This document shows positions 1-38,724 of a stretch of DNA of 38,724 nt, one piece after another. The notes under the pieces are model-generated. The model made no database searches. It saw only the letters and a list, made by a program, of their open reading frames with translations, and was not told the origin of the DNA. This DNA is from Phoronis australis (taxonomy: Eukaryota; Animalia; Phoronida), in NCBI GenBank assembly GCA_002633005.1, contig NMRA01001148.1, forward strand, positions 1-38,724. Reading direction: 5' to 3'. The position numbers and the translations under genes are program-made. The first letter of the stretch is position 1. Each line of letters opens with the position of its first letter.

Positions 1-1400
1 TCATATTCTTTAAATCCCCAGATTTCCGCACGTACCACATACATGTAGTTAGCACAGCAATTTTATCAACCACCTCCAGTGATAGACTCAATGGTAGTTT
101 CGTGCTCTTGTTTCTAATTTTAGAGATCGACATAGCAGCATCACTACCTTGGCATGCCAGAGGTTTAGTCGTTTGGACGAAGCTAATCTTGGGCAAAAAA
201 TATTCCAAGATATTTATATTGTGAGGCAATCTCCATTAATTGATTTCCATAATACCACTTCTCATACAATCTGAGTGGCCCGCCATTTCTAAAAACAATG
301 ATCTTAGTTTTTCAGATTTACACTCATGCCCCAAGAAAAGCAATAACCATAAAAGTAGTTTAATATTCTTTGCAAATTTATTTGATTGCTCGAACACAGA
401 ACCAAATCATCATACAACAGCGATTTGACTTCCGGAGCATCTTCATTGATATCAATCCTTCTAATATTTTTGGCATTATCTAGGATTTCGATAAATTCGT
501 TTAGATACATCATAAACAATAGTGGGCTGATCATACACCCTTGCCTGGTGCCGACAGAACAGTAAAAAAGTCGGTTAACCCTTCTCGAGTCCTTACATAA
601 CGTAATTCGCTGTACATAGATTTCGAGACTTTAAGTACGTTACAATGGACGCCATTTTTTGAGTGGCATGTGAGGAACTCTGTCAAACGCCTTCTAAAAA
701 TCGAAAAAGCACAATAAAAACCACCCCAAGGCTTAGTGATGTACTTTTGTCCTGGCTGCAATAGCCGTTGCGGAATCCCGCTTGTGATTCACGATGTTCG
801 TCATTTGCCTCAGCCCATGTGCTAAGCCGGTTACTTAAAAATTTGGTAAACAGCTTTCCTACAGCTGACAGCAATGAGATACATCTATAATTGTTCTCAT
901 CTTCAGTGTTACCCTGTTTAAGTATGGGAACAATTATTGCGTCACACCAACCCTGTNGCCGACCGGTCGACGGCCGGTCGTCGACCAATTTCCGACCGGT
1001 CGGCCAAAAATTCGTGATGTGTGCTGTACATCTATAATTGTTCTCATCTTCAGTGTTACCCTGTTTAAGTATGGGAACAATTATTGCGTCACACCAACCC
1101 TGTGGGCAGTGACCTGTATAGCGAGAATCCATTGAGAAGCAGTTCCAATAGAGGAACAGCAGCTACTCTTGTACTCTTCAACATCTCAAACACAACATGA
1201 TCAATGCCATTTGGAAGAGTCAGTATAGCGCAGTCAGTTCAATCACAAGACAAACAAGCGTTCAGATCACTGGGGTAAATTTTGGTCACAAGTATCAAAG
1301 TAATTGTCATGATTTTCTTGTTGTCTTACGCCGGGGTCGAATTTTACATAGTGTCGCTCAGTTCTACCCGTTTATTGAGCAACGAATTAAAATGAATATT
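1..1400 (-). mobile_element. Degenerate LINE reverse transcriptase fragment (APE-RT non-LTR; CR1/L2/RTE-X group)
   Basis: Frameshifted ORFs give WCDAIIVPILKQGNTEDENNYRCISLLSAVGKLFTK..ESQAGFRNGY (RT N-terminal motifs), SPLLFMMYLNE, SLLYDDLVL (degenerate YADD) and KTKIIVFRNGG..YKYLGIFF. Confidence 0.92.
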
Positions 1401-1693
1401 GGAATGTGTTTATGACAGTTTTTATAGTTTATTAGTTTAGGTATTTCCTTGAACTTATTAAAGGCGAAGGCAACCCTTTTTCATGTCTTTTTTAGCAAAA
1501 ATAAGGTTCGTTGGTTAGAAACAACACCATACTCGGTTATTAAATTGATACTTGGGTCTCCGGTAAGTCAAGTCCAGTGAATTACGGTTATATAAAACCA
1601 GACCCTCGATTATCTTACGACCAGCTGAAACCCTCACAACTGAGAAACTTCCGACGCCAGAGGCTATCACTGAGAGGGTCAGATGCCAGAGGN

Positions 1694-2220
1694 TTGAAAT
1701 GCGGCCCATAATGTACTTTTCCTGCTAACAAATGATGCACTCATGTTTCAGAATGTTCCTATCTTGTTCGGGTTAATTGGGTGTTTCAGATTTTGGAAGT
1801 AATTGATTTTCTTGGGAAATCTTGGATAACATCTGTATCACTTTCAGCAACTTCAGCTTTAGTACTACTGTTGGTGCCTTGAAACCTTGCTATGCCGTTC
1901 TATGTCCTTTCAATTTTTTGGTCTGATACTTGGTCTTCTAGTCTACAGCACTCAGCAGTATACTGTGTAGGCTACCAGGACATGCAGATGTTTTCTGCAC
2001 AAACGTTTGTGACACCTCTTCTTCTTTTTGATCTACTGATCTACAGAGTTCCACAGTCAATCAGCTTTCGTCAGGAAGCTTTCCTAAGCTTCTTTAGGCT
2101 CTGACATCACAATTTTGTGCTGTTTGATAAACCTTGAATTATACAGGCATTACACTCCATGGGAGCAGCCATATTGAAGTAACTAAGCACAACAATACAA
2201 TCTGGCTCTCTGATTGGTCA
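1694..2220 (-). pseudogene. Decayed 5' end of a DNA-transposon ORF (tentatively Academ-like) with upstream CCAAT box
   Basis: ATG at 2172 gives MAAPMECNACIIQ, then S*RKLIDC and LKHECIIC with stops and frameshifts. Related to the ORF start at 17735. The family call is from recalled motifs only. Confidence 0.4.
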
Positions 2221-3023
2221 ATTCAATAGAAAAGCGCCATCAAGTGGCAGGTATGTGCATCATATTTTGTGCAACAAAAACACCTTTTTTAAAAAAAATG
2301 TGCAAGTGTAGACGTGGGAACTTTTTGGAATTTGATTTATGGGTATATTATCTAGCCACATAGAAAAAACTAGGTTGCCCCCCCCCAAAGTACTCACAAG
2401 GGTGAACGCTATGAGATCTGGCCCACCGACTATAAGCTGATCAATGCGACCAAAATTTGGAAGCTGGAATTCACCGCGAATAAAGTATGCATAGCACCAG
2501 AGAGAATTGCGGAAGAAAATAAGTGTTAATTTTTTTATTATGATTAGGTGAAAACGTCATACTTGATAGCTGGAATTGGACGGCCGCCGTGTAAAACATA
2601 GGGAGCCCCAGTGACTGATTAGTAGGGACCACTTGTTGCCTATTTTTCCAAGGGCTGCGACAGTCTAACCAGGGTGACCCCCGTGAAAGGATCATTCCGA
2701 TTGGTTGGAAAATAACATTCGGTTATTCTGATTGTTTGATTGTTGGTACATTCCACTCACGTTTGTGTTTGGTGACACACTCAAGCTGACGTCAGATGAA
2801 ACAACAAAACAATTCACTATATTTTTCAGCTTATTTCAGGAACTCATGTTTACAAAAAAATCAAACCCAAGCATGCTCACTGGTGCACTTACACGTACTT
2901 GAAATCATAAAACTCTGGGAATGGAATGCCATATGCCACAATATTACTTCGACCGCACGCGGCTGAGGTTACGCCGCGCACGCTTAAGTAGTTATTGCAT
3001 TAATTCGTTCCGGTATAATTTAC

Positions 3024-3878
3024 CTTTATACCACAATACTTGCGTCAAATGACAGATACAACCGTGTAATAACCCATAAAGTTATCTCACTAGTGAGATA
3101 ACGATTTGGAGGGAAACCGAGGACGGAGTCGAACCCGGGAGCCAGGAATTGCTGTTCGCCGACTTTAACACTACACCATGCAGCGACTGACGTCATCAAG
3201 AGTGAAAATAGAATACTTAAATGAGCACGCGCAATAATCGCATGTTCAACAAACCGCCTTGTACTATACTTATACGCTACGAAAAATTAGAAACATAATT
3301 TCCATAAAAATGATACCTTAATTCAGTGAAAATTTTCTCTCATATCCTCTTACCTGTGAATCACCGATCTCTAGTTTGAATGCGCGTATTGTGTCGTCAG
3401 GATCTTTGACTTGAGTATTATATTCAGTTACCAGTGGTAACCTACTTTAGCAGACGATAATTTCCCGGTCGAACGTGTTTTAAGCTATAATAGTTGGTAA
3501 ACCTTAATTTATAAATTCAATTTTTTTCTATTATATTTAAGTTTTCAATTGGTTTTGAGTAAAAGCAATATTTGACAAAATAGCCCAGCTTTTCTTAAAA
3601 GGTCACGACCTCCGACCCCGGGCCTCTGACATAGAAAGTAGTTACAAAGCTGTGGAGAGTCAGAAAAGGTAAATCGATTCATTGCAATGTTTCTCGTTTA
3701 GTATGTGGTATAAATAGATTATTACATGTTCTCAGTCGTTATCCCCTTATCTAGAGCCTTCGTGGATTTTATAGAATTATCACCCTCGGGGCTAAAGCCC
3801 CTCGGGCGATAATTTTCCAAAATCCACTCGGGCTCTAGATAACGGGGGATAACGACTTCGCCATGTAATAATCTATAT
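3024..3878. mobile_element. Non-autonomous hairpin element, Crypton-like architecture
   Basis: Inverted repeat TTTATACCACAATACT (~3024) / AGTATGTGGTATAAA (~3700), followed directly by a ~165-bp imperfect palindrome (3714-3876, centre GGGGCT-AA-AGCCCC). A perfect 22-bp palindrome lies at 3081-3102. Confidence 0.55.
3110..3188 (-). repeat. tRNA-derived (SINE-head-like) Pol III promoter segment
   Basis: Minus strand has A-box-like TGGTGTAGTGTT (3178-3167) and B-box GGTTCGACTCC (3135-3125) at tRNA spacing. No pairing acceptor stem. Confidence 0.6.
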
Positions 3879-3959
3879 ATATCTATATTTATATCTGTAT
3901 ATTACCACACAAAACTGAGGCCACGGGCACAAAGTACAAAGTTACAAATAGTCAGGTAT

Positions 3960-4640
3960 TACACGTTGTCGCCCTTCTCTTCAATACTAAAAAGACAAGT
4001 TTTTAAAACGAGATTTCGCACCTGACACCTTGATTCAACCAAATTTCATAAAACCGTATTTTGATAGAAATTGCCTTATAGGAGATACCCAATTATTTCT
4101 TCCATTCCGATCTAAATCAGTTAACATGTCAAAAATGCATCATGTCAATAGGCGTTTTAGCGTGCGTATCTAGTAGGTGGCATTTTCAACTACTCTAGCC
4201 AACACTTTACACATGTGACATGGTACTTTGCATCGAGAGGACAAATTCCACATTCACCCAATACAGCTGCGTTTGAGCAACAGTTTCCAATTCCAACAGA
4301 AATTTTACAGAATTAAACACATACTTTTTCAAGCCATTCATATTCTTTAAATCCCCAGATTTCCGCACGTACCACATACATGTAGTTAGCACAGCAATTT
4401 TATCAACCACCTCTAGTGATAGACTCAATGGTAGTTTCGTGCTCTTGTTTCTAATTTTAGAGATCGACATAGCAGCATCACTACCTTGGCATGCCAGAGG
4501 TTTAGTCGTTTGGACGAAGCTAATCTTGGGCAAAAAATATTCCAAGATATTTATATTGGGAGGCAATCTCCATTAATTGATTTCCATAATACCACTTCTC
4601 ATACAATCTGAGTGGCCCGCCATTTCTAAAAACAATGATC
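3960..4640 (-). mobile_element. 3' part of the same LINE ORF2; 4338-4640 nearly identical to 1-303 (probable allelic haplotig)
   Basis: Direct sequence match to 1-303 with two substitutions seen, ending at n4641. Continues into LINE C-terminal residues (..DRNGRNNWVSPIRQFLSKYGFYEIWLNQGV). Confidence 0.85.
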
Positions 4641-5849
4641 NTTGGCACAAGAAAGGAAACCAAGAGACAGGGTTATAGTTCTATTTTGGAATGCGAAAGT
4701 AGTAACATAAAACTGTAGCGTTAAATCTCATACCAGCTGATTCATTTCTCGACAAATCTTGCTGCGCCATTCTCTCAATATTTCTTTGTGTCTCCTTCGA
4801 AAATTCTCTATGATTTCTGTTCTGTATTTTATTTACACTACGTCCACGTTGTACCAACCCTTCTCGAGTAAGCCGCGTTGACCTAGTTCTTCTAAATGAC
4901 ATACAAACTCCGCCCAAAGTTATTCACGTGATTCTGAGCAATAGCTCAGACTCGATCGCGTCGCTAAAACTGAACGACTATTCTTTAATTTCTGCAACGC
5001 GCAATATCAAAATCAATCATATGTTGAAATTTTAAATACCCTGCTCGAGTAACTGTGAAAATTACTAGCTATCGCAGTCAAGAAACTAAAAGTTCTGATA
5101 TGATGCCGAATGTGCACTCCTCGATCACCACCGTGCGCTAAATTGCCGATTTTTCGCTTTTCCATTTTGGTGTATATTTAAATTTTTTAACATAAATTTC
5201 TCAGTGATGCGTGAACGGATGAAATTTTGAATACTTGCTATCCGATACCTTCCAAAGAGATCTGGGTCTCATGATATCGATTTAGGTCCTAGGTTTTCTA
5301 AAAGGTAGGCTTCAAAAATTAAGAGTACGGCTGTTTTTGCTCAAAATGCTCTAAACCCTGGAAAACAAAAACTATGGCCTTTTTAAAAAATCTGAGACAC
5401 GGTTTCCTCGAAAATGCTGGCATCAATATGTTTACAAAAGACCAGTATGGAGAAACGATACTTTTAAAATCTCTGTTTAAAGCCAAAATAAATACTAAAA
5501 AACATATCTCGTGATAAAATAAAGACAAAAATATAAGAATAATTAAGAAATTTTGTTAGGAAATTTATTCAACTTTCAGAAAATCTATACAACAACTTCT
5601 CATTTGAAATGAGCTTTTTTCAAATAAATGAGCGTCGAAAAAAGACTTAAATCTAATACTTAATATGGTATTGACCCAGACGAACCCAAACTTGAAAATT
5701 CATTAACTGGTATATCAGTGGTGATGATGTCAATGCACCGCAGACTCATTGTACTGCATGTAAAGTAACAGGTGAGCGTCTGTTCACATTAGCCCCCTTT
5801 TCACATGAGCTGAATACTCATCATAGGGTATTGACACAAATAGCATCCT

Positions 5850-6554
5850 AGAGCTGAGATGGTACTTCTTCTGAAAGCATATGGCGGACAGCGACAAACG
5901 TCCACCAACCATTGATGCTTTGAAACAGCATGTGCTGAGGGTGTTTATTGAGGCGAGAGTGTGGGGTCAGGCAGTCATTACTCGATAGGAGTTCCTTGAC
6001 CGATTGCAGAATGAATTCACAAGGACAAATACGACCAGCTGAAACCCTCACAACTGAGAAACTTCCGACGCCAGAGGCTATCACTGAGAGGGTCAGATGC
6101 CAGAGGAAAAATTATTGCTTTTCCCAAAGATGATCTTGCTGATCAAAAGACCTACGTTACACAGATCTTTTTCAGTGTAGTGCAGAGTGTCAGAATGGTG
6201 AGGACTCTTACGATGATGTGATTACTGATTACAGTGATGGCGATAGTAATGATTTATAGACTGATTTCAAAGTTTTGAAAGACTATTGACACTACAAAAA
6301 CATACTTTTATGTTCTGCAAACGTAAATAAGTTGTTTAGATACGGGTTTAGTTTATCTCACTTGAAGCACGGACGGAGATACTGAGCATAATCCATTTTA
6401 CAGGCGCCATTTTGAAAATCCAAGATGACCGCCAAGATGGCCGCCAAAAGTGGAATCAATTATTTTCTGATTTGTTATTCCACGAATTTTCCAAAAATGT
6501 ATAGTTTCCGCTTTACCCCCAAAAATCAAACAAATTACTCAACAGACCTGAATA
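5850..6554 (+). mobile_element. 3' end of an AcademX-like DNA transposon (XPG-associated C-terminus, Cys-rich finger, terminal region)
   Basis: Translates as KHMADSDKRPPTIDALKQHVLRVFIEARVWGQA...LPTPEAITERVRCQRKNYCFSQR*SC*SKDLRYTDLFQCSAECQN plus an acidic tail. This matches the LPPT..AL.QH..RA / C.C..C..C.C..CT..C.C..C.N pattern. Subterminal CAAGATGGCCGCC-type repeats at ~6420-6445. Confidence 0.7.
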
Positions 6555-7159
6555 TATTAGCATGACAGTAAACATGAGAAAACAAGTTCATTGTTTCTAA
6601 GCGTCATTTACGGAACTTGTAGATTTTTAGTTGCATAATTTGGCTTGTTTTTGCCCAGAGACAAGCAATCCTAGCAGTGAACAACCTGTGTAATGCATTG
6701 GTGTTATGTTCACTCACCGTAACATACTTGAGCGGCATACCTTCAAAAGTTCAATATTATGATCACACATCAAAAGAAATTTGCAATCACACCTAGAGAC
6801 GAGAATGCTTACGACAATGAGAAACATACATGTACGCTGACTGAAAGTTGTATCATAACAACTATAAACTAGAAATCCTACACAATAACTATCAATATGA
6901 AAATCAAGAGTCAGTGAATAATATAGAATTTTCATTAAACATCAGTTCTTACACCAGCAATTTGAATTTAATTCACATATGTTCCACTCAAAATGTGAAA
7001 ATTATTTTAACGCTAATAAAAAAATTCTACCAATTTCTAAGCCTTGATTGAGACAATAATGTGAAATTAACATTTTTAATATGGCGTATTAAATTCATAA
7101 TTTTGATCATAACCTAAAAAGTATCAAAACCCAAAAACGCAGGGCGTTGACATGAACCC

Positions 7160-7620
7160 ACATCTGCACCGTACATGGAGTGTTTCTAGGGATGTCAAGA
7201 GCAGTTCAAAATATATTGAATGCCACTTGGGGCATCAAAGTTATCAGACTCATTCAAATAAGAATGTCGGCTACTGTCTTCTTCACAACAACATCGATGC
7301 CAATATTATTGATTCTCCAAGCGGTTTGGAAGATACCGTCTGACGCAAAAAACGATGCAAAATTATTAAAACAAGAGCAACACAAAGCCCTGAAATATAC
7401 CCACGGCTGCATTGTAAACGATATGTTTCTAGGGATGTTGATCAGAATTAAAAATGGTGAAAAATATGTCGTATGCCGGTAGGGCACCACAGTCGTAAAA
7501 CCTATTCAAAAACAGTATCAACAAGCGTCTTCTTCGTATCGTCAACTTTCTTAGAGATTGTTGGAGCCGTTTGGAAGACATCGTGGCAGATGGAAAAAAT
7601 CACATGCAAAAATTAACCAC
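7160..7620. repeat. Diverged ~240-bp tandem duplication
   Basis: Collinear shared blocks in both units: CTGCA, TGTTTCTAGGGATGT, GGGCA, GTCTTCTTC, GTTTGGAAGA, ATGCAAAA. Confidence 0.6.
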
Positions 7621-8499
7621 AGTAAGTTACCATCTTGATAAGAAAAGGATAACAATTTCTATGAAGAACCTGCAAGGTGTTGAGTTCACAAGGCCGCTTC
7701 CCCCACAAAAATGGCCACAAGGGGACGGCAAAGTAGTTAGTTTTGTATGATAATCCAAGCCAGCTGTTGTCTTCCCAGTATGAACACATGCTAATTTCCA
7801 GTTTCTTTTGGTGGGTACTGTTTATACAGAATATTCATAGCTCTTATTGGTCTACTATGTTCCCAATGTGTGGCAAATATTCTGGTTCTTGTTCTTCTTC
7901 TGCGTCTTCCCTTTTCCTTGACAACTCCATGATTTTATTCAGTGATCACTCGTCAGCTATGTCTGCCGGATCTGAAAATGGAAAGTGATGAAAACACATT
8001 ATAAGGAAACTGACACAAACAATTAGATTGAAAACTCTTGAATTTTATGATTAATTCCAATCGGTAGCCAGTCATATCAGTTGACCATAATTGCAGGCAG
8101 GATTCTGATAAGGAATTTTTCTCTCAAAAGGGATGTGTGACTCACATTCTTATACATTCGCCTCTAAGAACTGCCTGTGTGTTCAACCAATCATTGAATG
8201 AAAAATGGATAAGACTTATTGGAGGATTATCTTAACGGCATGGCAACCTGACAGCATTACTGTCACCGAAGGATTGCGAAAAACAACATTGGTTATATTT
8301 TAACCTGATTCTTCATGACCAGGTTTTGGTAATATTACAGTTATCCTCAAACCACCCCATTTCGGATCCACCACAAGACAACATAGTAATTTACATGTCA
8401 TGTCAGCCTAGGTCACAGTAATGCAACAAAGAAAAAATATTTTGTAGAATAAAGATAGAGACAAGATTACAGCACCGCAAATGATAGGCTTTAGAGGTG

Positions 8500-8930
8500 T
8501 TTGTTAGCACTATGAAAAAATGACCATTAGACTGTAGCCTACAAAATTCCTTTAACACATCCCAAAGTGAGAAGGCGTTGCAGTCTCCCAAACTATTAGA
8601 AAACGATACCGAAAACAGTAAAAATGGTCACTAGACTTTAGGTGGTGCAAAATACTTCTAATACATCCGAAATGGGAGAAAACTTCATCTCACAAATGCC
8701 AATCTACCAAATTTAATGAAAATCCGCGCAGGTCCTTTGAAGATACAGCGGTAAACGTTAAAAACTGAAAGTGCCGCTAAGGGACACACCGGTAGACGGT
8801 TCCGTCCAAAAGTTCGCTCATGCCTTTCCATGAAAGAAAACGTGCAAAATTTCATGAATGTTCATTAAAAGGTTTTGTAGAGCAACGGACGCTGGACGGA
8901 CAGGGATGATGACATATGCGTCCACATATA
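8500..8930 (+). mobile_element. Helentron/HINE-like repeat remnant
   Basis: Repeated CAAATTT(C/A)ATGAA subunits and an ACGGAC/GGACGGACAG microsatellite-like end. Confidence 0.4.
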
Positions 8931-10499
8931 AATATGTGAGTGAATAAAAATGTTTACATTTCAGTTGATGGTAGTTGCATAATAAACCTTGGCCAACTGG
9001 AAAACCACTACCACTTGAACAATCAACGAAGATAGGGGTTTGCCGCCTTGAACACAATGGCCTATTGAATCAGAGATTTCTTTGACCTGTCTAGTCGTGT
9101 CTGTAATGACACACTATACCTCAGTTGTGTCGCAAAATTGAACGATATTCCATCTGGCTGAATGAATCGTTATCTGGTGAATTTTATAGCAATATTTCAT
9201 GCAACATGGTGTAGTGTAGTGTAGGGGTGATTAAAAATTTTAATTCAGTACATAAATTAAATTGGGTTGTGGTACAAAATTTCACCAATAGCATAGCCAT
9301 CATGAAAGGCCGTCTGTAGTAAACAACATGGGCAAATCCTTTTGTAACCAATGTAAAATCAGAGATCATCTTGATCAATTGTCAAAAACGGTTATCCTAG
9401 GAAAATACATTTGTTGGGTCTCATTGGTAGCTGTGAGTGCTTTCTGCCTAAAAATTGCTTTAACTGGGCCGTGACAGATAAGCAGAGATTTGATTTTTTT
9501 AAAATCTGTTTTCAACACTAATTTTTAGTAATAAGCTGTTTGTTGTGATTAAAGTACATGTAGGAATTCAAAATAATTCAAACTTCAGTATTTAGGCTTT
9601 ATTGCTCTTTTGGAAGAGATTCTAAATTAAATTAATGTAAGGAAACAGATTATAACGATTGACCTTTTGCATGAACTTATCACTTCAGGTAAGCTTATGC
9701 TAGTGAAATGTGCCGCGCATTGGGATATAAATTTTCAGTATATTTGACCAATGCAAAAACTACCTGTCGTAAAATCCTGACTTCTCTTCAAAGACCATAA
9801 ACTAGAATACGATGAGAATGGTGGTCATCTTGTATTTGATACCTGTTGGCATTTAGAAAACTTGTTGTTCAAGAAAAGTAGGACTAAAAATTTTTAACAA
9901 GTAAACATGCCAGGCTTGCGCTAGCAGCTCGCCAGCTCGCCATTAGGGAATTCTGAGTGGCACTGCTACGTCCATTCGCCAACTTGGCGAATGTTTTCGC
10001 AACTTGATAATAAAAATCAATTTCGGAAAACCCACTCGCATGACGATTCATATGAGTCACCTCGAATCAAGTTGCGTAGCAAACGACATTCTTCCTTCTA
10101 TTCAGTCATAAAAATAGCAAGCCAATGTTTCATTTCATGCCCGTCACTCCTCCTGAAATCACTTTTTCACGAGACAAATTGTTCAACTCAATAGGGGAGG
10201 GGAGGAGAGGGGAGGGAGGGGATCAACACTGTTGGTAATGGCAATTCCTCGCTTCGCAGCGAGCTCCCAGTTGTCGTCTGCATGGGACATGAAATATGAA
10301 CTCATGCTTTAAATGTTCTATTTTCATATTACTGACTGTACTTCGGGAGCAAGTTTTCTGTTATACAGAATTTGTTGAATGCACGACACTTTTCATTGTT
10401 CACGGTCTTTATTCCGTTGCGTTCATACTTTCTGAACAAAACTCTACTCTCTACTGAACATAGATACAGTAACTGACCTAGCGACACAATTAAAAGACA

Positions 10500-10537
10500 C
10501 ACGATATTTCGAAACATACTTGTTTCATTCTCAAGTG
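10500..10537 (-). ncRNA. Minimal hammerhead ribozyme, U3-A8 core variant (copy 1)
   Basis: CAC-TTGAGAA-T-GAAACA-AGTA-TGTTTC-GAAA-TATC-GTG: stem I CAC/GTG, 6-bp stem II, AUC cleavage triplet. Confidence 0.7.
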
Positions 10538-10707
10538 AAGTGACTGTACTTCGGGAGCAAGTTTTCTGTTATACAGAATTTGTTGAATGCACGACACTTT
10601 TCATTGTTCACGGTCTTTATTCCGTTGCGTTCATACTTTCTGAACAAAACTCTACTCTCTACTGAACATAGATACAGTAACTGACCTAGCGACACAATTA
10701 AAAGACA

Positions 10708-10745
10708 CACGATATTTCGAAACATACTTGTTTCATTCTCAAGTG
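10708..10745 (-). ncRNA. Minimal hammerhead ribozyme, U3-A8 core variant (copy 2)
   Basis: Identical to 10500-10537. Confidence 0.7.
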
Positions 10746-11399
10746 AAGATAAAATGACGCAGTAATGCCACCACAGAGTATAAGCTGACGACACACACAG
10801 TGAGACACGGCGGGTGTGAAATACTGCAAAGAATGACTAATGAATTGGGGTAACAGGAAAGTCACGCAAACAAGTGTAACGTGCGGCGCGACCCTGTTTG
10901 CTGCTCATTCAAAATAGGCTTCTCAAAAGCAATTAAAAGGGACTCTAATACTTTCAAACGCAGCACATCTTGCTCCACGTAGCGAATTGACGTGTTTTCC
11001 ACAATTTCTTGACGGGTGATTTTACGTGCGTGGTATTGCAGAAAATGATCTTGAATGGCGCCATTTTGAAGATGCATGGATAACCGACGGGAAAGACTGC
11101 AAACCGTTTGACCATTGTAACATTGTTTGACGTTTGAACGAAGACATTCGTTCATAGGGCATACAAATTCATAAACAACACTACACGGTGCAACGGGGCG
11201 GACTTTCGCTTTAGAAATGTTATTTTTCATGACCAAGTTGGAGGACTTCCTATTGCTATTTCATATTACATGAATCTTTCCCAATTCATAACAAACTTAA
11301 CCAAATTTCAGCGCACAATTTACCGTGTCAAAAATTGGTTGAGACTTGACAAGGAGTAAAAGGCGCAGACGACGCCGGGAAGAACGAGTTTGTTTTCTA

Positions 11400-11877
11400 T
11401 TTTTAAATCACAATACGTCACATGTTACACCTAGGGAACGCAGGGAGAAACTTGGTCCGTTTCTGAGTGGAAGAAAAGGCAAAAGAAAATCTAGTGCAAA
11501 TGGACTACGACAAACTCATAATAAATGGAAAGGCTTATAACTAATGACGACTCTGCCAAATACATTGTTGAGTTCGGAGCAGGTCCGCGAAATGAATTTA
11601 GACAAAGGCCTACAGTTAAAAGTGAGTAGTTGGAACATAAATGGGTTAAAAAATAAAATACATCACTGATTTGATGAAGTCTTTCGATGTAATAGAACTT
11701 CAAGAGACATGGACGGGTTTGTGTGTTTTAACAAAGTAAGAACGGAAAGAAAACGTAGTATGCTTATTTTTGGAAAATAAGAATTGTCTGGTTATGTAAA
11801 TGAGGTTGCATCAGATTTGGAGAATATGATTTCAATAAAATTTGTTGCTGGTATGAATAAGCCACCTCTATATTTAG
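11400..11877 (+). mobile_element. LINE B: end of ORF1 and start of APE endonuclease (decayed)
   Basis: VQMDYDKLIINGKAY (ORF1 C-terminus-like), then LKVSSWNINGLKNK..FDVIELQETW (APE motifs I-II). Confidence 0.8.
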
Positions 11878-13194
11878 ATTAAAAGCCGGGCGATAGCCTC
11901 AAAAATAAAAAAGTCATGTTAAATCAACGTTTCATCTATTTATTAGGCCTCATCAGGATATTTCCAAAGGACGACAAGTGCCAAACATACAGCTCAGGTA
12001 ACATCCAAGAAGTGAAGTGAGAGAAACAGGGAATATACATGTAGTCAGTAGCTGGTCATCACCATGAGTAGTTGCAGAGTCACTGAGCTCTGCATGTTGT
12101 TCAGAGAATCAGTAGCATGCTGGTTCTGAATGGCCAATGACTCTTTAATGTACAGTAATTCATTATTAGTTTCTCTGCAGATAACACTAACTGAATTGGC
12201 TTGGTGGTTGTTGCTTACACAATGCCTATATATGTTGTTTTTCTCTGAGGGAGGTTTGATGTTCTTTCAGCTTGTCACAGAGGCGTCTCTGTGTGAGTCT
12301 CATATAGAATTCCTTACAGTTCTCACATTCAGTCTTACAAACAACATGCTTTTGTTCAATAAAGAGATGGTGACTTCAGTTTACACAGCATATTTGAAAG
12401 TCTCTGAAGAGGTTTGAAAACAACTATCAGTTCAATGGCTGGGTCTATGCAATGAATAAGGCGAGAAAATTGGCTATTCAATTTTGTACTACTTGGCGCG
12501 GTGTAACCAAAAGGGAAGAAAACTTTCTTTTTCTCGGGTCCAATAACAGCTACCTTATCCGCCTCATTCATTTTTGAAAGGAAATGCCTTTTACAGCTAT
12601 TTAAAAGATTCAGAGGATAACCATTGGCACGCAGTAACTGGTAAATCCTAGCTACGTCACTATCAAAACTTAAATTGGTGGATCAAATTCTCCAGGCACG
12701 ATGTAACAAGCAATTGACTAGACCTCTCTTGTATTGGATCGGCACAAAACTAACAAATTTAAGATAAAGCCCAGAAAAACTCGGCTTACCATACAGAGAT
12801 GTAACAACTGTGCCATTCTCACGTTTAACCAAGACATCTAGAAAAAGTAGGCCTAAACACGACTCGTGCTCAGATTCACTGGTGAAGTTGATGGATGGAT
12901 GCATATTGTTCATGTGATTGAAAAAGGTGTTGACTGAGCTCTTGGATGAAAACATAACAAACGAATCGTCTACATACCTACGATAAAATTGTGGTTTACA
13001 ATCCCGGTGGACAACTAGCCAGAGCCTCAGTCTCGAGATTGCACATGAAATTATAAGCTAACCCTGGTCCCAGGGGTGGACCCATGGCCAAAAAAGTTAT
13101 CATCAAACAGAAAATGGCTCTATTTAACTGCGATCGTGAGTGACTTACGTAATTGGTTATTGTGGCCAAAAACTGATTTAATAAACAATATCCG
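11878..13194 (-). mobile_element. Penelope/Poseidon-type PLE (RT C-half, decayed GIY-YIG, pLTR) inserted into the LINE B endonuclease
   Basis: AMG.PL, KPQFYRRYVDDSF, HPSINFT..FLDVLV, NGYP, CENC..Y. 12-bp TSD CTCTATATTTAG (11866-11877) / CTCTATGTTTAG (13195-13206). Confidence 0.9.
11923..11959 (-). ncRNA. Hammerhead ribozyme motif (stem II decayed)
   Basis: ATC-CTGATGA-GGCCTAATAAATAGAT-GAAAC-GTT-GAT; homologous to the intact copy at 34792-34828. Confidence 0.65.
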
Positions 13195-14690
13195 CTCTAT
13201 GTTTAGGGAATGTTCATATTTCCCCTCAAGCTTCCAGGCACGTAAATGAACCAAATTATGACAAAATCGAATCCCTGATTGCACAATTTAAGTCTCACAA
13301 TCCAAATAGCAATGTCATGCTGTGCGGTGTCAATGCGCAATCAGCCTCATTAGAAGATTTTGTTAACAATGAGACTGTAGTGCCATTACCTGATGATGAC
13401 CTAAATGATATGGGTTATGAGTACGATGCCCAGATACCGTCACGTGAGTCTCAAGAGAACGAGTGTAATAGTTATGGTCGGTAGTTGTTATACCTTTGTA
13501 AAAGCTGTAGAATTAGAATTCTAAACGGTCACAGTGGTAGTGATGTAGATACCGTTGAATTTAGTTTTATGAATACAAATGGAAGTAGTGTAGTAGACTA
13601 TTAAGTCAGTGAAGAAATTCTGACCTCAGTCATCGATTTTCAAGTCGGCGATCAAGTCGACTCTGCTGATTTTCCGTTGGAAATGATTATAGACGGGGAA
13701 GTGTTGTTTAACTTGCAAGTAAACTCACAATGTCAATAGAAAAGTAAACAGATTCATAATTTGGAAAGATGTAAATAAAAATAATTAGTTTGAAACTTGC
13801 AGTTGGTCGAAGGCAGTGGTTGTCTGGAAAATATGATATCAAGTCTTCAAAGCAACACGAGTAATGTTGACGAGGCCTTAGAGTGGAAGTATAATTTGAT
13901 TGTAAAATCAGGCTTAAGCTCCGATATGAGAAAAAACTGAGCCAGCAAAACGTAGATCAAAACCAGAAACATGGTTTGAAAGAGAATGCCATGGTTATAA
14001 GTTAATAGTACGTAGTTATTTAAGGAAATACAGACAACATGGAACTGGAGAAAATTTGTCAAAATATAGGGAATATAACACGAGATATAAAAATCAATAA
14101 AAACATAACAAAAAATATTCCGTAAAAGACTATCCAAAACACTGTTGGATTCATCTATGAATGAAATTGAAAAACAAATTTGGAACTGTGTGAAAGGTAA
14201 CAAAGAAGAACCGTCTTCAAATATTACACATACACTGTGGTATAACAGTTTTTCAATGTTTATACTTCTCAGATTGGAGACTATGACGTATTTTTCTCTC
14301 AGTTTCATGTATATGTTGAACAGTTTAGACACTTCTTTGAGTCAGAAGAAGCAATGCATAACATGGATGATCAGTCAGTTTTTAATAAAATTATTACTAA
14401 GTTTTGATGAAATAGATAAGTGTACGAATGACATGAAATTGGGTAAAGCTGCTGGAAATGATGGTATTTCGTTGGAATTTTTCAAGTTCGCAACACCCAC
14501 ATTTAAACAGTCTCTCGTTTGTCCGTATAATAAAATTTTTGATACGTGGAATTACCCGTCTCAAAGGAATTCAGGTATCTGGAAATAAGAATGACCCAGA
14601 CAACTACAGAGAATATTTGCCCAGTTGTTATGTAACCGACTACAATCATGGACGGATGCGAACAATACTGTGTTTGAGGCTCAGGCTCCC
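13195..14690 (+). mobile_element. LINE B continued: APE endonuclease, linker, RT N-terminus
   Basis: NVMLCG.NA, NSYGR*LLYLCKSCRIRILNG, NGSSVVDY, MKLGKAAGNDGISLEFFK, NDPDNYR, VFEAQA. Confidence 0.9.
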
Positions 14691-14829
14691 TTTTTGGAAG
14701 AATTGTTGAATAATCGAAATGGCGGGGCAGGTGGAGCTCTCGCCAGATACGATCTGTAGCACCATTCCAAGCAGCGGACAGGGCAAACCTGCCACCTCCG
14801 TTTCTGTTGAGTGACGGGCTGAAGTCTTT

Positions 14830-15420
14830 TGTACAATTTCGCCAAATAATTTCCACTTTTCATGATTCCTCAAGTATCCACCTTTCCGGACGACTATAAT
14901 TTTTGTCTTCGACATATTCATATGAAGCTTCCATTTATTTCAATATTCTTCTGGTTAGGTAATTAATGTTTACATAGCAGTGTCGGTTTCAGCGACTAAA
15001 ACCAAATCATCGGCAAACAACAAATATAAATTCAATATTCCACTATTTACACACGACGCCTGCACATTTTGTAAACCACTTTATAAATCATTTGTAAACA
15101 GCGAGAAGAGAAAGAAGACAACTGAAACCCTTGTCTTTCACCAATCGTAAATTGGAAAAATCGGTTACGTGACCATCTTCATTCAGCAAGACGCAAGACT
15201 TCACATTTTCATACATACTGTTTAGAATTTTATGCTTTTTTCCAAAATTCCAAAACTTGACATTTTATACTTAAGACCCTCTCGCCAGACCCAGTTGAAC
15301 GCTTTTTTAAATTCGACAAAAAGACAATAGAACCGGCCTCTACGATTCAATAGATATTTGTTAATTAATGTATCGAGAATAAACATGTTATTCACTGTGG
15401 AATATCCCTTCCTTGAAAGC
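14830..15420 (-). mobile_element. LINE B RT core, inverted relative to the upstream part
   Basis: RKGYSTVNNMFIL..FYCLFVEFKKAFNWVWR, LLFADDLVL, MNMSKTKIIVVRKGG. Begins exactly where the + strand part stops (QA|GFRKG). Confidence 0.88.
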
Positions 15421-16524
15421 TTTTCAACCATGTTAAAAGACTGGTCTTTGGTAGGCTCAAAATTTGCCCGAAGCTAACAAACGATTCGTACTGGGACGTA
15501 TCGTATTATATAAGCTCTGTGTGTCTGTGAATTGTGCATGTTCTGTATTCAAAACATTTGATTGTCTACGATCTTGAAGATACTTTTCCGCTCCATTTTA
15601 TTAGAATTAAAAACTTCATCAACAAATTTTAACGCAATTTAGTTCAGTCGAAACTTAAGCCTAAATAATGCTCACTCATAATAACTTCACTGAAATATCT
15701 TGAAATGTAAATCTTTATCTATCCACGAAATTTCATAATCAAAGAAATTAAACCTGTTCACCTGCACTATGGTTTCTTCAGCACTAGGGAGCGCTTTAAA
15801 GCAAGGTATTAGCTAGAGTCACTGAATGAGGAATAACCTACAATTTTCATGGAACATGTTGCATAACTGTCTACCTTTGACAGTGTGGTGAATACGCAGA
15901 TTCCGAAGACCCCAGAGCGAGAAACTGCAAACCTCACAAGCAGCAGACGTCGAAAACGCAGAAGGTTGTGACCATGCTCATTCGATAAGAAATTCGTCTA
16001 TTTCCGTGTGACGTTATCATGTGCATTACTGCGTATAGTGTGTAGTACCAAGAAGGCATTTCCAAGAAGGTAATGCCTTCCTGGTCATACGCAAAAGACA
16101 GTCGGGGGTACGGGTTGTTTCGATGACCGTGTTCACCGACACTACATGATTGTCGAACTGATTAAAGCATTCAAAGTATTGTACATGTATTGTCAATCAT
16201 GAACAAAAATTTCAGCGATTTTTAGTTCAAGTTTGACTCATCAAACGAAATAGCTACCTGTGGTACGAACCGCCCACGCAATAACCCGACTGTGTCCCGC
16301 GATCATGTAGGGATGTGGTCAAGGCCAAGAGAATCTTGAATACCGGGAATTAGAGATTCACCAGTTATCAGCATTGTCATGGAGCAGTGAAAGTGAAGAA
16401 CTGTGAGTTTATAAAATTTATGATATTTTTGCATTATGTGAGACCTGCATCCAGGCATGAGAAGGTAATTTCTCAGTCGCACTCGTATTTCCTGATCCCA
16501 GTTTTTTCATCTACCTTATCGGAG

Positions 16525-16790
16525 AAAAGTGCGGTTGCATGAAATAGTCCCAACAGGGACTCGACTAGGTTCCTTAAAGCTACTGCATATTTGTGTACTT
16601 GTAAGAACAGTGATTATCCTTTATGATGCTGCTTTAGTTTCAATAATTTGTCAATTTTTGCTTTGATACAAAGAGACAGTCAATTCTACGTTGAATTCTC
16701 AATATTATTAAAAATAAGTAGGGATCTTTTCATGCAACGCCCATAACTGAAGGACAAGTCCCTATTTATTTTGATGGAACATGAACTCGG
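16525..16790. repeat. Second Crypton-like hairpin remnant
   Basis: Hairpin AAAATAAGTAGGGA...TCCCTATTTATTTT (~16711-16772), plus upstream GTTGCATGAAATAGTCCC complementary to its arm. Confidence 0.4.
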
Positions 16791-17684
16791 ATTTTGTTTA
16801 TGTTATTGGAAAATGTATTCAGTCAAAGCGAAGCTCGTAATAAAGACGAAATGATAGTAAACGATTACATTTGTGACTAAAGAATGACACACATACGCAG
16901 AAGATTTAGGAAGCTTGATTGAGTCCCCAAGCAGCCGGACTCAGGGTCATTACATCTAACTCCAGCTTAGTCCGTATTCCAGACGATACCGGATTCCAGA
17001 GGCTTGATATCAACATTTCTTTTATTAAGCACCTGGCTCAATCTTTTGTCCGATGTCTAGACACGGAATCGCCAATGAGGCACAACAAAAAACGTACTCT
17101 TGCTTGAATTTAGTGATTGTCAAATAAATCATATATCTGATAAGATTGAGAATTACATTTTAAATAATTGATAAATAATACCAACCTTTCCCACTTAACG
17201 AAACTTCGTTGGAAGCGACGTTTCGCCTCCAGTGGGAAAACACTGTAATTTTCTTGCTCATGATAACTAACAATAATGTGTAAGTTAATTGTGATACTTA
17301 GGACTTATAAAGAAACACTGAAACCACAAGTATTTTGTGGCTTCAAAGCTTTTCAGCAAAGTTTTCACCTCCGGTTATTACCCACAGTTATTGTGCAACG
17401 GTATTATTATTTCACTGCATACAAAAGACTAACCACAGACCTAAACAGATACTGTAGGCCACGGGTCGTAGCTCCAGTTTTTTCATCCTGTGACCATGTC
17501 AGAGAGGCAACTTGATTTTTTTCTGTATGGCTAGATATACCATCAAGCAACTGATACCTGAAAAGTTCCCATGTTTTATGTTGCACATTTGTTGTAGAAA
17601 AACAGTTTTTTGTGAGCTCAATTGTTATATTACTGAACAAAAGGGGGCGCTAAATCCAACAAAAAACTAACACAAGATGGCATC

Positions 17685-17935
17685 TTAAGCCAATCACAAG
17701 CTCAGGAATTAAGTAACTGCAGACCTAATCTAATATGGCGGCTCCCTTAGGAGATGCTGTCAATGAATGCTGCATACACTTTCAAGCAGTAACTTCATCG
17801 GATCTGATGAGTTTCTCGAAATTGATATGGTTAAAAAGCATTGACTGTGTGAAAGAATGACTTTCGCTAGGAGATGAAGATAGTAATGAGCACAGTGTGT
17901 GTCACCAGTTGGCATTTGCATCAAGTAACTTCAGG
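17685..17935 (+). pseudogene. Decayed transposase-like ORF start (tentatively Academ-like) with CCAAT box
   Basis: ATG 17735: MAAPLGDAVNECCIHF..SFSKLIWLKSIDCVKE*L. CCAAT lies 45 bp upstream, as in the copy at 2172. Confidence 0.4.
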
Positions 17936-18160
17936 GATTAGCGTGGGCTCCAGGCAGTATCACAAATCATGTTTATAAGCTTACTGACGTTACAAAGATT
18001 GAAAGAGCAAAAAGGATAGATTGCGAAACTANNNNNNNNNNNNNNNNCCCCCCCCCCCCGATTATGACCAAGATGATGATGAGTGTTATTTGTTTCTGGG
18101 AGTATGATAAATTTACGCAAATCACTGTTTCAGTGACAACGGTAGTCAGTGCCTAAATGG

Positions 18161-18390
18161 GAAACAGGTCATTTGAAACCCAAGTCAACTCGTACCCAAG
18201 TCAAATTTCAAAAGTAGTTCAAAACAATTTAAAGCAGTGAATAAAATCAATCAATCATGATATATTTATGAAGAACGACTCAATATTACCAATTATTTAG
18301 TGGATGAAAATGAAAATTTATTAGTTATGTTTTTAGCACGGGTACTAGTTGACTTGGGTGCGAGTTGGCTAAGGTACGAACTGACTGGAA
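18161..18390. mobile_element. MITE with ~16-bp subterminal repeats
   Basis: CCCAAGTCAACTCGTACCCAAGTCAA on the left; inverted GGGTACTAGTTGACTTGGGTGCGAGTTG on the right; AT-rich centre. Confidence 0.7.
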
Positions 18391-18654
18391 AGCCCTCATA
18401 TGAACAACTGGTAAAAAGACTGTGTTCCCTGGACTCGGTGTCTGGCCTGCTTGTGTTTGAATCGAGCATCCAGGTAATTCATTGAATAACAGGCCCGTGT
18501 GATGCCATTCAAATGCAGGTAAGACACATAACCCAATAACAAGATGAACATTTTGTTCTGTGTACATTGTTCTTATCCCAGTAACCATCACTCTGGACAT
18601 GGTGTAAGATATCTATCAAAATTATACTTTTTGTAATGTCCAGGGGAGGGGGAG

Positions 18655-18780
18655 AGTTAATTTCCATACTCAAAGCTCAACCCGAAAATTGACCAATTGC
18701 ATGTCACAATTCAGGTAAATTCACTTGAATTGTGCACTGTGGATAGTTAGGCTTTGAGTCTGAGTTTGGAGATTACGCCC
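18655..18780. repeat. Palindromic MITE-like element
   Basis: ACTCAAAGC / GCTTTGAGT arms and a central hairpin CACAATTCA(G)GT...ACTTGAATTGTG. Confidence 0.5.
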
Positions 18781-19423
18781 TGGGCCCAGGTGATTGTCCA
18801 TCAATGTAAGTATTAACTACAGAATGCACCTATATCCGGAGCACCACCTTTACATTTTCAAGATTTTACTCACAGGTTTTTTCTAAAAGGTGCATAGGTG
18901 CCTGAATTGCAGATGTAGGTGCAGCTTCACATACAATGTATATGGTCGAAGCATCACGAAACATATCGCAAATATTTTGAGAACAGTCATTTTTATTGAG
19001 TTTCTACTCATTCAACACAGTTTGTTGAAGGCTTGCTTACAAATTAATTGTGTGCAGTGTTGTTGGAACACTATCTTCAAAGTTACACTTTTATGTGTTG
19101 TTTAAAATAACAAAATTTATTTGAAGGAATGTGCAATTAAGAATGCTTGCATGATTGTAAAGACATGTGTGCATATATGAAATTATATATTAATTTTCAA
19201 ACAAAAATTTGTTTTCAAGACCATTTTGCATACAAACCCACTTTTGCTTTGATGTTGTGGAGCAACGAATAATATCGCATGGGGAAATATTGCATCTGAC
19301 TCTGTTAAAGTCACTTCTCGAGGAAATTTTATCCAAAAGAGGTTGTGTTCAAGCACCAGAGGAATTGACTGATATGTTTCAGTGTCCAAATCGTACCCGA
19401 CAAGGTTCCATGCTTACTCCATT

Positions 19424-20870
19424 TATATATCAAAACGCTAAAATAAGGTCAAAAGAGGTCGCTAACTCCCGTCCCAACCCGACGCCTCCTTCCTCTTCTT
19501 TCCCGCGACTTAAAATCGCCGGGTTCTGCGGCGGCGACAAAACCCCCGGCGTGTTTTCTTCCTTTGTCTTGCTGAGTCGCGGCTTCAGTCATCCGGCCAT
19601 AACAACCTGTATTTACCGTTTACGCCTACTAGGTAGGCAGCTCGCTAAATATTCGGCGGCGAGAGAAATCGAAGAAACGATGTAAACGTTGAATAATATT
19701 CCAAAATTCGAATCAAACGAAAGCGTGGCCTTGACAGACAAATTGCCCTCTGGAATGAGTCTGGCAGAAACCGAAAAATGATCCTCCCAAAAATTAGCTA
19801 GCTCATACACTCGAAGTATCGCAAAAACAATTCCATGTGATTCAATACTTGTCAGTGATCACTAAATGCCCTATGACTGACAAAATACACTCTGGGTTAT
19901 GCCCGACAGAAACTCCCAAAAATGTCAACCACGGTATGCCATTGAAGAGCTGGATTAGATATTCGCGGTACCAACTAAACTGGGTGAATGAGTCGTGTCT
20001 TTCACCTTGTTCTCTAGTTTGAAATGTTTCTGAATTAAAATGGCTTCTATCCTGCAATTGAATTTGAGCCCAAAATTCAAAATTCTTCTACTATTAATGA
20101 CCATAATATCCCACACTACAGGACTGATTCCACAACAGGACTCTCGTAACGAACGCCGAAATGAATGATTAAAACAGGCAACCCGAAAGTGTTGACTCGT
20201 TGGACTACTACGAAGACGAACTAAAATCAGGAAATCCCCGGCGTAACAGTGCATGTATGGGCATAGGTTCGCTTCTTGCAAAAATAGAGAAAATGTGGAT
20301 CTATCTGCACTAAAGACTGGAATAAAGATTGAGATCTTGACCATTTAAAAGTACTTTTAGCGGAATGAATGCCGAGAGAAACTCGCACAGTCCAGTGGTA
20401 GTGGTTTCCCAGTGTGTGAAGGGACGCAACAGCAGCTCACAGAGTACTCGTACGCGGCGAAGAACAGGTGCGAGTAAAATGCTAAGGCCGCGCATTCGCT
20501 TCACTCGAATTTAGAAAAACAATTAAACATTTACACCGTTTCCTCTATTCTATTTCTCTCGCCTCAGAATATTTAGCACGCAGCCTAGTAGACGTTGACA
20601 GTAAACACAGGTGACGGACGAATACTTACGAATACTAATTTCGGCTAAGAGAAAGAAGCGCGTTCGCCGGATCGAAATCTCCTTGGTTGCACTCATGTTC
20701 CCTTCCCCCTAGTGGACACGTAAGAAACCAGCAAGAATGGAGATTGACGGCCTGAAACCAGGACTCAGAAAAACAAAAAAACGCCAATATTTTGTGACTG
20801 CAGGACCTGGCGCTTTTCCATCGCGGGAACGAAAGGGAAAGAGGCGTCGGGTAGGTCGGGCGTACCTTCC
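19424..20870. mobile_element. Pair of inverted ~300-bp repeats (19424-19720 and ~20495-20870), probable long-TIR DNA element
   Basis: GGCGAGAGAAATCGAAGAAACGATGTAAACGTTGAATAA vs inverted TTTACACCGTTTCC..ATTTCTCTCGCC; CGACGCCTC..TTCCCGCGA vs TCGCGGGAA..GAGGCGTCG. Confidence 0.65.
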
Positions 20871-20989
20871 GAAGTTTCCCAATGCAATGATTTTATTGTA
20901 TTGTGCAAGCACAGTGCATAGACTACAGCACCAGCCCCATCTATTGTCAGATTATTATAATCTTAGAGGTTTGAAAGTAATAGAGGGAA

Positions 20990-21574
20990 ATATCGTAAAG
21001 AGGTATTGTTCTGTTAACACCATAAGGAGCCAGCTGATGAATGTGAAAGACAAGACCACGAAAGAGAAAACATCAAATGTGTTGTATGGCGTTTCATGCT
21101 CGGAACCAGGGTGTGGGAAATCATTCATTGGGGAAACCAAACAAGCCCTAAAAAGTCGTATCAACCAACATCGTAGGCCCAGTTATGGGGACTGCTATGA
21201 TTCTGCAGTTTTTTGTCATATAGCTTCCACAGACCACTCTTTCGCCATGGAAGATGTCAAGATCCTAGATGGAGGGGAAAATTGGTTTAGGAGAGGGGTC
21301 AAAGAAGCTATTCACGAGAGAATTGAGAATCCTAGCCTCAACAGACAGGGGGGTTGAGGTTTCTCTTACCTAGGACGAGAGACAGGGCGCTGAAGAGGAT
21401 CCCGCGAAAACTGTGCGACAGATCACATGACGAGTCACGTGACAACTCAGTGGCCTGATGAAGTCCTCGACAGGAGGACGTAACGTAGCCATCTCTATGT
21501 AACAGTAAGTTCAGTAACAGATTTATTAATTTTTCTACCTTATTACAACAACTGGATGACCGAAAACATTCATC
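20990..21574 (+). mobile_element. 5'-truncated Poseidon-type PLE: GIY-YIG endonuclease and pLTR
   Basis: KDKTTKEKTSNVLYGVSCSEPGCGKSFIGETKQALKSRINQH..SAVFCH..RGVKEAIHERIENPSLNRQGG; hammerhead downstream; ends at n21575. Confidence 0.9.
21451..21491 (+). ncRNA. Hammerhead ribozyme motif with GAAA>GTAA core mutation
   Basis: TGGC-CTGATGA-A-GTCCTC-GACAG-GAGGAC-GTAAC-GTA-GCCA. Confidence 0.75.
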
Positions 21575-24319
21575 NCACATTTCTTCACGCCTTTGCTGTT
21601 TAATTTTTTGCGGCCGCCAAGAGTTGGGGGTGAGCCTTCAATCCGTCTATGTATCACCTACCTTTGCCATGTAAATACTTGATAAACGACATTGTCTGTC
21701 ATTACTTGGTTCAGAAATTTCGGGCTTTGATAAAAAACTGTATTGAATCTGTGCAGGTAATGGATTTCAAATACGTTCTGAATAACACGTCAGTTCCGGT
21801 AGCAACCTGGTAGTCCTTTATATACAGTTTCTGACAAAACTAATCAAAGTTTAATTACAACTACTGGATAAGAGGTCAAGGATACGTGCATTGTCAAGAT
21901 CAATCGCATGCTGAGTAGCCACCGAAAGACGATAGATGGCACTGTTGTCATGTGTTTTATGTTCGTTTATCCGTTGACTGAGACGCCAACAAAAAATTCT
22001 GTGCAATCCCTACAGTCAATCTGTTTGAAAGGCACGTATTAGGGATTTATGATATTTTTTCTAAAGCACTTGTGTTGGAGAAAGGGGGTAGGCCTATTGT
22101 ATAAGGTACACCGCGAGCACTTGTTGATAAACAATTTTGCGTTTTATTGACATTGGACACTTGTGTTGGAATGCCTAGGAACCTCAGTCGATAATTGTGC
22201 CGGGTACCTGACATTGTCAAGACGGTGCTCCCTGATGCTCTACCTTTGCAATGTGTTCAATATGCGTGCAGCTTCATAATAACTTTTCAAAGGATGAATG
22301 TCTTGTCTACATGGCAAAATGCCGAACATGGTTGACCGAGTTCCATTTGAAGATTATGACGCAATAGTTGGAGACCCTGATTTTATTGAAAATCTCTCAC
22401 AAACAGAACTTCATCACCACTATTTTGAAACTATTTGAGCATAATGTTATTTGTCGAGTCTCAGGTTCATGACATGGGCAACACCTCTTTCCGAGGCTTG
22501 TCGAGGAATTCTGACGACATTTTTAAAGGTTTTGCCCATGTCGTAAACCTGGGACAAGTGTAACTCACATCATGAAACGTAAAAATGATCTTTATTCATG
22601 AAAAACTAGACGTGTCTAAAACTTTCAACCGCATGACGCAACTTTTCTACAAACACACTAATGGTTAATGTAAAGTAACCTCAATTACTTTTTGTTAATG
22701 GTTTTATTTTAAACTTAACAATTGTAAATTGCATTCACCTTTTGCAGGAAATGTTCAAGCTAGACTCTAATAAATACTCTTTCAAGTTGTAATATTAAAA
22801 CTTAACACGTTTATAAATACCACAGCCAGTAGGGCTTTTCCGCGTGTTTTGATTTGTATTAAGCCACGGCATTCAATTTGTCACCTACGTGTGAGTTGAT
22901 AACATCTTATACGTGTTTGGTTCTGAATCATCACTTTTGACTGTAAAATAACTTATTGTGTACGAAAACGATTTATTTATATTCGTAATCCTATTTATAT
23001 TTGAAACATATCATTGTAATCTTAACATTAGTTTATCAAATTATGTACGTGTGTAAAATAGCATATAGATTTCGTTGTATTGTACTGTTTAGACCAGATA
23101 CAATGCCTCTTGGCGCTTTTTGTGTATATACAATTATTGTATTGACTATTTCATAATTCACATTCAAGAAAAAGAATGACTGCTAAGCTGAACGGGAATC
23201 AGCTTTCGTTGTGTTTACGCTAGACATGGGGAGTTGCCCTGTTGATGCATGCCTCTATTAGGAAAAAAATACCACGTAAAAGCTGTGCTGATATCAAATA
23301 TATTTTAATTATCATTTGTTATTATCATCATTTTTTGTTCTTAAATATCACATTTCATTTCTTGTTGAATGTCCATGTTTAGTTATTTCGCCGTGTGAGG
23401 GTGATACAACCACGAAGTACATGCACGCAATGTGTCTTTATTACCATACCTAAAATTCACATGTACAAATGAATGAATCTAAGTTTTACATGTGTAATTT
23501 TAGTGAACAAAGTCCTCAATTAAACTATCTTGGTACTATTCCTATAATAGTAAAGCCTGCAGACGATTGCTCTACGAACAGATTGTGGCAAAGTTGCCTT
23601 GTAATACAGCAACTTCTCTGAGACACATGTCTCAGTCACACGCTGCATTGTCTTCCAGCAAATGAAATCTAATACACACCTCTTTTAACATATCCAGTAC
23701 ATAACCCTGTATTGTACGCATATCTTCAAATGATGTTAGACCGGGTACACAGAGGAAAAGTATTGGCGTAGGCAGAAAAATTCAATGTCCTTCGGTCGAC
23801 AGGCAGAGTAAGTACGCCCAATAAAATTCTTGCCCCCTATTTTCCTATTATGAAGATTTGAACCAGTAACTAAGATTTTTAAAGAATTATTTACCAAAAA
23901 GGCATTTCCAATCTTGAGTTGTTTTTTGAAGTAACCAGTACCTGTAAACGAGAAAAAAAAACTAAGATCAAGAACAATTGATAGCGCTTTTGATAGGTCA
24001 GTGTTGTCCACCATCAGTTTTAGCGCTTCAACAGGATTGCCCGATGCTCCGCTGTGCTTTTTAATAACCTGCAACATACGGGCTTTATTTGCCCATAAAA
24101 ATAATGTCTACCAGATGGAGCAGTCCAGTTAGCATTTCTAACAGGTTTGGATTTTCAGTTGTGGAGAACCTAGCACGCCAGCTAGCTGTATGAAGACTAT
24201 CGTCAAAATACAGATAGATACCACTGAGTGTTGAGCTCCGTTTGAGACACCGAAATTGCTCACCGCCCGGGTAGTCATAAAACTTACGTCAGCCTGTAGC
24301 ACTAACTACCAACGGTTTC

Positions 24320-24687
24320 CTGGTAAAACGTCGAGGCATTCGCTTGACTTGAAGTTTCTAAAATTATTCAACGTTTACATCGTTCCTTCCATTTCTCTCG
24401 CCGCGGAATATTGAGCACGCAACTTAGTAGGCGTAAACGATAAACGAAGGCTGCGGACGAATACCTCCAAATAGCAACCTTTGGCTTCGAGAAGCATATT
24501 TATCACGACTCGGTAATAAAAAGGAAAAAAACGCCGGAGTTTTGCGGCCGCCCCAGAATCATGCGCTTTTCCGTCGCGGGAACGAAGGGGAAGTAGGGGC
24601 GGGTGACCGCACGTCCGCTCTTGAGCTGTTTTTGTCCGATGGACTCGAAGCAAACATCCGGGCCTCTTTTTAGCGTTTTAATATATA
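24320..24687. repeat. Third copy of the 19.4/20.5-kb repeat arm, with terminus
   Basis: Collinear with 20495-20870. Ends CTCTTTTTAGCGTTTTAATATATA, approximately the reverse complement of TATATATCAAAACGCTAAAATAAG at 19424. Confidence 0.75.
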
Positions 24688-26469
24688 CACAAAAAGAAAC
24701 CGAAAGTGGCGTTGATGAAGTAATATCCCACGAAACATTATTCTGCGTCTCGACCCAGACCAAATACTTCACTCAGACTGTTCGTGGCGGATCTCGGCCT
24801 ATATCTATGTACTTGCGCGTTAGGTTGCAAGTTTTCTCTAGTAAGAGAGACAGTGAGTTCTAAATGTAACGATTTATTACTTGAAAAGAGATAACAAAGA
24901 TGAAAGCAACGGTAACTCGGCATTGAACTAGTAACATCTCCTGAAAATAGTTAAGTAACAATAATATTTCATATTGTAGTTACCGAGGAATCTGCACCTG
25001 AGTTGCAGACGACATAATATTAGCTATTGGAAACTGAGACAGAACTGCCATATACCCGGTTGTTAACAGTCCTGTTCTGGATGTTACGATTGAGGCCTGA
25101 TTGTAATTTAAGTGTTACTCATACTGTTCCAATTGCATTATTTTAAATTATTTTCCGAAAGTTTGATGATCGAACCAGCTACGACGTCGAGTCGACATTG
25201 AGTGACCTATCTTTTGAATTTTCCATGTCAGAGGTCGTTGTTGAAGTAGTGTGGGAGGTGAATGCGGAAAACATTATTGTTTGGCCGTATTGCACTCGAC
25301 TGATTCAACGCCTATGGGATAAATAGATGATACTGGCCTCATTTAGATACCCGTTCAGTGTCAAATGCTTGCTTTGGGAGGTAGAATTTGTGAGCCTTGA
25401 AGTCTCAGAATAGTGATTGTGGTTTGTTGGAGAAAGAAGTGGACAGTGTAGGAGACAGACTTTCTCATGATATTTAGTCTACAGGAGATAAGTTTATATA
25501 AAAGAAAAGACGAGAAGATTTGACAGTTAACAGTAAATATATTACAAACAGCAATTTAATAATGTACAATGAAGACATAGTTCAGTCACAAACAAAGAAC
25601 ATAAACAACAAAGCAGGCTTTTGTCCAACCTAACTAAATCGCTGAATCCACAAAGAAACAAAAAACGTGTATACAATACAAGTATATGAGGCCAGAAATA
25701 TTTACACCCCAACAGCACACTTGTTACCACTGCATCCGAATAAATAGTAAATGTAATTTTCCGTGAGACAGAGAACAGTACATAAATGACATTATATTTA
25801 AAGCCAATTACCATATGAACGTTTGTGTGCCACTCAAAATATTCAAATTTAATTAACACTTCGTCTCTTTAAAGTGTACACTTTTGGGTTTTTGAAAATA
25901 CATTATAACGTAGTTGTGGTACTAGTCATATCTGGGTAATGACAGCGACTGAAAAAGGTTTGATTAATCACAAGAAACCATATTTTGAAAAAATGAGAAA
26001 GTAAAAAAATTCACTCGTCTCCTTATAGTATCAAATTAATGTCAAAACTTCAATAAGGCGGTACAAAAAGACATTTGGAGCTTAGCACCCTTCATCAATG
26101 TCTCCACCTGTAAGGTTTAGCAACAATCTTTCAGGTGCAGGCAGGTGCAAAGCGTGTGGCAGACAGCATCTCAGTCACCATGGAGATGTGTTTTTAAAGC
26201 TTGGGTAAATTTATTTACACAGCATGCAAAACAGAGTACTGTAATTCTACAGACAGGGACAATGCTTGCTGACCTCTCAAAAATGAAATAATACCACAGG
26301 TACAGACAAAAATACATAATATTGCAATCTGTACAACCAAATAAAAAATAAATGAAAGCGCTCTGAAGAGCGACACTTGGTGAAATCGAAAATGTTAAGG
26401 TGAGATCGATGGCGAAAACCAAGAACATCAACATTCATGACCACGATTCTTATTACACTATGGTAACAT

Positions 26470-27220
26470 AATTAGATGACCTGTACGGAGATCTATTTCA
26501 AAATTCTATTTAAAAAGGTTCGGTGAAGGTATCGCGAAGCGACACCTCTGCAAGCATTATTCGAAAAATGGGCGTCACAGCGTCATCTTGCAAGCAATTT
26601 CGTCCAAGACCAAAATACCTTGCGCTATTTATTCAGTAAATATTGTACGAAAATTCCATGTCGATCAGTCGAAAAATGCTATCTCTAGCACATATATGCT
26701 AACAAAGTGCACTTATAAATAACTAGTCAACCGAGCAGTAAGTCACAAATATCGTGAAAACGGAAAATCGTAGAAACAAACAGATTTCACAATGCTGATA
26801 ACGCATATCAAATTTCAGACAGATCCGTCAAGGGACGCTAAAGTACGACACTAAAACTCAGTTATTTGGAGATCAGTCCTCGGAATATCTCGAATAACTC
26901 GACAACGGTGACACCAAAATATTTTCGATAGCCCTTGGAATGATCAATTCACAAAAAAATAGAAAAATCCCACCAGGAGCAACGAACTATGGCTCCGCAA
27001 ATGAAAAAGGAAAAAATGATCGTCATAGCACTGTCTTGTATCAGATTTCAGTCAAAAGCAATAGGCTTAGAGCGATTCCGTGAGATTCGTGTTGTGTGCA
27101 AATTTCACGTCGACCGGATATTAACTGTGATCCATAGCGTGCGAACAAAGGAACAAACAAAACAAAAAAACATGACAAAGCAACATAATTTGAGAGATTT
27201 CATTTTACCAAGTAATAAAT
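26470..27220 (+). mobile_element. Helentron/HINE-like non-autonomous element
   Basis: 5' small hairpin (AGGTATCGCGAAGCGACACCT), repeated AAATT(T/C)CA..GATC subunits, (ACAA)n tract and a decayed 3' hairpin ending AAGTAATAA. Confidence 0.55.
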
Positions 27221-30200
27221 ACTATCACGCAAGCTTAAAAACAAATACAGGCTTGGTAGAATAATAGAATGCCCAGTATCCACTTAACAAAAAATAACTT
27301 CATTATTGTTCATCAAGACCATTGGCTACTAGAAGTTCTTAGATAGCTAACGACCAAAATACATGGGCAGAGCAACACTGAAATGATTCACCAATGGACA
27401 TTTTATACATTAGGTCAACACCATACTACAAAGCTGGGAGTGAAAACGGATAGAGGTACTGCTGCAACAATTACTAATCCTGTGTGGTAACTTTATTCAA
27501 CATTTAGTTATACAACAAGTAAAAGTTTTAATCGGCGGATCCATTCTAATTGTTTTTCTTTGTTATAATAAAGATAACTGGCTAAATGTGAGCCCACGGT
27601 ACGATATCCAAGCGACCTGTGTTGTTATATTTAACACAGACGTAACAAAAGAAAACAGGGGTGGTGTCCTAGAGGCGATAATCATGCGACGCGTCTACGC
27701 GCGCCGCATGGATGTCGCAAGTTAAACAATACCTTGCGACCTCCATACGACATCACGTGGCATAGGTAATGGTCACCTCACCTTATACAACTGATGGGTC
27801 TCGAAATTTTCAATTGATTCAAATTATTTGTATGCTGGACAATTAAAAACATTTCAAAAACAGAAAATGTAGACTCGGATAAAGCCTCAAGCTCCAAAAT
27901 TCAGAGCCCTCTGTCGGCTTCATTCGTTAGCATTAATACAGTGTAGCTTGACTTCAGTGCAAACAGTCCCAACCACTGTATATGCGCGTATTGAAGTGTT
28001 TCGCGTAAAGACTTGTATACTCGGGAACCCAATGGTCGTCCGCCTAAGCATAAAACCGACTTGCTGTTGTACTCACCGAATTATTCCACTTCAAAGTTAT
28101 GATCTGAATAGGATTCGATTTAACTCTCACAGATATACCACATTCATCGATTCGGAAGTTTTCTTTAATTTGTGCCGAGTTATTTCAAATGTGCACTGCA
28201 ATCGGCAGCCATTTTATTGTGACACCTAAGGTCGTCATATGCTGCCCCCTTTCGTAAAAACTGAGAAACATGCAGAAAAAGGCCAACGAAGTAATGAAAA
28301 TTGCAACAGCCTGTTTTTATTGACATAAACTCGATTTGAAGCTTTGATGTTGAGCTCTGCACTGTGGTTTCCAATAAAAGCCAATTGGACAACATTTCAA
28401 TGCAGTTTAATGGTGAATGCGTGAGGCAAAAATGTTAAGAACCCAGCGTATCGCATTTGTCTGCGGATTTTTCCTTTGGCCTTCTAGATCCTACTAGTGC
28501 CTGGGACAAACAGATACATTGCATAAACAAACCCTGGATCATGTTTTGTGTCCCGTCGGAAGAAAATTTAAATTCGAAAACATCTTCTGAAAACGCACAA
28601 AAAAGTGTATTAGTAAAATCTACTGATTTTTAAGTGGTTTTAAAAAACAATCGGTAAACTCACCGATTTTTGTCTCATTACTTTGATACGTGTCTCTTCC
28701 GATAAGTTAGTACCTAACGTGCACACGAGCACTCCAAATTGGAACGCTAAGTCCCGCGTGGTTGCGCTGCACGCGAAACAAGATGGCGGACGACCTTTGG
28801 AGCCTGACGACAATAGGTAACCGGACTATATACATGCTTCATTTATGTGCGCAAATTAAATAACCCTAGGAAATGTATATGTTTTAATTTTTTTCATGTT
28901 TGTCTTTTTCCACCATTTGTATTTTTTGCCACAGATATTTTCACTTCGACCACTTCCCGATATAAATTCTGTACTCAAATTAGAGGTGCCTGATTTCTTC
29001 AGTTGGAAAACAATAACTGCCCTTTATTGTTTGAGACCCTCGCTAGTTCCTGCGAGTAGATAACACACAGGTATTATTCAGTAGCACGGGCATTATGACT
29101 GTAACCTCGGCAGTCATTGGTTAGCTTTACAACAAAGAAAGAAAATGCTGGACTGTGAACGATTTTAGATTTGTCATGCAAGTGTCGTCGCAGCAACTAT
29201 TTCGTTTCTATAAGTGATCTTTAAAAGCCACGTCCTTGAAGCACATACATGTGCAATAAACACATTTCTGGCCAATTTAACTAGCGTGTTATTCATGCTG
29301 TGAGATTACAGGACAGCAACGTGAACAAAAGTCAGCGACAGCAGAAAAATGCACTCCGAAAAGACTCAACCACAATTTTCTACGATTCACGTCTCTTGAA
29401 CATGAATTAAGCGCCGGTTTGTCTCTACAACAGACCACATTTACATTTCCTCCACCAGTCATGCCAGTTTGTTTGCGTAAAGCGCTACTTGTTGAGAATT
29501 CGACCAAACAGAAACGCCGGTGTAAAAAATTCCCGAGCAAATTAAATACGTGCATGTGTTCAACCATCTAGCGACACACAAGAAACCAACGAGCTTTGAG
29601 ACCATGCCCGTCTCCGGCAATGTCCCGCCGTAACAATGCTGGTCAACCAATGACGAAATGCCATTTCTTTTCAAACTCAGAAACCAACAATAACTTCCCA
29701 AAAGAAGTAAATGAGATCGAATATAGAACTGTACATGATATCAAGTAAATGTCAGCTTTTGAGAGGGAAGACGGGTCTATATAGCCGGTTTACTGTTGAA
29801 GTGAGTATATGTCAACATGTGCTATTTGCATCGGACCTCTTCACCTACAAGCTGTATGAAAAAGAAGAATAAAATCTCGTATATTCAGTGATTTAACATT
29901 AGGAGAACTGGTATAACGTCAAAAATCGAACCCAATGAAATGCCGGAGATATCAGTTACAGAAAACCGTCGTTGGTGCGACTTTTTTCAAATTCAATGGT
30001 ACTTTCGAGCGCAGTTGATGGGGGTGTGATTCATAAAACGACGACTTTCACTGATGAAGCCACTGCACTCTTTTTGGCGTACACAAACTATCTATCACCC
30101 AGCTACTTCGTACCTGCGGGAATCCACTGATATAGCCGTAAGGTTTACAATGCATCATTGGTTCACTTTAAGCAGGCACGCCCACAAATACAATCATCCT

Positions 30201-30244
30201 GTCAATAACATAAGCCTTTAAAAACTGCATTATGACTGGCTCAG

Positions 30245-30282
30245 TATAAAATCTGACTGCCTACATATTAAAGATGGTCAGT
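30245..30282 (+). promoter_or_regulatory. TATA box and Inr-like motif of the secreted peptide gene
   Basis: TATAAAA at 30245-30251; TCAGT at 30278-30282; ATG 85 bp downstream of the TATA start. Confidence 0.6.
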
Positions 30283-30329
30283 GGCATCATAACATATCTA
30301 GACGCCGTCATCGACGTGACAAGTTGACA

Positions 30330-30341
30330 ATGAAGACGTTG
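30330..30341 (+). CDS. Exon 1 (MKTL) of secreted cationic Cys-rich prepropeptide
   Basis: ACA-ATG-AAG-ACG-TTG|GTAAGT: A at -3, consensus donor, phase 0. Completes the signal peptide MKTLILLCAVFGILVGRLNA. Confidence 0.7.
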
Positions 30342-31969
30342 GTAAGTTGAGTACACCATCAAATTTATCTGAAGTGACGACAAACTAAAATATTTCTTTA
30401 ATCATTTTTACTTTTCAGTCATGAAATCTCCATCACATTTATATAACATTCGTGACTGAGTGTCAGATTTAAGACCACTGTTAGGGTAAAGCCCTTTAGG
30501 TTGACAAACGTTTTGCAGCGAAGGTATGATGTAGACATTAGAATACACGTGTCTAAGTAAACAATTTCATCTGGATGGAGATTGGTAACACTGAAAGGGT
30601 TCATCTATTCACAGTCCATATGAACGCACCTTGCTCTGAGAACTTGCTACCTCTCAGAGTCACGGGTTTAAGGTTATGAGTATGAATCGTGCAAAAATGT
30701 TAAAATTTCCTACCATCATATCTCTCATATGCGGCTGACCGGATTCAAACGAAACTTTAGTAACTTTAAGTACTTTTGCATTCTTCTCCAAAATTCTTAG
30801 AACTGTGTTTGATATATTTTATTTTTTGCACAAAGAACATTTGAAATATGAGACTTGTATGGTTTTATAATAATAATTTATGAAACTTTATCAGTGTTTT
30901 TGAGAGTTCACCTTGAATATGTTTATACAGCAAAAGGATTTTGACGTGATTATTTTCCAATGAATGTAACATTCTTTTTTAATGTTGCTGAAAACAATGC
31001 ACTGTCACGTGACCCAGTTAGTGTCAAATAACTTATGCCACGTTCATTCGATACGAAGTTCGTCTTTTTCCGTGTGACGTTATTATGAACATTACCATTA
31101 TACAGCTTTCGCAACGATTTTGGTGCGTTTTCCTTATTTTCGAATAAATTAAAATACGTAGGCTATCAAGTAAAGCTCCAGGGCTATGCAGATAGGCACT
31201 GTTATCTTGGCAAAAGTCTCCATCGCATCTCCCGTTTAATGTATTCAAAATGCTTCTTAAATCGTTGAGTTTCCACACTTCGAACTAAGAATACCGACCT
31301 CAAGTCCACTACCTCAATGACTACATTGCTCAGTTAATTAAGGTAACTGTGAATTTTATTTTCCAGGTTCTACTTACGTACAAATATCTTAAATTGTGTT
31401 AGCTGTAACCCCTACAAAATGTATATTTTTGAATGTAAATAGGTAAATAAAACAACAAGAATGGATCACCTGAAATTTTCGGATGTAATAACTTCCTTTG
31501 TCAACAGAAATTTTGAAAAATGAATAAATGTGCTAACAAATTGTATTAGAGATTTTTAAAGAGTTGTTCCTCCACCCCCTCTGAAACTCTGAAATGTTCC
31601 TCGAATGGTAATCAACAACGACAACAACGAGATGGCTAATGAAGTCTGCAAGATGCTAAAATTTCAAAACAAATTTAGTTTTGTGTAATGCTTTCGTGAT
31701 TTTAGAGGCATTGGGAGTTCTGGTCGACGACTATGCACTCCTTTTCGAGTTTTGAAATCCGATCTGCCAATTTGTACTGTAAACACAAGTTTAAGCGGTT
31801 TATAAATGTTATTTTAACAACACCAACAATTCCAAAGATTCTTATGTTCACGATGACACTGGTCATGAAGGTGACGTCATTTAGAAGGTTAGCATGACAA
31901 CCTAAGGACTTTGTAACTAAAATCGTGAGTTCAGATACAAAAATGATTGTCTTCATTTGACATTTCTAG

Positions 31970-32283
31970 ATCCTATTGTGCGCCGTGTTTGGGATTCTTG
32001 TGGGACGGCTTAATGCCGAAGAAGGGGACCAAGCTGGCGATGAATTGGTTAATTACGAAGAGGAAGAAGAGATGCTTCGTGAACTTAACAATGTTCTCCA
32101 TGATGACGACACTGATGACATGGAAAATGTGGACGAGACGCTAGGTGAAACGAAAGCAGAAGGCTCGTTGGATGAAAGTCAGAGAGGAAATTTGCCGAGG
32201 TGTCGTATGCGCTTGAAGAGGCTTAAATCATATAATAAGTGCTATGCCCTGAACCGACCTCTCGTTTATCGTTACTGCGTCAG
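31970..32283 (+). CDS. Exon 2: signal peptide core, acidic propiece, first part of mature peptide
   Basis: Acceptor TTTCTAG|ATC (phase 0); open frame ILLCAVFG...YRYCV; donor AG|GTAAGT (phase 2). Confidence 0.88.
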
Positions 32284-32665
32284 GTAAGTAAGTCTAAGTA
32301 GGCTTAAAACAATTCGTTGTAGAAAATTATTTAGCGTCATTCTGAACCCTTTCAAATTTCATATGCAATGCAGTTAATCGCTATTATATGTGTCATTTAT
32401 ATAGTGGAAAAATGGGGAGAACGATAAAGGTCAAAACATTGGCACACTTAATCGCTTATGCTTTTTATCCAGGTTCTAATTTTCTCCGTTAAAAGGTCTC
32501 AGATCGACCATCGAGAGAGATGAAGTTGTTTGGAGATGGGATAGAGTAGTCTTAACTATAATAATTGTTAAACAATATACCTGACGGAAAAACTATACAG
32601 GAGGTATGTTTTGAAGTTTTATTCTACACAGCCCAGCTGACTAAGTTTGTTTTATTACATTGCAG

Positions 32666-32798
32666 CGCTAGATGCATGTGGAAGGGACGAAAGGTAGCTT
32701 GCGCCAATAAGAGGAGGTTAACTCCGCGTTACATTAAATGCAGAGGATGTCGTCCAGTGAAAGTCGCCATACCAATAGTATCTTGCCGATGCAAATGA
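32666..32798 (+). CDS. Exon 3: C-terminal part of mature peptide ending CRCK-stop
   Basis: Branch-like CTGAC/CTAAG, pyrimidine-rich tract and TTGCAG|C acceptor. Phase 2 matches exon 2 (AG+C = Ser). Reads ARCMWKGRKVACANKRRLTPRYIKCRGCRPVKVAIPIVSCRCK*. Confidence 0.88.
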
Positions 32799-32935
32799 AA
32801 TAAGACGTATGTGCAGAAGCAATGTAACCGTTACACGCGCAATTATGGAGCATTCTTGATTATTTGCGGTAAAGGTTGCGCATACTGTTATTTTGATACT
32901 GGCGTCCGCACGTAATTCCTAGATTCAAGACATTC

Positions 32936-32936
32936 G

Positions 32937-32972
<36 letters not shown>

Positions 32973-32986
32973 CATACATACATACA

Positions 32987-33018
<32 letters not shown>

Positions 33019-33022
33019 CACA
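32936..33022. repeat. Compound (TACA)n/(CA)n microsatellite
   Basis: Directly visible. Confidence 0.97.
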
Positions 33023-33344
33023 TTTATCACTATAATTGGGCAGTGATCTTTCTGGTATACATATTTCATTGAAGACACGACTTTGATATGTTTTTACTAG
33101 TTTAATTTCAGTTCTTTCCAAGTGTGTGAGTAGTGATCTTGTCTTTACATCAACATGTGGGGATGAAAATACAGGCGACATCAGTAGGTAACATAATTTA
33201 AAAAGCGATATTTCGAGACACATATCTCATCTTCAGGCTACTATTTACAACTAGATAACAGTGAAATGCACATCAGAAATGACAAATTCAATATAATAAG
33301 TGAAGTTGGCATGCGCAACAATGACGATAAAAACATTTATAAAT
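33023..33344 (-). mobile_element. Solo pLTR of a second Naiad-like PLE family
   Basis: Hammerhead followed by ORF N-terminus KTRSLLTHLERTEIKLVKTYQSRVFNEICIPERSLPNYS, similar to the 10.3-10.7 kb pLTR peptide. GTACATACAT on both flanks (32936, 33345). Confidence 0.75.
33204..33239 (-). ncRNA. Minimal hammerhead ribozyme
   Basis: AGC-CTGAAGA-T-GAGAT-ATGT-GTCTC-GAAA-TATC-GCT. Confidence 0.75.
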
Positions 33345-34447
33345 GTACATACATTGCTGTGTAACAGAATCTATAGATCACCTAAATGATGAAAGAGTTC
33401 TTAGAGTTCCAGTTAGCTGTTCGCTGGGACGCTGAAGAAAACGTCAACACTAAAAAATGCCCATTAGCATGAGCTCAATACATAAAAATTGACACCCTGC
33501 AAAATTAGAAGTTTTGAGCCTGTTTCGAGAGAATCACCCAGTACAGCCCATAAACATCTTCCATGCCACCTGGGTCAATTGTGTGTCTGGTCGTAGATAC
33601 GGGGTCGTATTCACGAGATTGCGAATGTGGTGTTTCTTTGATAGAGATGAACCATCGCAAATTCTACCGTACACCGTATTCGTGCTCAATAAGCTAGCTA
33701 TGCCAGTGAAACTTAGGGTAGACATATAGGTACGACCGGGCATACAATCCGTGACAGAACAGGGAAGAGGATGATTTTCCACAAATTTATGCCGTACAAC
33801 GTTTTCTTTTGTCCTCGAAAAGGTCAATGGCAACGAGCAGAAGGCGCGACGATGACTTTCTCTTGCACAGTTTAAAATACATGTATTATTGACAATTGGC
33901 CTAATGGTTGCTGCCCGTCATACCTATCTCACTGACACTAACTTAAATTTGCTAATAGATGAGATTCAATTCCATCGAATTTGTTACGCTAACATGTGTC
34001 TACTAACGAAATAAATATTACAATAACAGCGTCAAGTGTTAATTGTTTAATTTTAAGGATTTCTTGGGACTTTGAGCAGCAATCCCTTTCTTTCAACGCT
34101 TGCAAGTGTTGATTCCCCATTTGCCTTGGTGACTCCTATCGGCACATCGCAAACTATTTATATTAAACTATGCTACAAAAGACTGATATCATTATTTTCC
34201 AATTGCAGACCAAGCATACAGTCCCTACTAAGTCCACCTATAATTTCAAGTGTCACCATAGGTTGTTTTCCGTAGACACAAGACACTTGCGAGCACGGAT
34301 AGTGCAGTGAGTCATGTGCTTCGGTTGCCGAATACACATCTCAAGTGACTTGCGTTTTTGTGTGCGAGTTTCCATGTTGCGTCTACGCAACGTACGCTCT
34401 CTCAAATTTCATGGCTCACTGGTGAGGTCCCAAAGTAGGCAGTGGTA

Positions 34448-34900
34448 AGATTATAAACCGGACGATCGCCGCACAAATGAAGAATTCCATGTTAAATCAA
34501 CGTTTCGTCTATTCATCAGAGAAAAGCAACATATATAGACACTGTGTTAGCAACAATCACCAAACCAATTCAGTTAGTGTTATCTGCAGAGAAACTAAAA
34601 AGGAAATAGCGTACATTAAAGTCATTGGCCATTCAGAACCAGCATGCTGCTGATTCTCTGAACGACATGCAGAGCTCAGTGACCCTGCAACTATGGTGAT
34701 GACCAGCCACTGACTATATTCTCTGTATTTCTCACTTCACTTCATGGTAGTCACCTGAGCTGTATGTTGGCACTTGCTGTCCTATGTAAATATCCTGATG
34801 ATGTCTAATAAATAGACGAAACGTTGATTTAACATGAACTTCCTCATTTGTGCGGTGATCGTCCGGTTTTCAATCTTACTGTGGCCAAGAACTGATTTAA
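34448..34900 (+). mobile_element. Short PLE insertion (same family as 11878-13194) with inverted partial pLTR
   Basis: 34520-34880 is the reverse-complement homologue of ~11878-12240; 34448-34520 is an inverted copy of 34804-34876. Perfect 12-bp TSD TAGGCAGTGGTA (34436-34447, 34901-34912). Confidence 0.9.
34792..34828 (+). ncRNA. Minimal hammerhead ribozyme, intact core
   Basis: ATC-CTGATGA-T-GTCTA-ATAAA-TAGAC-GAAAC-GTT-GAT. Confidence 0.8.
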
Positions 34901-35149
34901 TAGGCAGTGGTAGTTTCCCATTAAAATAATACTCATTTCGAAATATAGCACATAAAGAAGGCGAGTATAAAGCTATGAGTTATAAGTAAAACTGGGAAGA
35001 GATAACCAGGATCTTGGTTATCTCTTCCTGGTAAAACATAACATGACTCTGAAGGTAATTTACTAAACATAATTTGAACATGTCCATGAACGTCTGTTGA
35101 ATTTCACTTAAGCTTCCCTCTTCCGCCACCATTGTGATGACGTTTCAGA

Positions 35150-36500
35150 TATACTGTATTCCAAGTACATAGATTTCAAGACTTTAAGTAAGTTACCATG
35201 GACACCAATTTTTTGTAATCTAATACCACAGTAACACATGAGGAACTCTGTCAAATGCCCTCTAAATGTCGAAAAAAGCACAATAAAAACCACCCCCGTG
35301 CTAAGTGTTGTACCTTTGCCTTGGGTGCAATAGCCGATGCGGAATCCCGCCTGTGATTCACGACGTTCGTCATTTGCCTCAGCCCAGGTGCTAAGGCTTG
35401 GGTTCAACCCATGACGTTAACATATTTATTTTTTTTTAATTTTGCGTGTTTCTTTATGAGTTGTGCACTAATGGCACTAAAATTAAGTAAGATATAATAA
35501 TAAAATTTATTTTGAGGTACTAGAGTCATGTTGTGTACACTTTAATAATTTGGTGAACAGCTTTCCTACAGCTGAAAGCAATGAGATACCTCTATAATTG
35601 TTCTCATCTTCAGTGTTACCCTATTTAAGTATGGGAACACTTATTGCGTCACACCTAGACTAACCCTGTGGGCAGTGACCTGTATAGCGAGAATCCATTG
35701 AAAAGCAGTTCCAATACACGAACAGTAACTAGCTACCCTTGTACTCTTCAACATCTCAAACAAAACATGATCAAAGCCGACTGCTTTGCCATTTGGAAGA
35801 TTCAGTAAAGAGCAGTCAATTCAATCACATGATAAACAAGTATTCGGATCACTGGGTAACTTTTGGTCACAAGCATCAAAGTAATTGTCATGATTTTCTT
35901 GTTGTCTTTCGGCCGCATTTGACATAGTGTCGCTCAATTCTATCTAGGACTATAATGTTCATATTACTCCCAGGTTCTATCCGTCCATTGAGCAACGAAT
36001 TATAATAAACGTACCACTGTTTTGGAGTTATCAAAGTTTCCTTCGGACTACAATTAAAATTTGATGTTACCAGAGCCCTTAATTGCTTTGGATTATTTCT
36101 GCTATCCGAAATATTTTCTAGCAACTTCGATTGACGCTCTTTTTTTCATTGAATAGTATGCGAAATTGTTTCTTATTTTCTTTGTGTAGGCCTACTGCCA
36201 ATTTTCCAGGAGAGGAATATCTGCGAAAAATATTCAAAGATGGATTTTTAGGTTTTTGCAGTTTGAATTCTTTGTCCCACCAAGGGGGTTGTTTTCTCTG
36301 CCGTTTAGCATAAACACGTTTCTTTTTAAACATTGCCATCGATGCAGCAGTTTATTTATACAGATTTGTGACACCATCTGTTGCACTTTCTATGTCGCTA
36401 CGGGAAATCTGTTCAACTATTCGATCTAGACTTTCTGATAGGCAATTTGAGAACACTTCATGGAATTCTGCTACACGGCCACAGTCCCACTCTAGGTGAG
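35150..36500 (-). mobile_element. LINE fragment paralogous to 600-1400, interrupted by a ~145-bp insert (~35397-35543)
   Basis: LSTWAEANDERRESQAGFRIGY and QPPWWDKE linker; collinear DNA similarity to the copy at the window start; insert ends TACACTTTAA. Confidence 0.9.
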
Positions 36501-37062
36501 ACATTAGTTATGGAAACCAGAAAACAACACAATACCCAGTTATTAAAGTGACACTTCGGTCTCCTGTAAGACCAGTTTAGTTATAAAACCAGATCCTCGA
36601 GTGTCTCCGATAAAACGAACGAAAGATCACGGTTTGCGAACTTAATTTGTATAAGAATGGAAACCAAGAGACAGGGTTATAGTTCTACTTTGCAAAGCGA
36701 AAGTGGTTCTAAGTAACAACATAAAATTGTGGCTTTAAATCTCATGCCAGCTCGTTCATTTATCGACAAATCTCGCAGCGCAAATCTCTCAATATTCCTT
36801 TCTGTGTCCTCCGAAAATTCTCCATGATTTCCGTTCTGTATTTTAAGGGGGGGGGGGGGGGGGGNGGGGGGGTGGCGCCTCCCCCTATTGTCGGCCGCAA
36901 AAAATAAAACAGCAAAAGCATCAGGAAATATCGAGTTTATTCATGAACCCCGGTAATTAACATTATATGGCCAATTGTATGTGCGTGTGGGGGGAGGCTA
37001 CGACCCGATTTCAAATGTCCGATTCAAACAACCGGCACAATCGCAACCGTAACTATAACTAA

Positions 37063-38210
37063 ACTAGAAAGATTATTGTCACGGCGTGACAATAACGGAC
37101 TCTGCGCATGCGTATTACTGGAATTATTATGGGAAGTTACTGACAGCAACCCGTTTACCAATATGAAAAGGAATTCTTTAAAATTGAACGAGAAATTACA
37201 TATTAATTTTTTGATGACTTTTCCACTGATTGACCTCTTCCGGTGCATTATGAGCCCCGATGAGGGAGTAATTGTTAACTCGATTAAAAGTGTGGTTAAT
37301 GCTAATAATCACAGATGTTTTACTTTAAGCACTTCAGAATACAAGATGAATGAAGTGGTCAAACTTTCAGAAGAAAAATGCACCTAATGACCACATGGGT
37401 GCACCAAATGACCTGAAAATTTTGAATTCAAAGTCAATCACACTTAGTAAACAGATACGTAATTCTGAAGTTTCTAACTCAAAATTTTAGTTTGCACTCA
37501 ATGACCTTTGACCTATTTTTTCTGATTGGTTAGGCCTATTGCGAAGTAAAGCAGGGTATTCACTTGGCATGTTGACTTACACAAGTGTGCTGAAATTGAA
37601 AAGAATTCCTTGAAAAACGTAAGAGATATAAGATTTTGAACGTTACATGACCTTTCCACTAATTGACCTCTTCCGGTACATTATAAGCCCCTATGAGGGA
37701 GTAATTGTTAACTCGATTAAAAGTGTGATTAATGCTAATAATCACAGATGTTTTACTTTAAGCATTTCAGAATACAAGATGAATGAAGTGATCAAACTTT
37801 CAGAAGAAAAATGCACCTAATGACCCCATGGGTGCACCAAATGACCTGAAAATTTAGAATTCAAGCTCAATCGCACTTAGTAAACAGACACGTAGTTCTG
37901 AAGCCTCTAGCTCAAAATTTTAATTTGCACCCAATGACCTTTGACCTACTTTTTGATTGGTTAAGACTATTGCGAAGTAAAGTAGGGTATTTAGTTATTA
38001 CTGGAATTATTATGGGAAGTTACTGACAGCAACCCCTTTACCAATATAAAAAGGAATTCCTTAAAACTGTAGGAGAAATTACATATTAATTTTTTGATGA
38101 CCTTTCCACGAATTGACCTCTTCCGGTGCATTATGAGCCCCTAAGAGGGAGTACTTGTTAACTCGATTAAAAGTGTGGTTAATGCTAATAATCACAGATG
38201 TTTTACTTTA
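37063..38210 (+). mobile_element. HINE/Helentron-like element with ~435-bp internal tandem array (~2.5 units)
   Basis: Starts ACTAGA plus hairpin TTATTGTCAC-GGC-GTGACAATAA; units ~37113-37560, 37561-37991, 37996-38210 with TGACCTTTGACCT motifs. Confidence 0.7.
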
Positions 38211-38473
38211 AAGAGGAAATTGCAAGGTCCAAACCAATCTGAACAACAATATGGTCTAAATTCTAGTTTATAATTATCATTGCTATATTCTTAACCTTTT
38301 CTGAATGGGGCTATTCGGAGAATTCTCCTCGTGGTGTCGCTGCTGTACTAGTGGTGATTGAATTGCGCATGCGTGGCTGTCTGCATGTAAACAAATGGTA
38401 AAAGCACAGGCGTCCTCAGCTTCTGATCGTCCCCAATACACTACATATAATACTACAAGGTAGGACACTCTCG

Positions 38474-38724
38474 ACTAGAAATTCCACGGGTGCTTCACTT
38501 CACCCGTCCATAGCAAACATAAAACTCAATAAATTTACACAAAACAGGGGTTCAACAAACCATGAAGAATTGTTCTTTCTCCCAATACCATTCACGGTGT
38601 CCTGTTCCGGCGACTTCGTAAGAAATTCGCAGTCAAAGAACAAAAATGTTCACAAAAAACCCCCGCGCACGTCCATCGGTTGCCGCTCGAGGTCAAGGAC
38701 GGTACGGAAATTGCCGGTGAGTTA
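38474..38724 (+). mobile_element. Probable start of another HINE-like element
   Basis: ACTAGAAATTCC followed by hairpin ACGGGTG-CTTCACTT-CACCCGT. Confidence 0.4.

Follow-up and report, generated by a model that had tools for sequence, protein, structure and literature searches.

We examined a 38,724-nt stretch of the Phoronis australis genome (contig NMRA01001148.1; hereafter, the window), which contains on its plus strand a three-exon gene that is real, spliced, and transcribed. The coding exons (30330-30341, 31970-32283, and 32666-32798) sum to 459 nt, or 152 amino acids plus stop, and the splice sites and phases of the gene model proposed in the initial annotation, which was made from the sequence alone, were borne out. 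Both introns have GTAAG donors and AG acceptors, with branch-point-like motifs upstream of both acceptors, and the GC content is 47% in exons 2 and 3 versus 34% in the introns. The coding part of exon 1 (30330-30341) reads MKTL and ends at a phase-0 donor; it is one of two short candidates running from an ATG to a strong donor in 28000-31960, and the same codons occur in spliced reads of a paralogue (see below). Intron 1 (30342-31969; 1,628 nt; GT-AG, phase 0) carries dispersed repeats, and the use of its acceptor is indicated by one read from the RNA run X1. Exon 2 encodes the remainder of a predicted 20-aa signal peptide (31970-32017; assigned from hydropathy and identity to the paralogue), an acidic propiece of 56 aa with a predicted end at E-S-Q-R (32018-32185; assigned from composition and the predicted cleavage site), and the first half of the predicted mature domain, with Cys 6, 19, and 31 (32186-32283). 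Intron 2 (32284-32665; 382 nt; GT-AG, phase 2), placed by read depth and one crossing X1 fragment, divides the cysteine domain into halves. The coding part of exon 3 (32666-32798), defined by sequence and reads, supplies the second mature half, with Cys 36, 45, 58, 61, 73, and 75, and the stop codon.

The TATA box claimed for the upstream region was confirmed: TATAAAAT starts at 30245 (30245-30252, plus strand) and is the sole TATAAA within 30150-30330. About 35 nt past it lies TCAGT (30278-30282, plus strand; motif match), which is likely an initiator, by its resemblance to the initiator consensus, and the start of transcription. Transcription from this point would give a 5' untranslated region of about 50 nt. 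An upstream ATG opens a 17-codon frame at 30274-30327 (plus strand), with its stop 2 nt before the main ATG; this frame begins just before the likely transcription start and may be outside the mRNA. A second AG is found 6 nt into exon 3 (32670-32671), in frame, and its use would cut the C-x4-C segment of the peptide by two residues; we rejected this alternative acceptor, as the one fragment seen uses 32666 instead. Downstream of exon 3 there is a TACA/CA microsatellite at 32937-33016, and in 32799-34170 no canonical poly(A) signal occurs before an AATAAA at 34010.

Transcription was assessed in three raw RNA runs from the same species (X1, X2, and X3), with ∼18 to 19% of each run read. Four X1 reads fell on the gene at an identity of at least 99%; all first mates were on the minus strand, as expected for plus-strand RNA in most stranded libraries. 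Reads at this identity were absent from the ∼18 to 19% of X2 and X3, and a fourth, contig-only RNA run had no coverage of the exons. The X1 reads were modeled as one 113-nt fragment across intron 2, with both mates reading it, plus one pair on exon 2. This two-fragment model reproduces the 4 exon bins of the first read mapping and the 8 bins of the second mapping (those without paralogue and repeat reads). The depth pattern of X1 requires an acceptor at 32666, and bins wholly within intron 2 have no sense-strand depth. Further, one X1 read begins at the exon 2 boundary with at least 20 non-intron letters before it and so enters exon 2 from an upstream exon. Of the two junctions proposed, the crossing of intron 2 was seen directly, in the one X1 fragment, whereas direct read support for junction 1 came from the paralogue only. 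Intron 2 was thus shown to be spliced in RNA of the same species. It is important to note that the support for the gene consists of two fragments (two molecules) among 12.8 million X1 records from one sample, and that no joint for the gene reached the listing threshold of 3 reads.

A second set of reads, recovered at 80% likeness, matched only 31969-32018 (71 reads in X3, ∼7 in X1, and 6 in X2), with none on the remainder of exon 2 or on exon 3 at this likeness. When these paralogue reads were compared with the gene by hand, 43 of 49 nt were identical and 6 positions differed, and the signal peptide had four changes, all from one hydrophobic residue to another. In 52 of the X3 reads, an exon that closes with the same MKTL codons lies upstream and is joined at the same place, which confirms by homology the tiny first exon predicted for the gene. 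Unspliced paralogue reads (3 in X1 and 4 in X2) have a different intron at the position of intron 1. Past 32018 the paralogue diverges; among its next 10 residues, again read by hand, 5 are D or E and 4 are identical in register. Because X1 contains both kinds of reads and the intron differs, the paralogue reads more probably come from a second gene than from an allele. No second gene copy was found within the window. The reads show a gene family in which the signal part is conserved and what follows is variable.

The composition of the precursor is as originally claimed. The first 11 residues encoded by exon 2 have a mean hydropathy of 3.2, and the signal peptide was judged by eye and from hydropathy. 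The 56-aa propiece contains 23 D/E and 3 K/R (net charge, −20), and its acidic stretch in exon 2 is the sole 30-mer with at least 13 D/E in the six frames of the window. The 76-aa mature part (∼9 kDa) contains 23 K/R and no D/E (net charge, +23), with 9 Cys at predicted mature positions 6, 19, 31, 36, 45, 58, 61, 73, and 75. The layout is bipartite, with a signal peptide (by hydropathy), an anionic propiece, and a cationic, Cys-rich C-terminal part. The peptide contains one XBBXBX motif, a heparin-binding pattern. A furin-type R-x-K-R site and three more dibasic sites lie within the predicted mature domain, so this domain may be cut further. At the end of the propiece, E-S-Q-R has Arg at −1 and Glu at −4, which fits the PQM rule for propeptide ends (PMC6832493) and is weakly informative about cleavage in so Glu-rich a propiece.

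The initial annotation had been unable to place the peptide in a named family, and our searches of protein, profile, structure, and metagenome collections yielded no credible match that would do so. Each homology query consisted of one exon or part of an exon because intron 2 halves the cysteine domain. With exon 2 as the query against 5.8 billion proteins, neither of two candidates (E up to 1) was credible, and the same was true of the one candidate for exon 3 among longer proteins. Against 1.84 billion representatives, exon 3 had a single match (E = 1.5e-4), which was dismissed as a four-fold repeat without the cysteine frame. Pfam gave no families on any of the three single-exon pieces, and single-exon queries found no usable match in the ESM Atlas and none among PDB sequences. 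In metagenome contigs, none of 389 pattern matches was confirmed, and a 21-nt stretch common to the gene and its paralogue had no matches; Rfam had none in the window. These searches show no close relative among the collections searched, and a distant family would be compatible with the blank results of single-exon queries. Judged in this way, the sequence family appears to be undescribed.

The spacing of the cysteines narrows the classes of disulfide-rich domain to which the peptide could belong. CS-alpha-beta defensins pair a C-x3-C on a helix with a C-x-C on a strand; the peptide has CxC and lacks C-x3-C. The gamma-core is GxC-x3-9-C or one of two mirror forms, and none of these three patterns had a match in the peptide. 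An adjacent CC pair, part of the C-C-CC-C-C frame of inhibitor cystine knots and CRP-I in the excerpted text of PMC4558851, is also absent. These three absences speak against a defensin-type or inhibitor-knot identity. The peptide had earlier been described as cystine-knot-like; the inhibitor-knot type of that description is not supported, whereas the spacing suggests a knot of the growth factor/hormone type.

The pattern resembles that of C. elegans alpha2, for which passages of PMC9910494 give the bonds 8-56, 32-85, and 36-87, plus 22-70 tying loops 1 and 3. With Cys 61 omitted, the gaps of the peptide are 12, 11, 4, 8, 12, 14, and 1, compared with 13, 9, 3, 19, 13, 14, and 1 in alpha2; the eight cysteines occur in the same order, five of the seven gaps agree within 1 residue, and a sixth agrees within 2. 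The finger gaps are 24 and 27 (23 and 28 in alpha2), the ring gap is 4 (3 in alpha2), and loop 2 has 8 residues (19 in alpha2). Twelve residues separate knot Cys I from Cys 19 and knot Cys IV from Cys 58 (13 in alpha2), which places Cys 19 and Cys 58 at the positions of the pair joining loops 1 and 3. In a post hoc spacing test, for which the reference was picked after the pattern had been seen and random placement is a lenient null, nine randomly placed Cys fit alpha2 as well in 14 of 300,000 placements with loop 2 free, in 338 of 300,000 with the first Cys and final CxC fixed, and in 744 of 300,000 with all seven gaps scored. For the six knot Cys alone, the same lenient test gave 70 of 40,000, or 1,135 of 40,000 with three fixed. 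Two reference chains were used, and the fit to the other, beta5, was poor (deviation of 20, versus 5 for alpha2).

The ring segment of the peptide is C-x4-C, the spacing given by the read-supported acceptor at 32666; it has no glycine, and CxGxC does not occur. The ring segments of alpha2 and beta5 have three residues in the excerpted PMC9910494, and a ring glycine is described as conserved in the hormone/DAN-type knot family in part of PMC4079206. Folded separately, the two halves gave pLDDT values of 62.5 and 54.9, which are of low confidence and apply to the halves only, and the low-confidence model of the exon 3 half matched nothing in a structure search. From the spacing, we consider it reasonably probable that the mature domain folds as a compact growth-factor-type cystine knot. 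Such a fold would build its knot from the bonds Cys 6-45, 31-73, and 36-75, with Cys 19-58 linking the two beta-hairpin fingers and Cys 61 left unpaired and available for a dimer.

Among known systems, the cystine-knot hormones and DAN proteins (GPA2/GPB5, bursicon, gremlin, and sclerostin) have in common with the peptide a terminal CxC and secretion, the latter predicted here. Moreover, excerpts of the literature describe a basic surface for sclerostin (PMC9271392) and an odd cysteine for gremlin (PMC7473711), both of which the peptide also has. Unlike these knots, the peptide combines its glycine-free C-x4-C ring and 8-residue loop 2 with an extra Cys three residues past the loop-3 Cys and a 56-aa strongly acidic propiece, and single-exon searches found no sequence similarity between them. 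A second set of parallels concerns the precursor. Hydra periculin and similar bipartite antimicrobial peptides, as portrayed in sections of PMC10945409, likewise have a signal peptide, split charges, a complex Cys pattern, paralogues, and no outside homologues. However, the Hydra peptides are very highly expressed and this gene was rare in the runs read; periculin also has no sequence link to the peptide, and the likeness drawn here is one of layout. Inhibitor-knot prepropeptides of mussels (CRP-I), spiders, and cone snails have, in the portions of the literature consulted, a conserved signal, a variable remainder, an acidic propeptide, and a PQM-type end, as here; for CRP-I, a conserved N terminus and a variable mature part are described in an excerpt of PMC4558851. 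They differ in having C-C-CC-C-C in short peptides, whereas here 9 Cys without CC extend over 76 aa, the paralogues differ in the propiece as well, and the cysteine domain is interrupted by an intron.

Our preferred reading, held tentatively, is that the gene encodes a secreted prepropeptide whose 9-kDa, +23 domain likely forms a growth-factor-type knot and likely serves as a host-defence peptide, in a family without database relatives. The signal peptide would send the precursor for secretion, and the −20 propiece would nearly offset the charge of the +23 domain and keep it inert in storage. Anionic propeptides are proposed to mask charge in the precursors of spider toxins and of antimicrobial peptides (PMC6832493, section 2.6). 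A protease cutting after E-S-Q-R would then release the +23 domain. Once freed, this rigid, two-finger basic domain may bind polyanionic surfaces, such as microbial envelopes, and the bound peptide could damage or clump microbes.

A role in defence, argued by analogy, falls a little short of being probable; it is the best fit because the layout, the existence of paralogues, and the absence of outside homologues are also found in Hydra antimicrobial peptides and because mussel CRP-I shares the conserved N terminus. The initial annotation had suggested a defence, toxin, or matrix-binding peptide, and while the defensin-type and inhibitor-knot forms of that suggestion fell with the absent CC, C-x3-C, and gamma-core, a host-defence or toxin-like reading gains support from the comparison of the gene with its expressed paralogue, in which the signal is conserved and the rest is divergent. 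As in a multigene family, there is one expressed paralogue with a conserved signal part, and single-exon queries found no credible outside matches. Low expression in the runs read and the internal basic cleavage motifs count against the simplest version of the mechanism.

More doubtful is the further proposal that a lineage-specific family put a hormone-type knot to direct use as an antimicrobial or toxic peptide. This peptide would be a minimal knot of 76 residues and +23 charge, its ring wider and free of glycine and its loop 2 nearly absent, masked by the propiece and diversifying behind a conserved signal. We found no report of a growth-factor-type knot as an antimicrobial peptide in the open-licence literature, including the excerpted PMC6161137, which does not establish its absence from print. 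Bursicon homodimers are reported to induce immune genes (PMC3314635), an effect of signaling rather than killing.

The same cysteine spacing, which is close to that of alpha2 and extends to the pair between loops 1 and 3, would also suit a paracrine signal or antagonist that evolves fast and derives from the DAN, sclerostin, or glycoprotein hormone group, although we consider this rather unlikely. Sulfated glycans close to the secreting cell would retain such a protein through its positive surface, and there it would bind a receptor or a BMP or Wnt pathway protein; glycan-tethered signals such as sclerostin or gremlin are described in excerpts of PMC9271392, PMC5008011, PMC7473711, and PMC3843708. 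Sclerostin is basic and has the same tip disulfide (passages of PMC9271392), Gremlin and SOSD proteins have long N-terminal extensions (passages of PMC4079206), and both the low expression and the XBBXBX motif would suit a signal. Yet developmental knots are conserved across animals and single-exon queries found no homologue here. The ring also lacks the glycine, and just 8 residues make up loop 2, the location of the receptor site in sclerostin (excerpt of PMC5008011). Moreover, divergence that sets in immediately past the signal part is seen more typically in effector families.

That divergence, with a conserved signal and a variable remainder between paralogues, would also suit a toxin. A mucus, skin, or gland toxin acting against predators or prey and stored as an acid-masked precursor would resemble spider toxin precursors in its signal peptide, its acidic propeptide, and the Arg (−1) and Glu (−4) of a PQM-type end. 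We regard such a toxin as distinctly unlikely, as the peptide is without the inhibitor-knot framework (no CC), a PQM match counts for little where the propiece is so rich in Glu, and no toxin homologue was found with single-exon queries.

The protein might instead belong to an extracellular material (egg coat, cement, cuticle, or mineral matrix), with the cationic knot cross-linking acidic polymers and the propiece, whose cleavage is a prediction, perhaps staying attached. The extreme charge split, the odd Cys, and several Tyr and Lys residues would suit this role, but the precursor is small and free of repeats and of low-complexity structural motifs, and a protease-type site closes its acidic part, which makes a structural or binding protein improbable. 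Finally, support from two fragments with no joint at the 3-read threshold, together with the lack of homologues in single-exon searches, would be expected of a chance or decayed gene model with background transcription only, but this is very improbable for a frame that is open across both introns with canonical sites and higher exon GC, where sense-strand reads end at exon edges and a paralogue has the same start exon and intron position.

The layout of the precursor is of an already known kind; what is new is that it is likely paired here with a hormone-type knot that is shrunken and free of glycine. Short, intron-split genes like this one are of the kind that annotation misses. If the predicted fold is true, the peptide would be a growth-factor-type knot of very small size whose ring is altered; if microbe killing is true as well, it would represent a new antimicrobial peptide scaffold, in which a signaling fold has been recruited as an effector.

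No neighboring gene was found in the window, the rest of which resembles an animal genome in being repeat-rich DNA with reverse transcriptase and GIY-YIG fragments. Intron 1 carries short dispersed repeats (31431-31510 and 31255-31290), and reads of other transcripts contain them by the hundreds and on both strands. A decayed Penelope-like retroelement occupies 10333-13057 (minus strand); its open reading frame at 10862-11260 matches three reverse transcriptase proteins (43 to 72% identity) and, weakly, GIY-YIG, and the perfect tandem of 2 × 208 bp at its 3' end (10333-10748) represents a pseudo-LTR or else a duplication made in assembly. We rejected another apparent secreted peptide (10531-10836, minus strand) because it lies within this transposon repeat, and its signal-peptide-like reading frame is probably due to chance. 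On the plus strand, a 214-codon frame at 20713-21357 resembles by eye the GIY-YIG end of a retroelement, with no Pfam match at E 0.01. LINE-type reverse transcriptase fragments were found at 304-1366 (with Pfam RVT_1 at 304-627), 14109-14939, and 35108-35942, and 612-1366 has similar copies at 35165-35942. Positions 1-303 and 4338-4640 are 99% identical, and the second of these adjoins a single N at 4641, possibly reflecting an assembly duplication. The window also contains a dispersed repeat family (19474-20855 and 24336-24604) with copies in both orientations that are 69 to 80% alike, and a palindromic element at 3709-3881.

What the first reader, a model, noticed from the sequence alone, without database searches (positions are those of the whole stretch)
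32186..32798. Mature region has growth-factor (CTCK/DAN/glycoprotein-hormone-like) cystine-knot spacing, with an atypical CxxxxC
Seen: Cys spacing is C-12-C-11-C-4-C-8-C-12-C-2-C-11-C-1-C, ending CxC, with beta-strand-like segments (PLVYRY, RYIK, VKVAIPIV). Known: CTCK/DAN knots run C..C..CxGxC..(C)C..C..CxC, and an odd Cys can form an interchain bond. Here CxGxC is replaced by CVSARC. Inference: a hormone-type knot scaffold repurposed as a polycationic effector, possibly a covalent dimer.
Basis: inference. Interest (0 to 1): 0.7.

Follow-up and report, generated by a model that had tools for sequence, protein, structure and literature searches.

The report
Cationic secreted peptide, probable growth-factor knot
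This is a spliced, weakly expressed animal gene for a secreted precursor whose strongly positive, nine-cysteine end is predicted from cysteine spacing alone to fold like a hormone or growth-factor knot and likely acts as a defence peptide, a pairing we did not find described.

Summary
The stretch spans exons 2 and 3 of a three-exon gene for a 152-residue precursor: signal peptide, acidic pro-region (net about -20), and a 76-residue region with 23 K/R, no D/E and nine Cys spaced 12-11-4-8-12-2-11-1. One RNA fragment skips intron 2 at the modelled acceptor. A more highly expressed paralogue shares the signal exon but diverges behind it, as in defence-peptide and toxin families. The Cys fit one growth-factor-knot register (gaps 24-4-8-27-1, extra Cys at both fingertips) that 0.2-2% of shuffles reach (post hoc template). 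CxxxxC fails the CTCK/DAN/hormone CxGxC signature but is the common ring spacing of invertebrate IL-17. The fold is unproven: no relative was found, and the whole spliced domain was not folded; single-exon models were uninformative. The covalent dimer is weak: a furin-like site after the first Cys would leave eight Cys. Best reading: a lineage-restricted cationic defence peptide on a probable knot scaffold. A knot-based venom peptide is already known (sigma-conotoxin GVIIIA).

The parts
30245..30251 (+). TATA-like box, with an initiator-like TCAGT at 30278-30282
   Evidence: Read from the sequence; function not tested
30330..30341 (+). Exon 1 coding part: start codon and the first four codons of the signal peptide, followed by a GTAAGT donor
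   Evidence: In 52 paralogue reads of X3, a near-identical four-codon start is joined to the exon 2 start (loose end before 31969). No read of this locus was laid on exon 1.
30342..31969 (+). Intron 1 (phase 0); holds a short dispersed repeat near 31430-31510
31970..32017 (+). Rest of the predicted signal peptide (residues 5-20)
   Evidence: Hydrophobic run ending in small residues; helix 2-14 in the exon 2 model; no signal-peptide predictor was run; 43 of 49 nt (31970-32018) shared with the paralogue
32018..32185 (+). Acidic pro-region, 56 residues, 23 D/E and 3 K/R, ending in E-S-Q-R, the presumed monobasic cut
   Evidence: the cleavage site is inferred
32186..32283 (+). Mature region, exon 2 part: Cys82, Cys95, Cys107 (codons at 32201, 32240, 32276); predicted finger 1
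32210..32221 (+). Furin-like RLKR between Cys82 and Cys95; a cut here would leave 64 residues with eight Cys
   Evidence: Such a motif occurs somewhere in about 50% of shuffles, and between the first two Cys in 5-11%.
32284..32665 (+). Intron 2 (382 nt, phase 2, GTAAGT...TTGCAG)
   Evidence: skipped by one RNA fragment in X1 (depth arithmetic)
32666..32798 (+). Exon 3 coding part and stop: Cys112, 121, 134, 137, 149, 151 (codons at 32673, 32700, 32739, 32748, 32784, 32790); predicted heel and finger 2
   Evidence: covered by two reads 99%+ alike in X1

Best explanation
The gene is transcribed and spliced, and encodes a secreted-type precursor whose 76-residue, +23, nine-cysteine end is predicted to fold as a compact growth-factor-type cystine knot and likely works as a host-defence peptide. 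Inferred mechanism: the acidic pro-region (net about -20) masks the cationic domain in the secretory pathway. A convertase cut after Arg76, or after RLKR88, releases it. Cys82-Cys121 would thread a nine-residue ring closed by Cys107-Cys149 and Cys112-Cys151, and Cys95 would tie fingertip 1 to Cys134 or Cys137 at fingertip 2. The protease-resistant two-finger sheet, coated with Arg and Lys plus Tyr and Trp, would bind anionic microbial surfaces and damage or clump them. Shown: gene structure, low expression, charge split, Cys spacing, an expressed paralogue. Inferred: cleavage, fold, disulfides, target.
For: Anatomy: signal, then 23 D/E, then 23 K/R with no D/E. Anionic propeptides that neutralise cationic mature peptides are described for sea-urchin antimicrobial peptides (PMC10608444, passages). 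Family behaviour: a paralogue with 6 differences in 49 nt of the signal exon falls below 80% likeness right behind it, keeps an acidic start to its pro-region, and has 71 reads at that place in X3 against 7 in X1 and 6 in X2. Fold: exactly one six-Cys set fits the knot template, with gaps 24-4-8-27-1. Published gaps are similar: an oyster IL-17 21-4-7-33-1 (counted by eye), hydra noggin 22-5-7-38-1, gremlin 22/23-3-17/21-29/32-1 with a fingertip disulfide. The three spare Cys sit at the middles of the two fingers. A hairpin centred on C134-C137 puts Cys121 opposite the residue between Cys149 and Cys151. CS-alpha-beta/macin (CxxxC) and ICK/beta-defensin (CC) motifs are absent.
Against: No homologue or family link. 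Pfam was blank for both exon pieces; PDB sequences blank for the exon 3 piece; protein searches 0 of 2 and 0 of 1 candidates; the HMMER scan of 1.84 billion representatives gave one hit, an unrelated repeat protein; the Atlas gave no usable hit twice. The exon 3 model (pLDDT 62.5, pTM 0.29) shows four short strands, not one long hairpin, and matched nothing; the exon 2 model makes the mature part helical or disordered at pLDDT under 50. Both are fragments without alignments. The CxGxC signature is not met. With the terminal CxC fixed and no fingertip condition, 21% of shuffles fit the broad template. This copy gave only 4 reads, in 1 of 3 raw-read runs, so it is not an abundant product in those samples. 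The paralogue's mature region was not seen, so a shared Cys frame is not shown. Organism and tissue are unknown, and no activity data exist.
Confidence: 0.42

Rival explanations
1. Same precursor and probably the same knot, but the product is a venom or deterrent peptide acting on receptors, channels or membranes of other animals.
For: Signal, acidic pro-region and Cys-rich mature part, with a conserved signal among paralogues, is also the standard toxin-precursor plan (own knowledge). Sigma-conotoxin GVIIIA is a growth-factor-knot venom peptide (PMC12203953, abstract, passages and discussion). The paralogue is about tenfold higher in one sample.
Against: A net charge of +23 with no acidic residue is more typical of membrane- or glycan-binding peptides than of receptor-selective toxins (own knowledge). 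There is no evidence that the animal is venomous, and expression was very low in the samples read.
Confidence: 0.18
2. A diverged signalling ligand or ligand trap of the knot superfamily (IL-17-, noggin-like/trunk- or DAN/sclerostin-like) whose basic surface binds heparan sulfate.
For: The spacing is close to invertebrate IL-17, noggin and gremlin. Gremlin is a nine-Cys heparin ligand that can form a disulfide dimer (PMC8835488, passages).
Against: The three IL-17 motifs and CxGxC are not met. No Pfam hit on either piece. The paralogue diverges fast behind the signal. A charge-matched acidic pro-region is not a hallmark of these families (own knowledge).
Confidence: 0.13
3. A cationic defence or toxin peptide with a beta-rich disulfide fold of its own; the knot-like spacing is a coincidence.
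For: No structural evidence for the knot; post hoc template; 2-21% of shuffles fit when the CxC is fixed. Neither fragment model shows knot fingers.
Against: A unique register with Cys at both fingertips. No other framework I know fits (macin, CS-alpha-beta, ICK, beta-defensin, Kazal and Kunitz motifs are absent; and own knowledge).
Confidence: 0.22
4. Processing variant, independent of function: a cut after RLKR88 gives a 64-residue, eight-Cys monomer (Cys95 as knot Cys I, C134-C137 closing fingertip 2), or a two-chain product held by Cys82. No covalent homodimer is needed.
For: A canonical R-X-K-R site; removing Cys82 evens the count. Noggin has two Cys at this place in finger 2. Two-chain antimicrobial peptides exist (centrocins).
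Against: The motif is common by composition (about 50% of shuffles anywhere, 5-11% at this place). In the full register it lies on a finger strand and may be shielded.
Confidence: 0.25

Closest known systems
DAN/CAN family (gremlin) and other CTCK / glycoprotein-hormone knots
   Same: Nine Cys, terminal CxC, a CxxC, Cys at both fingertips, finger 1 of 24 residues against 22-23; basic surface
   Different: Ring gap 4 without Gly instead of CX3C; heel 8 instead of 17-21; CxxC falls at fingertip 2 rather than before Cys IV; acidic pro-region; no sequence hit
Invertebrate IL-17
   Same: C-x4-C plus CxC ring (about 23 of the 41 sequences shown, counted by eye); short heel; six knot Cys retained in invertebrates
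   Different: IL-17 motifs 1 and 3 absent, motif 2 only in part; most IL-17s carry an extra Cys inside the x4 gap where this peptide has Ser; extreme positive charge; acidic pro-region
Noggin / noggin-like / trunk / PTTH
   Same: Short heel (7 against 8), two Cys inside finger 2, similar finger 1 length (22 against 24)
   Different: Ring gap 5 (ten-membered) against 4; no third terminal Cys; much smaller; no sequence hit
Sigma-conotoxin GVIIIA (PDB 9EBE)
   Same: Small secreted effector cut from a precursor; growth-factor knot used outside growth signalling
   Different: GVIIIA has ten Cys, canonical CxGxC and very short fingers (knot gaps 4-3-9-10-1); a 5-HT3 antagonist
Antimicrobial peptides with anionic propeptides (sea-urchin strongylocins, centrocins)
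   Same: Signal, anionic pro-region, cationic Cys-containing mature peptide
   Different: Pro-region of 56 residues against 15-30; different Cys frame; no knot of this type mentioned in the passages read

Membership tests
Growth-factor cystine knot superfamily | Six Cys in the order I...II-x(n)-III...IV...V-x-VI with two long fingers | tested here: met
   One set fits, gaps 24-4-8-27-1; template post hoc
Growth-factor cystine knot superfamily | Disulfide I-IV threads the ring made by II-V and III-VI | not testable with these tools
   The whole spliced domain was not folded; single-exon models are low-confidence and match nothing
CTCK / DAN / glycoprotein hormone (eight-membered ring) | CxGxC plus CxC | tested here: not met
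   No CxxxC and no GxC in the mature region; 0 fits with ring gap 3
DAN / CAN | CX13CX8-9CX3CX14-18CX2CX13CX15-18CXC | tested here: not met
   Observed 12-11-4-8-12-2-11-1
CTCK / DAN / GPH / noggin / IL-17 | Profile-HMM match to the family domain | tested here: inconclusive
   No Pfam family at E<=10 for either exon piece; the whole domain was not scanned, and half-domains are insensitive
IL-17 | C-x4-C and CxC ring spacing | tested here: met
   against sequences read; that this pair forms the ring in IL-17 is recalled
IL-17 | Three conserved motifs (DPNR..P..I.EA.C; C.P[IV]Y..I.VLR; V[GA]CTC) | tested here: not met
   Compared by eye: only N-R-P at a different distance from Cys II and a V-S-C-x-C end
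Noggin | Ten-membered ring, CX22CX5CX7CX14CX10CX12CXCXC | tested here: not met
   Ring gap 4, extra Cys95, no third terminal Cys
CS-alpha-beta defensins / macins | Helical CxxxC bonded to strand CxC (recalled) | tested here: not met
   No CxxxC
ICK knottins / beta-defensin fold | Adjacent CC (recalled) | tested here: not met
   No CC
Cationic antimicrobial prepropeptides | Signal, anionic pro-region, cationic mature peptide | tested here: met
   signal judged by eye
Cationic antimicrobial prepropeptides | Antimicrobial activity of the mature peptide | not testable with these tools
   Needs a bench assay

The most novel reading that the evidence does not exclude
A lineage-restricted, fast-diverging multigene family of antimicrobial peptides built on the growth-factor cystine knot with an IL-17-type nine-residue ring: a cytokine or hormone scaffold turned into a directly acting polycationic weapon, packaged with a charge-matched acidic propeptide.
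Probability: 0.3. Interest if true: 0.7.

Novelty: new variant of a known kind. Interest (0 to 1): 0.5.

Why it matters
Growth-factor knots are known as receptor ligands and ligand traps. The first experimentally shown invertebrate venom peptide with this knot was reported only in 2025 (PMC12203953). A directly antimicrobial member would add a new fold class to animal defence peptides, give a small and stable scaffold, and offer a case of a signalling fold recruited to killing. Even without the knot, it is a secreted peptide family with no relative in the collections searched. If the fold proves otherwise, it is one more orphan cysteine-rich cationic peptide of modest interest.

Tried and rejected
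No genome is held for this window, so paralogues and synteny could not be read. No RNA holder was listed by the index; the four runs came by species label. X4 contigs gave nothing on the exons, which is no proof of absence. Blank searches: Pfam, PDB sequences, protein clusters, Atlas, metagenome contigs by DNA pattern (0 matches) and by protein (0 of 389 confirmed), earlier findings. All used single-exon pieces, so sensitivity to distant relatives was low. The one HMMER hit (P0003, E 1.5e-4) is a repeat protein without the Cys frame and was rejected. Single-exon AlphaFold2 models were low-confidence; Foldseek and VIA gave no rows for the exon 3 model, and the exon 2 model was not searched. No paralogue lies in the window (blastn and tblastn). 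The acceptor at 32671 was rejected on read depth. The 77-codon ORF at 32565-32795 starts in intron 2 and is not the gene. The gremlin register (Cys137 as Cys IV, finger 2 of 11 residues) was considered and ranked low because it leaves Cys95 without a fingertip partner; it was not in the shuffle template. Homologues of a nearby GIY-YIG element carried no organism names, so the lineage stays unknown. Literature: 10 searches. No listed title or abstract start described an antimicrobial peptide with a growth-factor knot, and none of the 25 papers listed holds that phrase; one search returned 0. The library lacks most subscription journals, figures were not visible, and bioRxiv supplements were not seen, so prior description is not excluded.

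Full report
Gene. The window is animal-type DNA (36-44% GC) filled with retroelement remains; I found no other intact-looking gene in it. The finding's coordinates cover two exons. The model has exon 1 coding at 30330-30341, exon 2 at 31970-32283 and exon 3 at 32666-32798, with GTAAGT donors and pyrimidine-rich AG acceptors. It gives 152 residues: a signal of about 20, a 56-residue pro-region with 23 D/E and 3 K/R, and 76 residues with 14 R, 9 K, no D/E, pI 10.8, 9.0 kDa. A TATA-like box lies at 30245.

Expression. About 18-19% of each of three raw RNA runs was read. Four reads 99%+ alike lie on exons 2 and 3 in X1 and none in X2 or X3. Depth arithmetic shows two pairs. One covers about 31969-32155. 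The other is a single fragment of about 113 nt with parts at the end of exon 2 and from 32666 on, and nothing between. This supports intron 2 and the 32665 acceptor, and so the four-residue gap, on one molecule only. At 80% likeness a second transcript appears on the signal exon alone: 71 reads at the best-covered place in X3, 7 in X1, 6 in X2, all sense. It differs at 6 of 49 bases, is joined upstream to a near-identical four-codon first exon (52 reads), and runs on into a different but still acidic sequence, with about 4 of the next 10 residues shared (my translation of the loose end). In X1 and X2 a few of its reads continue into sequence resembling the end of intron 1, so it shares the gene structure. 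No paralogue read was laid on the mature region. A conserved signal with a fast-changing remainder is the pattern of defence-peptide and toxin families (own knowledge); whether the paralogue keeps the same Cys was not seen.

Cysteine frame. One six-Cys set fits a growth-factor-knot template: 82, 107, 112, 121, 149, 151, with gaps 24-4-8-27-1; the spare Cys 95, 134 and 137 fall at the middles of the two fingers. Shuffles fit in 0.185% (broad template with fingertips), 1.96% (without), 2.15% and 20.9% (the same with the terminal CxC fixed); a narrower template gives 0.06-9.3%. The template was chosen after seeing the sequence, and real peptides are not random, so these are guides only. For comparison: gremlin CX13CX8-9CX3CX14-18CX2CX13CX15-18CXC with a fingertip disulfide (PMC8835488, passages); hydra noggin CX22CX5CX7CX14CX10CX12CXCXC (bioRxiv 10.1101/510602, passages); invertebrate IL-17, which keeps all six knot Cys (PMC4517768, passages) and shows C-x4-C in about 23 of 41 sequences in part 1 of 3 of its supplement (counted by eye). 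The defining topology, I-IV through the ring, is from PMC4079206 (passages). So CxxxxC rules out the eight-membered CTCK/DAN/hormone class, whose CXGXC signature is stated in PMC12203953, but is ordinary in the superfamily. The IL-17 sequence motifs are not met, so it is not an IL-17.

What was not shown. No relative was found in any collection, each searched with one exon's piece. The whole domain was not folded. The exon 3 model (pLDDT 62.5) shows four short strands and matched nothing in the PDB; the exon 2 model is under 50 over the mature part. These neither support nor refute the knot. I put the knot at about 0.65.

The odd cysteine. In the full register one of Cys134 and Cys137 is spare and could link two chains, as reported for gremlin. 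But RLKR lies between Cys82 and Cys95, and a cut there leaves 64 residues with eight Cys. That motif is common by composition (about 50% of shuffles), so neither reading wins. A homodimer is perhaps one chance in three.

How it likely works. The near match of charges (-20 against +23) suggests that the pro-region shields the producer and aids folding, as described for anionic propeptides of sea-urchin peptides (PMC10608444, passages). After cleavage, a disulfide-locked two-finger sheet with Arg, Lys, Tyr and Trp would bind anionic microbial envelopes. Rivals are a venom or deterrent peptide, a heparan-binding signalling ligand, or a non-knot fold. The animal and tissue are unknown, which limits the choice.

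Novelty. Recruitment of this knot into a secreted weapon has a precedent in sigma-conotoxin GVIIIA (PMC12203953, abstract, passages and discussion). My ten searches listed no antimicrobial peptide with this knot, within the library's limits. Other papers opened: PMC9071555 (passages), bioRxiv 10.1101/2024.05.31.596435 and PMC13608440 (passages); none described a matching peptide in the passages seen. Verdict: a real, expressed, orphan prepropeptide from a gene family of at least two members; knot probable but unproven; new variant of a known kind; interest 0.5.

Noticed in passing
window 31970-32018 (reads of X1-X3): An expressed paralogue, not in the window, shares the first exon, the end of intron 1 and the signal exon, and is about tenfold higher in X3; its six differences in exon 2 fall in four codons and change all four residues.
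   Followed up: partly
window 32282-32283 / 32666: Intron 2 splits the Ser codon inside the ring segment; this Ser lies where most invertebrate IL-17s have an extra Cys. A second in-frame acceptor 6 nt downstream (32671) would shorten the ring gap to two residues.
   Followed up: partly
window 33007-34008: A few reads in X2, mostly sense, lie downstream of the stop, ending before the first AATAAA-type signal near 34010; possibly a long 3' UTR, or repeat-derived.
   Followed up: no
window 31430-31510 and about 34440-34500: Short dispersed repeats with many partly matching reads in all four runs.
   Followed up: no
window 10865-11260 (-), 12359-13196 (-), 20713-21354 (+): Remains of GIY-YIG-bearing (Penelope-like) retroelements; weak Pfam GIY-YIG hits below cut-off; the 20941-21354 piece has 8 unnamed relatives at 37-70% identity.
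   Followed up: partly
window 307-1162 (-), 13049-15473, 35111-36426: Broken LINE-type reverse-transcriptase pieces in several copies.
   Followed up: no
window 1-300 and 4338-4637; 10333-10748; 37164-38346: A 99% identical 300-nt duplicate, an exact 208-nt tandem pair, and a three-copy array with 433-450 nt spacing.
   Followed up: no
window about 32935-33020: (TACA)n/(CA)n microsatellite just behind the stop codon.
   Followed up: no
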